Assembly (NCBI GenBank): GCA_965602015.1
Contig: OZ271918.1
Span: forward strand, 1,728,001 to 1,792,000
Direction: 5' to 3'
DNA length: 64,000 nucleotides
Source of the DNA: Salinispira sp.
Lineage (GTDB): Bacteria; Spirochaetota; Spirochaetia; DSM-27196; Salinispiraceae
The notes under the pieces are model-generated. The model was not told where the DNA came from, made no database searches, and worked only from the letters and a program-made list of their open reading frames with translations. The position numbers and the translations under genes are program-made. Positions 1 through 64,000 of this stretch are shown one piece after another. Within the stretch, counting starts at the first letter, position 1, and every line of letters starts with the position of its first letter.

Positions 1-495
1 CGGAATTCCATATTCATTGAATTTGTATAGATGCGGATATAGAGAATAACCAGCATCCGCCATTTCTTGAAGGATTTTGGAAAAAGCTTTTCCATCATTT
101 GAATTTCGGAGGCCACCAACATTTTCGGCTAAAAACCATTTAGGAGAAAATTCCTTTAGCGCTTTTACCCCATATGAATACAGGGGACCAAAAACACCAT
201 CTATTCCTTTTTGCTCTCCAACTACACTAAAATCATTACAAGGGAAACCAAAAGCTAAGGCATCGATTTCAGATAAATCACGAAGGATGGTATAATCTAA
301 TTTTCGTATATCTTTACAAACAACCGTATTTTTATCAGAAGCAACATTTTCTGCATAAGTAGAACATGTATCCTTGTCATAATCGCTTGCCCATGCATGC
401 TCTATATAATAATTTGGATCATTAACCAATGCTGTTTTTGCCGCATAACCAATACCACCTGGTCCGCAGAACAGTTCACCAAGACGAAATTTCAT
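1..495 (-). CDS. DNA (cytosine-5) methyltransferase, N-terminal part, runs off window; integron cassette 12
   Basis: Manual translation from ATG 495: MKFRLGELFCGPGG (motif I), AFGFPCNDFS (motif IV), AENVGGL (motif VI), YGIP; not in ORF track. Confidence 0.9.
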   Translation of the reverse strand, partial: MKFRLGELFCGPGGIGYAAKTALVNDPNYYIEHAWASDYDKDTCSTYAENVASDKNTVVCKDIRKLDYTILRDLSEIDALAFGFPCNDFSVVGEQKGIDGVFGPLYSYGVKALKEFSPKWFLAENVGGLRNSNDGKAFSKILQEMADAGYSLYPHLYKFNEYGIP

Positions 496-585
496 AGCGC
501 CCCCCCCCGATGGAAATTATTTTAGCACAATATTTAGTTGCGCTCCACTCAACAATTGTTAAGTTTTAGATTTTTTTATACATGT

Positions 586-685
586 ACATAACAACCACTT
601 AACCTGTGAGCCGTACATTGGCGCGTGTTTTTGCGAATGCAAAAACCGTGACAATAGGCGAATCAGGTTGAAGTGCCTGTTATAT
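586..685 (-). repeat. attC site
   Basis: Minus strand ATATAAC-AGGCACTTCAACCTGA...TCACAGGTTAAGTGGTT-GTTATGT, imperfect hairpin with R''/L''/L'/R' layout. Confidence 0.92.
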
Positions 686-1084
686 GGCCAAATCTCTCAA
701 CAACCAAGATCAGTTCCCTACACCTTGTTTCCAACCTTCGACCCGCTTTCAATTATGATCCACTAAACTACGCAGATTTTCAATAATCTCACCGAAGTAG
801 CTGCAGGAGTGAGGGAAAATCAGATTAACCCCCGGTCTACTTCTCGAATCCCCTAACCCAAACGAGAATCCAATTTCAAAACTTTTCAGGATTCGATTTC
901 CACCCCGATGTTACTTGCCGAGGGAATCATTCACATAATTCCAATTTTCATAGTATGCCCAAGCAAAACCACCAAAATTTTTTAATAAGATTCGAGTAAT
1001 AAAATGAGGAGCGAATGATCTTTAAAGCCCGAAGAAACCCGGAATTCAAGAAATTATGAGAACATGAAACTTCGTCCATATAAC
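679..1084 (-). other. Gene-less integron cassette A' (cassette 11)
   Basis: Ends GTTATATGG/CCATATAAC are complementary; no ORF >=60 aa; near copy of 14163-14570. Confidence 0.8.
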
Positions 1085-1238
1085 GAGGCTGTAGAAAAAG
1101 TCCCTGCAGCCATCAATAATTCTACCCGGACAGGCCTTTATAGGCAAAGCATAAAATGGCCTTCGTTTAATAAAGCGACTACGCCACCCTGTGTTTCCGG
1201 ATTGCACTGGGAATCTCCAGTATGCCTCTCTTTCTTTT

Positions 1239-2018
1239 CTACTGCCAGCACATCTTCAGCTTTTCTATATTGTGCACCATACAAAACAACCGCCACTGGG
1301 TATTTACTTTTGTCTTCCCTCGCACCGTGAATCTGTTCAGCCCCTTGGTTCCGCATAAATCACCGAACACCGGTTCAACCGCCCCCATTCGCCGGGAGTA
1401 AATGCTTCGTGCCTCTGAGGTATCAAATCTGTCCTGACTAATCTTTAGGTAATCGATGGTCTGTGGCGTTTGTGTCCGCTTAAAAAACGTCACCTGCCTG
1501 AATGGACTTGCAGGTTTTCGAATACACTTGCTACGCAACTCACAATTGCTGCACTGTTCTTTGCTTGCCCTGTACCGATCCCCGACGAGCTTTCCGTCGG
1601 CGGATTTGAAATTCTTCATGTTTAGCCGCAATATATGCCCGGCCGGACAGGTAGCTATTTTCTTTTTCCGGTCGTAGTGAAAATCTGAGGGCTGGAAGTA
1701 GCGTTTGGTATGTACCGCCCTCCAGTTATCAGTTTTCTTTTTATGAACTTCATTGCCAGTGAAGCGGATATCACGCTTGCGAAACTGATTATCCGGGATA
1801 TATGCTTCAATCCCATGTTCAATGAGATACTTCATATTCACAGCGTTATGAAACCCAGAGTCTGCTGTGATCACGGTTTTCCCGTAAATGTCAGATGAGA
1901 TCCCGGTACTGCGGCATTGTTTCTTAATACCAGTCAAGATTTCCGGCAAATGACCGGATTCATTGATATCACCATAGGCTTCGGCCCATACAATGACCTG
2001 ATGTTTATCATCAACTGC
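1239..2018 (-). pseudogene. IS1182 transposase, C-terminal fragment
   Basis: ADSGF, CPAGH, C-x2-C-x4-C, YSRRMGAVEPVFG, HNIEKL motifs; joins in frame to 4945-5707 (YNGIAAVDDKHQV). Confidence 0.9.
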
Positions 2019-2218
2019 TGTAGCCTCTCAAATTAAATTGATCAAACCAGCATAGAAAATCTCACAAACAGTTAAACAATCTCTCATTCCACTTAGACCG
2101 GAAATTTTATCTGCCGACAAAAAAAGAGCAATGGTGTTGAAGTTTGCCGACTCCCCATTGCTCTTAAAACCTCACCCCCAAAGGGGGCAAATAAACGTTA
2201 CTTATTTGTCGGATAGTT

Positions 2219-2716
2219 TTGGAAAAACTTCAAGCGCTTGGGAAACAGTTCCACTGGAAAAAACCTGAATGTTGTCCCGAGTGTGGAAGCATACGGCTAT
2301 GGGGGCACGGCTTCGTTCTTCGGCAGTTTGTCGGGTTTGCCCAAGGACTGTGGATGAAGCGGTATCGATGTCCGGACTGCCATGGGGTTCATACCTGTAG
2401 GCCACAGCAGTTCTTGCCGGGGATGCAATATCCTGTTCAAACTCAAATCTCCAGCCTGGAAGCAAAGCTTGCAGGAAAGCCGTTCCTTCAAACTGTGTCG
2501 AGGCAGATCCAGCAGCATTGGTGGAAGACATTTCTCAACCACTGCCGCCGTAGCGGCAACTGGACTGCCCCACATTCGGTTTTCCTCCGCAGGCAGAGCG
2601 ATGATCAAATACCAGTAACAACCAGGCGAATATACCGTGAGATCTGGTCAGAAGCCTGCGTACCCTACCTGCCTTTTGCGCTGACAGTGAAACCGCGTCC
2701 ATTTAGCCTTGAGTGA
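2219..2716 (+). CDS. Zn-ribbon accessory protein of transposable element (DUF6431-like)
   Basis: CPEC...HG...RYRCPDC; first gene of the element; start may be upstream (ACG 2195). Confidence 0.7.
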   Translation: MEKLQALGKQFHWKKPECCPECGSIRLWGHGFVLRQFVGFAQGLWMKRYRCPDCHGVHTCRPQQFLPGMQYPVQTQISSLEAKLAGKPFLQTVSRQIQQHWWKTFLNHCRRSGNWTAPHSVFLRRQSDDQIPVTTRRIYREIWSEACVPYLPFALTVKPRPFSLE

Positions 2717-2745
2717 GAAAACGTATCACTCTCAAGGAGGAGAAA

Positions 2746-4029
2746 ATGGACAGAGAAAAGAAAGAAAAGATCGCAGTATTCCGCTTCGGGGTCATCTTTC
2801 CGCTTGTGGAGAAAGACCTACACCAGTATTGGGGAGAGAAAGAGCGAATCCTGCGGGAGCTGGTCAGCAAGGAATGGGAGATTCCCTTTTCAAACCGAAA
2901 CTACATCAGCAAGGCCACCATCCTGACCTGGGTAAAGCGCTACGAAGATGGCGGGCGGAAGATTGAAGCCTTGTTTCCTGAGAATCGCGGCGACAAGGGC
3001 CGGATGAGAAGCATTTCCGATGAACAAATCGATGCGCTCATGCTGCTTCGAAAAGAGCATCCAAAACTCTCCACCCCGCGTCTGGTTGAAATTGCTCAAG
3101 GAAACGGCGTCTTTCCGTCCGGAAAAGAGGTCTCCATGGCCAGCATTTACCGGCTCATGAAGATCCGCAAAGCCCAACGGGTCAAAGTCGAGTCTGACAT
3201 GAGGAAGTTCGAGGTACAATTGCCCAACGACCTGTGGCAGTCAGACTGCATGCACGGTCCGAAAGTTCTGCATGGCGGGAAACTGAGAAAGACCTATCTG
3301 TTTGCAATCATTGACGACCATTCAAGGCTCATTACCCATGGCCAGTTCTACCTGGCTGAAACACTGGAAAATTACCTGGACTGCTTATGGACGGCGTTAC
3401 GCAAGCGGGGAGTTCCCCGAAAGCTCTATGTCGATAACGGGGCATCATTTAAGGCGCACAGGCTCCAGTTGGGATGTGCTTCGCTGGAAATCGGGCTGCG
3501 CTATGCACGGCCGTACCGACCCCAGGGAAAGGGCAAGATTGAACGGTTCTTTCGTACCGTACGTAGCCAGTTTATCCCCGAGCTGCCTGATGAACTTCCT
3601 CTGGATGAGATCAACCGGCTGTTTCACCACTACATTGAAAACGGTTATCACCAGAGGATCCATGGCGGTACGGGGCAGAAGCCCCTGGAGCGTTACCTGC
3701 AGGATGCCCATGCCTTGCGAAAAGCGCCGGAGAACTTGCCTGAATACTTTCGAAAACGCGAGGAGCGAACGGTAAACAACGACCGGACGGTGAAACTCGA
3801 TGGCCGTTTGTATGAAGCCCCTGCGGGATTGGTTGGCATGAAAGTCGTCCTGCGTTTTGAGAATTACGACCGGATTGAAGTCTTTCTCGAGAATCAGTCA
3901 AAGGGATTCTTAAGGGATCTGGATCAGGGAGTGAACAGCCGCATTAAGCGGGACGGCACGGGTCCGGTCATGCCGTCGGCTTCGGGGGGAGCTCTTTTTG
4001 AAAAGCTGGGCTCAAAGGCAGGTAGCTAA
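2746..4029 (+). CDS. DDE integrase/transposase (rve core, Mu/IS481-like)
   Basis: WQSD, IIDDHSR, YVDNG, GKGKIERFF; RBS AAGGAGGAG before ATG 2746. Confidence 0.92.
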   Translation: MDREKKEKIAVFRFGVIFPLVEKDLHQYWGEKERILRELVSKEWEIPFSNRNYISKATILTWVKRYEDGGRKIEALFPENRGDKGRMRSISDEQIDALMLLRKEHPKLSTPRLVEIAQGNGVFPSGKEVSMASIYRLMKIRKAQRVKVESDMRKFEVQLPNDLWQSDCMHGPKVLHGGKLRKTYLFAIIDDHSRLITHGQFYLAETLENYLDCLWTALRKRGVPRKLYVDNGASFKAHRLQLGCASLEIGLRYARPYRPQGKGKIERFFRTVRSQFIPELPDELPLDEINRLFHHYIENGYHQRIHGGTGQKPLERYLQDAHALRKAPENLPEYFRKREERTVNNDRTVKLDGRLYEAPAGLVGMKVVLRFENYDRIEVFLENQSKGFLRDLDQGVNSRIKRDGTGPVMPSASGGALFEKLGSKAGS

Positions 4030-4835
4030 TGGATACGCTGCGCCACCACTTTGGATTCCGGCACAACCCGTTCCCGCAGAATGTAGCGGTAAAGGACCTG
4101 TACCCCTTACCGGCATTGGAACCCCTGCGGCAGCGGGTGTTCTTTGCCCTGGAGCAGAAAGCCATTGCCGTCATCACCGGAGATGTGGGGTCGGGAAAGT
4201 CTACGTCATTGCGCTATGTCTCAAGCAAATGCCATTCGAGTGAGTATGAACTGATTACCATTGTCGGCGGGAACTTCTCACCCATGGAACTGTACCGGCA
4301 GATCCTGCTCACTTTCGGCATGAGCTATATGTCGTTCCAGGTATCGATCATGATCTCGAAGATCCGGGAGCTTATTCTGGAAATTGCATCCCGCAATGTC
4401 ATCCCGGTGCTGGTAATCGATGAGGCTCATCTGCTGAAACGGTCAGTGTTTACCCAGCTGCATACCCTTGCTCAGTTTGAATTCGATTCCAAACCGGTCA
4501 TGCCGATGATTCTCTGCGGTCAGGATTTCCTGCTCGATCATCTGATGGCTAACTCAGTTCGGCCTCTGGCGTCCCGGGTGCTGGGCAAGAATCATCTGGA
4601 GTCTATTAAGAAGGAGGTGATGGAAGATTACCTGAATCATCACATCACCCTGGCCGGGGGAACAAAGAAAGCATTCAGTGATGAGGCGATCTTTGCCATT
4701 CATCAGGGATCCGGTGGTCTCTTGCGGAAAGCCAACTCCCTGGCGAAAACGGCTCTCCTTGCCTGCGCCGGAGATGGTGGACAGACTGTTTCTGCAGAAC
4801 ACGTCCGGGTCGCTTCCACCGAGATTTTTATGTAA
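4029..4835 (+). CDS. ExeA-family AAA+ ATPase (transposition helper)
   Basis: Walker A GDVGSGKS, Walker B VIDEAH; start overlaps the transposase stop. Confidence 0.9.
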   Translation: MDTLRHHFGFRHNPFPQNVAVKDLYPLPALEPLRQRVFFALEQKAIAVITGDVGSGKSTSLRYVSSKCHSSEYELITIVGGNFSPMELYRQILLTFGMSYMSFQVSIMISKIRELILEIASRNVIPVLVIDEAHLLKRSVFTQLHTLAQFEFDSKPVMPMILCGQDFLLDHLMANSVRPLASRVLGKNHLESIKKEVMEDYLNHHITLAGGTKKAFSDEAIFAIHQGSGGLLRKANSLAKTALLACAGDGGQTVSAEHVRVASTEIFM

Positions 4836-4841
4836 ATGCTG

Positions 4842-4865
4842 CCCCTGCCGCGAATGCGGCAGGGG
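4842..4865 (+). terminator. GC-rich hairpin after the ATPase gene
   Basis: CCCCTGCCGC-GAAT-GCGGCAGGGG; no clean U-tract. Confidence 0.5.
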
Positions 4866-4944
4866 GTACCCTTCGTCAGTTTTACTTGTAAAATTGTTTG
4901 TCTGTACGTGCGAGGGTTAGGCTAATTTAATGTGCGAAGCTACA

Positions 4945-5707
4945 CTGCAGCAATTCCATTGTAGCCTTGAATGACACCATGGGAACTGACCATTTTTGCA
5001 CTCTCATTGTCGGTGAGATTACTCTTCACCGGTTTGCCTGAGGCACCAAGCCTGTCATCATTATCATCCAGCCAGCGGTTGATTTTATCTGCCTTGGTTT
5101 CCAGCTTTTTGATTGCTGCAATTTCCTGAACTTGATTCTCAGCAGGTGATTTCTGACCATCCTCATTTTGATGCTTTTCAACCAGGTAGGCGATGGACTT
5201 TCTGATACTCCTGACTTTCTTCAGAAGCTCCGCCTTGGTCCCGCTCCATTCCTTGGAACAGTTTGATGAAATCTTGCAGCCATCTATGGCAAACATTTCC
5301 TTGCCAATCAGGTTCTCTGAATAACAGATGGCAAGCACCTTGGTGAACAAATCGACACATTCACTATCCATAGTTGCAATAAAATCGGCGATGGTGGTGT
5401 GATGCGGATGTGTATCGGCGGACAGAGCCATACAGATAATATTCTCATCACAAAACCGGGCAATCTTGCGACTGCTGGTTATCCCCCGTGAATAGGCAAA
5501 GAGAATAATCTTCAAAAGCACCGCCGGGTTATAGGCCGGGGCACCGGTAATATCATTCTGGCACCGCGACTCGAAAATAGAAAGATCAAGTTTTTTGCTG
5601 AAGAGGATGTGGAGTGTATGCTCAAATGTTCCAGGCAGAATTTGTTTTGACAGATTGACCGGCAGCATTAACTGCTGATCGTAGGAATAGTCTTTGTATC
5701 GAGGCAT
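4945..5707 (-). pseudogene. IS1182 transposase, N-terminal fragment
   Basis: GAPAYNP..LLKIILFAY..GITSSRKI, AIDGCKI, NLTDNESA; RBS GGGAGG before ATG 5707. Confidence 0.9.
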
Positions 5708-5790
5708 GCCGTCCCTCCCATAGGCTGGCTGATACATGAATTTTACCATGGAACTACATTTACTAGAAGCGGGACTTTTTCTACAGCCTC

Positions 5791-5903
5791 AACAACCACT
5801 TAACCTGTGAGCCGTACATTGGCGTGGAGTTTGCCCTGCCCTTCAGGGCAGGAACAGCAAAATCCATGACAATAGGCGAATCAGGTTGAAGTGCTTGTTA
5901 AAT
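5791..5903 (-). repeat. attC site (R' end abuts the IS1182)
   Basis: AACAACCACTTAACCTGTGAG...AATCAGGTTGAAGTGCTTGTTAAAT on + strand. Confidence 0.92.
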
Positions 5904-5910
5904 GCCCATT

Positions 5911-6339
5911 TCATTTCCCAATTATATTTTCAATCTCTTCAAGAAATTGATTTGTTAAGGATGGAATCTTCTTAATAATCGATTCGATCGAATCTTTTTT
6001 GAGTTCAAACGCATATGCATGCCTGACAAAATGACGGAAGCTGAGAAAAGATTTAAGTTCGTCAAAGATCTTATCAGATATGATCTGATTGTCTTTAGAT
6101 GATTTCAATAAGTTCAGATGCCAAGAATCGTCTTTGGCAATCAGAATCTGTTTGGATTCCAATACAAATCGAAGAATTTTCTCTATTCCGTTATAGATTG
6201 CAGTTGTTGTAAGAGCCAATCCGCGAATTTCAATTTCATCTAGTTCTTTATTTTCTATTTTCTTTGCATACAACTCGATAAATGACTTTTCTTCATCGAT
6301 ATTCTGAATTTCAATCTGTATTTTTTGGATAGGATCCAT
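5911..6339 (-). CDS. HEPN-domain RNase toxin (HepT-like)
   Basis: RX4H motif RHFVRH; directly downstream of MNT. Confidence 0.85.
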   Translation of the reverse strand: MDPIQKIQIEIQNIDEEKSFIELYAKKIENKELDEIEIRGLALTTTAIYNGIEKILRFVLESKQILIAKDDSWHLNLLKSSKDNQIISDKIFDELKSFLSFRHFVRHAYAFELKKDSIESIIKKIPSLTNQFLEEIENIIGK

Positions 6340-6636
6340 CTATGCCACCCGGAGAATTTCATCGGATTGTAGCAATATTCTGCCGAATTTTTCCTGAAGT
6401 TGCAGATCGACAAGATCGATTTGATGTTCGAGCAAGAACATCAATTCTCCATAAACTTCAAAAATTTTTTCAGCGGGTATTCCCTTCACGGCTATATCGA
6501 GATCTGATTTTTCGTTTGCTTTTCCAGTTACGGCAGATCCAAAAATATAAATTTCTGAGCAACCGATGTCTTTTAAATAGGAAATTGCTTTTTCAACATC
6601 AGTTGCATATCTGGAATCCAATTTTAATTCGGTCAT
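6340..6636 (-). CDS. Minimal nucleotidyltransferase antitoxin (MntA-like)
   Basis: FGS...SDLDIAV...IDLV motif. Confidence 0.88.
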   Translation of the reverse strand: MTELKLDSRYATDVEKAISYLKDIGCSEIYIFGSAVTGKANEKSDLDIAVKGIPAEKIFEVYGELMFLLEHQIDLVDLQLQEKFGRILLQSDEILRVA

Positions 6637-6644
6637 ATAATGAT

Positions 6645-6673
6645 ATTATATATTGTAGAGATTCAGTACTCAA
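6645..6673 (-). promoter_or_regulatory. Sigma70-type promoter of MNT-HEPN cassette
   Basis: TTGAGT-17-TATAAT, 8 nt before ATG. Confidence 0.7.
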
Positions 6674-6734
6674 CGAGTTTTTCTGTTACTCATTCCAGGA
6701 ACATGAAAAAGACGGTTATTTTCTTTTTTGGTGC

Positions 6735-6834
6735 ATTTAACAACCACTTAACCTGTGAGCCGTACATTGGCGCGCGTTCTTGCGGATGCAAGAACCGTGA
6801 CAATAGGCGAATCAGGTTGAAGTGCTTGTTATGT
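6735..6834 (-). repeat. attC site
   Basis: Same conserved arms; terminal stem GTTCTTGC-GGAT-GCAAGAAC. Confidence 0.92.
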
Positions 6835-6862
6835 GGCTCATTCCTAAACCCCACCGCTCGAA

Positions 6863-7444
6863 TTATCCTTCATAAATAAATTCAAGATCACAGCCCATTT
6901 TATTTTCAAAGTAATCTCGCAATTTCAATTTATAGTTTATCGCAGAAATGAATGCCTTATTTGGATTTGTCACACGTGAGAGTACGTCCTCAATTCGATC
7001 CTCCACTCGGCATAGTCGATCAGGCAGCCCAAGAAAATCACAAAGTTGTATTAGACGATCATAATCATCATACTCGGTATTCTTCAGGAATTTTAAGATG
7101 AAAACTCGTTCAGGACTGGTATAGTCATCCATATTTTCATAGATCGCCATATTTTTATGTGTATAGGAATGTGTGATACAAATTCGAGCATGCACATGAT
7201 AGCCAAGACCTGCTAAAAATTTAAAGCCATCATATGAGTGTCTTACTTTAAAGATTCCAAACCGACGCCCAATGTCGTGAAGTAGTCCTATCTGATATGC
7301 AAAATCGGAATCCATGGATAATTTATGGGCGATTCTAAACGCGGCAAGTGCGACATTCTTTGAGTGCCCAATCCATAACCCTGGATTTAGGGTGCTGGCA
7401 TCTTCAAGAAGTTGTTCTGCTACAGAATTATCTAGTTTTTTCAT
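6863..7444 (-). CDS. HD-domain phosphohydrolase
   Basis: HS...LLHDIGRR...H...THSY...LCD. Confidence 0.85.
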   Translation of the reverse strand: MKKLDNSVAEQLLEDASTLNPGLWIGHSKNVALAAFRIAHKLSMDSDFAYQIGLLHDIGRRFGIFKVRHSYDGFKFLAGLGYHVHARICITHSYTHKNMAIYENMDDYTSPERVFILKFLKNTEYDDYDRLIQLCDFLGLPDRLCRVEDRIEDVLSRVTNPNKAFISAINYKLKLRDYFENKMGCDLEFIYEG

Positions 7445-7560
7445 TTATGTAAAAAATTAGCATTGCCATAGTTCCTTATTTAGTATCGATGCCTATCAAA
7501 CTTCACAAAGTTTGGTGAAATTGAAGTAAATCGTCCCTTAAATATCTACCTATATGTTAT

Positions 7561-8142
7561 CTATTTTTTCTGCATCTTCAGAAAAAACAGTGAAGAATCA
7601 TCAGTAAGGTGAACAGAAATTACAAATCCTATCTCTCTGGCCATTCGAATAAGCTGGGTATCGGATATCTCAAAATCATATTGGTAGGGAATACCATAGC
7701 CAGTTGAAATCATTTGCTTGTTTGGCAGTTCAATTTCTAAGTTGACAATAACTGCATCATACTTCAAGTTTTCTTCTGCTATCATTATATTTGAATTCCA
7801 AATCAGTAGCTCTCCACTCTGCTTTAGAACACGAAATATTTCCTTGAGCGCAGACATTTTTTTCTCTGCCGGCAAATACATAAAAGTAAAAAATGAAGTA
7901 GCAACATTGATAGTTTCAGCAAGAAATTTCATGTCAGTTGCGTCCATGACTATTTTAATTCCATCCGAACCTGACTCTTCAAGTTCACTCCGACGATTGT
8001 CCATTGAAATGACACTGTTTTGAGTAAATGCTCTTGAAATGATTGCTTCTCCGCCACCTCCGATATCCAAGATCACATCTCTCTTATCGATTAGCTGAGG
8101 AGCAAGTTTTATGCGTTGTACATCGAGATTTAAAAAGTTCAT
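7561..8142 (-). CDS. Class I SAM-dependent methyltransferase
   Basis: ILDIGGGG, MDATDMKF, EIFRVLK; start moved to the ATG inside the cassette. Confidence 0.85.
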   Translation of the reverse strand: MNFLNLDVQRIKLAPQLIDKRDVILDIGGGGEAIISRAFTQNSVISMDNRRSELEESGSDGIKIVMDATDMKFLAETINVATSFFTFMYLPAEKKMSALKEIFRVLKQSGELLIWNSNIMIAEENLKYDAVIVNLEIELPNKQMISTGYGIPYQYDFEISDTQLIRMAREIGFVISVHLTDDSSLFFLKMQKK

Positions 8143-8160
8143 TGTTCCTAAATTATGTCC

Positions 8161-8315
8161 ACATAACAACCACTTGAGCCGCGAGCCGTAATTGGCGCGT
8201 GTTCTTGCGCCGTACCTCCCTGCAGGCTTCTTCTTTTGATTGTACCCGTAGTTCCCCTCACCGCTCAAGCAAGAACCGTGACAATAGGCGAGTCGGCTCA
8301 AAGTGCTTGTTATAT
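8161..8315 (-). repeat. attC site with enlarged central loop (155 bp)
   Basis: Arms CACTTGAGCCG.../...CGGCTCAAAGTG with compensatory changes; about 60-nt insert in the terminal loop. Confidence 0.88.
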
Positions 8316-8856
8316 TGCGCACATCTTTAGGCAATCTTTTTGGTTTTTGGCTTTCAGGATATAGCAGTTTTTCGATATGATCGCAGTCAGTGAATACAAG
8401 CAGATAGGTTTAGTATCCCACGAGCCAAATACCAAAGCGCGGATGAATTTGCCGGATGCGGCAATCTGCTATGCTTTGATTTCGGTTTTTCATATCATTT
8501 CAATTTGCGCAGGGTACAAAATAGCACCTGGCTTTCAAATCGATGTTCGATCTGAATCAGAAAAAATAGATCACTGGCAAGAGATGCGAGGACAATGACC
8601 GAAAATCACTGATTACTTTGTAATAAAGCCACGCGGCAATTTCGAGCCTTTCAGAGACCATAGATTGGTGCACTATTTGCCGATCGGATCACACAGTTCA
8701 GTGCGCCAAAAATGACTTGAGCTGTGAACCTCGGCAGAATACGAATCAGGCGTTATAGCCGTTGACTCAGCAGTCACAGAATTCCAGAACCAAAATAAAT
8801 GAAGCGGCTAAATTCGACTGCAACTTCGGTTTATGCATTTCCTGAGTCAATATAAC
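8309..8856 (-). other. Gene-less integron cassette B (cassette 8)
   Basis: Ends GTTATATTG/CAATATAAC complementary; no ORF >=60 aa on the cassette strand. Confidence 0.75.
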
Positions 8857-8960
8857 AACCGCTTGAGCGGCACGCCGTCAATTGGCGTGAAAAATGCCGA
8901 GCGCAGCGACAAGCATTTTTCATGACAATAGGCGTGTCCGTCTCAAAGCGCTTGTTATGT
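8850..8960 (-). repeat. attC site
   Basis: ATATAACAACCGCTTGAGCGG...CCGTCTCAAAGCGCTTGTTATGT on + strand. Confidence 0.9.
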
Positions 8961-8969
8961 CGCCCCTTT

Positions 8970-9266
8970 TTATCTCATACATATTATTTTGTTGAGAAAT
9001 TTTCCTTCAATATTACCTTTCAATTTCAGATAATAGGATAACCAAAGAATAATCACCAATAAAACAAAAATAAACTGAGGAATCCCCTGAAGATATCGAA
9101 ATATATTATCCAGTTGTTCGATTTGGAAATTAAGATCTCCATCTTGCCTTACCTCAAATCTTCCGACATACCATCCTCGAAGAAAATCATGCGAAAATGA
9201 AATTAAGAGGTGCAATATGTATGCAATTCCTCCAGAGAAAAGTACAATTCTTCCAGCATTATTCAT
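8970..9266 (-). CDS. Small two-TM membrane protein, unknown function
   Basis: Two hydrophobic stretches; AAGGAG RBS upstream. Confidence 0.6.
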   Translation of the reverse strand: MNNAGRIVLFSGGIAYILHLLISFSHDFLRGWYVGRFEVRQDGDLNFQIEQLDNIFRYLQGIPQFIFVLLVIILWLSYYLKLKGNIEGKFLNKIICMR

Positions 9267-9335
9267 TTCATAAATCTCCTTTCTTCAACCTGCATTATCG
9301 AAATTTATTTCTCGCAATAATTTAAGTTGTCTGGT

Positions 9336-9971
9336 TTAAAATCCTATTTCATTTTCTAGGTGATGTAAGATCATTTCGATTTGATACATTAAATATTGCT
9401 CAGGATGATCCAATGCTATCTCAATATAGTTTTCATCAAAGTTTTCCCTAGTTAAAATTACCTCGCTCATCATTGAATTTGTTCTAATATCCAATAAATC
9501 ATTTTTCAGCTTTAGCAATTTATTTTTGTCATACCTGATGAGATATTGAACTGCAAACTTATTTGCGTCTAACTCCATTTCATATGGTGATAATTCCCAT
9601 ATATCATTCTGCACTTGAATGTAATGACCAAATTCATGAGCAATAAAAAACCAATTAAAGAGATCATGAAATATCTCGGGATCGGTTAGATTTGATGAAA
9701 TAAATTGCTTCTGCTCAGTGTTCAGTTCATTATATTTGGGTACCACAATAGTATTACTTGCTCTGTCATAGAATATTAGGAGATCTGTCGTTCGAAATTC
9801 TATTTTTGGAATGTCGCTGTACCCAATTTCGGATAAATCTTCGTTCAGTGAATTATATAGCCTTTTTGACTCGCTTAAATATGTGCATGACGTGATTGAA
9901 ATGATAATGATCAATAATCCCATGATAATTTTTATCCATTTCATTAAAAAAATCATATCAGTTTGGTCCAA
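9336..9971 (-). CDS. Putative lipoprotein with HExxH zinc-metallopeptidase motif
   Basis: Signal/lipobox ISITSC; AHEFGH...E.DAN.FA; start codon uncertain. Confidence 0.65.
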   Translation of the reverse strand: MDQTDMIFLMKWIKIIMGLLIIIISITSCTYLSESKRLYNSLNEDLSEIGYSDIPKIEFRTTDLLIFYDRASNTIVVPKYNELNTEQKQFISSNLTDPEIFHDLFNWFFIAHEFGHYIQVQNDIWELSPYEMELDANKFAVQYLIRYDKNKLLKLKNDLLDIRTNSMMSEVILTRENFDENYIEIALDHPEQYLMYQIEMILHHLENEIGF

Positions 9972-9988
9972 TACTTAATCTTTTGTCG

Positions 9989-10105
9989 ACATAACAACCA
10001 CTTAACCTGTGAGCCGTACGTTGGCATGGAGTTTGCCCTGCCCTTCAGGGCAGGACAAGCAAACTCCATGCCAATAGGCGAATCAGGCTGAAGTGCTTGT
10101 TATGT
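9989..10105 (-). repeat. attC site
   Basis: Conserved arms with GAGTTTGCCCTGCCC...GCAAACTC terminal structure. Confidence 0.92.
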
Positions 10106-10168
10106 AGCTCCTTTTTCATCAGCGCAACCTGTACTACTGACTTTTTTTATTTCTGCTAATGGCAGCGC

Positions 10169-10723
10169 TTATAAGTTAGTCAAATAATTCTCATTTTGGT
10201 TCTTAATTAAGTAATTGAGTACACTAGTTTCCCTTATGATCCAAGGGAAGTTTCGATTTGCCCCCGGTTTCATTAGGGTTTTATTTTTCTGAAATGCATA
10301 GTTTGGTGATACCCATACAGGCACGATTTGGTACTCTTGTTCCATCTTTGTCAGATTAACTTCATCGAATTTATCCATATATACTGTGCTCACATAGAAG
10401 TAAGAAATCATATGAAAATAATCATACTCCGGCAGAAACGATGTTCTAAATTCCTCGGTGATTAACGCTAAATCGCGAATTTCCTCTATCCTATATCCCG
10501 TCTCTTCATTTATTTCACGAATCAATGTCATTTCATTTGTTTCGCCTGATTCTTGGCCGCCACCAGGGAAACTGTATTCGCCAAATTTATTTGACTTGAT
10601 TAAAAGCAATTTTGAATCAGATTTATCGAATATGATTCCACGGATGCTTTTGTATGATGCTATTTTAATTTTCGAGTCATTCGGATCAGGGAAATCTACT
10701 TCCAAAAATGATAGTTTTTCCAC
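10169..10723 (-). CDS. NUDIX hydrolase
   Basis: Nudix box GGQESGETNEMTLIREINEETG. Confidence 0.9.
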   Translation of the reverse strand: MEKLSFLEVDFPDPNDSKIKIASYKSIRGIIFDKSDSKLLLIKSNKFGEYSFPGGGQESGETNEMTLIREINEETGYRIEEIRDLALITEEFRTSFLPEYDYFHMISYFYVSTVYMDKFDEVNLTKMEQEYQIVPVWVSPNYAFQKNKTLMKPGANRNFPWIIRETSVLNYLIKNQNENYLTNL

Positions 10724-10740
10724 TAAGTCTCCCTGAGTCT

Positions 10741-10840
10741 ACATAACAACCACTTAACCTGTGAGCCGTATATTGGCGCGCGTTTTTGCGAATGCAAAAA
10801 CCGTGACAATAGGCGAATCAGGTTGAAGTGCTTGTTATGT
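10741..10840 (-). repeat. attC site
   Basis: Near-identical to 586-685; overlaps the PIN gene stop. Confidence 0.92.
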
Positions 10841-11266
10841 AGTCCTTCCTTTTTCACTTATAATCTCAATCGCTTCACGAGCAGTATAGATTTGAGTCTG
10901 AGATTTCGAAAAATCCTTAAAATTCCTGGTAATAATCCAATCCAGTTCTTCCCTCTTCGACAATTCATCGATTACTGCATCTTCATAGTCTTTGATATCT
11001 GAATCCAATGCTCTTCGTAGGGTCGATTCATTTGGAGAAAGTACTGAGAGGTTGTCCAGCAGATTATTTATAATTTTATTTCTTTTATTTATCGTTGCTT
11101 TGTCTTTGTCAAGGAAATATGACAACGTGGTGATTTCATGCGCTGCGATATATCCCTTAATTATTTTCCTGCTACATAAGTCATAGATCATTAATGCTGC
11201 TTGATGATCCATTCTCTTATTGAGCATATCTATAATTATATTTAAATCAATTAATACTCTTTTCAT
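10835..11266 (-). CDS. PIN-domain toxin (VapC-like)
   Basis: VLIDLNIIID...DYEDA...IITRNFKDF. Confidence 0.88.
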   Translation of the reverse strand: MKRVLIDLNIIIDMLNKRMDHQAALMIYDLCSRKIIKGYIAAHEITTLSYFLDKDKATINKRNKIINNLLDNLSVLSPNESTLRRALDSDIKDYEDAVIDELSKREELDWIITRNFKDFSKSQTQIYTAREAIEIISEKGRTT

Positions 11267-11489
11267 GGAATTCCTTTCTCATTTCATCTTTGTCTGGGAC
11301 TTGATTTGATTCAAGAATTCCATAAATTTCTTTTGCTGATGAGGATATTTTTGAGGTGTCAATTTCTCTTTTCAAATTTAAAAAATATTTTTCGACGATA
11401 TTGGAAATCGATTGATGTGTTTTCTTAGAATATTCATGTGCAAAATCTATTAACGATTCGTCCACGTTTAGTGTAAGTTTTTTATTCAT
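11247..11489 (-). CDS. RHH-type antitoxin (DUF6364-like)
   Basis: MNKKLTLNVDESLI...SISNIVE; overlaps the PIN gene. Confidence 0.75.
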   Translation of the reverse strand: MNKKLTLNVDESLIDFAHEYSKKTHQSISNIVEKYFLNLKREIDTSKISSSAKEIYGILESNQVPDKDEMRKEFHEKSIN

Positions 11490-11496
11490 GGTAACC

Positions 11497-11534
11497 TCAC
11501 GTACAAATATATATTAATATTACGTGATTTTCAA
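11497..11534 (-). promoter_or_regulatory. TA promoter with operator inverted repeat
   Basis: TTGAAA-17-TATATT overlapped by TCACGTA...TACGTGA. Confidence 0.7.
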
Positions 11535-11613
11535 TATGGAAAAACTAATGGCCATTTCGTCCGACATACTTCTCTTGTTGCATGGGTTTTTCCAAGAGCA
11601 GATTTTTGGATCT

Positions 11614-11726
11614 ACATAACAACCACTTGAGCGGCGAGCCGTTATTGGCGTGGAGTTTGCCCGCCGCAAGGCGGATCAGCAAACTCCATGACAATAGGCG
11701 AGTCCGTCTCGAAGTGCTTGTTATAT
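11614..11726 (-). repeat. attC site
   Basis: ACATAACAACCACTTGAGCGG...CCGTCTCGAAGTGCTTGTTATAT on + strand. Confidence 0.92.
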
Positions 11727-11750
11727 GCCGCCTCGACTACTCATACATAA

Positions 11751-12245
11751 TTACATTACTAAATCATCCAAATCAATTTCAAAATAGCTCATATCTAATT
11801 CATCATACATATATTTAAATCCAACTTTTTCGAGAACTCTTTTGCTAGGCAAATTCCTCGATGTTGTATCCGCAAAAATTTTCGAAAGTCCAAGGCTAAT
11901 TTTTGCAAAACCCAAAATTAACCGTTCAGCTTGAGTTCCAATTCCAAGATTTTTGTATTTATCATTTGCCAAAATAATGCTTAGGGTTGCTGTTTGTTTT
12001 TGGTAGTTAATTTTTTTTAGTTGGATTTCGCCTACAACTTCAGAATAGAGAAAGACACCAAAGACTCTCCGATTTGGGTCTGAAATTTTTGATTTATAAT
12101 ACGAGTCAACACTTTCAGAATCATAATGAAAGACTTGATTCGTCATTAACGGATCTGCCACGTATCTTAAATAAAAGTCATGACAATTCTCCAGGGTATA
12201 TGGTTGAATAGAGATATCCTGAATTTGCCATCTTGAATCAATCAT
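11751..12245 (-). CDS. GNAT acetyltransferase (RimJ/RimL-like)
   Basis: YKNLGIGT, NLPSKRVLEKVGF; start at ATG 12245 inside the cassette. Confidence 0.85.
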   Translation of the reverse strand: MIDSRWQIQDISIQPYTLENCHDFYLRYVADPLMTNQVFHYDSESVDSYYKSKISDPNRRVFGVFLYSEVVGEIQLKKINYQKQTATLSIILANDKYKNLGIGTQAERLILGFAKISLGLSKIFADTTSRNLPSKRVLEKVGFKYMYDELDMSYFEIDLDDLVM

Positions 12246-12286
12246 AGTTTGACAGCAGTTTCCTGAATGATATTTCTGGAGTGTGC

Positions 12287-12386
12287 ATATAACAACCACT
12301 TAACCTGTGAGCCGTACATTGGCGCGTGTTTTTGCGAATGCAAAAACCGTGACAATAGGCGAATCAGGTTGAAGTGCTTGTTATAC
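12287..12386 (-). repeat. attC site
   Basis: Near-identical to 586-685. Confidence 0.92.
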
Positions 12387-12426
12387 GGCATTTTATCATC
12401 TTTTTAGTATTTTGATTATTATTTAT

Positions 12427-12831
12427 TTAATTTGAGATCAATTTAAGCCCATCAGTTACATACTGTTGGATTTTCTTGTCGTGTGAAATTAGTGTATATC
12501 CAGATTCAATCGCCTGCCAGACTAACATTCGATCAAACGGATCTTTATGGTTTTCTTTTTTGGGTAAGCGATAATACGAAGTCAAAATCTCATTGGAGAT
12601 CTCAGAAATTTCAAACCCCGATTTTGATATTTGGATCAATAATTGATCAGGATTGAGATCCCCCAAATCGAGTTTACCAAGAGAATATTTAATTGAAATT
12701 TCCCATAAACTTATTCCCGACACGAATTTCTGATCTGAGGATGATTCCAAAATCTGGAGAATTTCTTTTGATAAGTTTTCGGGGTTGAAAAGTGTCCAGA
12801 GTAGGATGTGGGTATCAACTAGATACATCAT
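12427..12831 (-). CDS. VapC-family PIN toxin
   Basis: YLVDTHILLW, SLWEISIK, HKDPFDRML, ISHD. Confidence 0.9.
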   Translation of the reverse strand: MMYLVDTHILLWTLFNPENLSKEILQILESSSDQKFVSGISLWEISIKYSLGKLDLGDLNPDQLLIQISKSGFEISEISNEILTSYYRLPKKENHKDPFDRMLVWQAIESGYTLISHDKKIQQYVTDGLKLISN

Positions 12832-13064
12832 TGGCCAATTAATTCTTCTTCAGTCATTTCGAAATCATTTGTGAATGCGATTTCGTGTTCTTTCAAGAGG
12901 CCAATTTTAACTGAATGATTTTGATTTAATTCAGAGATCGGAATTAACGCTGCAACGCTTTTTTTATTCCGGCCGTATGTGATTATAATTTTTTCTCCAG
13001 ATTCAACTTCTTTAAGAATTTCAGAAAAGTGTGTTTTAAATTCTCCAACGGCAAAGGTTTTCAT
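12828..13064 (-). CDS. Phd/YefM-family antitoxin
   Basis: VGEFKTHFSEILKEVESGEKIIIT. Confidence 0.88.
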   Translation of the reverse strand: MKTFAVGEFKTHFSEILKEVESGEKIIITYGRNKKSVAALIPISELNQNHSVKIGLLKEHEIAFTNDFEMTEEELIGQ

Positions 13065-13099
13065 AGATTAATAATCTAATTATTTTGTCAACTTGTCAA
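13064..13099 (-). promoter_or_regulatory. TA promoter/operator
   Basis: Two tandem TTGACA and palindrome TAGATTA-N-TAATCTA touching the start codon. Confidence 0.6.
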
Positions 13100-13134
13100 G
13101 ATCGTTTTCTGAGAGTGAATCAAATTTTATGTCC

Positions 13135-13247
13135 GTATAACAACGCCTTGAGCGGCACGCCGTCAATTGGCGTGGAGTTTGCCCCGCGCAGCGGGAAAAG
13201 CAAACTCCATGACAATAGGCGTGTCCGTCTCGAAGCGCTTGTTATGC
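13135..13247 (-). repeat. attC site
   Basis: GTATAACAACGCCTTGAGCGG...CCGTCTCGAAGCGCTTGTTATGC on + strand. Confidence 0.9.
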
Positions 13248-14036
13248 AGCGACCTCTTTCCTCATGGTACTGCTGTTGCCCTTTATCATGAATCGAGTCA
13301 ACAAAAGCAAGATTCCAAGCAAAAAGATTGTGACTATCCATCGCATCATCGATGGAAAATCCAATGTATTTAAAAACAGGTCCCCAATATATCGAGAAGA
13401 TAAATTTACGATTCCATGAATTAGAATTGCGAAGTGAATTGAATAACCTTGAATAATAATCCAACCAAGAAAAAATCCTAATACAAGAGTAAATGAAATA
13501 AGGAGGATGGTGCCATGAATAAGTGCAAAACAGATTGTGGATACAATAAGCGATGTATATTTATAATTTTCGGTAAACGGCAGGACATCCCGAAAGATTA
13601 GCTCTTCAATAATTGGTGATAGGATCCCAATTGAGATCAGAGTGAATATTTTTCTTGTATTGTCTCCTGTGTCATACATTTGAATTATCTGGGATATTTC
13701 AATTTCAGCTTGTCCGGGAAAAAATATGTGTCCGATATTCCATGAAAATGAGATGAAGCTTATTCCCCAAAATAGCATAATCAATACCTGAAAGGGATCC
13801 ATCTCCGGTTTTTGAAATACATTCGAAAATAATCTTTTGCTTGGGAGCAATAGCATAAGAATTAGAAAGATAAATTTTCCAATAGCTACCCGTTCGGGAA
13901 ACTGTGAAGATGGATTGATGCTTATATTATATCCAGTATCATTTTGGGTAATTGTTGTGGATGCAAATACGAGAGTAAGAAAATATAAGAATACCAGGAG
14001 AAGCATGAATAGTAAGGGTTTTCCTGGAAATTTCAT
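13242..14036 (-). CDS. CPBP/Abi (CAAX) intramembrane metalloprotease
   Basis: EELIFR, FALIH, IHGIVN motifs; multiple TM segments. Confidence 0.88.
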   Translation of the reverse strand: MKFPGKPLLFMLLLVFLYFLTLVFASTTITQNDTGYNISINPSSQFPERVAIGKFIFLILMLLLPSKRLFSNVFQKPEMDPFQVLIMLFWGISFISFSWNIGHIFFPGQAEIEISQIIQMYDTGDNTRKIFTLISIGILSPIIEELIFRDVLPFTENYKYTSLIVSTICFALIHGTILLISFTLVLGFFLGWIIIQGYSIHFAILIHGIVNLSSRYIGDLFLNTLDFPSMMRWIVTIFLLGILLLLTRFMIKGNSSTMRKEVAA

Positions 14037-14069
14037 ACTCGGTGTATCCTATAAATCATTCTTGCGTCT

Positions 14070-14169
14070 GCATAACAACCACTTAACCTGTGAGCCGTAC
14101 ATTGGCGCGCGTTTTTGCGAATGCAAAAACCGTGACAATAGGCGAATCAGGTTGAAGTGCCTGTTATAT
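14070..14169 (-). repeat. attC site
   Basis: Near-identical to 586-685, including the GTGCCTGTT variant. Confidence 0.92.
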
Positions 14170-14570
14170 GGCCAAATCTTTCAACAACCAAGATCAGTTC
14201 CCTACACCTTGTTTCCAACCTTCGACCCGCTTTCAATTATGATCCACTAAACTACGCAGATTTTCAATAATCTCACCGAAGTAGCTGCGGGAGTGAGGGA
14301 AAAACCAGATTAACCCCCGGTCTACTTCTCGAATCCCCTAATCCAAACGAGAATCCAATTTCAAAACATTTCAGGATTCAACCTCCACCCCGATGTTACT
14401 TGCCGAGGGAATCACTTACATAATTCCAATCTTCCAGGGAAGCCCAAGCAAAAACACCAAAAATTTTCCAATCAGATTCGAGTAATAAAATGAAGAGCGA
14501 ATGATCTTTAAAGCCCGAAGAAGCCCGGTATTCAAGAAATTGTGAGAACATGAAACTTCGTCCATATAAC
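14163..14570 (-). other. Gene-less integron cassette A (first position)
   Basis: Between attI and the first attC; ends GTTATATGG/CCATATAAC. Confidence 0.8.
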
Positions 14571-14604
14571 AACCCACTTATGCTGAAAACCCTTGCATGC
14601 TGAA
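14564..14604 (-). other. attI site
   Basis: Last GTT core (TAAGTGGGTT-GTTATAT) before intI with no partner arm; ATGCTGAA direct repeats at 14580 and 14597. Confidence 0.75.
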
Positions 14605-14631
14605 TTGTAGCATAACTCCGAAAGCTGTGAA
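14604..14631 (-). promoter_or_regulatory. Candidate cassette promoter Pc
   Basis: TTCACA-16-TACAAT with extended -10 TG, pointing into the array. Confidence 0.55.
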
Positions 14632-14713
14632 AAGGTAGATAAGTCATTGCAGATATCTGGTTTTCTGCTTAAGTGCATTTTGAATCAAATCAGGAAAAAA
14701 ATCGGTTGGTTAG

Positions 14714-15973
14714 TTGATGAATAACCCAAAAGCAACCAAAAAAACAACTGCGCGCAGTTTCTCTGAGTATTTGCTTCGCGATCTGGGCCTTCAGGAGAAG
14801 GAAATACCACATTACATCAGGTGGGTCAAAATGTTCCGTCGCCATTGTGCCGATCACAAGCCTACAACTGAGCTTATCCAGGAATTCCTGCAACGGAAAA
14901 TGTCGGGCTTTGAAGGCTGGCAGATACAGCAAGCGAACAGGGCAATCCGCATTTATCTGCGACAGACTATGCCGGAAGTGTTTCGTTTTGCATTGGATGA
15001 ACCACAAGAAGCATGGCGAGAATTTATCGGGAAGACCAGAGACGAATTGCGCTTCCAGAACAAAGCATACCAAACGGAAAAATCATACCTCCGCTGGTTG
15101 GCCTCTTTCGGAGATTTTGTGAATAGAAAGCCTGTGAACGATCTTTGTGAGGGTGATGTAAAACGCTATCTAACATACTTGGCGGATAAAAAACGGGTGG
15201 CAAAGGCTACCCAAAATCAGGCGTTTAACGCCCTGCTTTTTGCCTTTCGGCATGTTTTAGGAATTTCAATTTCTAATCTTCAACACGTTATTCGCGCCCG
15301 GCACAGTTTGAGGCTGCCGGTTGTTCTGAGTAAGGATGAAATCTTATTGATCCTCGGCCAACTGAAAGAAAAACATCGACTCATGTGTCAGTTGATATAC
15401 AGCAGCGGCTTGCGAATTACCGAATTACTGTCCCTGAGAGTCAAAGATTTGGATTTTGATAATCAGCTGATTAATGTGCGTTCGGGAAAGGGTGATAAAG
15501 ACCGGCAGACCCTGCTTTCGGCCAGGCTCATTCCACAGCTCCAAAATCATCTACGGGAAGTTCGTTACTGGTATGAGTTGGACAGAAAAGAAGACCGAAA
15601 TGGAGTTGAGCTGCCAAAATCTCTTGAACGGAAATATAAAAATGCGGGAAAGGAATGGGGATGGTTTTGGCTTTTTCCTGCAAACAGATTGTCCATAGAT
15701 CCAAGAAGCGCCGTTGTCCGCCGATATCATGTGCTTCCCGGGGCCCTGCAAAAGGATTTTAAAACAGCGGTATTGCGCGCAAAAATCCCGAAGCAGGCCA
15801 GCGTTCATACCCTGCGGCACAGTTTTGCCACCCATCTTATCGAGACGGGGTATGATGTGAGGACAGTACAGGAGCTGCTTGGCCATTCCAATCTCAACAC
15901 AACAATGGTGTACACACATGTCGCGGCAAAAAACAAGTTAGGAGTAATTAGCCCGCTTGATAGCTTGTCATAA
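14714..15973 (+). CDS. intI: Integron integrase
   Basis: GLRITE, GKGDKDR, IntI patch ELPKSLERKY..AGKEWGWFWLFPA, HTLRHSFATHL, LGH, YTH. Confidence 0.96.
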   Translation: MMNNPKATKKTTARSFSEYLLRDLGLQEKEIPHYIRWVKMFRRHCADHKPTTELIQEFLQRKMSGFEGWQIQQANRAIRIYLRQTMPEVFRFALDEPQEAWREFIGKTRDELRFQNKAYQTEKSYLRWLASFGDFVNRKPVNDLCEGDVKRYLTYLADKKRVAKATQNQAFNALLFAFRHVLGISISNLQHVIRARHSLRLPVVLSKDEILLILGQLKEKHRLMCQLIYSSGLRITELLSLRVKDLDFDNQLINVRSGKGDKDRQTLLSARLIPQLQNHLREVRYWYELDRKEDRNGVELPKSLERKYKNAGKEWGWFWLFPANRLSIDPRSAVVRRYHVLPGALQKDFKTAVLRAKIPKQASVHTLRHSFATHLIETGYDVRTVQELLGHSNLNTTMVYTHVAAKNKLGVISPLDSLS

Positions 15974-16081
15974 AAATCTGGCGCTGATTCGAAAATATTG
16001 GACAAATAGTCAGGGATTAACTAATTTTTAATATAGAAAAAATCACAAATCGTGTACCGAAAAAACTATTAGGATGTAAAA

Positions 16082-17902
16082 ATGAAAAAGAAGCGGTCAG
16101 TAGATATTAACACAAAAATCATCATTGGATTTAGCGGAATCCTTGTTTTAATGGTGGGTCTGGCGCTATTTGGGATAACCCGGGTCCTTCAGATAAACCG
16201 GGACCTCACAAGGATTAACGACGTTAATGCAGTAAAACAGCGCTATGCTATTAATTTTCGAGGCAGCGTTCACGATCGGTCCATCGACATCAGGGATGTA
16301 ATCCTCATCGAAAACGACCGAGCGCTTCTTGAATCGGTGTATGAAAATATTGACCGGCTCAAGGTCTTTTACGAGGACTCAGAAGATCCCCTCGACAGAA
16401 TTTTTGCTGAGGATCAAACAATTCTCGAAGTGGAAAGAAACGCCTTAACGAATATAAAACAGATAGAATCCAGGACAGAGCCGGTTGTGGAGGAGATTAT
16501 CCGCTTGCGCGAGAGCGGAGACATCGAGACAGCTCGGGAGCTGCTCCTGGAATCTGCAAGGCCTCTGTTTACGTCATGGTTGGACGCAATCAATGTGTTC
16601 ATCGATTATCAGGAGGAGCAGAATAATTTTATCGCGACCCGAACAAGGGAAATAGCCGACGGTTATGCTCGAATCATCCTTATTGCAACCGGTGCCGCCC
16701 TACTCGCCGGCGCTCTCCTGGCTTTATGGTCAATCCGCTCCATTATCCCTCTTAGAAATATTAACAGCGCTATTAGGGATATTTCCGAAGGGGATGGGGA
16801 TCTCACAAAACAGCTCGATGTACGATCTGATGATGAGGTCGGCCGGCTTTCCGATGAATTTAATCAGTTCATCGCTAATCTTCGGGGCATTATCTCTCAG
16901 GTAAAGGAGGGAAGTGAAAGTCTCGACAGCGTGAGTAGCGAATTAAAAAACCAGATGAGAGAAACCTCAGAGGCAGTGAGTGAAATATCCCGGGTAATGG
17001 ATCAACTCGAAAATGAAGTCACCAATACCCAGGCCGGCCAAGTATCCGAAGTATCGGCTACCGTAGAGGAAATCGCACAAAATACCGCTGCGTTATCCCA
17101 AGCGATTGAAAAACAGGCAAATACCATAGCAGACAGTACTGCCGCGGTACAGCAAATGATTGCGAACATTGCCTCAATTACCGACTTGCTTAGCAAAAGC
17201 TCTGAGCGCTTTGATTATCTCAAGGTGGTTGCCGATAAGGGGGCGGAGATTATCCAGCAGGTTAACAGAATGGTCGATGGCATCAGCAGTCAATCCGATG
17301 GTGTTTTAGAAACGAACAAGCTGATTAGCAACATCTCTGCTCAGACAAACCTTCTTGCAATGAACGCTGCAATCGAAGCGGCCCACGCCGGCGAGGCAGG
17401 CCGCGGTTTTGCCGTCGTCGCAGCGGAAATCAGGAATCTCGCCGAGAACTCAGCCCAGCAGTCCCGTTCGATTTCAGAAGTGTTGAAGACCCTGCAAACT
17501 TCGATTCACGACGTCGTCGACAAATCAGATGAAGCCGGAGAAGCCTTCGCCTCGGTTCAGGGTGCCATTGGGACTGTTGTAGACCTGCAGAAACAGGTAG
17601 AAGTGGCGATGCAGGAGCAAAGCGCGGGGAACAAGCAGGTCTTGGATTCTTTTCAGGTAATAACTGAGCTCACCGGCCAGGTACAGAATGGCAGCCGGGT
17701 CATGACAGAAGGCAGCGCAAAGATCCAAACAACCATGGGTAAACTGGTTGAAGGCTCCCGCCAGGTGGAGAGTCGCATAGACACCATCAATGGAAAAACG
17801 CGAAATATCGAACAGACCGTCAAAAATGTCGATCAGCTTTCTGAGAATGCCTTCGAACGGGCTAAGCAAGTGTCAAGTTCGGTGGGTCGCTTCATTCTGT
17901 AG
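16082..17902 (+). CDS. Methyl-accepting chemotaxis protein (4HB sensor, HAMP)
   Basis: Two [33 protein letters not shown]. Confidence 0.95.
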
Positions 17903-18260
17903 CGATCTGGCTCTCATTATATCTCATATACCAGATGCAGTGATGCGGGATTGCACCTATATAGCGCCGAGTTCATCAGGTTGGTGATCATAGAGTAGTA
18001 TCCGACGTATCGATTGAAACCACTTTGATCATCATCTTTGAGAAGTTCGGGATAGTACCCGGTTTTCCTCACCGGAATAAGGTCCCTTCGTTCCATTCCT
18101 TTATACATGAACCGCAGCGGCATTGCGATAAACAACGGCGTAGTGTCCCAAAGAAGAAAGGCAAACACCGGTAAAAAATATGATTGCGGGAAAATCAATG
18201 CGGGATATACTGATGTGTCTTCTGCGAACGTAACCAATATCTGCATGTCGGAGGGGCTAG

Positions 18261-19397
18261 GTGAGAACGGTTAAGGCTTACTCGTGGACCACTGTAGCGT
18301 TGCTGCTGCTGATGACCGGATTTCTGCTGTTGTTTTCATTCACCATGGGAGTGGCAAACTTCTTTTCCACCTTAATGAGCACCGCCCATGACCTGTTATT
18401 AAATACCGTCTTTTTTATCATGTCCATAACGGTTCTCGCCGGAGCACTTGGCGCGTTTCTCAGTGAGTTCGGCATCATCGCATTGCTCAATGCCGTATTG
18501 GCACCCTTGGTCAGATTGCTGTGGAGGCTCCCCGGCAGTGCGGCAATCGGCGCTCTTTCCACGTATATCTCCGACAATCCGGCTATAATTGCTCTTTCCA
18601 AGGAAAAGCAGTTTATCGAGTACTTCGAAGAGTGGCAAAAACCCGCATTGACAAATTTCGGAACGAGTTTTGGCATGGGCTTGGTGGTAACGGCATTCAT
18701 GATGGCCCAGGGCTTCCTGCAGGAAGCCCTCATAGGAAATGTCGGGGCGATTATCGGATCAGTTTTCTCAACGAGAATTATGACCTATCTCACCCGCCGC
18801 CACCTCGGAGTCACAGCGGATTCGATGAAGCACACAATTCGCAACAAGACGGAGATCCGCCTGCCCCGCACCCGGGAGATAAGTGACGGGTCCCTCTTTC
18901 AGCGGGTTCTTACCTGTCTGCTTGAGGGAGGCAAAAACGGCCTGGAAATCGGGCTGCAGATAGTACCCGGGGTTCTCGTTATTTGCACCATGGTTTTGAT
19001 GCTCACCTTCGGTCCCGGTGAAGGCGGGTATAACGGCGCTGCATATCAGGGCATTCCCGTAATTCCATTTATCGGTCGGATATTTTGGGTGCCCGTGAGA
19101 TTCGTCTTTGGGTTCACCAGTCCGGACGCCATTGCCTTTCCGGTCACCGCATTGGGAGCCGTCGGGGCCGCCCTTGCCCTGGTGCCCAACTTCCTTGAGC
19201 AAGGGCTTATCGGCGGAACTGATATCGCCGTCTTTACCGCGATCGGGATGTGCTTGTCGGGCTATTTATCAACACATGTGGCAATGATGGATTCCTTGGG
19301 TTTCCGCGAGCTTACCGGGAAGGCCATTGCGGCGCATAGCGTCGGAGGAGTCGTTGCCGGGGCCAGCGCCCATATAATGGTGCGTTTTCTGTTGTGA
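18261..19397 (+). CDS. Multi-TM membrane protein (nucleoside-recognition gate / CD0519-like)
   Basis: YISDNPAI, NFGTSFGMG, GYLSTHVAM; hydrophobic. Confidence 0.65.
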   Translation: MRTVKAYSWTTVALLLLMTGFLLLFSFTMGVANFFSTLMSTAHDLLLNTVFFIMSITVLAGALGAFLSEFGIIALLNAVLAPLVRLLWRLPGSAAIGALSTYISDNPAIIALSKEKQFIEYFEEWQKPALTNFGTSFGMGLVVTAFMMAQGFLQEALIGNVGAIIGSVFSTRIMTYLTRRHLGVTADSMKHTIRNKTEIRLPRTREISDGSLFQRVLTCLLEGGKNGLEIGLQIVPGVLVICTMVLMLTFGPGEGGYNGAAYQGIPVIPFIGRIFWVPVRFVFGFTSPDAIAFPVTALGAVGAALALVPNFLEQGLIGGTDIAVFTAIGMCLSGYLSTHVAMMDSLGFRELTGKAIAAHSVGGVVAGASAHIMVRFLL

Positions 19398-19422
19398 GCC
19401 GCGAAACACTGCGGAACTAAAC

Positions 19423-22400
19423 CTAATTCTCGTAACTTCTGATTTCCCGGTGAAGAAATGCAAGATTTCGCAGCTTGTCCAGGACACTAAAACCCGACTG
19501 GTGAACCGCTATCAGCGCTTCCTGAAGGGGGATATCATTTGAAGATCCCTGGGCGTATAAAACGCGTTCCTGTTGCCAAGCGTCGAGGGCAAGATCGTAT
19601 TCGTCGAACGCCGTGGTAATTTCAAAGAGAAGCTCAGCCCGCCCTGTCTGCCAGCGCTTAACCCTATCTTCCACTGCCCGTTCGGCGCTTATTATCTCAA
19701 GGGATGCCTGGGTAAGCCGCTCGTCGTGGATGCGTTTTTGAAGGGCAAAACTCCGTCGGAACGGGTCCGAAATATCGAGGCTGACCGATACGCTGAGGTT
19801 CCCCTGCCTGTCTTCCTGAAGTGCGTCAGCCAGATTGTCGTTTCCCGAGGTACCGGGAGTGTCGATAAATGATGCCAAAATGTTCAACCGTGGCGCATCG
19901 ATGTTTCCCGCCTCCTGCAATGCGGAACGAGCGCTTGTTTGAGCCCTCTGGGCTGCCAGAATGTCAGGGTCGTGTTCTATTAGACTACGAATCAGGGATT
20001 CCCAGTCAGGGCTGTAGTTTATTGATGCGCTGTCCGGCAGCATGTAGGGGCTTGCCAGTTCATCGATTTCACGCGCAGTAATTGAGAGCGTAGACGCCAG
20101 GCTCAGCTCGAGATCGTCGATTTGCCCGGCCAGGGCGCGAAAACCGTTTTCCTGGAGTCTGAGAGTTGTTTCTCTTGCCTCAAGCTGGCTGCTTGAAATC
20201 AAACCGAGATCAAATTCCTGTCTGGCCTGCTGGATCAAAATATTCTGAAGCTCCAGGCGTTCGCCGAGCAGGAAATACTGCTCCCGCAGCGACGCCCGGC
20301 GGCCCAAAAGATTTACCATTTGCAGGGAAATGCTCCGGCTTGTGTTTTCGAGGGTCTCGGCTGCTGCATCGCGTTCATGTACCGCTGCAGCCAGACCGGT
20401 ACGAAACACGTCGGCGGCGATAAAGCGACCGTCGAGAAACAGGGGCTGATTTACTCCAAGGGTAAGTGACGGGGTAATCTGATAAGCTCCCCAGCTGTTA
20501 TTGTCCGCTGGCCTGCTGGCATTGACTCTCGCCCCTGCCCCGCCGAAAACCACGCCGCCGGTGGGCAAAGCCTGTTCTATTCCAAGATTGAGGCCGTATT
20601 CAATTGATTCATCTCCCGGATCGCCGAATCCGCTGAATCCCGGACCGCGGCTGTAGGCAAGCAATGCTCCCGAACCCTGACCGCTGTTGATTGACAGGAC
20701 CGGCAGGCGCTTGGACAAGGTATTATCCAGTCCGGCCTGCGCCAACCGCGCAACCGAGGCCAAAATGCGGCCGTCGGATCCCTCTGCAATTCTTTCGACC
20801 AGGGAACCGTAGAGCTCCTGGTAATCGGTGCGGGTTACGCCTTCAAACAGCTCGACAAACAACTCACCACTCCTGAGTTCAATCTCATTCAACAGATCCC
20901 CATCAGTCCGGGTGGTAAAACTTTCTGTTTCGATAGTCCGGGATTCCGGGAGAGCGTCGTGAAACCCCGCGAGCGAAAGGCTGGACTCCTGTGCGCCTAC
21001 AGGCGCCGCGGATTGGGCTGAGAGACCGGAGGGGGCAGCAACAATTAAAATAATCGCCGCAAGCGCGATTAGTCCTGCACCTTTCTTGGGCATTGCAAGC
21101 GCGCTGGCAATGCCCGCCACGCCTGCAGAAGCGCTTTCTGCCGGTAGCGATTGATCATCGGCCTGCCCGCTGTGCGAACCCGAATTCGATGAACTCCCGG
21201 CATTCTTTTTCTTGCGGTCATATAATACGCCGTAGAGCGAAGGTATGATGATCAAGGCAGTTATGGTCGAAAACAGTAAGCCAAAAATTATTGTGCTGGC
21301 CATGGGTCCCCACACCACCGACTCCCCTCCGATTCCCAATGCGGTCGGCAGGAGACCGACAATGGTGGTGAGGCTGGTCAGAAGTATTGGCCGCAGCCTG
21401 GTGCCGGCGGCGGTTTTGATGGCATCGGAAATAGGTACTCCATCGCTGCGAAGTTCATTGATAAAACTGATGAGCACAATAGCATCGTTCACCGCAATTC
21501 CCGCCAGCGCCACTCCGGCATAAAGTACCGTTGTGGAAAACGGTGTGCCGCTTATTGCCAGATACAGTATTACCCCTACAAAGGCAAAGGGAACCGACAG
21601 GAGAATAATGAGGGGTTGGGAATAGCTTTTAAACTGTGCTCCGAGGATGAGATAAATAAGAAATATTCCGAGGACAAACACCCGCAGAATTTCGATGAGC
21701 AGGTCCTGGAATTCGCTGAACTCCCCCCCGACGCCGAATACCGCATCGGGAAAGCGCTCGGAAAGGTTGTTTGTAAAAAAGCCACGCGCCTGATCATTCA
21801 CCAGACCTAAATCGAGGCCCTCGACCGCGTCGGCAGTGATGGTTATCTGTCTCTTGCCTTCTACCCGCCGAATGCTGCCCGCCGAGGTGCCGTACTCAAC
21901 GCTGGCGACCGAACTGAAGGGAATAAGGCGCCCGTCGGCACTGGGGATAAATGATTGTACCAAATCGTCGTAGTCGTTGGCCTGACCGGCATCGTAGCGC
22001 ATGACGATATCGATTTCCTCGTTATCCTGAAAATAGCGCCCGACCAAGAGTCCGTCGAACTTAGCCCGAACAAAGTTGCCGATGGTGCCGACGGAAAGAC
22101 CGAGAGCGGTCGCCCGTTCGGGATTCACCCGTATTCGAAGTTCGGGATTACCCGATTGAAAATCACTCTCGACGTTAAAAACTCCTGGCCGGCTTCGCAT
22201 AAACTCGGTGAGCGAGTCGGTGGCGGATATCAGCTGACCATAATCATCCCCGCTGAGGGTAAAAGTGATCGGCGCCGATGTGGGAGGACCATTGGTTGCC
22301 TTGCGGAATATCAGCTCCTCGGGCCCTGCGATATTTGATAGATCTTGCCTCACATCTTCGATAATTTCATCGATAGACCGGGTACGGCCTTCATTTATTT

Positions 22401-24297
22401 CCGTAAGATCCACATTGATCTGCGCCAGATTTGAGCTGTTGCTTACGGATGTCTGGCCCGTCAGGCTGCCCCCGGTACTTAGAATGGAGAGCACCTCTCC
22501 GTCTCCCACCCTCGTGAGAAGCCGGTCTTCGAATCTCCGCAAAATCTCATCGGTGCGGGAAAGGCTGGTTCCCCGGGGCATGGTTATGTCGATGGTGAAA
22601 AAGGTAAAATCCTCGGCGGCGAATAAATCCTGTCCGAGAAACGGTATCAGAGCGAAACTGCCAATGGCGATAAGCAGGGCGGCGACGAGGACAATGGCTC
22701 GCCGGGGATATAGTCTTGAAAAGAGGCGATCGAATCGCAGTCTGATGACTGAAAACCATGCCCCGGGTTCTTTCTTGCGCTTTTTATCCTTTCCCCAGTC
22801 GGCGAAGTGGCTTGGAAGAAAGTACAGGGCTTCCCCGGTACTGGCGATCAGCGCGATTGCCACAGTGAGAGGGATAACCCTGAGGAAACGGCCAATGGTT
22901 CCGGGGATGATCATCAGGGGGAGAAAGGCTGCGACGGTGGTGCCGGTGGCTGCGATAACCGGCCAGACTACCTGATTTGTGCCGATGATGGCTGCGTCGT
23001 GGCGGCTGAGCCCCTGCTGCTGCAGGCGGTATGAGTTTTCGATAATGACGATAGCGTGATCCACAATGAGTCCGAGGACCAGAACGAGGCCAAAGAGGGT
23101 GTTTGTGTTAAGGGTTTCACCAAAGAATTCAAGGGCGATGAATGTCAGGGCGAAGGTAACCGGAATGCCAAGGGCGGTCATCAGCGCGTTCCTTACTCCG
23201 ATGAACAGCGCAAGGATGATGACGAGAAGTAGCAGACCGATGACAGCATTGCTGGTGAGAACCGAAAGGCTGTCGGTAATCTGGACCGTGGAATCGTTGA
23301 GCAGGGTAACCACCAGGCCGTCGGGGATATCATTTTCCACTTCCGCCAGGAAGCTGCGGATACCGTTGACCACATCGATGGAGCTGCCGCCGGGGACTTT
23401 TGTGACCCTGAGAGCTACCGATGTTTCGCCATTCAGCCTGTTTATGCTGGAGTCCGGATCGAAGCCGTCGATAACGGTGGCCACATCACGGAGCCTGATT
23501 ATTCCCTCGCCGTTGCCCGAACGCCTGATTATCACATCGTTAAAGGATTCGATGCTCTCGATAGTGGACATTGTGCGAAGTAAAAATTCACTGCTTTCGG
23601 TATTTAGCCGGCCGCCGGGAATGCTGGAGTTGCGGTCCTGTACGGCCTGAAGCAGTTCTATGGTGCTCAGGCCAAGGGCGGCCATGCGTTCGGGGCTCAG
23701 GTCGAGGATAATCTCCCGCTCTCTCAAGCCGACAATATCCGCCGATGACACATCCCTAATACCGAGAATGGCGTCCTGAAAGTCCAGTGCGCTGTTGCGC
23801 AGCTGGGGATAGGGAATGTCTCCCGAAAGTACCACTTCGATAACCGGAGCAAAATCCGCTGAGGAGAAATCATCTACCACGGGATCCAGTACACCATCCG
23901 GCAGCCGAACGCGGTTGAAGCGGGTCTGGGCCTCCTGAAACAGGTTATCAAACTTCTGCTGCGAGATGCCGTCATCAAACTCCACCCGGATTATGGCAAG
24001 GCCTTCACTGGTGGTCGAGTTTATTGAGCTCAGGCTGTCGATGCCCTGAAACTCGTTTTCAACAGGAATGGTGACGCTGGATTCAAGATCCTCGGCAGAA
24101 ACCCCGGGATACGGAACGATGATGTTCACCCAATAAAAGGGCACTTCGGCAAACTGCTCCTGCGGCAGGCGAAGCATGCTGAAAGCACCGAGGGCGATAA
24201 CCGTAACCATAAGGATATTGACCAGTACGGGGTTTTTGACACTAAGCGACCCTATACCCCGAAACTGTTCGGGCTTCAGGTTTTCGAGTTTTTTCAT
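19423..24297 (-). CDS. RND efflux permease fused to a C-terminal TolC-like domain
   Basis: PYPGVSAED, GLIVDHAIVIIEN, RLRPILLTSLTT, then about 550 aa helical/beta OMF-like region. Confidence 0.85.
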   Translation of the reverse strand: MKKLENLKPEQFRGIGSLSVKNPVLVNILMVTVIALGAFSMLRLPQEQFAEVPFYWVNIIVPYPGVSAEDLESSVTIPVENEFQGIDSLSSINSTTSEGLAIIRVEFDDGISQQKFDNLFQEAQTRFNRVRLPDGVLDPVVDDFSSADFAPVIEVVLSGDIPYPQLRNSALDFQDAILGIRDVSSADIVGLREREIILDLSPERMAALGLSTIELLQAVQDRNSSIPGGRLNTESSEFLLRTMSTIESIESFNDVIIRRSGNGEGIIRLRDVATVIDGFDPDSSINRLNGETSVALRVTKVPGGSSIDVVNGIRSFLAEVENDIPDGLVVTLLNDSTVQITDSLSVLTSNAVIGLLLLVIILALFIGVRNALMTALGIPVTFALTFIALEFFGETLNTNTLFGLVLVLGLIVDHAIVIIENSYRLQQQGLSRHDAAIIGTNQVVWPVIAATGTTVAAFLPLMIIPGTIGRFLRVIPLTVAIALIASTGEALYFLPSHFADWGKDKKRKKEPGAWFSVIRLRFDRLFSRLYPRRAIVLVAALLIAIGSFALIPFLGQDLFAAEDFTFFTIDITMPRGTSLSRTDEILRRFEDRLLTRVGDGEVLSILSTGGSLTGQTSVSNSSNLAQINVDLTEINEGRTRSIDEIIEDVRQDLSNIAGPEELIFRKATNGPPTSAPITFTLSGDDYGQLISATDSLTEFMRSRPGVFNVESDFQSGNPELRIRVNPERATALGLSVGTIGNFVRAKFDGLLVGRYFQDNEEIDIVMRYDAGQANDYDDLVQSFIPSADGRLIPFSSVASVEYGTSAGSIRRVEGKRQITITADAVEGLDLGLVNDQARGFFTNNLSERFPDAVFGVGGEFSEFQDLLIEILRVFVLGIFLIYLILGAQFKSYSQPLIILLSVPFAFVGVILYLAISGTPFSTTVLYAGVALAGIAVNDAIVLISFINELRSDGVPISDAIKTAAGTRLRPILLTSLTTIVGLLPTALGIGGESVVWGPMASTIIFGLLFSTITALIIIPSLYGVLYDRKKKNAGSSSNSGSHSGQADDQSLPAESASAGVAGIASALAMPKKGAGLIALAAIILIVAAPSGLSAQSAAPVGAQESSLSLAGFHDALPESRTIETESFTTRTDGDLLNEIELRSGELFVELFEGVTRTDYQELYGSLVERIAEGSDGRILASVARLAQAGLDNTLSKRLPVLSINSGQGSGALLAYSRGPGFSGFGDPGDESIEYGLNLGIEQALPTGGVVFGGAGARVNASRPADNNSWGAYQITPSLTLGVNQPLFLDGRFIAADVFRTGLAAAVHERDAAAETLENTSRSISLQMVNLLGRRASLREQYFLLGERLELQNILIQQARQEFDLGLISSSQLEARETTLRLQENGFRALAGQIDDLELSLASTLSITAREIDELASPYMLPDSASINYSPDWESLIRSLIEHDPDILAAQRAQTSARSALQEAGNIDAPRLNILASFIDTPGTSGNDNLADALQEDRQGNLSVSVSLDISDPFRRSFALQKRIHDERLTQASLEIISAERAVEDRVKRWQTGRAELLFEITTAFDEYDLALDAWQQERVLYAQGSSNDIPLQEALIAVHQSGFSVLDKLRNLAFLHREIRSYEN

Positions 24298-24313
24298 GTA
24301 ACTATCCTGATTC

Positions 24314-25459
24314 CTAATTCTGCGCGATATCCCGAAGGTCGGACACTATGCGGTCTCCGTCTTCTATCCGGCTGAGGCCACTAACGAGAACCCTGCTGCC
24401 GAGCAGCGTGGTTTCTTCATCAAGGACACGAACAGCGGCCAGTTCGCCATAGCTGTCAAGCAGCTCGACGGAAACCATGCGGGCCACCCCGTCCTCGGCA
24501 ACGTACAGTGTAGCGGTATCATCATCGATAACCAAGGAGGAAAGGGGCACAAGATTCCGTACCGGCTCCATATCGCTCTGTATGCTGACCTGACCGCTCA
24601 TTCCGGCCTTTAACAGCTCAGGGTCGGGATTGTCGAAGGAAACCACAACTCTCCAACTGCCGGTGCGCTGGTCACTGCCGGCGGCGACCGCCGATACTTG
24701 ACCGCTGGCGCCGATGCTGCCTTGGGGGCTTGGGATGACAATGCTGGCGGGCAGGCCTTCCCGGACGAGGAAGATCTGATCCTGACCGAGGGAAAGCTGA
24801 ATGCGGAGCCTTGAGAGATCGACGACCCGGGCGATTTGCTGTCCGCTGGCTAAAAGGTCGCCGGGAATCAGGCTATCGGACTTTTCTGCGATGCGCCCCG
24901 AGATGGGGCTGCTGATTGCCGTGAAATTGAGGGCATCCCGGGCCCGCTCGAGCCGGGCTGCCAATCCGTCTACCCGGGCCTGAACCTGATTTAGCTGATT
25001 AAGAGAAATCGAACCCCGGTTATACAGATTGCGCTGGCTTTCGAGGTCTGCAACGGCACTTTGATACTCGCCGCTGAGCTGCTGCCAGGTCAGCCGGGCT
25101 ATCCGGCTATCAAGTTGTACAAGGGTATCGTTTGCGGATATTTGGTCCCCGAGCTCAAAGTCCACTGACTGGATTACGCCATTGGTGAACGGCCGGAGAA
25201 TGACTTCCTGAATGCCTTGGATGGTTCCGCTGGCCTCAATGCTATCCCGAAGCCTGCCCTGGCGGACCGCAACGGTTTCGACGGCCAGTGCTTCGGTGTC
25301 GTTTGTGAGCCCTTGAGTCTCCTCGGCCGGTAGCGCCTGCACATCTTCGGCGGGAGCACAGGCGTTAATAACCACGCTCATCAATAGAGCAATCGCAGCT
25401 ATTCCTCTTGTGTATTTCTGTTTCTGCGGGCTTTTTGTATCACTCGCCGATATAGTCAT
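24314..25459 (-). CDS. RND periplasmic adaptor (MFP) lipoprotein
   Basis: Lipobox INAC, ISSPISGRI, LKAGMSG. Confidence 0.88.
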   Translation of the reverse strand: MTISASDTKSPQKQKYTRGIAAIALLMSVVINACAPAEDVQALPAEETQGLTNDTEALAVETVAVRQGRLRDSIEASGTIQGIQEVILRPFTNGVIQSVDFELGDQISANDTLVQLDSRIARLTWQQLSGEYQSAVADLESQRNLYNRGSISLNQLNQVQARVDGLAARLERARDALNFTAISSPISGRIAEKSDSLIPGDLLASGQQIARVVDLSRLRIQLSLGQDQIFLVREGLPASIVIPSPQGSIGASGQVSAVAAGSDQRTGSWRVVVSFDNPDPELLKAGMSGQVSIQSDMEPVRNLVPLSSLVIDDDTATLYVAEDGVARMVSVELLDSYGELAAVRVLDEETTLLGSRVLVSGLSRIEDGDRIVSDLRDIAQN

Positions 25460-25625
25460 GCGCTTTATCCTTTACTTCTTGTCTCTGTGAAAAAATACGA
25501 ATATCACATAATGAAATCAATCAGTATTTTATTGCTTGTGCAAAATATCTATCACTCAGTGTGATCACAGTAAAGGAATACAGAGAGCTTCGTTTGAAGG
25601 AAATCCATAGTGAGGGCATTGCGAG

Positions 25626-25654
25626 TTGACACGGTTAAGAAGATGAGGTAGCAT
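25626..25654 (+). promoter_or_regulatory. Promoter of cold-shock gene, implying a ~140-nt 5' UTR
   Basis: TTGACA-17-TAGCAT. Confidence 0.55.
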
Positions 25655-25802
25655 GTTGACTGATACAGAAGTATAGGTATCGCGATATCGGTAGTACACA
25701 GTCACATCTGCCCTTTGACGTTCGTTAAAGCCGCACTGTCCTTGTAGTTTCCATATCAGCAAAACCCTATCCTTGTATTAATACTCTATAAGGAGGCATT
25801 TT

Positions 25803-26003
25803 ATGGAAAAAGGTACCGTAAAATGGTTTAACGAAAGCAAAGGCTTTGGATTTATCAGCAAGGAAGACGGTGAGGACATTTTTGTTCATCACACCGGCAT
25901 TGTAGCCGACGGATTCCGTACCCTTCGCGAAGGCGCAGCAGTGGAGTTCACTGTAGAGCAGAGCGACAAGGGTCCCCGGGCAGTATCTGTCCGCGAACTG
26001 TAA
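25803..26003 (+). CDS. Cold-shock protein
   Basis: GTVKWFN..KGFGFI, DIFVH. Confidence 0.96.
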
Positions 26004-26036
26004 GCCGATACGCTGACGTTCGAACCTTAAACAGAC

Positions 26037-26072
26037 AAGCGGTGAATCATCATGATTCACCGCTTTTTTTTT
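26037..26072 (+). terminator. Intrinsic terminator of csp, overlapping the MFS stop
   Basis: AAGCGGTGAATCAT-C-ATGATTCACCGCTT followed by a T-run. Confidence 0.8.
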
Positions 26073-27258
26073 GTCCCTGGCTGCGGGGATGGGAAAAGGC
26101 GAAACTGAGAAACAGGAGCAGCAGGGCTATCAGCAGGTACACCGGAATGACCTCGAGCCCGTAGATTCCCGCCAGAACACCGGCAATTGAAGGAATGACC
26201 GCGGCACCAAGTCCCGCGGCGGAAATCTGCATTCCGATCGTATTCGCCTGGTGCTTCAGTCCCACACGGTTATGAGTGTCGGAAACCAGGCCGGGGAAGA
26301 TGGGCGCGATGGAGAAGCCCGTCAGGGCGATTCCCGCAACGCTGACTGCGGGCCCCAGATTCAGCAGCAGGAGCCCGGCTCCCAGGGATGCGAAGCCGAT
26401 ACTGAAAAAAAGCATCGGTTTGACGGGTATGCGAAGGGCATAAATTCCGGCGATAATGCGGCCGAGAGTGAACATTCCCCAATAGCCCCCGGTGACCACG
26501 CCGGCAAGCGTCGGATCAACTCCCCTCGATTCGGTCAATAGGGAGTACGCCCACAGTCCGAGCCCGAGCTCCACTCCGGTATAAATAAAAAACATCAGCA
26601 TGCTCAGCAGCGCGGGGATTTGCCTGAGGGTCTGCCCAAGGCTGGCCTGGTTCTCCGGCCGTTGTTCAGCGTGCAGTTCGGTTGTTCCGCCCTGCCACTT
26701 GCGCCTGCTGAAAAAAAACAGGAGGGCAAGCAAGGCCTGAAACGAAGCAACCACGAGGTAACCTGGTTGCCAGCGTCCGCCCAGGGCGATGGACAGGGTC
26801 ATAATAAACGGTCCAAGGGTTATTCCCACCCCGAAACTTGCGTGGAGCCACTGCATAAGGGTTTCGCTGTGGTTCTGCGCAATGTAGGTGTTCAAACCGG
26901 CATCGATGGCACCGGCCCCCAGGCCTCCCAGGGCTGCGAAGCCCGCAAAGAGTCCCCACCAGGGAGTGAGGGCGTACACCAACAGGGTGATCGCGGTGGC
27001 TCCCACCGACAAGGCAAGCAAGCCTCCGATTCCGAACCGGCGCACCAGGGCACCGCTGAAAAAACTGCTGGTCATATATCCGGCAGTCGCAAAAACCAGC
27101 AGAAGGCCAAGAGCGTCTATGGGCAGGCCGAAGCTGCTGCGGATACCCGGCCAGGCGACTCCCAGCAACCCGTCGGGCATTCCCAGAGAAATAAACGCGA
27201 TAAATGCCAGGACAATAAGACCGGCGCCCCCTGCTCCAGGGTGAATTTTTTTATTCAT
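26050..27258 (-). CDS. MFS transporter
   Basis: About 12 TM, GAGAIDAGLN, WLHASFGVG. Confidence 0.9.
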   Translation of the reverse strand: MNKKIHPGAGGAGLIVLAFIAFISLGMPDGLLGVAWPGIRSSFGLPIDALGLLLVFATAGYMTSSFFSGALVRRFGIGGLLALSVGATAITLLVYALTPWWGLFAGFAALGGLGAGAIDAGLNTYIAQNHSETLMQWLHASFGVGITLGPFIMTLSIALGGRWQPGYLVVASFQALLALLFFFSRRKWQGGTTELHAEQRPENQASLGQTLRQIPALLSMLMFFIYTGVELGLGLWAYSLLTESRGVDPTLAGVVTGGYWGMFTLGRIIAGIYALRIPVKPMLFFSIGFASLGAGLLLLNLGPAVSVAGIALTGFSIAPIFPGLVSDTHNRVGLKHQANTIGMQISAAGLGAAVIPSIAGVLAGIYGLEVIPVYLLIALLLLFLSFAFSHPRSQGQKKSGES

Positions 27259-29023
27259 GAGATAGTACCTGACCGCTTCGTCGCCAAATTTTATACAATT
27301 CATCCCAGGATTGAATGGCGATATTCACCAGGTCCGGGTCAAAAATTGTACCGCTGTGCTTGAGGATGTACGCTTTTACCTCATCGGGCTCCCAAGCCCG
27401 TTTATAATTTCGCTCGGATAGCAGGGCATCAATAACGTCGCTTATGGTCACCAGACGGGCAAGGATGCTTATGTCCCGGCCTGAAAGGCCACGCGGGTAC
27501 CCGCTGCCGTCCCAACTCTCATGGTGCTGATGGACCACAATGGCAGCCTTGCGAATTAGCTCGTTATTGCTGCTTCCCAGAATTTCCCAGCCGATTTCCG
27601 GGTGCCGGCGAATCACCGCCAGTTCTTTCGCCGATAGCTTTCCGCTTTTTTTCAGGATTTCATCGGGAATCCCGACTTTTCCCACATCGTGCAGGGCTGC
27701 CCCGAAGCTGAGAATTTGGAGATCCTGTTTACTTATCCCGATTTTCTTTGCCAGGAAGCGGGACATAAAACTTATTCGCTTCAAATGGTCTGAAGTTTCC
27801 CGGGATCTTCGCTCAATGACGTTTCCCAGGTTAAACATTATCTCCCTCTGGGTATCCAGTAGGTTCTGATTGAAACGGTTGATCGCCTGCTGCCGGCGGA
27901 GATTAAGCTGGATCAGCACTATGATCACCACCAGCGAGGCAATAACCCCGGCGGATATGCTCAGAACAAGGGCGTTGCGGCGAAGGAAGCTTTCCGGGCG
28001 GCGGAGGAATTCCAGGTCAGAAGGAAAATCCGGTATATCGAGGCCAAAACGGCGGGCGGTGGGATAATCAATAACGCCTCGTGTAAGGGGTTCCTCGATG
28101 TAGAGCCCGGATACATCACCCGCCTGGAAATGCTCGAGGATTTGCTCCGCACTTATCCTGCCCAGGGTGAAACCGTCATACACGTATCCGCCCATTGCCC
28201 CGTCAGGCACGGCAAAGGACCAAAAAGCGTAGGTCGGCACCTGAGCTTGGCGACAGACCGCCGAGAGCAGGGCCGCGTTATCAATTGGAAGGCCTCGGTC
28301 CGAGAAATATAAAATGTACATAAGAATGTCGCCCGCGGGTATTTCGGCTATACGGGGAAGAATCTCGTCATTGCCCCCGCTGTCAATCCAGACCGGGGGC
28401 GGATACTCACCGGAGGAAAAAATTTCCTCCAGCTGACCCCGTATGATTCGGCCGGTAACAGTTTGATCGAGAATTATATGGATATTGCGGGCATCCGGAT
28501 GCATTGACGTGGCCAGATCGAGATTCCGCCGATAGTCATTATTTTCGATGATGTAGCCGGTGTTCGGCACTCGGTTTTGTACTGAGGCATTCAGCCCGAC
28601 GGCCAGGGCCGGCACCGAGGAGAACACTTCATCTCGCAACTGGATAAAAAAGTCATAGGCGATATTATCGACGCTGATAATCAGATCGAGACTCTGATTT
28701 TGATACTTAGAGCGAATGACATTACCCATCAGCTCGAGATGAGAAGCGTGGGGATACCGTTTAGCATCCAGGTATTCGAAAAACAGCTCGAACTGTCCAC
28801 CGTCAAGCAAAGAAAACAGACCCTGATTTATGCTCTCTGTCCAGGCAAAATCCTGACTATAAGAATGAATGATAAGAATGCGCCGGCTTGCACTTCGAGA
28901 ACCCGACAGCCCCTGCCCCGGGGAATCCTGGGGCCAGACGGTTCCGGCAATACAGAGGAGAATAAGCATGGGGAGTCTCAGGCAGTACTGAAGCACAGAA
29001 GCCCAGCATATGCTTCTTTTCAT
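27251..29023 (-). CDS. HD-GYP phosphodiesterase with periplasmic binding-protein-like sensor
   Basis: HDVGK, HHESWDGSGYP; signal peptide plus one TM. Confidence 0.9.
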   Translation of the reverse strand: MKRSICWASVLQYCLRLPMLILLCIAGTVWPQDSPGQGLSGSRSASRRILIIHSYSQDFAWTESINQGLFSLLDGGQFELFFEYLDAKRYPHASHLELMGNVIRSKYQNQSLDLIISVDNIAYDFFIQLRDEVFSSVPALAVGLNASVQNRVPNTGYIIENNDYRRNLDLATSMHPDARNIHIILDQTVTGRIIRGQLEEIFSSGEYPPPVWIDSGGNDEILPRIAEIPAGDILMYILYFSDRGLPIDNAALLSAVCRQAQVPTYAFWSFAVPDGAMGGYVYDGFTLGRISAEQILEHFQAGDVSGLYIEEPLTRGVIDYPTARRFGLDIPDFPSDLEFLRRPESFLRRNALVLSISAGVIASLVVIIVLIQLNLRRQQAINRFNQNLLDTQREIMFNLGNVIERRSRETSDHLKRISFMSRFLAKKIGISKQDLQILSFGAALHDVGKVGIPDEILKKSGKLSAKELAVIRRHPEIGWEILGSSNNELIRKAAIVVHQHHESWDGSGYPRGLSGRDISILARLVTISDVIDALLSERNYKRAWEPDEVKAYILKHSGTIFDPDLVNIAIQSWDELYKIWRRSGQVLSHE

Positions 29024-29077
29024 CCTTCATCAACTGATAGTTCCGGTCGAACTTCTGACCGGATCTCCAGCATGCGC

Positions 29078-30748
29078 TTATGAATCCGGCTTTTCCCGGC
29101 TGCCGCCGCCGAGAAGCTCCCTGGCGATGGCACGAAGTTCTCCGCGAAGGGCAATTTTTTCAGTTTCGGCCTGTCTATAGCGCCTAAAACTTTCAACGAG
29201 ATCATTTTTCTCGTCGATGAGCCTGGCGGTTTCCCGGCTGTCGGTCTGAGTTCGGATGCGACGGTTGAGACTGTGGATGCGATTGTACACATCTCCGAGG
29301 TTCTGTTTTGCCAGCACATCGTCAAGACGCCGCAGGGCATCATCGATTTCCCCAATCCGATCACGGGTCGCAAGAAGCTCGGGACTGTTCCATTGCTCTG
29401 AACTGAGGGCACCCATGAGCCGCAACTGCAGATCGACGGCTTCCCGGTGAGAATCCGGGAGGCCGGAAGCCATAGTCCCCTCTTGGGAGGAATGCACTGC
29501 TGAACTGGTATTGTGCGATGAGCTCATGAGCTGCCTGGCTTGAGCGAGCAGCTCGTCACTCATGGCGCTCATTCTCAAATCAGGAAGGAGAATTCCGTTT
29601 TTAAATTTTGTGCGCTTTGGGGACGGGTAGCGCACCAGATGAACCTCCGATTTCTTGTCTGCCTCGAGCCCGGAAATAAGCTCGGTGACCGCCTTTTCAT
29701 CCAGTCGGTCGGCTACAATTACCGGCAGCTGGAAGCCCCTGCTTTTTTCATCCTTACTGTACATACGCAGATCCCCGGTAAGAATATTTGCAGTGTAATG
29801 GGGATCACCTGAAAGGGCGGCAAGCCGTCGAAGGAAGGGAGTGATGATCTCCTCCCGTTCACTTAATTGCTTGAGCACCAAAATCTCACCCTCATCGGGA
29901 TGCTCAAACCTGTTAAAAACCGGGGGGGCTTTGCCGCAGGCGGGGCACAGGGGAAGGGTCGGTGAATACTCCTCGAGGCAATAAAAGCAGGGCAGTCCGG
30001 GGTCCGCCTGTACGCTGCTCTCGCGGATGAGCAGATCCAAAACCTCAGCAGCGCTTTGCGGCCGCTTCGCGTATGACCCGAAGAGGGCATTGAGAAGGTC
30101 GAGAAACCAGCGCGGCGCGGGAATTCCCGGTTCGCCGGATATCAGACTCTTCACCACCATGCCGAGAGAGAAAAGATCCGACCTGGGATCGCAGTTATCG
30201 CCGAAGAGCACTTCCGGCGCCAGGTATTCTGCCGCTGAGCTGATCATGGTGGTGGTACTCAAAGCCAATACGTCACGGATACGCCCCCGAGGACCGTCAG
30301 GTATGACCGCTGTGCCATCATCCCGTATAGCTATGGTTGACGGGTTGAGGTCCCGGAACACATAGCCCTGGGTATGAGCATAATCGAGAATTCCCGACAG
30401 CGAACGGGTAAACTCGAGGATTTCCGCAAAACTTTGAAAAGATGCCTCATGTAATCGACGCCATCTTCCGCTTTCAACAATTGCTGCCGGCGGCTGTTGG
30501 CACACCTCCACTACCCTCGGCAGTCCGGGATGAACCATTCGCATATAATCTCGATACTCATAGAGAAAGCTGTTGAGAATTACCGGGTCCTGTTCCAGAT
30601 GCCGGTGGAGAAGATGGATGTGGAAAACCTGTCCTTCCGGACTCTCTGCTTCCACGGTGGTAGTAAGGGAGTCTGAACCCAGTTCGGCTCCCAGTCGGTA
30701 CGTTGCCGCGAAGTCCGGTTTCCCCGATCGCAGATTAGATAAGTCCAC
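29078..30748 (-). CDS. Degenerate Ser/Thr kinase-like protein (pseudokinase) with Zn ribbon and coiled coil
   Basis: FRDLNPST, YLAPE, RSDLFSLG; no VAIK Lys or DFG; CFYC/CPAC; GTG start with AAGGAG. Confidence 0.75.
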   Translation of the reverse strand: MDLSNLRSGKPDFAATYRLGAELGSDSLTTTVEAESPEGQVFHIHLLHRHLEQDPVILNSFLYEYRDYMRMVHPGLPRVVEVCQQPPAAIVESGRWRRLHEASFQSFAEILEFTRSLSGILDYAHTQGYVFRDLNPSTIAIRDDGTAVIPDGPRGRIRDVLALSTTTMISSAAEYLAPEVLFGDNCDPRSDLFSLGMVVKSLISGEPGIPAPRWFLDLLNALFGSYAKRPQSAAEVLDLLIRESSVQADPGLPCFYCLEEYSPTLPLCPACGKAPPVFNRFEHPDEGEILVLKQLSEREEIITPFLRRLAALSGDPHYTANILTGDLRMYSKDEKSRGFQLPVIVADRLDEKAVTELISGLEADKKSEVHLVRYPSPKRTKFKNGILLPDLRMSAMSDELLAQARQLMSSSHNTSSAVHSSQEGTMASGLPDSHREAVDLQLRLMGALSSEQWNSPELLATRDRIGEIDDALRRLDDVLAKQNLGDVYNRIHSLNRRIRTQTDSRETARLIDEKNDLVESFRRYRQAETEKIALRGELRAIARELLGGGSREKPDS

Positions 30749-32588
30749 CGATTTTCTCCTTTTTTGGCAAGCCAAGGGCACGGCGGCCCTCGTGCTCTTT
30801 TTCCACATCCGCCTGTCCAAGCCGGTAGCGGTCGATCATTACACTGTATCGCAGCATCCGGTCCAGGTATCGCTGGAAGGTAGTCTCGCTGGCGCCGCGG
30901 ATCTCGGGGCTGACGCCGGACATCAACGACAGCTGCCGGTCGAGTTCCCGGGCTTGGGAAATTAACTCTAAAAAACCGTTGTAGAACTCAACGGCTTTTT
31001 TCTCCTGGCCCGGCATGGCGTCAAGCATAATCAGGGAAAGCGCAATGCGCTGAATTATGGACCGTGCCTGGGGCTGATGGAAATCCGCCGCCATCCGGGC
31101 GAGGGCTTCAGAGCTGATTCGTTGGTTTTTTCCGCCGGCTTTAGCCTCGCCGCGGGAAAAATCAGCCAAAATATAGCTAGGGGCGCCTACCAGCAAAACG
31201 CCGAGGATGGCCGGAATAAAAAACTGGGGGGCATTAAAAATTTGAGACCAAAACCCGCCTGAAAAGCCAAGCCCAACCAGGAGGATCCGGGGGTACAGAG
31301 CGGTGAATTTCTTAAAGATTGCGCGACGAGCGAACCGCTTTTCCTCCCGGTTACTCCGTCGAATCACCCGGCTAAGGATGCCCAGTTCCGAAAGGGAAGC
31401 TCCGAGCTCCCGGGCGTTCTCAGCCTCCAGGCCCTTAAACAGATAAAAAGGCAGGCGGGGAATCTGTTTTTCCAATCGCCGGGCATCGCTTCCAAGCCTC
31501 TTGAGGTAATCTACGAGCCGGTGGCGATGTTCGAGATCAAGCCGGTCACCGGCTTCGCCCGGGCCGACGATGAGGATGTCGGCGGTTCCCGCCGTGGTCT
31601 TTTTTGCTCCTGAATGTGACATCGCCGGGGCAATCCGGGCTTCCAGATAGCCGCAGCGCACGCACAGGGGAAAATCCCGATACATCAATGTACCGCATGA
31701 CGGGCAGTTTTCTGTCTCGGAATGCCCGGGAACCTGAGCCGCCCTGCCTTTTGCAAGCGCGTCGGCAAACTCTGCTGCGGTCTGAAACCGGTCGCCCGGC
31801 AGCTTGGCCATGGCCCGGTCTATCAGGCCCTGCAATTCCCCCGGCAGCCCGGACCGGAAATCTTGTAGTTGCGGTATGGGACTTACCAGATGTTTATGAA
31901 GGGTTTGCTGGGGGCTGCTTGAAAGAAAGGGTAGCCGTCCAGTGAGCATTTGAAAGAGCGAAACACCGAGTGAGTAGATATCCGCCCGGGGATCTGGCAG
32001 TCCTCCCCCCATGAGCTCAGGTGCGGCGTAATCCGGCGTACCTGCGCCTCCTGACAGGGGGGATGGGCTGGCTTCCGCGGGCACATTATCTCCCCGGTGT
32101 ACTGCGGTATCGGAAATGCTTCTCGCAAAACCAAAATCGCTGATCCGGAGGCTTCCGTCTGAGGAGAAGAGAATGTTATGCGGTTTGATGTCGCAATGAA
32201 TGATTCCCAGCCGGTGAGCCGCATCCAGACCCTCGGCTATCTGCCTGGCAATTGAGAGGGCATCGGAAACCGGCAAGGCACCGAGGTCGAGAATTCTGTC
32301 GCGAAGGTCGCCGCCGTCCAACAGTTCCATGGAAACGAAGAAATGTCCCGAATCCTCGTGCACCCCGAACACCCTGATTATTGCCGGGGAATCGATGCTT
32401 TCGGTCAGATCGATCTCGTTGCGAATCAGTTTTCTTGCATTTTCATCCCGGGAGAGGTGGGGATGAAGAACCTTGATTGCGACGGACCTCCGCTTTGCTT
32501 CATCATATGCCCGATAGACCGAGGATACCCCACCGGAACCGATGAGTTCCTGAACTAAAAAGCGGCCTGCCAGCACTGTCTGCTCCAT
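30735..32588 (-). CDS. Hanks-type Ser/Thr protein kinase with Zn ribbon and TM hairpin
   Basis: IGSGG, VAIK, HCDIKPHN, DFG, GTPDYAAPE; CPSC/CVRC. Confidence 0.92.
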   Translation of the reverse strand: MEQTVLAGRFLVQELIGSGGVSSVYRAYDEAKRRSVAIKVLHPHLSRDENARKLIRNEIDLTESIDSPAIIRVFGVHEDSGHFFVSMELLDGGDLRDRILDLGALPVSDALSIARQIAEGLDAAHRLGIIHCDIKPHNILFSSDGSLRISDFGFARSISDTAVHRGDNVPAEASPSPLSGGAGTPDYAAPELMGGGLPDPRADIYSLGVSLFQMLTGRLPFLSSSPQQTLHKHLVSPIPQLQDFRSGLPGELQGLIDRAMAKLPGDRFQTAAEFADALAKGRAAQVPGHSETENCPSCGTLMYRDFPLCVRCGYLEARIAPAMSHSGAKKTTAGTADILIVGPGEAGDRLDLEHRHRLVDYLKRLGSDARRLEKQIPRLPFYLFKGLEAENARELGASLSELGILSRVIRRSNREEKRFARRAIFKKFTALYPRILLVGLGFSGGFWSQIFNAPQFFIPAILGVLLVGAPSYILADFSRGEAKAGGKNQRISSEALARMAADFHQPQARSIIQRIALSLIMLDAMPGQEKKAVEFYNGFLELISQARELDRQLSLMSGVSPEIRGASETTFQRYLDRMLRYSVMIDRYRLGQADVEKEHEGRRALGLPKKEKIGGLI

Positions 32589-32700
32589 GTTACCTCCCGG
32601 GACTCTATACTGTACCCATTTTGCGGACGGATATTCATTCTGCCCTTTTCCGGGCCGACTGGCAATGTTAAGATTCCATTGGAGATATTCATGAGGGATT

Positions 32701-33411
32701 ATGGAAAAAATTGAACGTCACCGGCCGAGCTCCCGCGATGTGGATTTAGCGCTGCGCTACCGGCCGAATGAAATCATGAATTACCTGGCGGATCTCGCGG
32801 CCCGCCATGCGGAAGAAATCGGCTTCGGATATTACGATATGGATGCCCGGGGTATGTTCTGGGTAGTCCACCGCTTTTTGCTCGAAATCAAATCCCCACC
32901 CCTGCTGGGAAGGGAACTGGAATGCATCTCAAGACCGTGGTTTCGCAAAGGATTAAAGGCCGACCGCCAGTTCATTCTCACAGATGGCGGCGTTGAGCTG
33001 CTGCGGGCTCACAGTTTGTGGCTCCTGGTCAGCAAAGAGAGCCGAAGACCCCTGCCCCTGCATCGCCACTTTGAGATTGTAGGAGAGCCGTTATTTGAGG
33101 ACGACCTGAGCTACCGGGGTCCCGAGCTTATGCCTGGCGAAAGACAGGCCGGAAGAACCGTGGCATATTCAGATGTCGATATGCACGGCCACTGCAACAA
33201 CTCCCGTTATGTCAGCTGGTGTCTGGACTGCTTTGAAGCCGGCTTTTGGGAGCATAATTATCCCCGGACAATGGATGTGCTCTTTCAGCGTGAGAGTTTT
33301 GCCGGCGATGACATCGATATTTATATACAAAGCTCAGGCCGCCATTACCGATTCGACGGCATGAGGGAAAACGACACAATTTTCACCTACTACATGACGT
33401 TGTCAGATTAG
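32701..33411 (+). CDS. Acyl-ACP thioesterase family
   Basis: YSDVDMHGHCNNSRY. Confidence 0.85.
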   Translation: MEKIERHRPSSRDVDLALRYRPNEIMNYLADLAARHAEEIGFGYYDMDARGMFWVVHRFLLEIKSPPLLGRELECISRPWFRKGLKADRQFILTDGGVELLRAHSLWLLVSKESRRPLPLHRHFEIVGEPLFEDDLSYRGPELMPGERQAGRTVAYSDVDMHGHCNNSRYVSWCLDCFEAGFWEHNYPRTMDVLFQRESFAGDDIDIYIQSSGRHYRFDGMRENDTIFTYYMTLSD

Positions 33412-33437
33412 CAAGTTTTTGCTATGTTAATTGTGTA

Positions 33438-33863
33438 ATGATTTCAAATAAGGAAAGGTCAACAGAGCACTTACGGGAGCACGGAATCAGCCCCTCGTAT
33501 CCCCGCAAGCGCATTCTCGAGTATTTGGTGGAAAAGCACAACCACCCGACGGTCTCGCGGATATACCTCGACCTGGTGGATGAAATACCGAGTCTTTCGA
33601 AAACCACGGTATACAACACCCTCAAACTCTTCTGCGAACAGCGCATAGCGGAGGAGATTACTATCGAGGGCAATGAAAAGCGCTATGATTTATTTAATCC
33701 CCGCCAGCATGCCCACTTCAGATGCGATATCTGTGGGGAACTGTTCGACATAGAACTTGAAACGCCGGTAGCCAGCGCATCGAGCCTGCGGGGCTACAGC
33801 GTGAGGCAACAGAGCATACACTTCAGCGGTACCTGCCCCGCCTGCAGCTCACAAACCGAATAA
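33438..33863 (+). CDS. Fur-family regulator, PerR-like
   Basis: HPT, SKTTVYNTL, HAHFRCDIC, CPAC; next to dps. Confidence 0.88.
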   Translation: MISNKERSTEHLREHGISPSYPRKRILEYLVEKHNHPTVSRIYLDLVDEIPSLSKTTVYNTLKLFCEQRIAEEITIEGNEKRYDLFNPRQHAHFRCDICGELFDIELETPVASASSLRGYSVRQQSIHFSGTCPACSSQTE

Positions 33864-33955
33864 TTTCGGAATTGCCTTCTTAGTTTCCCGCTATTTGCCA
33901 CGCATAGTTTTTTCAGATTTTTCTTGACCCAGCTTGGGTGTTATTGTATTTTTTT

Positions 33956-33968
33956 TGTAATGATTACA
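33956..33968. promoter_or_regulatory. Per/Fur-like box upstream of dps
   Basis: Palindrome TGTAAT-G-ATTACA just after TTGACC-17-TATTTT. Confidence 0.7.
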
Positions 33969-34005
33969 TTTTTTAATCGAAATCAATAATTTAAAGGAGC
34001 AGCAC

Positions 34006-34479
34006 ATGAGCGCAGCGTACATGAACAATGATGAAGCCAAACTGGCTGGCGTAGCCAAGGAACTCAACAATTACCTCGCAAATCTGGGACTATTGGACAT
34101 TAAACTCCACAATCTTCACTGGAACGTCGAAGGCAAAGAGTTTTTTTCGGTACACGCCAAACTCGAAGAATTTTACGACTATATCGGCGATGATCTCGAC
34201 GATGTGGCAGAACGGGTTCTCACCCTTGGGTTCAGACCTTTGGCTAGCCTGAAAGATTTCCTGGCCAATGCCACCTTAAGCGAGCTTGAAAGCACGGCAA
34301 TCGCCCCGATGGAGTCGTTAAAAATAGTGACGGCAGATTTTACGGTCATGCTTGAGCAAACCAGGAAGGTATTATCGCTAGCCGAAGATGCGGGCGACCA
34401 GGGCACGGTGGATCTCATGGCAGGGTACGTCGGCCGGTATGAGAAGACGCTCTGGATGCTTCACTCCACGCTCAAGTGA
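34006..34479 (+). CDS. dps: Dps ferritin-like protein
   Basis: HNLHWNVEG..F..H...EE, D.VAERV, EKTLWML. Confidence 0.93.
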   Translation: MSAAYMNNDEAKLAGVAKELNNYLANLGLLDIKLHNLHWNVEGKEFFSVHAKLEEFYDYIGDDLDDVAERVLTLGFRPLASLKDFLANATLSELESTAIAPMESLKIVTADFTVMLEQTRKVLSLAEDAGDQGTVDLMAGYVGRYEKTLWMLHSTLK

Positions 34480-34503
34480 AGCAATAGCGTGCTACACAAT
34501 GCA

Positions 34504-35175
34504 TCAGGTCATCGCCGCCCGAATTGAAAGGAGCTGCATGACAAAGTGAACCGCCGCACCACCCAAAATAAACAGGTGAAAGATTTCATGGAAGGCGAAC
34601 AGCGCCCCCGATTTTCGGGGGCGTTTTATTGCATATATGACAGCCCCGATTGTATAAAGCACTCCGCCGCCGAGCATGGACCAAAAAATTTCCGGTGGCA
34701 TAATGCCGGACAGTGGTACTATTGCCCCAATGGCCACCCAACCCATTAAAACATAGATGAGCGGTGCAACCCAGCGCGGAGGCTTGGCGACAATGAGTTT
34801 ATACAGCACGCCGATGAGGGTCAGGCCCCACTGAAGCGCGAGAACAAGGACCCGCCAGGGGTCTTCATACCAAATGTACACTATGGGCGTATACGAACCG
34901 GCGATCATCACAAAAATCGCCATGTGATCCAGGATGCGACGGGTAGACTGTTCATTTTCCCGTTCTTTGTAATAGTGATAGCGGGCGCTTGAAAAAAACA
35001 TAAACATCGCCGATGCGCCGTACACACCGGATGCCGCGAGCAGATCCGGATGTCCCCACGCGCTAAGAACAAGCCAGATTGTCAATCCGATCCATATAAT
35101 AAACCCGGCAAAGTGAGTCAGGTAATTGACCCGCTCTCCCTCAAGCCGGGGGGTAATCGCTTCAGAAAAATTCAT
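34504..35175 (-). CDS. Hemolysin III / PAQR (TrhA-like) membrane protein
   Basis: LDHMAIFVMIAGSYTP, HEIFHLF. Confidence 0.9.
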   Translation of the reverse strand: MNFSEAITPRLEGERVNYLTHFAGFIIWIGLTIWLVLSAWGHPDLLAASGVYGASAMFMFFSSARYHYYKERENEQSTRRILDHMAIFVMIAGSYTPIVYIWYEDPWRVLVLALQWGLTLIGVLYKLIVAKPPRWVAPLIYVLMGWVAIGAIVPLSGIMPPEIFWSMLGGGVLYTIGAVIYAIKRPRKSGALFAFHEIFHLFILGGAAVHFVMQLLSIRAAMT

Positions 35176-35234
35176 GGGACAAGATTACAGGAGAATGCCA
35201 GGTTTTCCCAGTGGTACCCGAAGTCTTGAGGTAT

Positions 35235-36284
35235 TTATGACTTTTTTTTATAGAGCAGTTCATCTGCGCTGTGAATGACCTGCTTCACCGTTTTACCGCG
35301 ACTTCCCGCAATTCCATAGACTATAGAAAAACCCAACTGTTTGTACGGTTCGCAAAAGTCCCTGAACAGGGAATCGAGCTCCCTCATCCGGTTTTGAGCT
35401 CCCGGTTCCTCGGTTTCAGGAAAAACCATAATGAACTCATCTCCGCCGTAGCGGGCGCAGATATCATAGCTGCGGATATTACTATGTATCAGCGAAGCAA
35501 GGTCGCTGAGAATCTGGTCGCCGAAGTGACGGCCAAACTCTATATTGAGCTGTTTGAAGTTGTTTAGCCCGATAATCACCAGGCTGTAGTTCTTGCCAAT
35601 GCGCATGGCTCTGTCGTGTTCCCTATCCATATAATCAAGAAAGAAACGCTTATTGTACAAGCCGGTCAAATCATCGTGGATGCTGAGTTCATACACATCG
35701 CGGGTGAAGCGGGCATGCCGCTTTATCATATATATCGTTGAAGCAACCACCGCCCCGGATGCCACGGTAAAATTGAGACTCAAGTCCTGCATTCGGTACG
35801 CCTGATCACCATAGGCGGGAAACAACTCGGGAAACCATAATTCACTATGAAACAAAAACGGCATTTGAATGATCATGAGAGCGGGAAAAACGTATTCCCA
35901 GCTATTGCGGGCAGCAACAGTAGTGATAAACGCCGCAAGAAGAACCAGGTAGGGCATTGCCGAATCTGCTCCCGGAGACGTGAGATACCCGAAGGGCACC
36001 CACAAGACCGACAACACGATGAGAAAACTAAGCCGGGCAGCGGTGTACCACCCACCGCCCTTCTTTGCCATAAAATACCACAAAAGCGAAAGCAGCAGAA
36101 TTGCTGCACCGGTAATTATATTTACCGGAGGTCTGCGATTTATCAGATTTACCAACGCAAATAGCAGGCCGAGTGATGCCGTAGCCAGGCAGTAGACTTT
36201 AAACATGAGGTATCGAATGTCGTGGTCGTCATTTCCCGGCATCGGGGAAATCATTCCGCCTCCCGGATCCAGGGGATCCTTCAC
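35235..36284 (-). CDS. Membrane GGDEF-domain protein, partly degenerate
   Basis: DDLTGLYN, RSYD, GGDEF; several TM; start uncertain. Confidence 0.88.
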   Translation of the reverse strand: MKDPLDPGGGMISPMPGNDDHDIRYLMFKVYCLATASLGLLFALVNLINRRPPVNIITGAAILLLSLLWYFMAKKGGGWYTAARLSFLIVLSVLWVPFGYLTSPGADSAMPYLVLLAAFITTVAARNSWEYVFPALMIIQMPFLFHSELWFPELFPAYGDQAYRMQDLSLNFTVASGAVVASTIYMIKRHARFTRDVYELSIHDDLTGLYNKRFFLDYMDREHDRAMRIGKNYSLVIIGLNNFKQLNIEFGRHFGDQILSDLASLIHSNIRSYDICARYGGDEFIMVFPETEEPGAQNRMRELDSLFRDFCEPYKQLGFSIVYGIAGSRGKTVKQVIHSADELLYKKKS

Positions 36285-36344
36285 ATTATCGGCCCAATAT
36301 CCCTCGGCATCGGCTCAGTATCGTCTGGTTGGTTCATGAGCTCA

Positions 36345-36737
36345 TCACTCTACCAGGGCATAGCTCAGCACAGCCGTTGAGGTGTACACGATGAGGTTTT
36401 GCGGCGAAGCGTAATCGATGAACACCCTGAGGTCTTCTTCCCCCGGGAGAGCCAGCGGATACACCTCGGAATTTTCGCCGAACCGTCTGGCCTGGGAAGC
36501 CAGAAGCTCCCCCTCGATTTCCTCGGAGAGGAAAGAAAAGACCAGGCGATAGGAAATGCTCTCTGAGCCCCGTATAAAATTGGGAAACTCAATCCTGTCG
36601 GGAAAGGGCAGCTCAGGATCAAGCTCGAGACTTTGTCCTTCCACATAGACGAAATTAAGGATGTACAGCGCTTCATCGGCGAAGGATAGCTGAGCAACAA
36701 GAATGCAAAAGATGAGAACCGCGGCAATTTTTTTCAT
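36345..36737 (-). CDS. Secreted hypothetical protein
   Basis: Signal peptide MKKIAAVLIFCILVAQLSFA. Confidence 0.65.
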   Translation of the reverse strand: MKKIAAVLIFCILVAQLSFADEALYILNFVYVEGQSLELDPELPFPDRIEFPNFIRGSESISYRLVFSFLSEEIEGELLASQARRFGENSEVYPLALPGEEDLRVFIDYASPQNLIVYTSTAVLSYALVE

Positions 36738-36817
36738 GATGAATCCCCCATCAGGAACAAGTATAGCCGCAGAAGCCGGTGCTTTCCAGAGGGTATAGGC
36801 CGCTATCGCTCTATCAC

Positions 36818-37912
36818 TCAGCGAACCCGGACATAATCAAACGGGTAGCTCTGGCTTTCCGACTGATCGCCAAAAACAGCCTCAGACTCGTCTCCCACAT
36901 TTATCCTGGTGAAACCGCTTATGCTGTCGAAGGCGCTGCTGTCAGGCATCGCACTAAAATCATTGGTCAGAGCAAGATCGTAATCAGAGCCGTTTATCTC
37001 GCCTCTTCTCACAAGTTGGGAAAACCGCCAGCCATAACTTCCGTTGAAATCGTCCCAGTTGCTCGTTCGTCCGACGTAAAACTCACCGGACCCCCGATCA
37101 AAGGTCAGGGTCATAAACATAACCTCGTCGGGAGAAAATTCATCGGCGACAGCTCCGCTGAGGGCAGTATTTGGATCGTTGCTGGAATTGTCCTGGGCTA
37201 CCACGTATGTTTCCACTTCGAGGTCGCGGTTTATGGCCACATAGAGGGGCAGATAGGTCAGACCAACGACGGCGGTGCCGCCGGGGAATGCTGTGGGATC
37301 ATTGAGATGTTCCGTTGCGACAAAACCCAGCCTGCTTGCCTCACTACCGTCCCAATAGTAAACCGTTTTGTACGTGTCGACCAAAAGAGACAGCTCTATG
37401 CTCTCGAGCTCAAGAATATTAATGGATTCGGGAAGAAAAGTCGTTTCCACAGCCCGGCCTCCATCCCTGGGGAAATACACATAGTCGTACGCAAGGTAGT
37501 CGTAGTCCGTTGGCTCGGCCCAGTCGCTGCCGTCTGCAGAAACACGGGTCTCAATACCCGACTGACTGGTATAGACAAAATGACCTTGCGACTCGATGTA
37601 GGCATACGCCTTTACCGCCGAACCGCCTGCAGTAAAAATCTGTATAGTTGAGATATCCTGAGTGACCGCTTCTTCATCAAAAAACGTCACTTCAAGGTCC
37701 TGATTGAATGCATTGGAAAGGTCATCTGAAACCAAATCGATGGTCGAATTTACGCTGATTGAAGCCACATTGACAAAATCGTCAATGCCGCCGTTTCCCA
37801 ACTCTATGCCTTCAATGGTCAATCGGATTCCATCTATATTCATAAATACATAGTCTGCACTCAATGCGGCGCCGAGTATGCAAAGAACTGCAAAGATACT
37901 ACACCGTTTCAT
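36818..37912 (-). CDS. Secreted acidic hypothetical protein
   Basis: Signal peptide, GGAGG RBS, 364 aa. Confidence 0.7.
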   Translation of the reverse strand: MKRCSIFAVLCILGAALSADYVFMNIDGIRLTIEGIELGNGGIDDFVNVASISVNSTIDLVSDDLSNAFNQDLEVTFFDEEAVTQDISTIQIFTAGGSAVKAYAYIESQGHFVYTSQSGIETRVSADGSDWAEPTDYDYLAYDYVYFPRDGGRAVETTFLPESINILELESIELSLLVDTYKTVYYWDGSEASRLGFVATEHLNDPTAFPGGTAVVGLTYLPLYVAINRDLEVETYVVAQDNSSNDPNTALSGAVADEFSPDEVMFMTLTFDRGSGEFYVGRTSNWDDFNGSYGWRFSQLVRRGEINGSDYDLALTNDFSAMPDSSAFDSISGFTRINVGDESEAVFGDQSESQSYPFDYVRVR

Positions 37913-37921
37913 CTCGACCTC

Positions 37922-38056
37922 CTACAACACATCCACATTTACATTGATAATAAAGGGCTCAGTGTCCGGCGGCGTTTGGTCCAAGGGTTCGGGAACGCAG
38001 GAAATGACGAGCAAAAGGCAAAGGAAAATAAGCAATGACAGCAGTAATTTGATCAT
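37922..38056 (-). CDS. Small 44-aa lipoprotein (not in ORF track)
   Basis: GAGGAGG RBS; MIKLLLSLLIFLCLLLVISC-VPEPLDQTPPDTEPFIINVNVDVL. Confidence 0.65.
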   Translation of the reverse strand: MIKLLLSLLIFLCLLLVISCVPEPLDQTPPDTEPFIINVNVDVL

Positions 38057-38214
38057 GACTCCTCCTCGGTCTATGACATATGGTATGATTCGCTGGTAAA
38101 ACCATGAGGATAGGCTTTGGGAATATTAGGTAAAGCATAATACATGCGAGGATATGGCGGAGTACTTTCTCACTATTTTACTAAAGAAATTGCGTAGAAT
38201 CGGCATGTCATCAG

Positions 38215-39360
38215 TTAGCCCGGGATATTCACCGTGCAGCGGGAGACTTCAAGATCGACGGCGGGACCCGTACTTGCGCGGTTCCAGCGCTGCACAAAGC
38301 GCTTTCTCGGGGTTATCGATGCTCCCATCCGGGTTTTGTAGTCCATGTGCGGATGGCCGAGATTCCAGAACATAACGCCCCTGTTTTTCAGGTGGTCCGC
38401 AAGAGCATAGAGCTGCAGCTTACCGAAATTATTCCACTCGGGCACTCCCCGGTGGAAAAAACCGCTGAGAGAAGTGTAGGTTTTTCCGATGCTGTACCCC
38501 AATTCGCCGGCAGCCGGATATCGGTGGCTTGTTCCGCCACCCTGCCCGGGTTGCGGGGCTTTTTGCGCATGCAGTATTACAGACCATAGCCTGAAATTCC
38601 GGTCGATACCCCTGGATGTTTCCTCGCTCAAGCGCTTCAAAAGATCGATATAGGGTCCGCACAGCCAGCTTTTGGCGCCCCACACCCGGTTTAGCTGCTC
38701 AACGGCGGGGATTGGATCGTCGATTATCAAAAGTCGGACATCAAGTTCCTGGGCGATTCCCCGTTTCACAATTCGTTTGACAGCAGGGTCCGGACGGAGC
38801 GACTGCCAGTCGAGAACCGCATAGTCCTTTTGCAACTCGGGGATGAGCATCATCCGTCCCTCATCATTGTAGCTTGTTGAAATAAACCCCAGTTTGGCCT
38901 GCCTGCGATAAAAATCCGGGCTCCAGTCATCGCTCCAAAAGAGGTCCTGAGATTCGCCTTCGACAATACGCGTTTGAAGGTCGGGGGTCAGTTCGCGAAT
39001 GTCCAGACGCGGTATGCTGCCCGGGAGACGGAGATTCGACAAATCCCAGGCCAGGCCGCCGTCATCCGGCAGATCCGACGAGATTAACTCGAGCGCCCGC
39101 TGGGCCCGGGGTTGGTGTACCTCCTCAATTTCATTAAGAACCCCGGTTTGCCCCGCAATGCGGAGGCTGCCGGTGCAAACGATGATTGCGCTCTCGGGAG
39201 TGCTGAGGAAGAGGTAGAAAACCCCGGTTTGAGATGTCTCCTTTTTTCCGGGATCCACACTTATCAGGCCAAAAGAACTGCGATGGGTCGGTGCATGGCG
39301 GCGAAGCAGGTCGTCGAGGGCATTGCTGTCAGGGGCATCCATTGGGAAAGTATGCACCAT
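38215..39360 (-). CDS. Leu/Phe-tRNA-protein transferase-like protein with extra N-terminal region
   Basis: WSDDWSPDFY...GELGY...YTSLSGF...GKLQL...WNLG; start uncertain (39360 or 39342). Confidence 0.55.
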   Translation of the reverse strand: MVHTFPMDAPDSNALDDLLRRHAPTHRSSFGLISVDPGKKETSQTGVFYLFLSTPESAIIVCTGSLRIAGQTGVLNEIEEVHQPRAQRALELISSDLPDDGGLAWDLSNLRLPGSIPRLDIRELTPDLQTRIVEGESQDLFWSDDWSPDFYRRQAKLGFISTSYNDEGRMMLIPELQKDYAVLDWQSLRPDPAVKRIVKRGIAQELDVRLLIIDDPIPAVEQLNRVWGAKSWLCGPYIDLLKRLSEETSRGIDRNFRLWSVILHAQKAPQPGQGGGTSHRYPAAGELGYSIGKTYTSLSGFFHRGVPEWNNFGKLQLYALADHLKNRGVMFWNLGHPHMDYKTRMGASITPRKRFVQRWNRASTGPAVDLEVSRCTVNIPG

Positions 39361-39424
39361 TGGAGGTTCAGCCACAAGAACTGAATCGTCGCCCGCTCCG
39401 GCCAATTTTATTATACTGCAAGCA

Positions 39425-40108
39425 ATGACTATTGATGAAATGAAGGTAATTCTCAGCCAGATTAGCTCTACTCCAGGGCGGATAATCGGATCCACGGAAT
39501 ACCGGGCGTCCTCGGTGGTCATCCCCCTTATACCCGGAAAGCGATTAGAAGATTGGCAGATATTGTACGAGAAGCGGGCGGCTCATATACCCCAGGGCGG
39601 CGAGAGCTGTTTCCCCGGAGGCAAGCTCGACCAGGGGGAGAGTCCGTTTGAAGCGGCGTTCCGCGAGCTTGATGAGGAGACGGGAATCACCGAGACCCAT
39701 ATCCTGTTTTCCGGATTCTACGGTACCCTGGTGAATCCCGGTGGCCGGCTACTGTACATCTACTATGCAGGCATTCATCCGGACGTCCAAACCAGGCCGA
39801 ACGAAGAGGTGGAAAAGCTTTTTACCCTCAGCCTGGGACAGCTCCTGGAGGCGGAAATTTCCGAGTACCATATTGCGACGAGCTTCACCAGTGATCCCGA
39901 TGATCGGGGCATTCCCTATAGCCGGTATAATCTGGGCTCTCCCTACCAAAGCTCCTGGAGAGGTGCTGATTTGCCGGTGTACTTTTACGAGGGTATGGAA
40001 AATCTGGTGTGGGGCATGACTGCGAAGATTACCCGGGACTTTGTACAAGACGTGTTTGGCGCAGCGCGTTCACAATCCGCTGGCAAAGCTACCCGGAATT
40101 TGCTCTGA
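39425..40108 (+). CDS. NUDIX CoA pyrophosphatase
   Basis: EKRA..I.Q.GE.CFPGG, RELDEETG, VWGMTA. Confidence 0.85.
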   Translation: MTIDEMKVILSQISSTPGRIIGSTEYRASSVVIPLIPGKRLEDWQILYEKRAAHIPQGGESCFPGGKLDQGESPFEAAFRELDEETGITETHILFSGFYGTLVNPGGRLLYIYYAGIHPDVQTRPNEEVEKLFTLSLGQLLEAEISEYHIATSFTSDPDDRGIPYSRYNLGSPYQSSWRGADLPVYFYEGMENLVWGMTAKITRDFVQDVFGAARSQSAGKATRNLL

Positions 40109-43100
40109 TGAGCACCCGTATGTCGTCGATGGTATGAGTCATTAGGTTTTCGAAATCGGCGATGTCCGATTGATCGAGGCTGTGATCCGTGCGCAGTCTG
40201 CGGTGGAGCTTTTCCGATGCCCGGTAGATTGCCGTAATACCGAGATTTCCACTGGAGCCCTTCATTTCGTGAAAGAGATTCTCGAGTACCTCTGGATTCT
40301 CCCCGGCTTCTTGTAAACGGGTGATAAACGAATCGCTTTGGTCCACGAACATCTCGAGGGCCCGCACGACTACCAAAGGCTCGGCGATTGCCAATATATT
40401 ATCCGGCGAAAGCAGTGCCGTATCGACGCCGTCGGGAAATACAATGCCGTTGATCACCTGTTCGTCCCGGCTCCTGTCCTTGTCGGCATCGCCTTCAGTT
40501 GCCCCGTCCCGCAGGGAAGATGATATCTCGGGATTTTCAGTATCAGGTTTCCATGTCTCAAGGACGCCGAGGATATCAGCCCGGGAGACCGGCTTGGTGA
40601 GGTAGTCGTCCATTCCGGCTTCCCTTGCCTTCTTGCGGTCTTTTTCAAGGGCGTGGGCGGTCAGCGCGATAATGGGAATATTCCGGTGCAGCTCCCCGGC
40701 CTTGCCGCGGCGGATCATCCGGGTCGCTTCATATCCGTCTAGCTCGGGCATCTGGCAGTCCATAAACACCAGGCGGTAGGGATCTGACTTTTCCGCCTGA
40801 CGCAAACTGGCAATGGCTTCAAATCCGTTGCCCGCCACGTCGCAGTGCAGCCCGACGGATTCAAGCAGTTCACGGGTCACCAGCTGATTTATTTGATTGT
40901 CTTCCACAAGCAAAATGCGGAATTCCGCGGGCCAGGGACTGATGCTTGCCTGACGCCCGGATTCCCGTACAAGACTGCTCATGTAGCTTCGGGTGATAGT
41001 CGGTTTTTTTATCTCACCCGGACCGGTTTGACTGTCCCGCCCTATCAGGATAGACAGCATATCTTCCAGTTCATCGGGAACAACGGGCTTACTTAAAAAC
41101 CCGTCGCAGCGGCAGAGCCCGTCTTCCGGGTAGTTTGCCCCGACGGAGGTGAGCAGGACGAGCTTGAGATGCAAATGGTCAGGGCCTTTTATCTCTTCCA
41201 ATGCGCGGCAGAAATCCTCACCGGTAAAACCGGGCATGTTCATGTCCAGAAGAACAAAATCGAAAGGCTCGCTTCCCTCTTCCAGTTCCCTCAATGCGTT
41301 TTCCGGTCGGGAAAAGGACTCGGCGATTCCCCCCTGCCGTTGGACGAATTCCTCAAGGATTTCAAGGTTAACCGGATTATCATCCACAATAAGAAATCTC
41401 AGCCCGTCCAGGGGTACCCGATAAAAATGCCTGACCTCATTCCGGGGCAAAGCGAGTTCGAGGGTGACGGTGAAATTGCTTCCCTTTCCGATTTCGCTGG
41501 ACACATCAATATCGCCGTTCATCAGGTCGACCAGACGGCGGGTAATTGCCAGCCCCAGTCCGGTGCCCCCATAGCGCCGACTTGTAGACGCATCCACCTG
41601 TGTGAACTCGTCAAAAAGCCTCTCCAGGCCTTCATCGGGTATTCCGATTCCCGTATCGAGGACGGAAAACGAAAGCCTGATTGCATTGTCCTGGGTTTTA
41701 TCGGATCTCACCGAAACGGTTACCTGACCTTCGGTGGTGAACTTCACCGCATTGCTCACCAGGTTTGCGATTATCTGCCGTATTCTGGTGGGATCGCCGT
41801 TTACCGCCCGCTCATGCACCTCCCTGAGATCGAGAATGAGCTCTAGACCCTTTTCATCGGCCCGAAACGCCAGAGCCCGTATGCTCTCTCCGAACAGCGA
41901 CGGCAGGTCAAAATCATAGGTTTCCAGCTCCATGCGCCCCGCATCGATCTTTGAAAAATCAAGGATATCGTTGATTATAGTCAGCAGGGCTGCGGCGCTT
42001 TCCTCGGCCACCCGGACCTTGTGTTCCTGTTCGTCCGTCAACGTGCTGTTATGCAACAGACCCAGCATACCCATCACCCCGTTCAAGGGTGTTCGAATTT
42101 CATGACTCATCGTTGCGAGGAAATCGCTTTTTGCCCTGGCGGCATCCTCGGCATCGAGGCGCGCCTCCTCAAGCTGGTGCATTGCGGCGCGCTGATCGCT
42201 GATATCAATTAACACGCCGTCAATATGTCGCTGTCCTCCGCCATAATCACCCACAACGGTGCCCTGGTTTTTAACCCATCGAATCTCACCGCTTTTGTTG
42301 ATAATCCGGTACTCGACAGAAAAATCCGAGAGACCGTCCCCTACCGCAGCCAGTGCGCGTACCAGTCGATCCCGGTCGGCGGTAAATATAAGGGAAACCG
42401 GGTTGAGCGACTGGTTTGAGTAAAACTCCTGGGCAGAATAGCCAAACAGCTTTTCCGCGCGATCCGATATGAACAGCACGGTCAAGCGCTCGTCGTCGAT
42501 GCATCGGTAAACCACTCCGGGAATATTGGCAACAAGGGTGCGAAAGCGGCGCTCGTTTTCCGTCAGGAGACGCAATTGCTCCTGATTTTCATCGAGCATC
42601 TCATTAAACGATTGGGCGAGAATTCCCAACTCGCTTTTGCTTTTTACCTGTACCCGGATGTCCCGCCTTCCCATGCTCACCTGGTGAGCCAACTCGTTGA
42701 GATTTAAAATAGGCGCCACAATATAATGGGATACTGAGATTGCGGCGAGAACGGTGAACAATACCGCTGCAAGACCTGCGATGCTGATCAAGCGGTAAAA
42801 ACCGTATAACAGCTCGAGGGCGCTGGATTGATCGACGACGCTTACCTGGGCCCAGCGAATCCCCGGGAGAATCAAGGGAGCCACAACAGAAAGTTGAGGC
42901 TCTCCTCGCTCGTTCTGATAGGGAATCGCAAAGCTTTCACCGGGTCCGAGATTAGTGAACAGATTGTTATCCTGAAGAATTCTTCTCAGCTGGGCGGGGA
43001 TATCGGTGGTAAGAATGCTCTCCCGCTCTCCCCCGGGCAGAACCCGGTACCTCCCGTCCGAACCGGCGATAAAATGAGCAATTTCCGGGTCTCCGGAATT

Positions 43101-43775
43101 GCCAAAGAAATCAACCAGGTCATCCAGCCTCAATTGAATTGCCGCCGAACCGATGTAGCGGCCAGATTCGGAAAACAGGGGCGTAACAATAAAGTTGGCC
43201 AGAATATCGGCGGAGGGACGGTAGCGCTCAACATCTGAGAGGATGATTCGTTTTTCCAGAAGATTTCGGGCAAAGGCCTCGGCAAATAGGGTTCGGCTAT
43301 AGGGCCCGTAAAGCAGATTAGTCCCCAAATCCGCCTCTCCGGCCATGGTAAACAGAATGTTGCCCCGATAATCAATATAGAAAATGTCGTATATCATCGG
43401 CGTGAATTCCCAAATGGACGCTAATTCCCGTCTCAGATTTTCCGTCGCCGGGAGGTATGACTGAGATTCGACGAACTGCCCCAGGGGTAACCCGCTGTTT
43501 TCGTAGGCAGCTGATAGTTGCTCAAAGCCCGCACGTCGCAGAGCTGAGCCGCTGATGATATTCAGGTCGCCGATGCGCTCGGAAAACCAATCCCGCACAT
43601 GCTCGGCGGTGAGGAGCGAGGACTCCCGGAGTTTCTGCTCGGCCTGGGTGCGCAGAGCATCGCGGGTTTGAAAACCCGCGACCAGCGAGAGAAAGAAAAG
43701 AGGCGTCAATCCGATCACAATAAACCACAGGCTGAGGCTCACGGCAATCGGGCGGGTCCCTCGCCGCCGTTTCAT
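40089..43775 (-). CDS. Hybrid sensor histidine kinase (Cache-HAMP-PAS-HisKA-HATPase-REC-REC-Hpt)
   Basis: MSHEIRTPLNG, DTGIG, GGTGLGL, two REC, HEMKGSS. Confidence 0.93.
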   Translation of the reverse strand: MKRRRGTRPIAVSLSLWFIVIGLTPLFFLSLVAGFQTRDALRTQAEQKLRESSLLTAEHVRDWFSERIGDLNIISGSALRRAGFEQLSAAYENSGLPLGQFVESQSYLPATENLRRELASIWEFTPMIYDIFYIDYRGNILFTMAGEADLGTNLLYGPYSRTLFAEAFARNLLEKRIILSDVERYRPSADILANFIVTPLFSESGRYIGSAAIQLRLDDLVDFFGNSGDPEIAHFIAGSDGRYRVLPGGERESILTTDIPAQLRRILQDNNLFTNLGPGESFAIPYQNERGEPQLSVVAPLILPGIRWAQVSVVDQSSALELLYGFYRLISIAGLAAVLFTVLAAISVSHYIVAPILNLNELAHQVSMGRRDIRVQVKSKSELGILAQSFNEMLDENQEQLRLLTENERRFRTLVANIPGVVYRCIDDERLTVLFISDRAEKLFGYSAQEFYSNQSLNPVSLIFTADRDRLVRALAAVGDGLSDFSVEYRIINKSGEIRWVKNQGTVVGDYGGGQRHIDGVLIDISDQRAAMHQLEEARLDAEDAARAKSDFLATMSHEIRTPLNGVMGMLGLLHNSTLTDEQEHKVRVAEESAAALLTIINDILDFSKIDAGRMELETYDFDLPSLFGESIRALAFRADEKGLELILDLREVHERAVNGDPTRIRQIIANLVSNAVKFTTEGQVTVSVRSDKTQDNAIRLSFSVLDTGIGIPDEGLERLFDEFTQVDASTSRRYGGTGLGLAITRRLVDLMNGDIDVSSEIGKGSNFTVTLELALPRNEVRHFYRVPLDGLRFLIVDDNPVNLEILEEFVQRQGGIAESFSRPENALRELEEGSEPFDFVLLDMNMPGFTGEDFCRALEEIKGPDHLHLKLVLLTSVGANYPEDGLCRCDGFLSKPVVPDELEDMLSILIGRDSQTGPGEIKKPTITRSYMSSLVRESGRQASISPWPAEFRILLVEDNQINQLVTRELLESVGLHCDVAGNGFEAIASLRQAEKSDPYRLVFMDCQMPELDGYEATRMIRRGKAGELHRNIPIIALTAHALEKDRKKAREAGMDDYLTKPVSRADILGVLETWKPDTENPEISSSLRDGATEGDADKDRSRDEQVINGIVFPDGVDTALLSPDNILAIAEPLVVVRALEMFVDQSDSFITRLQEAGENPEVLENLFHEMKGSSGNLGITAIYRASEKLHRRLRTDHSLDQSDIADFENLMTHTIDDIRVLIRANSG

Positions 43776-43856
43776 ACATCCCTCCTCATTGTGTATTCGA
43801 AATACCCAGTACAATGCTCTATTATTATAGTACTACAGCCATCCAAGGGGGGCGAA

Positions 43857-44315
43857 ATGAATCGCCAGCTCATGCTCCATATATTATTAGCGCTTTCCTC
43901 AGTCGTGCTCATGTCTTGCGCCGGCGTCTCTTCAATTCCTGAACCACAGAGGGACTTCCCTCTTCGTGATACCCAATGGATACTTGAATATATTGAATAC
44001 GGCAGCGGTACCCGGCTGGCGCCGGCGGAAGACGAGGAGTACCGGCTTATTTTCGGCAGCGATGACCGGCTGTCGGGAACCGTGTACTGCAACGCCATAA
44101 GCGCCGCATACTCGGCAGCCGGCGGCGAGCTGTTTGTCGGGCCGATTGCCATAACCCGGGCTCTCTGCCCCCCCTCGGCGGTTGAACCGGTGTTTCTCGC
44201 CGGACTTAACAATATGACAGCCTATACAATTCGACAGGATCACCTCATCATTACTCCGGCCAATTACGACTGGACCATGGTGTTTTTTGCTGAGACAGTC
44301 GCGGAATCACCCTAG
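43857..44315 (+). CDS. META-domain (HslJ-like) lipoprotein
   Basis: Lipobox LMSC, CN, GPIAITRALC. Confidence 0.8.
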   Translation: MNRQLMLHILLALSSVVLMSCAGVSSIPEPQRDFPLRDTQWILEYIEYGSGTRLAPAEDEEYRLIFGSDDRLSGTVYCNAISAAYSAAGGELFVGPIAITRALCPPSAVEPVFLAGLNNMTAYTIRQDHLIITPANYDWTMVFFAETVAESP

Positions 44316-45026
44316 CTGGTCGGCAGACGTGGCTATTACCGTCCAACAGTTTTCGCCGTCACCAAAAGATACCCATTGCCCGCTGGTTTTCCACATATAG
44401 GAGTTCAGAGCGCAGAGAACCGAATCTAGGCGGTCCTCGAAATTTTTGTACTCCCGGGGGCTGAGGCCGTCAGAGCTTTGTGGCAGTTCGGGCAGGTCGC
44501 CCAGACCGACATGTTCCAGCTGCTCGAGCAGTAGCTGTGCTTCAGCTGTGCAGGATTGGGTATTCCGTCCGGATTTGAGCTTGTACGCCAGGGGATATCT
44601 GCCGGGAAACAGACCGGCAAGGATTCCCGTGGGAAAGGTTTCGCATAGCCTCTCCCCGAGGGTCATACCCTCCCGCCCCTTCAGCAGCGAAGCCAGCTGC
44701 TCGCCGCGAATGCCGCCGTAACGGCGCTGCATGAAGTCCCTCCCGGTTGCAAAAACCTTGAGCTTGTGCCCGTGAAAGCTCCAGCGCATAAGTTGAGAGT
44801 CGCAGGGCCTGCCGCCTGTTTTGTTCGGTACCACCAGGGGGCTGTCGATTGAGAGGGCAGCAATGGAGCTGTACCCCGCAAGGATTCGAATCAGGTCGTC
44901 ATCGCTGTACGCCGATGCGCTGCAATGACGGACCGTCTTGCTGCTGTCCATTACGCAAATTCCGCTTTGCCCGCCGGATGTCCAGGCTAAATCTATTCCC
45001 GCGTAGAATGGGGCGCTCTTGTCCAT
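44307..45026 (-). CDS. DUF429 family (RNase H-like fold)
   Basis: GIDLAW, IDSPL, ETFP, EDRLDSVLCA. Confidence 0.8.
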   Translation of the reverse strand: MDKSAPFYAGIDLAWTSGGQSGICVMDSSKTVRHCSASAYSDDDLIRILAGYSSIAALSIDSPLVVPNKTGGRPCDSQLMRWSFHGHKLKVFATGRDFMQRRYGGIRGEQLASLLKGREGMTLGERLCETFPTGILAGLFPGRYPLAYKLKSGRNTQSCTAEAQLLLEQLEHVGLGDLPELPQSSDGLSPREYKNFEDRLDSVLCALNSYMWKTSGQWVSFGDGENCWTVIATSADQLG

Positions 45027-45144
45027 ACCGTGAAACTACTGCTGTGGACATCATCAAGCAAGGGACGATGGGTTTTTCTTGCCCGTTATATAAAGTGGGT
45101 CTATGATTAAAATTAACTACTAAGGTAGTAATAGGAGATGATCA

Positions 45145-46722
45145 GTGAATGCCATCGAAACCGCCGGTATTTCCCATCCAAAAGCCTATCGGAACCTGCC
45201 AGCGGCAAAACTGTACGAGTATGCGTTGAAATACGAAGAGGGTTCTGCAATAACAGCCCAGGGAGCGCTGACCGTGCGCTCCGGTGAAAAGACCGGACGG
45301 AGCCCGAAGGACAAGAGAATAGTCGATAATCCGCAAAGCAGCGGCGATATCTGGTGGGGAGAAATCAACCGGGCCCTGGATGAACGGGTTTTTATGATCA
45401 ACCGGGAACGGGCAATTGATTACCTCAATACCCGGGAGAGGATATTCATTGTCGACGCCTACGCGGGCTGGGATGTGCGCCATCGAATAAAGGTCAGAAT
45501 AATCTGTGAGCGGGCTTACCATGCCCTGTTCATGTCGAACATGCTAATCCTGCCGGGCGATGATGAACTGGAGAACTTCGGGGAACCGGACTTTACCCTC
45601 TATAATGCGGGGAAGTTTCCCGCAAACCGCTATACCAGCGGAATGACCAGCAAGACCAGCGTGGACATTAATTTCGAGCGGGGGGAAATGGTCATTCTCG
45701 GTACAGAATACGCCGGAGAAATGAAAAAAGGCGTTTTTACCATCATGAACTACCTGATGCCCAAACGCGGCATGCTATCAATGCACTGCTCTGCGAATCA
45801 GGGCAACGGGGGAGATGTATGTCTGTTTTTCGGCCTATCAGGAACCGGCAAAACGACCCTTTCGGCAGACTCGCGCCGGCAACTCATCGGCGACGACGAG
45901 CACTGCTGGACCGCCGAGGGCATATTTAATATCGAGGGCGGCTGTTACGCCAAATGCATCGATCTGGATGAGAAAAAAGAACCGGAGATTTATTCCGCAA
46001 TACGATTCGGGTCGGTATTGGAGAATGTGGTGTATGACTCCATGCACCGGACTGTGGATTACTCGGACGACAGCATTACGCAGAACACCCGATGCTCGTA
46101 TCCCATACGCTACATAGCAAATGCGAAGATACCCTGCCTCGCCGGGCATCCCGACAACATTGTTTTTCTCACCTGCGACGCGTTCGGGGTTATTCCGCCG
46201 GTAAGCCGCCTCAACCCCGAACAGGCCATGTATCACTTTATTAGCGGCTATACTGCCAAAATCGCCGGAACCGAGCAGGGAATATCCGAGCCGCAGGCGA
46301 CCTTTTCAGCCTGCTTCGGCGCGGCCTTCATGGTCTGGCATCCGCTGCGCTACGCCGAACTTCTGGCACGGTACATCGAAGAACACCACACCCGGGTGTG
46401 GCTGGTTAGCACCGGTTGGACCGGCGGAGGCTACGGAGACGGTTCGCGCATCCCCCTTGAAACCACCCGGACAATAATTTCGGCGGTTCTCGGCGGGACC
46501 CTGGAGCATGCCCCGGTCCGGCGGCATCCGGTTTTTGGTTTCGATGTGCTGACACACATTCCGGATGTTCCCGATTCGATGCTGTGGCCCGAGGAAAGCT
46601 GGAAAGATAAAACGGCATACGCCAAGGCTGTAGATCATTTGGCAACGCTGTTTATTCAGAATTTCACTGCATACGAGACCGAGGGAAAGACTGCCCTCGC
46701 CGCGGCCGGCCCGAGACTATAG
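45145..46722 (+). CDS. pckA: Phosphoenolpyruvate carboxykinase (ATP)
   Basis: TGRSPKDK, FGLSGTGKTTLS, LIGDDEH, FNIEGGCYAK. Confidence 0.97.
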   Translation: MNAIETAGISHPKAYRNLPAAKLYEYALKYEEGSAITAQGALTVRSGEKTGRSPKDKRIVDNPQSSGDIWWGEINRALDERVFMINRERAIDYLNTRERIFIVDAYAGWDVRHRIKVRIICERAYHALFMSNMLILPGDDELENFGEPDFTLYNAGKFPANRYTSGMTSKTSVDINFERGEMVILGTEYAGEMKKGVFTIMNYLMPKRGMLSMHCSANQGNGGDVCLFFGLSGTGKTTLSADSRRQLIGDDEHCWTAEGIFNIEGGCYAKCIDLDEKKEPEIYSAIRFGSVLENVVYDSMHRTVDYSDDSITQNTRCSYPIRYIANAKIPCLAGHPDNIVFLTCDAFGVIPPVSRLNPEQAMYHFISGYTAKIAGTEQGISEPQATFSACFGAAFMVWHPLRYAELLARYIEEHHTRVWLVSTGWTGGGYGDGSRIPLETTRTIISAVLGGTLEHAPVRRHPVFGFDVLTHIPDVPDSMLWPEESWKDKTAYAKAVDHLATLFIQNFTAYETEGKTALAAAGPRL

Positions 46723-46728
46723 GCCGGT

Positions 46729-47718
46729 CTATGGACGGCCCCGTGAATAGGAAGACTCATGGTGGAGCACCAGATCGGGAAACAGCTGTTCAACCCGTCG
46801 TAGCTGGGAGGGGTTGTAATCAGCAAGCAGCGAAGGATCGCTTATTCGGTGGAAGTCATGTCCGTCAAATCCATAGAGGCCCAGATATTCGGCATAGCGG
46901 CTTATGCCGGAAATATCCTGGTTTCTCATCATTTCGTTCAGGACGGCGTCGGACAAGCGGGATGTCGCCTGGGACAGATATTCCCGGTCAAGGCTATCTG
47001 TGGAGGCAACCAGCTCGGGCGAACTTCTTTCGGGGTTATATATCCTGATCGATTGAAGAAGCCTGATAAGATGGTCGGAAAAAATCGGGTCGTACCGGGT
47101 AATGATAATTTGGATCATGACGTTTCCGTGACGGCGAATAAACAGATAGGTCGCCGCTTCGGCAATGTCCCGAAGGATTAGCTCTCTGCGCCGAAAAACG
47201 GAAAATCTGTGGCGGGTCCCGCTCTCCCTGATGACGGGGGCCAGTTCCCCCGTCGGGTAAAAGTCGAAACCCTGGCGCCGGTAATCCGCCACCGTCCGCG
47301 CCACGATAAAATCATGGCTTGAATCGCCCACATTTCTCAGGCGTATCTGAACTTCCATTCCCCGGTTAAATTCCGGCATAAAATACAGACGAAACCATTC
47401 CCTGCCCAGGATGGCGAAGTTATAGTCCCCCTGCTCAACATTTGAACCGGCATACGCCATGCCCGGCACCAGATCAAGCTCAAAGCCCACCTCCCCGTTG
47501 ATGTAACCGCTGGGCGTGACGGTTCCGCCGGCAAAGCGATTTTCCACGGCGCACAATATCCTGAAGCTAAGCGCCGCTGCCATACCCAATGCGGCGAATA
47601 TTGTCATGAAGGTGTACAGGCGCTTTATCCGCCGTTTCTGTCTGTCCCGTCGGTTTTCCCTCATAGGCCGGGAGATTACACCAGGAAAGCGGATAGCGCA
47701 ATGCGGGTTTCGGGACAT
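46729..47718 (-). CDS. Hypothetical membrane-anchored protein
   Basis: Single N-terminal TM; fills the gap between pckA and the MCP; start uncertain. Confidence 0.55.
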   Translation of the reverse strand: MSRNPHCAIRFPGVISRPMRENRRDRQKRRIKRLYTFMTIFAALGMAAALSFRILCAVENRFAGGTVTPSGYINGEVGFELDLVPGMAYAGSNVEQGDYNFAILGREWFRLYFMPEFNRGMEVQIRLRNVGDSSHDFIVARTVADYRRQGFDFYPTGELAPVIRESGTRHRFSVFRRRELILRDIAEAATYLFIRRHGNVMIQIIITRYDPIFSDHLIRLLQSIRIYNPERSSPELVASTDSLDREYLSQATSRLSDAVLNEMMRNQDISGISRYAEYLGLYGFDGHDFHRISDPSLLADYNPSQLRRVEQLFPDLVLHHESSYSRGRP

Positions 47719-47781
47719 TGGGTTGAATCTGTACCGGCCGATATTTTTTTGAACTATACTGGATGAGAGGAAGGTGATCTG

Positions 47782-49422
47782 ATGAACAAAATCGCAGGCA
47801 TTTATGCTGGGTCAAGTTATGAAATACGCCTAAAAGCCCCTATAGCAGCAGCCGTCGAGGTCGGGGTCGCCCTTCTTTTATTACCCTTAGCGCTTATCCA
47901 GTTTGCCGAAGATTCGGCGATTCAGGGTATCGCAATACTCGTGCTGGCGGGGGTGTTTATATTTACCCTCGTGCTACTTCTGAGGGGCCGCTACGACCTC
48001 TCGGTGCGGGTATTCAATGCTTCGGCGGCAACGGTGATGATTCTCAATCAATTTGTGCTTCAGGGCTACAGCAACGCTCTGACCTTTGCGCAGTTCGCCC
48101 TGCTTCAGCTCGCATTGCTGAGCCTCATTGCGCTGCTTATCCGCCAACGCTCGATATTCCGTCTCTACATTGTTCTCGCAGTGCTCAGTTTCTGGGGGTA
48201 TGTATTATTCGTGGTTGTAAGCGGTCAGTCGGCCCGGGTAGATATGCCATTTGTCAGTCAGCTCGATGTGGCGGGATTCACTCATACCCTGGGAATAATA
48301 GTTCTGTACCAGATGAAGCGGGTATTCGATTTGGTCACCCAGGATGCCGAAAGCCAGTTTGCGCAGAGCGAAAAGCAGCGGCAGGCGATGGACGGCATCA
48401 TGCGTCAGGCAGCGGCACAGCTTGAAGGGACTCTGGGATTAAAAACCGAGGCCGAATCCGCGGAGGCATCGACCCACCAGATTAACCGCAGGGTCGAGGA
48501 TATCGGCGCCCAGGTTGAACGATTACATACGATTTTCACAGATATGATGGAAGCCCTCAAGGACATCGGGGCCAATATGGACACCCTGTCAGACCGGGCC
48601 CAGGAGCAAAGCGCTAACGTCACCGAGTCCAGTGCGGCCATCGAACAGATGGTCACTTCAATAAACAGCGTGGCGGGAATCATAGACCAGCGGAAGGCCA
48701 GCGTTGAGGCCCTGCAGCGCACCGCAGACAGCGGAACCGAAACAATCAAGCGTACCGAGAACTCATTCAACGAGGTGGTAAACAAGATTACCAACATACG
48801 GGAAATTACTAGCCTAATAAGCGGAATAGCCGCGCAGACCAACCTCCTGGCCATGAATGCGGCCATCGAGGCGGCCCATGCCGGCGATGCGGGCCGGGGT
48901 TTCGCCGTAGTGGCGGACGAAATCCGCAAGCTCGCGGAAAATTCTTCGGTAAACGCCAAGAGCATCGCGGATAATCTGAAGGAACTGATTTCCAGCATAG
49001 AAACCGCCGGAGGCCAGGTGGCAGACACCGGAGATTCATTTTCGGAGATCCAGGCCGAGGTAAAGCAGGTAGCCGACGCCATGGACGAGATTTTCTCCAG
49101 CACCCAAGAGCTCAACAGCGGCAGCGGAGAGATACTCAAGGCTACGGCGAACCTCAGCGGTCTGACCACGAATGTCCTCGATTCTGTCGGAGAGGTGACC
49201 CGGGACAACAAAATTATCGCTTCAAATATTGAACATGGGGGAAGCGTCGCCGGAGAACTCAAGGTTGAGGCCGCTGATATTTCCCGGGAAAGCGAAAGCA
49301 TTGTCCAGGCGGCTACCAAAATTCTCGCAATGGCTCAAATCCTGACCCGACAGTCCGAAGCGCTGAATGATCACATGACAGCAGAGGACCATGAACCGGT
49401 CACCGAGGTTCAATCGCCCTAA
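47782..49422 (+). CDS. Methyl-accepting chemotaxis protein with multi-TM sensor
   Basis: About 6 [37 protein letters not shown]. Confidence 0.95.
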
Positions 49423-49499
49423 AAAGGTCTGACTTGGCTTTCCCTAAGCCTTCGCCGTCCGATAGTTCCCTATTTCTTGTATTTTCTCGATGGTTTTTA

Positions 49500-49554
49500 T
49501 TGACAGGTGTAATTTTAACTTATATATTTAGTGCACTACAACACTAGTACACTA
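49500..49554 (+). promoter_or_regulatory. Promoter plus YtrA/GntR-type operator
   Basis: TTGACA-17-TATATT, then TAGTGCACTA-N6-TAGTACACTA inverted repeat. Confidence 0.75.
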
Positions 49555-49572
49555 ATTTATTAGGAGTCAATA

Positions 49573-50448
49573 ATGATTAACTTGACAAATGTCGGCTTCT
49601 CCTACGGGAAGAAATCGCCGTTATTTTCAGGCCTGAACTTCCGCATCGATTCCGGAGGTATTTACGGCCTGCTCGGGAAAAACGGCGCGGGCAAAACCAG
49701 CTTTTTGAAGCTGAGCACCGGCCTGCTGTTTCCCCAAACCGGCAGCTGTGAAGTCTTCCGCAGGCCCGCCCATGACCGCTCCCCTTCACAGCTTTCGCAG
49801 ATCGCCTTTGTGCCGGAGGAGTTTGAACTGCCGTCAATGAGCGCGGCGAAATATTTCGAGCTTCTGAAGGACTTCTATCCTGGCTTTGACGCCGACGCAT
49901 TGGAGGATTATCTCGGCCAGTTTGAACTGGAAGCGTCGAATCAGCTCAGTCAGATGTCCTTCGGTCAGCGCAAAAAAGCCCTTCTGGCCTTCGTCATCGC
50001 AAGCGGAGCAAAGCTGGTAGTCCTCGATGAACCGACAAACGGCTTGGACATTCCCGGAAAGCAGGCTCTTCGGAAGATCCTCGCCGGAGTGGCGGACGAA
50101 GAGCGGGCGTTTATCATCTCAAGCCATCAGGTGCGGGATGTGCAGAGTATTATCGATCCCATCGTCATTTTGGATGAAGGAACAGTGGTGTTTAATGCTG
50201 ACCTTGAGACAATCAACCGACGACTGGCAGTGGTCCGGGTGGCTGAGGATGAACTGCCGCCCGACTCCCTCGCCTGGCAGCCCGCTGTCGGCGGAATGTC
50301 GGTACTGGTTCCCCGGACCGGTGCATACCAATCCGCCGGAGGAGAAATCGACATCGAGCTTCTGTTCCAGGCGGTGACCGAAAATCACCGGGCAATCGAC
50401 CAGTTGTTCGCCGAAGAAACCGCCGGTGCAACAGGAGGCAGGGTATGA
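49573..50448 (+). CDS. ABC transporter ATP-binding protein
   Basis: GKNGAGKT, MSFGQ, LDEPT, SSH. Confidence 0.95.
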   Translation: MINLTNVGFSYGKKSPLFSGLNFRIDSGGIYGLLGKNGAGKTSFLKLSTGLLFPQTGSCEVFRRPAHDRSPSQLSQIAFVPEEFELPSMSAAKYFELLKDFYPGFDADALEDYLGQFELEASNQLSQMSFGQRKKALLAFVIASGAKLVVLDEPTNGLDIPGKQALRKILAGVADEERAFIISSHQVRDVQSIIDPIVILDEGTVVFNADLETINRRLAVVRVAEDELPPDSLAWQPAVGGMSVLVPRTGAYQSAGGEIDIELLFQAVTENHRAIDQLFAEETAGATGGRV

Positions 50449-51269
50449 ATTCAGTCAAACAAACAGTAATGAGAATATGGCAGTTAATGAAGCTCGAGGT
50501 GTACTCCCAAAAGCGCCGTATCTTCATCAGCGCTGCGGGAATTCTGGGAATATTTATTATACTTTCCCTTCTGTCGTGGTTATTTATGTCACCCGAAAGT
50601 TCGTTCGAACTCAACGGAACCGAAACGGAAAGTGGAGACAGCTATGGCCTGATTTTTATCATCTGGGCCCTGGTTCTCACCGCTGGAAGCTTTTTATCGC
50701 TTCATGCCAAAAGCCAGCAAATCGAATACCTGTTGCGGCCCGCATCCGGGGCGGAAAAAGTGGCTGCCAGCGTTCTTGTCACCACTGTGGGGTACTGGGC
50801 GCTTATGACCATCGGCTACCTTCTCAGCCTCCTGTTTTTGCAGCTGATGCGGTCGATTTTTGGCATTGAAGGCTCCCTCTTTCCCCGGGGATTTTTAGGA
50901 ACGAGTCTTCGCACACTGTACTCTTACCTGAGCATTCATGCTTTGGTGTTTTTCGCTGCGGTATATTTCAAGCGCAACGCCATCGGAAAGCTTTTGCTGT
51001 TTTCCGCCCTGGGCTTTTTTGCCCTGATGGTTCTCAACACCCTGGCAGCGCGGCTGATCTTCGCCCCGTATTTCGCCGATCCCGCATTGCTCGTGGGTAT
51101 TGAAACACGCCTCGGTTTTTATGATAGCTTCACACCCATCGACTTTATCCAGCAGCAGCTCGGCATTGATCTGCAGCAGGTTTATGATCTACGCCATGTT
51201 TTCGCCGCCGTCTGGATTGCCGTTCTTTGGGGCTTGAGCTGGCTGCGGTTGAGAGAGACAGAGGTCTAG
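50445..51269 (+). CDS. ABC-2-type permease
   Basis: About 6 TM, LLRPASGAEK; coupled to the ATPase. Confidence 0.8.
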   Translation: MNSVKQTVMRIWQLMKLEVYSQKRRIFISAAGILGIFIILSLLSWLFMSPESSFELNGTETESGDSYGLIFIIWALVLTAGSFLSLHAKSQQIEYLLRPASGAEKVAASVLVTTVGYWALMTIGYLLSLLFLQLMRSIFGIEGSLFPRGFLGTSLRTLYSYLSIHALVFFAAVYFKRNAIGKLLLFSALGFFALMVLNTLAARLIFAPYFADPALLVGIETRLGFYDSFTPIDFIQQQLGIDLQQVYDLRHVFAAVWIAVLWGLSWLRLRETEV

Positions 51270-51270
51270 T

Positions 51271-51642
51271 ATGGATTTTACCCAAGGCTCATCGATTTAT
51301 GAGCAGATAATGGAGCATGTACAGGTGTACGTAATAAGCGGCAAGTGGAATGGCGGAGACCGGGTTCCCTCGGTCCGCGATATGGCGGTGAGGCTCGGGG
51401 TGAACCCCAACACCGTCCAGCGGTCATACGCCCTGCTGCAGGATGAGGGGATTCTGGAAAACCGGCGGGGAATCGGCTACTTCATTGCCGACGCAGCTGA
51501 TCAAAAATCCCGAACACGGATGAAGGACGAGTTCATAAGCAGCGTCCTGCCCTGGCTCAAAAAACGCCTCGATCTGCTTGAAATAAGCAGCGAGGAACTC
51601 GGGGCTATGCTCGATGATTACAAAGCTCAACAAGGAGAATGA
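51271..51642 (+). CDS. GntR family regulator (YtrA subfamily)
   Basis: IYEQI, PSVRDMA, VNPNTV, RGIGYF; 123 aa. Confidence 0.92.
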   Translation: MDFTQGSSIYEQIMEHVQVYVISGKWNGGDRVPSVRDMAVRLGVNPNTVQRSYALLQDEGILENRRGIGYFIADAADQKSRTRMKDEFISSVLPWLKKRLDLLEISSEELGAMLDDYKAQQGE

Positions 51643-51644
51643 GA

Positions 51645-51752
51645 ATGAAAAAATGGACAAATACAATTTTAGCCGGCTTGTTTGTCGCGGCGTTTGTGGT
51701 TTCGACTATTGTGATGATTATTGTCCGCACTCGGTTGGACGCGGCGCTGTAA
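51645..51752 (+). CDS. 35-aa single-TM peptide (not in ORF track)
   Basis: AAGGAG RBS; MKKWTNTILAGLFVAAFVVSTIVMIIVRTRLDAAL. Confidence 0.55.
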   Translation: MKKWTNTILAGLFVAAFVVSTIVMIIVRTRLDAAL

Positions 51753-51786
51753 GGCCAGTAGTAAAACCGCCCTTCGGATATTAGAT

Positions 51787-51814
51787 GGCGGGATGTCCTC
51801 TCGGACATCCCGCC
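51787..51814. terminator. Hairpin between convergent operons
   Basis: GGCGGGATGTCC-TCTC-GGACATCCCGCC. Confidence 0.7.
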
Positions 51815-51848
51815 GTTTATTGTGTGGGGGCAGACACTTAACCGGTTT

Positions 51849-54643
<2,795 letters not shown>

Positions 54644-54808
54644 TGGGAGCTCCTAAACCTGATAGTAATACTAAACGATAATCAGAAATAGTACCAATTG
54701 ATTCTAACTCTTGGTGCATAGAGAAAATCTATAGTCTACCCGTTCTAACGCGGTCCTGGACGCCGCCGGTCTCTGCCGTGGGGCAGGCTTGCCGGTTGCG
54801 GCGGCAGA

Positions 54809-56761
54809 TCAGTCGGAAACGATCAGGTAACCGTAACCGGGTATCGCTGCCTGCGCCGTGGTCTCGTTTTCCCGAGTTGTGCCCAACTCCCCATCTCCCG
54901 CAAGCACTTCGCCGGCTTCAAGCCGACCGCTCCATGTGGACCCGGAAAAATTCACATATACCCGCAGACTTTGGGCATCTCCTCCCCTGCGGTAATATCG
55001 GCGAAAGGCATACACGCTCGGGTCGGGATTAGGGATATCCGAAAAGCCGCCGTATCGCAGGGCCGGAGTTGAATTTCGCAGGCGTATCAATCGGCGGTAA
55101 TGCTCCAGCATTGAGTTTTCGTTACCAATTTGGGATGCCACGTTCACCACCGTCCAGTCCGGACTAAGCGCCCGGTAGGGAACCACATCGCTAAATCCCC
55201 CATGGGGAGCGTCGGACCATTGCATCGGGCTTCTCAGTGAATAGTCACGCTGGAGTGAATTTTGACTGGTCATGCCGATCTCCTCGCCGTAATACACAAA
55301 GGGCACTCCCGGGATGGTCAGCAGCACCGCAGCAGCGCTTCGGGCCTTTCCCCGATTCCCCGCAAATCGATGAACCGGACGAAGCCCAGCAAACAGATCG
55401 TGGTTACTGAGAAACGGCGCGAGCACCGAGCCCCTGGTCCCCGAAGGATCCAGGCCGTCAAGCTGCATAAGCGCGGTCAGCATCCGCGAAGTCTCTTCGG
55501 CGTTTCCCCGGTCTATCATATCCAGCAAAAAGTGATTGGCACCGAAGGCAAAGCCCGAATGAAACTGGCGCTCATTGATGTATGCCGGATCCTGGTTTTC
55601 GCAGATGAGGAAGATATTGTCGTATTGATCAGCAATCTCCCGGTATCGGGCATAGTAGCGGTGGTTATCGCTCTGATAGCCCACATTACCCGGTCCGTTT
55701 TCGATAAGATGGTGAACCGCGTCGAAGCGGAATCCGTCCACTCCGGCATTGAGCCAGAACCGGAACACGTCCTGAAGATAATGTTCAACCGATGGATTAC
55801 GGTAGTTCCAGTCCGGCATACCTGACCAGAACGAACCGAAGTAATAGCCGTCCCCCCGCCGATGCCAGGCATCCTCGGCTGCATCAGGCGCCGACCATTT
55901 CCCCGGGTAGCTGTGTTCCCAGACAAACCAGTCGCGGTATGGAGAATGGGGGCCCCGGGCCGAATCGACAAAAAACGGGTGGCTGTCCGAGCAGTGATTA
56001 ACCACAAAATCAAGTATCACCCCCATACCTAGATTGTGGGCCGAGTCTACAAGCTCAAAAAAGTCATCGAAATTTCCGTAATCATCTTCGATATCAAAGT
56101 AGTCGATGGTGGCATATCCGTGGTCGTTGTCCGATGATTCAAGAATGGGCAGCATCCAAATGCCGCCGATTCCCAACTCCTTGAGATACGGCAGCCGCTC
56201 AATCAATCCCCTGAGGTCCCCGTGGCCGTCGCCGTCGGAGTCTGAAAAACTGCGGACAAAAACCTGATAAAACACTGCGCCGCGCCACCAATCGGCTGGC
56301 AGGACGGACTCCCGAGCCTCCACGGCCACCTGGGGTTCATAGCTTCGCTGCGCCCAGCCGCTGATGGCGCTTGGCCGGTACAGGGCAACCCGGCCGTCCT
56401 CATTATGAGAGACTATATTAACGTAACTGAGGCGGTCCGGCGGCAGCTGTCCTGAAAGCGAAATGCGGCTGGCAGCGAAGCTGTCGCCCCATTTCTCCGC
56501 CCCGAGCCAAAACTCCAGGGCATCGGCCGGACCGGGCAGCGGCCCCGGGCTTATCATCGCCTGATGTGTCCATCCTCTTCCCGCCGGAGGGGTAAAGAGC
56601 AGGGAGACTGCTTCGCGGTTTTTTTCCGTCACTATAATAAAATTATCGCGAAGCGGTTCAACAATGACAGCCGGCGGGGAGCTGACGCAAGATGAAACAA
56701 GCAACCCGGCCCAAAGAACGACGACGAAGAGGTTTCCAGTGCTTTTCATGTACGTCTCCAT
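54809..56761 (-). CDS. GH13 alpha-amylase family lipoprotein
   Basis: DFVVNH, DGFRFDAV, SNHD, YYGEEIG; lipobox VSSC. Confidence 0.92.
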   Translation of the reverse strand: METYMKSTGNLFVVVLWAGLLVSSCVSSPPAVIVEPLRDNFIIVTEKNREAVSLLFTPPAGRGWTHQAMISPGPLPGPADALEFWLGAEKWGDSFAASRISLSGQLPPDRLSYVNIVSHNEDGRVALYRPSAISGWAQRSYEPQVAVEARESVLPADWWRGAVFYQVFVRSFSDSDGDGHGDLRGLIERLPYLKELGIGGIWMLPILESSDNDHGYATIDYFDIEDDYGNFDDFFELVDSAHNLGMGVILDFVVNHCSDSHPFFVDSARGPHSPYRDWFVWEHSYPGKWSAPDAAEDAWHRRGDGYYFGSFWSGMPDWNYRNPSVEHYLQDVFRFWLNAGVDGFRFDAVHHLIENGPGNVGYQSDNHRYYARYREIADQYDNIFLICENQDPAYINERQFHSGFAFGANHFLLDMIDRGNAEETSRMLTALMQLDGLDPSGTRGSVLAPFLSNHDLFAGLRPVHRFAGNRGKARSAAAVLLTIPGVPFVYYGEEIGMTSQNSLQRDYSLRSPMQWSDAPHGGFSDVVPYRALSPDWTVVNVASQIGNENSMLEHYRRLIRLRNSTPALRYGGFSDIPNPDPSVYAFRRYYRRGGDAQSLRVYVNFSGSTWSGRLEAGEVLAGDGELGTTRENETTAQAAIPGYGYLIVSD

Positions 56762-56799
56762 TGACAGAATAGCAATTTGTAGTACAATCCATACTACAA
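56761..56799 (+). promoter_or_regulatory. Promoter with palindromic operator between divergent amylase and trmB
   Basis: TTGACA-16-TACAAT overlapped by TTGTAGTA-N7-TACTACAA. Confidence 0.7.
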
Positions 56800-56820
56800 T
56801 CGGTTTTGGGAGCGGTCAAG

Positions 56821-57621
56821 GTGCAAAAAATAATTGAACAGCTGCAAGCCCTCGGATTTTCCCGGATTGAGGCGCAGGTCTATTGCGATCTTGTGGTCCA
56901 TGGTAAATCAAACGGTTCGCAGCTGGCAAAAAAGATTAATATTGCCCGCTCGAGCGTGTACTCTGCTCTGGATCAGCTATACGCCAGGGGAATAGTGGAA
57001 CAGACGCCGGGGGAAACCCGGGAGTTTATTGCCCGCAACCCCGCGGAGCTCTTCCCGGCATTGGGAAGAAGACTACAGGAAACCGCAGGGCACATAGGCG
57101 AAAGCCTTGCCGCCCTTCACCGCCCGCCCGAGGAATCCCTTTTTATCAATATGAGCTCCCCGGAGGCCATGGAAGAACGGATAGGAGACATAATCCGCAA
57201 TAGCCAAAATGAATTGTACATCAACTGCGCAGGCAGTTTCTCCCGCTTCTATCCCGAATTACGGGATGCAGCGCATAGGGGCGTGGGCATTTGGATTTTT
57301 ACCTTTGATTCCCTGCCTGAGGCCGATTTCCCCTGCCGCATCTACGACAGGCCGCTACCGGACCCATGCATTGTCAGGCGGGTCATGCTTGTGGCCGATA
57401 TGAAACGGGGCCTGTTGGCCAGCGGTCCCCGGGGAGGCGAACTTTCGGGCACCTACTCGGAGAATCCCCTCTTCGTTTCGGTTTTGGCCGAGCATATTCA
57501 CCACGATATTTATCTTTACCGATTGCGCGAGCAATACCAGACTGACGTCGTCACACCGGGCATCCTGTTGGGAAGCCGGCTTGAACGGCGCGAGAAAGGA
57601 GAGAACTGTTATGAACAGTGA
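56821..57621 (+). CDS. TrmB-family transcriptional regulator
   Basis: LGFSRIEAQVY, IARSSVYSAL, HIHHDIY; GTG start after GGGAG. Confidence 0.88.
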   Translation: MQKIIEQLQALGFSRIEAQVYCDLVVHGKSNGSQLAKKINIARSSVYSALDQLYARGIVEQTPGETREFIARNPAELFPALGRRLQETAGHIGESLAALHRPPEESLFINMSSPEAMEERIGDIIRNSQNELYINCAGSFSRFYPELRDAAHRGVGIWIFTFDSLPEADFPCRIYDRPLPDPCIVRRVMLVADMKRGLLASGPRGGELSGTYSENPLFVSVLAEHIHHDIYLYRLREQYQTDVVTPGILLGSRLERREKGENCYEQ

Positions 57622-59473
57622 GTTTTACCAAGGCGTCGGACAACATCGGCGCGGCATGTTTTTACAGGTTGCAGGGGGGGTATTCCTGGTCCTGATAATG
57701 GCGGTCAGCGGCTGCGCAAGCCTGCCCGACCCCCTCCCCCTGAGCTACGGCGAAACAACGCCTTCCATACCCGCCGAGGTTCCCCGGTTCAGCTGGGACA
57801 ACGCCACCGTGTATTTTGTCATAACCGACCGTTTTTACAACGGGGATCCGAGCAATGACTTCAGCTACGGCAGATTCCAGGACGGCGACCAGGAAATCGG
57901 CACCTTCAACGGCGGCGATCTGGCGGGGCTGACCAAGAAGCTCAATGAGGGGTATTTCACCGAGTTGGGCGTGGATGCCATCTGGATTACGTCCCCCCTT
58001 GAGCAAATCCATGGCTGGGTCGGAGGCGGCAACGGTTCGTTCGCCCATTTCGCCTACCACGGGTATTACCACAAGGATTTCACGCAGATCGATGCCAACA
58101 TGGGAAGCGAAGAGGATTTCGCCGAGTTCGTCGATACGGCTCACAGCCGGGGAATCCGCGTAGTCCTTGACGTGGTGCTCAATCACCCGGGTTACAACAG
58201 CGTCCGGGATATGATTGAGTTTGATTTCGGCGGATGGAAGGGCGATCCCCTTCCTGCGGATTGGGTGCCCCAAAACGGCAACTGGCACAGCCATCACGAT
58301 TTTATCGACTACTCCGGCAGCGTTGACCAGTGGGCACGATGGTGGGGACCTCAGTGGATACGGGCCGGACTTCCGGGCTACACCCCGGCGGGCAGCGACG
58401 ACCTGACAAACAGCGTCGGTCTTCTGCCGGATTTTAGGACCGAGTCCAGCACAGCGGTCGACCTTCCGGTCTTCCTGTTGGAAAAAGCCGCGGCGGGAAA
58501 CAGCGGTGTTGAGCCGATTGAGGGTTTCACTGTTCGGGACTACCTCATCCACTGGCTCGTCGAGTGGGTAGAAAAATATGGAATCGACGGTTTCCGGGCC
58601 GACACTGCCAAGCATGTGGAGCTGGATGCCTGGAATGAACTCAAAACAGAAGCCCAGGCTGCGTTTGACCGGTGGAAGGCCGCTAATCCCGACAAGGTTA
58701 TCGATGACACTGATTTCTGGATGACCGGGGAGGTTTTCAGCCAGGGCGTTAACCGCAACAGCTATTTCGACAACGGTTTTGACTCGCTGATCAATTTTGA
58801 GTTTCAGATGGCCGCAGACCGGGCGATAGACACCAACGGCGTCATTGACGGCGAAATGCTCGACCCGCTCTATACTCGTTATGCGGAAAGCATCAACAGC
58901 GACCCCGGGTTTAATATGCTCTCGTACATCAGCAGCCACGATACGGTTCTGTTCAACGATACGACGGTGAGCAATAACGGCTACCGGGTCAACGGTAGAG
59001 CCACATCCGCCGAACGGCAGAAGGCTGCGGGGACGGTGTTGCTCATGGCGCCCGGGGCGGTTCAGATCTTCTACGGCGATGAAATCGGCCGTAAATACGG
59101 CCGCTACCTGGTCGGCGACGCGGGCCAGGGCACCCGGACTCCAATGGATTGGGATGCCATCGACGAGGAAATCCTCGAGCACTGGCAAAAGCTCGGTCAG
59201 TTCCGCAACCGGCATATCGCCGTCGGCGCAGGGGTACACCAGGCTATTGAGGTAAGAAACGCCGGGTATGCCTTCGCCCGCAGCTGGTACGGCCTTGACT
59301 CGGTCGTGGTGGTCACCGGAGCCCAGGGTCCTTTGCGGGTTCCCGTGGGTCAGATCTGGGCGGACGGAACGGTCCTCCGGGACTTTTACTCTGGTGAAAC
59401 AGCTGTGGTTGAAAACAGCCAGGTATCATTCACGGCAGCTAGCGGAACTCTGCTTATTGAGACCGGGGAATAA
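57611..59473 (+). CDS. GH13 alpha-amylase (MalS-like) lipoprotein
   Basis: DVVLNH, DGFRADTAKHV, GEVF, SSHD. Confidence 0.92.
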   Translation: MNSEFYQGVGQHRRGMFLQVAGGVFLVLIMAVSGCASLPDPLPLSYGETTPSIPAEVPRFSWDNATVYFVITDRFYNGDPSNDFSYGRFQDGDQEIGTFNGGDLAGLTKKLNEGYFTELGVDAIWITSPLEQIHGWVGGGNGSFAHFAYHGYYHKDFTQIDANMGSEEDFAEFVDTAHSRGIRVVLDVVLNHPGYNSVRDMIEFDFGGWKGDPLPADWVPQNGNWHSHHDFIDYSGSVDQWARWWGPQWIRAGLPGYTPAGSDDLTNSVGLLPDFRTESSTAVDLPVFLLEKAAAGNSGVEPIEGFTVRDYLIHWLVEWVEKYGIDGFRADTAKHVELDAWNELKTEAQAAFDRWKAANPDKVIDDTDFWMTGEVFSQGVNRNSYFDNGFDSLINFEFQMAADRAIDTNGVIDGEMLDPLYTRYAESINSDPGFNMLSYISSHDTVLFNDTTVSNNGYRVNGRATSAERQKAAGTVLLMAPGAVQIFYGDEIGRKYGRYLVGDAGQGTRTPMDWDAIDEEILEHWQKLGQFRNRHIAVGAGVHQAIEVRNAGYAFARSWYGLDSVVVVTGAQGPLRVPVGQIWADGTVLRDFYSGETAVVENSQVSFTAASGTLLIETGE

Positions 59474-59501
59474 CAAGCTACTATCCGTATAGCCAGGTAT
59501 T

Positions 59502-59536
59502 ACCGGAGCCCGAAGCTGGGCTCCGGTTTTTTTTTT
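59502..59536 (+). terminator. Intrinsic terminator
   Basis: ACCGGAGCCC-GAAGCT-GGGCTCCGGT followed by a T-run. Confidence 0.85.
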
Positions 59537-59595
59537 GATTCTTGCCCTGAATGGTTTGTTGAATTATTATTCAATTAAGATTCAGGAGGCATCAG

Positions 59596-60315
59596 GTGAG
59601 CAAAGCGACCCGTGACAAGGCTGTGGATTCGGATTTCGAGACCGAAGGACTGCCGCAGGAGTACGCGCCCAGTGAAATCCGCTACAGCGCCGGAGGCGCA
59701 GTGGAAGAAATCCTCAACAGCATTTCCCATTCGATTGGAGCGGGCATGGCAATTGCCGGGCTTGTGGTTCTCATCCTCCTGACCGCGGAAAATCCCGATC
59801 CATGGAAATACCTGGGCTTCAGCGTCTACGGGGCAACCCAAATACTGCTGTACCTGTCTTCAGCCCTGTTGCACGGCTTTGCGCCCTACCCCCGAGTGAG
59901 AACCTATCTGGCCAGACTTGATCATGCGGCGATATACCTGCTGATTGCCGGAACCTATACCCCCCTCTCGCTTATCATTCTGAGGGGAACTCAGGGATGG
60001 CTGATGTTCGCCATCGTGTGGGCTTTGGCGCTTTTCGGAATCATTATGAAAGTTTGGATCCTGAAGAAGCCCACGGTGTACATTGACGCCCTGTATTTAC
60101 CCATGGGTTGGCTGATTCTGCTGTTCGGCAGGGCCTTTCTGCAGGCTGCTCCTGCAGGATTCATACTGTGGGCGGTCATCGGCGGAGTGAGCTACAGCCT
60201 GGGCTTTATCTTCTATGCCTGGCAGAGGCTGAAATTCAGCCATCTGATTTGGCATATGTTCGTGCTCGCCGGAAGCATTTCCTTTTATTTGGGCTACTCG
60301 ATTTTTGTAACCTGA
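59596..60315 (+). CDS. Hemolysin III / PAQR membrane protein (second paralog)
   Basis: LDHAAIYLLIAGTYTP, HLIWHMF. Confidence 0.9.
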   Translation: MSKATRDKAVDSDFETEGLPQEYAPSEIRYSAGGAVEEILNSISHSIGAGMAIAGLVVLILLTAENPDPWKYLGFSVYGATQILLYLSSALLHGFAPYPRVRTYLARLDHAAIYLLIAGTYTPLSLIILRGTQGWLMFAIVWALALFGIIMKVWILKKPTVYIDALYLPMGWLILLFGRAFLQAAPAGFILWAVIGGVSYSLGFIFYAWQRLKFSHLIWHMFVLAGSISFYLGYSIFVT

Positions 60316-60316
60316 G

Positions 60317-61240
60317 CTATTGGACCCGATAGCTCAAGGACAACCAGGGTATGGGGATTTCCAGGAGCTGGGGTCCGAACTCGTCAAAGGTAATCACCGT
60401 GAGCGCTCCAATATCCCAGCTGAAGCGGTTACCCACAATGCGGAATCCTAGCCCCACTATACCCGCACCGCTGTTCCAGCGGCCCTCATTGCTTCCCAGG
60501 AAGAACCAGTTCTCATTGATAAACGCCAAGGTCGAGGTAATGACCCGCTTTCCGCCCAGAGTTGCGGCGACTCCCTGTATACCGATGCTCCTGTCGGGGA
60601 AACCGATAATGACGCCGGTTCCGCCGGTGATGTTATTATCCTCGCTGCCTCCGGATGCCAGGGCATACGGCATTATCGCCGGGCTGAGATCATCAAAAAA
60701 ATCACCGGTCCAGTCGAAAATAAACAGCCCGCCGGCGGATACCGCAAACTGTGAGCCCACAGGCTGGGAAAACCGCCCGCTGATCATACCGGCGAACGGC
60801 GACACCGCACCCCATAGCGACATTCTGTCGCTGAGTCCGTAGCTCGATGTGATGACAATTATTTCCTGGGCGGCAACGTGGAAATCGCCGGCACCCATGG
60901 GGAAGGCCGTCGGCAGGAAGAGGAGCCGGTTGGAGACCGAATCCTGATAGAACTGTCTAGGGTCGCTTTCTTCGAGTATTACCGTCATGGTTTCGACCAT
61001 TTCGCTATTGATTAGAAGGTATTGGCCGTCGGGACTCAGGAGCTCCAAGCGCTCCCCAGTCGCCATGGTAAGGGTACCCTGAAAGCTCGCCCCGGATTCG
61101 GTTTCTACCCGTACCGGTTTGCCGAGATATTCTGTATACAGGTCCGCACTTCGGCCATTGGAAATTATCAGGTCCTCCCCGCTGACCGGGATTAGAAAAA
61201 ACGACAGCAATACTACACAGAGAATAATTCGACGTTTCAT
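60317..61240 (-). CDS. Secreted protein, possible outer-membrane beta-barrel
   Basis: Signal peptide, amphipathic beta pattern, C-terminal LSLSYRVQ. Confidence 0.6.
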   Translation of the reverse strand: MKRRIILCVVLLSFFLIPVSGEDLIISNGRSADLYTEYLGKPVRVETESGASFQGTLTMATGERLELLSPDGQYLLINSEMVETMTVILEESDPRQFYQDSVSNRLLFLPTAFPMGAGDFHVAAQEIIVITSSYGLSDRMSLWGAVSPFAGMISGRFSQPVGSQFAVSAGGLFIFDWTGDFFDDLSPAIMPYALASGGSEDNNITGGTGVIIGFPDRSIGIQGVAATLGGKRVITSTLAFINENWFFLGSNEGRWNSGAGIVGLGFRIVGNRFSWDIGALTVITFDEFGPQLLEIPIPWLSLSYRVQ

Positions 61241-61354
61241 GGCATCTCCTATCAGCCCGCTTATGTACTATATACCTGTACAAAAAAAGGAGCTACTGCG
61301 GTAAGAGCATTATTACGCAAGTAAAAATCGCTCCGCGGCATTACAATAGAAGGT

Positions 61355-62251
61355 ATGAATCCATCTGCCACACGCACCCTGACTGCCGTCGCTTATTTGA
61401 TAAGTTTCGCCTTCTTTTTTCCGGCCCCGGCCTTTCCGGAGGTGTTTGCGCCGCCTTTGTTTGATCTTTCCCCGCGGCATGAGAGCGGGCAATACTTTTT
61501 CCTGTCGTTAGATAAGTATATTACCCAACTCGAGGCGCAGCTTCCTGCAGAGAGCGCCGGGGATTCCCAATCGCCGCCTGGGGAAGCTGAGTATTCATGG
61601 TTGTATAATGTGGGCGGAGAACTGGAACTATTTTCCGGAAATCTTGCCCTTGACGGACCTGAACTGGTCTTCGACCTGCGGGCGTGGCTGGCATTCCTCA
61701 GCTCGCAGTCGCCTTTGGGCTACTGGAACTTTTTGGCGTCGGCATTCCATTCGGAGCTCCGGCCCAGGCTCGGCATTCACTTTAAGAATAAGAGCGTATT
61801 GTCGACATACTTCCGCCATTCATGTAAGCACGATCTTGATCAGTTCCGCAGGCTTGTCATTTATCAGCATATCGGCATGGGCCTTGAAATGCCGATTGTG
61901 GCAGCTGACCGCAGACTGCTGCCCCGTATGACCGCGGGGTTTGATATTGAGTATCGCCTGCCGGCAATCCTCCCTGATCAGCCCGAGGTCCCGGGGTTGC
62001 TGCCTCTGCGAATAGCCGGCGAAGCAGAGCTGCTGCGCTTTTCGGATGTAACCGGGCTGTGGGCCAGGGTCTATGGGTATTTCCCGGGCTTTGCCGTTCC
62101 GGATTACGCCCTTAGTCTGGGCTACCGCTGGGGCAAGTGGAGTGTGTACGCCAGCGTTGAGCGAATCAGCGACCCGCTCATCAGCTTCGAAAATCCCGGA
62201 CTCCGCATCATTTCACTGGGGATCCATCTCGATGGAATGCCGGGACGGTAA
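61355..62251 (+). CDS. Hypothetical exported protein, possible beta-barrel
   Basis: Signal-like N-terminus, aromatic-rich strands, HSCKHDLD. Confidence 0.55.
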   Translation: MNPSATRTLTAVAYLISFAFFFPAPAFPEVFAPPLFDLSPRHESGQYFFLSLDKYITQLEAQLPAESAGDSQSPPGEAEYSWLYNVGGELELFSGNLALDGPELVFDLRAWLAFLSSQSPLGYWNFLASAFHSELRPRLGIHFKNKSVLSTYFRHSCKHDLDQFRRLVIYQHIGMGLEMPIVAADRRLLPRMTAGFDIEYRLPAILPDQPEVPGLLPLRIAGEAELLRFSDVTGLWARVYGYFPGFAVPDYALSLGYRWGKWSVYASVERISDPLISFENPGLRIISLGIHLDGMPGR

Positions 62252-62339
62252 TGCTGTATTCGCCCTGATGCTCAAACGCCGGCGGACCGGCCTTTTGAAA
62301 CGCGGTCCCGGTCCCATGGCGCCGGGCGACAGTTCGGTG

Positions 62340-62864
62340 CTATTCGCTCAGGCGCTGGATGAGTAACCGATTATAATCCGGAATATCCTCCACCACCCTT
62401 CCCCATACGATGTTCCCGTCAATAAGCGCCGCTTCATCAACCCATTGGGCTCCCGCATGAATCATATCGTCCTTAATGCCGAGAGAGCCGGTCGCCTTGC
62501 GCCCTTTGACTATGCCCGCGCTTGCTGCCGACCATCCGGCGTGACAGATAAAACCCAGGACCTTTCCCTGAGAGTCAAGCTCTTGAATAAGGCTTTTATA
62601 TTCTTCCACCCGCCTGAGCTTGTCGGGTGCCCATCCGCCGGGAACCAGAAGCGCATCAAGCTGGTCTGCGCTAAAATCCCCCGGACCAAACTCGGCTTCA
62701 GCCGTCATACCCCCGTGTTTGCCCTGATACACATCGCCGGCAGCCAGTCCCATAACCTTGATGTCCGCTCCCTCTTCTTTTACCCGCATGTAGACCGCCC
62801 AGAACTCGAGCTCTTCGAAGCCGGGTCCCACAAGCATGCCGACGGTTTTTCCGCGTAATTTCAT
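62340..62864 (-). CDS. PfpI/DJ-1 family protein
   Basis: FEELE, PGGWAPD, ICHAGW. Confidence 0.92.
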   Translation of the reverse strand: MKLRGKTVGMLVGPGFEELEFWAVYMRVKEEGADIKVMGLAAGDVYQGKHGGMTAEAEFGPGDFSADQLDALLVPGGWAPDKLRRVEEYKSLIQELDSQGKVLGFICHAGWSAASAGIVKGRKATGSLGIKDDMIHAGAQWVDEAALIDGNIVWGRVVEDIPDYNRLLIQRLSE

Positions 62865-63056
62865 CGTATTGCCTCCTGAATGGGGTTCTGGTTAGAACAT
62901 ACGAAGGATTACCGTTGGTGTCATGGATTTTTACGGAAACTGGGAGAGACATCAGAATCGGGGCAGCTGGAATACATCAATCTCCGGTCCGGGTAATCCC
63001 TGGGACCGGAGAAATGAACAATCTATCTTGGTACAAATCAACGGATTTTACGCCGG

Positions 63057-64000
63057 CTATTCCCCGGCTTCCATGGAAATAACCAGGGCGCTCATGGGCT
63101 GCATTGTGTAGCGCGCGCCGAGGGCCGGGTCACTGCGATTGGTCAGCGTTTGGGCGCTGACGGTCTGCACGCTCCCCGAGCCTCTTTCGGTCAGCTGAAT
63201 CTGCTGTTGTGCTTCGAGACCCGCCAGTTCAAGTGCTGTCTCGGGTACTTTGAAAACGAAGTCCTGCACCTGGTCGTCGAAGTTAACAATAAACAGCAGG
63301 GCTTCCTGGTCGCTTATTCTGGCATAGGAGAACATGCGCCGCTGAGCATACCCGTCGGACTGATTGGCCTTGTTCGCGAAATGGAGCTCATAATAACTGC
63401 CGTTTCGCACTGCATGACTGGTGCCCGCAAGCTGCAGGATGTCCCGGTAGTCCGATCGAAGCTGAAGCTGAGCTTCACTCAGAGCTCCGCCGTCGAAAGC
63501 GCCCCCGTTGACCCAGGCCTGGAACTCCGGCACGCCCCAGTAGTCGAATATAGTGGTGCGATTGTCATCTCCGCCGAAACCCTCGGGGCCGTCGGCGGCC
63601 ACTCCGAGCTCCTGTCCGAAGTACACCATAACCGGCCCGCTTGATATCGTCGCGCTCATAAGCATGGCCGGCAGGGCTGCCCGGGGCTCCCCGGCGAACC
63701 CGCTGCTGGCAATCCGCATCTCATCGTGGTTCTCCAGGAAGTACAGCATATTCGGGCGAATCCCTTCAGCATCCCGCAGCGCCTGCTGCAGCCTTACCAG
63801 GCTTCCGCCGCCCTTGATAAGGGGCACCAGGGCGTCGTACAGCCCCACCTTGTCGTACAGCACATCGAAGTTGCCCCGGGAGATATACGGGCGGTATTGG
63901 CTCACATTGTAAATTTCGGCAATAAATGTTGAATCGGGAAAATCAGCTTTCACCTGGGGTATCGACCACTGCCAGAACTCGACGGGCACCATTTCGGCCA
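63057..64000 (-). CDS. GH13 alpha-amylase family, C-terminal part, runs off window
   Basis: AEMVP, AEIY, LENHDE, YFGQE, RTTIFDYW. Confidence 0.85.
   Translation of the reverse strand, partial: AEMVPVEFWQWSIPQVKADFPDSTFIAEIYNVSQYRPYISRGNFDVLYDKVGLYDALVPLIKGGGSLVRLQQALRDAEGIRPNMLYFLENHDEMRIASSGFAGEPRAALPAMLMSATISSGPVMVYFGQELGVAADGPEGFGGDDNRTTIFDYWGVPEFQAWVNGGAFDGGALSEAQLQLRSDYRDILQLAGTSHAVRNGSYYELHFANKANQSDGYAQRRMFSYARISDQEALLFIVNFDDQVQDFVFKVPETALELAGLEAQQQIQLTERGSGSVQTVSAQTLTNRSDPALGARYTMQPMSALVISMEAGE

Follow-up and report, generated by a model that had tools for sequence, protein, structure and literature searches.

The window, a 64,000-nucleotide stretch of contig OZ271918.1 from Salinispira sp., holds an integron cassette array interrupted by an insertion sequence (IS) of the IS1182 type, with the following features.

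590 to 1084, minus strand: downstream cassette, without a long ORF; the array's first cassette (14074-14570) shares 94.6% identity with it
1082 to 1084, no strand: target-site duplication beside the downstream cassette, AAC (GTT on the cassette strand)
1085 to 5790: IS1182-type IS, window copy, 4,706 bp
1085 to 1104, minus strand: right inverted repeat (IR) of the IS, 20 bp, perfect
1239 to 2018, minus strand: 3' part of the IS1182-family transposase gene (DDE_Tnp_1_6; D306, zinc-finger cysteines, E468)
2019 to 4944, plus strand: nested 2,926-bp mobile element inside the transposase gene, with three genes, TG...CA ends and a 4-bp repeat, CTGC
2219 to 2716: DUF6431 gene of the nested element
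2713 to 4029: IS481-like/Mu-type DDE transposase gene of the nested element
4029 to 4835: ExeA-like AAA ATPase gene of the nested element
4945 to 5707, minus strand: 5' part of the IS1182-family transposase gene (DUF772; D142)
5771 to 5790, minus strand: left inverted repeat of the IS, 20 bp, perfect
5791 to 5793, no strand: target-site duplication that stays as the R' GTT of the attC, AAC
5791 to 5903, minus strand: target attC (hairpin geometry read at 5791-5899), R''-5 nt-L'' with an extra C ... L'-5 nt-R'
5911 to 6636, minus strand: upstream cassette, a nucleotidyltransferase and HepT-like pair, with an IS-free twin at G000:3453959-3454908 in the host genome
about 14568 to 14640: attI-like site, directly left of the integrase gene
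14714 to 15973, plus strand: integron integrase IntI, divergent from the array (TIGR02249 379.5 bits, cut-off 265)

The earlier note had placed the IS at the crossover triplet of the attC with AAC/GTT duplicated, and AAC is indeed present at both 1082-1084 and 5791-5793. This repeat is a true duplication, as the 950-bp upstream cassette recurs elsewhere in the genome at 99.8% identity, where its site is unoccupied and AAC is present once. The target has the R''/L''/L'/R' geometry of an attC, with 7/7 L-box pairs in our box test, a bottom-strand hairpin and a place in an array with IntI. The hairpin was said to be left whole by the insertion, and the predicted folds of the bottom strand agree (-30.0 kcal/mol occupied, -30.9 for the empty twin). 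The downstream cassette, in its IS-free occurrence, adjoins attI. The window copy measures 4,706 bp because of the element nested in its transposase gene; only 1 of 6 copies of that three-gene element lies in an attC, and it is not attC-specific. Rebuilding the 512-aa transposase, as had been proposed, was unnecessary since an intact natural copy of 1,776 bp (G000:1717456-1719231) occupies the same triplet of a different attC in the same genome and, apart from the nested element, is identical to the window copy at every base. Translation from the ATG at 5707 yields 512 aa in the intact copy; started further upstream, from the ATG at 5749, it yields 526 aa.

The transposase is encoded by a single ORF with DUF772 and DDE_Tnp_1_6 domains and an intact DDE triad, whose residues D142, D306 and E468 were invariant in 111 sequences. 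Its best structural match was Tn5 transposase, indicating a Tn5-like fold, and sequence searches found no solved structure. It matched positions 32-485 of the 488 in the IS1182-family model NF033551 (E 1e-78), with a score of 265.3 bits, slightly below the cut-off of 270; close relatives carry the NCBI annotation 'IS1182 family transposase', Atlas matches were to IS1182-type clusters only, and the element has terminal inverted repeats and a target-site repeat, as expected of that family. The transposase belongs to a monophyletic clade that extends over several phyla: in a quick-mode tree, 35 clade proteins formed one side of a branch (SH-aLRT 100) versus 10 distant IS1182 proteins, whose elements have repeats of 4-6 bp of other sequence, or none.

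We tabulated IS flanks across this clade and found that 214 of 217 distinct ends were flanked by GTT or AAC (244 ends were examined, 18 were dropped for a weak IR score and the rest were de-duplicated). Related genomes and metagenome near-copies are non-independent data points. Held-out loci gave 62/62 such ends (5 ends dropped), and an exact 3-bp repeat bounded 79 of 80 complete copies. Strict attC geometry was present at 49 of 89 insertion sites versus 104 of 12,053 control GTTs, and these 49 were all R', each with an L'-R' spacer of 5 or 6 nt, while the mirror (R'') geometry was seen at 0/89 sites and at 0/28 held-out sites. Forty of the 89 sites failed the strict test; by eye many resemble short, long or decayed attC sites, and about a dozen show no such resemblance. 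A first version of the box test had given 55/88 sites versus 57/1,333 controls, and the box test replaced an energy-based attC detector that was noisier (43/89 versus 44/503 at its middle threshold). Five insertions lie inside ORFs; they keep the GTT repeat and score in the 94th-100th percentile for the L' motif. The orientation of the IS is fixed within sub-lineages, and in about nine of ten cases it is co-oriented with the cassettes. The observation is thus confirmed and reaches far beyond one insertion, and targeting of attC R' is strongly supported across the clade.

Within the host genome both copies (2/2) sit at R' of an attC, and their targets have empty twins. An IR search of this genome allowing up to 4 mismatches returned the four ends of these two copies and ten 4-mismatch chance matches, and no MITEs. 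In a genome of the same genus, 4/4 right ends were at R' of attC sites. A copy with 96% identity is present in a metagenome of another study; its contig ends at these AAC junctions, onto which several different flanks join. Genome G005 has three IS behind copies of one repeated cassette, of which two further copies are empty; the cassette copies differ by 39-47 of 650 bases and their IS copies are 99.9% identical, a pattern that separate insertions explain better than joint movement of IS and cassette.

We consider it highly probable that a distinct IS1182-related clade inserts, by means of its own DDE transposase, at the GTT crossover triplet (R') of attC. Each IS end would be joined to one strand of duplex R', the two joints being staggered by 3 nt; we propose duplex joining because, on the model for IS1272, joining to a folded single strand would duplicate or delete the hairpin in full. 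GTT would be absolutely required and the L' box sequence 5-7 nt upstream preferred, a preference that would make the site asymmetric and fix both position and orientation, while hairpin extrusion may add to the target preference. IntI would be unnecessary for the insertion chemistry. The upstream cassette would keep an attC predicted to work and the IS would form the 5' end of the cassette that follows, which would make the array a low-cost, multi-copy refuge.

How far the target is read as sequence was addressed with a leave-one-locus-out motif. R' scored above R'' in 49/49 sites, and the host's 30 attC sites all ranked within the top 1,301 of its 102,008 GTTs; about 240 GTT sites score higher than the host's median attC, and the motif alone therefore fails to explain why 2/2 host copies are in attC sites. 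The motif also carried over poorly, with four held-out non-attC sites at percentiles 85, 3, 81 and 74 and four sites in spirochaetes of other classes at 68, 93, 2 and 90. The transposase may instead read its target mainly as structure, with the L-box stem extruded as a cruciform, R' left as duplex and the GTT cut at a set distance of 5-6 nt from the foot of the stem, which we regard as possible but doubtful. Passages in PMC5678879 describe other IS1182 members as acting at palindromes, all 49 strict sites have a spacer of 5 or 6 nt, and the targets in the other-class spirochaetes combine strong hairpins with a poor motif score; however, the L' motif still greatly exceeds its control level at 16 sites that lack a hairpin (p = 8e-8), five of the sites are inside ORFs, and R'' is never used although such a cruciform is nearly symmetric. 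An IS that needs only GTT/AAC and lands anywhere, with harmful insertions purged outside attC, would account for the non-attC and intragenic insertions that exist, and insertion at R' should be nearly neutral. Nevertheless, attC R' triplets make up about 30 of the 102,008 host GTTs and yet hold 2/2 copies, while neither intergenic GTTs, where insertion does no harm, nor the R'' triplets of those attC sites are used, which renders purging very improbable.

The other alternatives involve the integrase. The earlier note had offered capture by IntI of an excised IS circle, with the IR-AAC-IR junction as recombination site, as its second explanation, and for any single event the product would be indistinguishable from a 3-bp duplication at the crossover. 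In the predicted fold of the hypothetical junction, however, the triplet occupies a 3-nt loop rather than a stem, unlike in attC, and the five intragenic copies have the 3-bp repeat but no attC partner. The same junctions occur in carriers without canonical IntI, the DDE triad is invariant, and short repeats are usual in outgroup IS1182. Capture thus went unsupported and we judge it the least probable reading of all; insertions in genes and in genomes without canonical IntI favour insertion made by the transposase. A transposase tethered to attC by a bound protein, either IntI or an IntI-like recombinase on the L'/R' boxes, is unlikely but less so. The target motif is none other than the half-site that IntI binds, and in a 401-genome sample of one class intI was enriched among carriers of the IS (21/25 versus 145/376 non-carriers). 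In the host phylum the link was not significant (2/7 carriers versus 41/344). At the thresholds used, and in drafts that are possibly incomplete, 5/7 carriers of the phylum sample and 4/25 of the class sample had no TIGR02249 match, and the transposase spans phyla whose integrases differ greatly, both of which argue against tethering. We rejected the description of the five spirochaete carriers as IntI-free, as they hold IntI-like recombinases without the IntI insertion, one of them 2.9 kb from an IS copy; these carriers weaken the case against integrase involvement without closing it.

Hitchhiking on cassette shuffling, as the earlier note had suggested, is implied by the geometry, but among 44 distinct complete copies no pair shared a downstream cassette behind different attC sites, and 2 pairs shared the upstream flank instead. 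We rejected a guide RNA in the non-coding ends, whose longest exact match was 6.8 nt to their own target versus 6.45 nt to other targets (n = 54, p = 0.28; the test covered contiguous exact matches), and these ends showed no consistent fold (z below -2 in 7/40). An outward promoter was likewise rejected, since the single 9-of-12 site inside the right end belongs to a region with 9 such sites versus 5.4 expected, which is not evidence. Among the matches listed, which were assembled contigs, none showed a joint of an IS circle or of an emptied site, and no RNA dataset holding the element was found.

Integron attC sites have almost no common sequence beyond GTT/AAC. To our knowledge, the two described attC parasites reach them by RNA (seekRNA and the intron ribozyme) and at the far end of the site, whereas this lineage, which is common at 25 of 400 genomes in one class sample, manages with an ordinary DDE protein, exactly at the crossover and without damage. 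How a DDE transposase selects a target that is degenerate or structured, a question still open for the IS1182 family, finds a tractable case here. Recombination between co-oriented copies is predicted to delete, split and spread cassette arrays, and annotation pipelines should expect R' to end in IS sequence. Tentatively, a guide-free DDE transposase may have converged on the half-site of IntI, the integron serving as both refuge and vehicle, with IntI excising and re-inserting the IS as the 5' end of the following cassette. If so, the transposase gene could reach the array front under the cassette promoter and transposition would be tied to SOS-driven shuffling; the IS would also lend itself naturally to site-specific delivery into any cassette array, and as a marker it would reveal integron-like arrays that go unrecognised where a genome lacks canonical IntI.

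Outside ISfinder and Tetu & Holmes, we found no published description in the literature of an IS1182 clade targeting GTT/attC R'. The lineage was not seen in clinical plasmids; three of the best 50 plasmid records exceeded 40% identity, all from marine bacteria. With the IS1182 family (NF033551; ISPa7, ISPa22, IS1272) it shares DUF772 and DDE_Tnp_1_6, a length of about 510 aa, similar short terminal IRs and a single ORF, but transposase identity to named members is only 25-28%, the repeat is a 3-bp GTT/AAC rather than 4-6 bp, a stem-loop duplication or a stem-loop replacement, and the target is the attC R' box. Group IIC-attC introns, treated in parts of PMC7923331 as attC parasites in integrons and CALINs, are retroelements that reverse-splice into the bottom strand at R'', separating the gene from its attC and making no target duplication. 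The closest parallel in habit is the IS1111-attC group (ISPa21, ISPst6, ISKpn4), which sections of PMC3001079 and PMC11187229 present as a monophyletic IS lineage targeting attC of cassette arrays. Ours is likewise monophyletic and on attC, but it has a DDE transposase that Pfam and NCBIfam did not assign to the DEDD (IS110-type) class, and no sign of a target-matching guide RNA. Whereas IS1111-attC elements lie near the 5' end of attC in antisense, here the IS occupies the 3' crossover triplet, mostly co-oriented with the cassettes, and leaves the hairpin whole.

An integron crossover falls within the GTT triplet of R'. The box layout of a cassette recombination site (attC), R''/L''/L'/R', is followed here as set out in the accessible text of PMC7923331. 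The window contains a chromosomal integron with its cassettes on the minus strand, into which an IS1182-type insertion sequence (the IS) has entered as follows.

Features of the window
14714-15973, + strand: IntI, the integron integrase
1085-5790: the IS, bounded by perfect 20-bp inverted repeats
1082-1084 and 5791-5793: duplicated AAC, flanking the IS on both sides
5791-5903: attC targeted by the IS; AAC at 5791-5793, read as GTT on the cassette strand, belongs to its R' box

This copy is dead, because its transposase gene is broken by a 2,926-bp DUF6431/IS481-like/AAA element. The interrupting element (2019-4944) carries genes for DUF6431, an IS481-like/Mu-type transposase and an ExeA-like AAA ATPase, and its type shows TG...CA ends and 4-5-bp repeats; the host genome (G000) has six copies, one in an attC arm (G000:3441497) and one itself interrupted. 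Elsewhere in the array, one cassette that lacks a long ORF is present at two places (590-1084 and 14074-14570, 94.6% identity), the latter in first position adjoining attI; it is a candidate promoter or RNA cassette. Positions 1-495 hold a C-5 cytosine methylase cassette truncated by the window start.

The host genome (one contig, 3.87 Mb) contains exactly two copies of the IS. The second is intact (1,776 bp), has the same sequence as the window copy outside the nested element, and lies at R' of another attC, 11.6 kb from the window copy. Since the cassette upstream of the window IS has a 99.8% identical twin in a second array that carries a single AAC, the triplet is a real duplication. The inverted repeats, the position at R' and this twin agree with the earlier claim of an IS1182 insertion at the attC core with AAC/GTT duplicated. 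A same-genus genome has four right and three intact left IS ends, every one at an attC GTT, with IS-free twins for two of its target types. The second array (G000:3440600-3456100) has cassettes in common with the window array and no intI nearby; at a distance of 100 kb from this array there is a solo attC, at G000:3339523.

The earlier note had proposed examining the flanks of other copies. Transposase relatives (the clade, ∼37-70% identity) were collected from Spirochaetota, Desulfobacterota, Gamma- and Betaproteobacteria and Nitrospirota, with 55 loci from genome contigs and at least 79 from metagenome contigs (among 80 of 151 matches). Ends were placed using inside sequence only; 244 were examined, 18 were removed for weak inverted-repeat score, and the remainder collapsed to 217 distinct ends, flanked by GTT (193), AAC (21) or another triplet (3). 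The repeat was identical in 79 of 80 complete copies and always exactly 3 bp. Our strict test of attC geometry (Y/G-AAC, spacer, L'' plus one extra base, 6 or 7/7 L'-pairing, spacer, GTT) was passed by 49/89 testable sites versus 104/12,053 other GTTs of the same loci, and none of the 89 showed the mirror geometry expected of insertion at R''. In held-out loci from genome samples all 62 ends were GTT or AAC, and 10/28 sites passed the strict test, in a set that includes other-class spirochaetes with long repeats failing canonical geometry. Metagenome contigs from another study contained a 1,784-bp near-copy (73 differences), broken at AAC junctions with several flanks. The flanks are GTT/AAC with a 3-bp repeat nearly throughout, insertions are strongly enriched at attC sites, and the R'-targeting phenomenon is real and reproducible across phyla. 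Desulfospira joergensenii (L016-L027) has eight complete copies scattered far from both intI genes, several at solo attC-like hairpins of only 42-53 nt and two within genes.

Judged from sequence, a 3-bp repeat would mean that both R' strands are joined in duplex; in the IS1272 model, according to the accessible portion of PMC5678879, joints on extruded hairpins lead to stem-loop duplication or loss. An L' motif, roughly GCCGCTNA, stands 5-7 nt ahead of GTT. It scored far above 4,659 control GTTs at the 32 sites that did not pass the box test at 5/7, and likewise at the 16 of these that are hairpin-less. With one locus left out at a time, R' scored above R'' in 49/49 sites. When the training set came from other genera, the 30 attC sites of the host had a median rank of 240 among 102,008 GTTs. 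Four held-out non-attC sites reached score percentiles of only 85, 3, 81 and 74, which counts against a linear motif. We read these patterns as an absolute requirement for GTT with an asymmetric preference for the L' box, to which hairpin extrusion perhaps adds. A guide RNA signal was looked for in clade elements and none was found.

Insertion at the integron crossover is, with good probability, made by the transposase. D142, D306, E468 and four cysteines are invariant across 111 relatives, and the structure model (pLDDT 84) has Tn5 transposase as its nearest match (Foldseek E 1e-5; VIA Z 15.9, rmsd 5.4 over 265 residues). The earlier note had alternatively suggested that IntI captures an IS circle into attC, which we consider highly improbable. 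Five copies have landed inside long ORFs, in one case the transposase gene of another copy, with a GTT repeat in each, and there IntI would have no attC partner; the hypothetical circle junction would also place the triplet in a loop. Moreover, 5/7 carriers in a 351-genome phylum sample lack a match to TIGR02249, the IntI profile, above cut-off, although all five hold IntI-like recombinases. In a 401-genome class sample, intI was found in 21/25 carriers versus 145/376 others (18/22 versus 144/375 without the centre genome and G395, G469 and G596, flagged unpublished), counts tallied by hand from two lists in a kind of test that kinship and assembly quality inflate. Three loci in Spirochaetota genomes that lack a canonical IntI (G134:C1:1022961-1227424, G193:C2:42361-47529 and G267:C1:4335513-4427745) have IntI-like tyrosine recombinases (30-34% identity) without the IntI-specific insertion, and IS targets consisting of long attC-like hairpins followed by GTTRRRY; they are possibly an unrecognised integron-like class.

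The occupied attC is predicted to fold much like its empty twin (-30.0 versus -30.9 kcal/mol), which should leave the upstream cassette mobile and let the IS depart with the next one. The suggestion that insertion leaves attC whole holds for the fold; hitchhiking with cassettes was not seen, 0 pairs among 44 distinct copies showing joint movement of the IS and the next cassette.

AAC-flanked elements use the same R' triplet in reversed orientation (6 of 49 strict sites), which requires at least two changes on the tree, three further held-out loci of this kind being unplaced. Reversed loci are L036, L041, L046, L098, L100, L106, L108, L115, L121, L164, L167 and L169. A quick tree split 35 clade proteins from 10 distant IS1182 proteins (SH-aLRT 100).

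Full-text searching turned up no account of attC being targeted by an IS1182 member or any other DDE element; ISfinder, TnPedia and subscription journals lay outside the search, so an unpublished database remark is possible. Where attC-targeting elements are treated in the accessible text of PMC3001079, PMC11187229, PMC7923331, PMC8876359, PMC12444791, PMC3575428, PMC9137128, PMC4572688, 10.1101/2021.07.26.453812 and 10.1101/2022.09.12.507718, the sole ones named are the IS1111-attC group and group II introns. Among the ten distant IS1182 members, two lacked a target repeat, one yielded no ends, and seven had 4-6-bp repeats of other sequence, whereas the clade has 3-bp GTT/AAC. For an established IS family this is a new class of target, and for attC sites it is a third route of entry, one that uses protein only.
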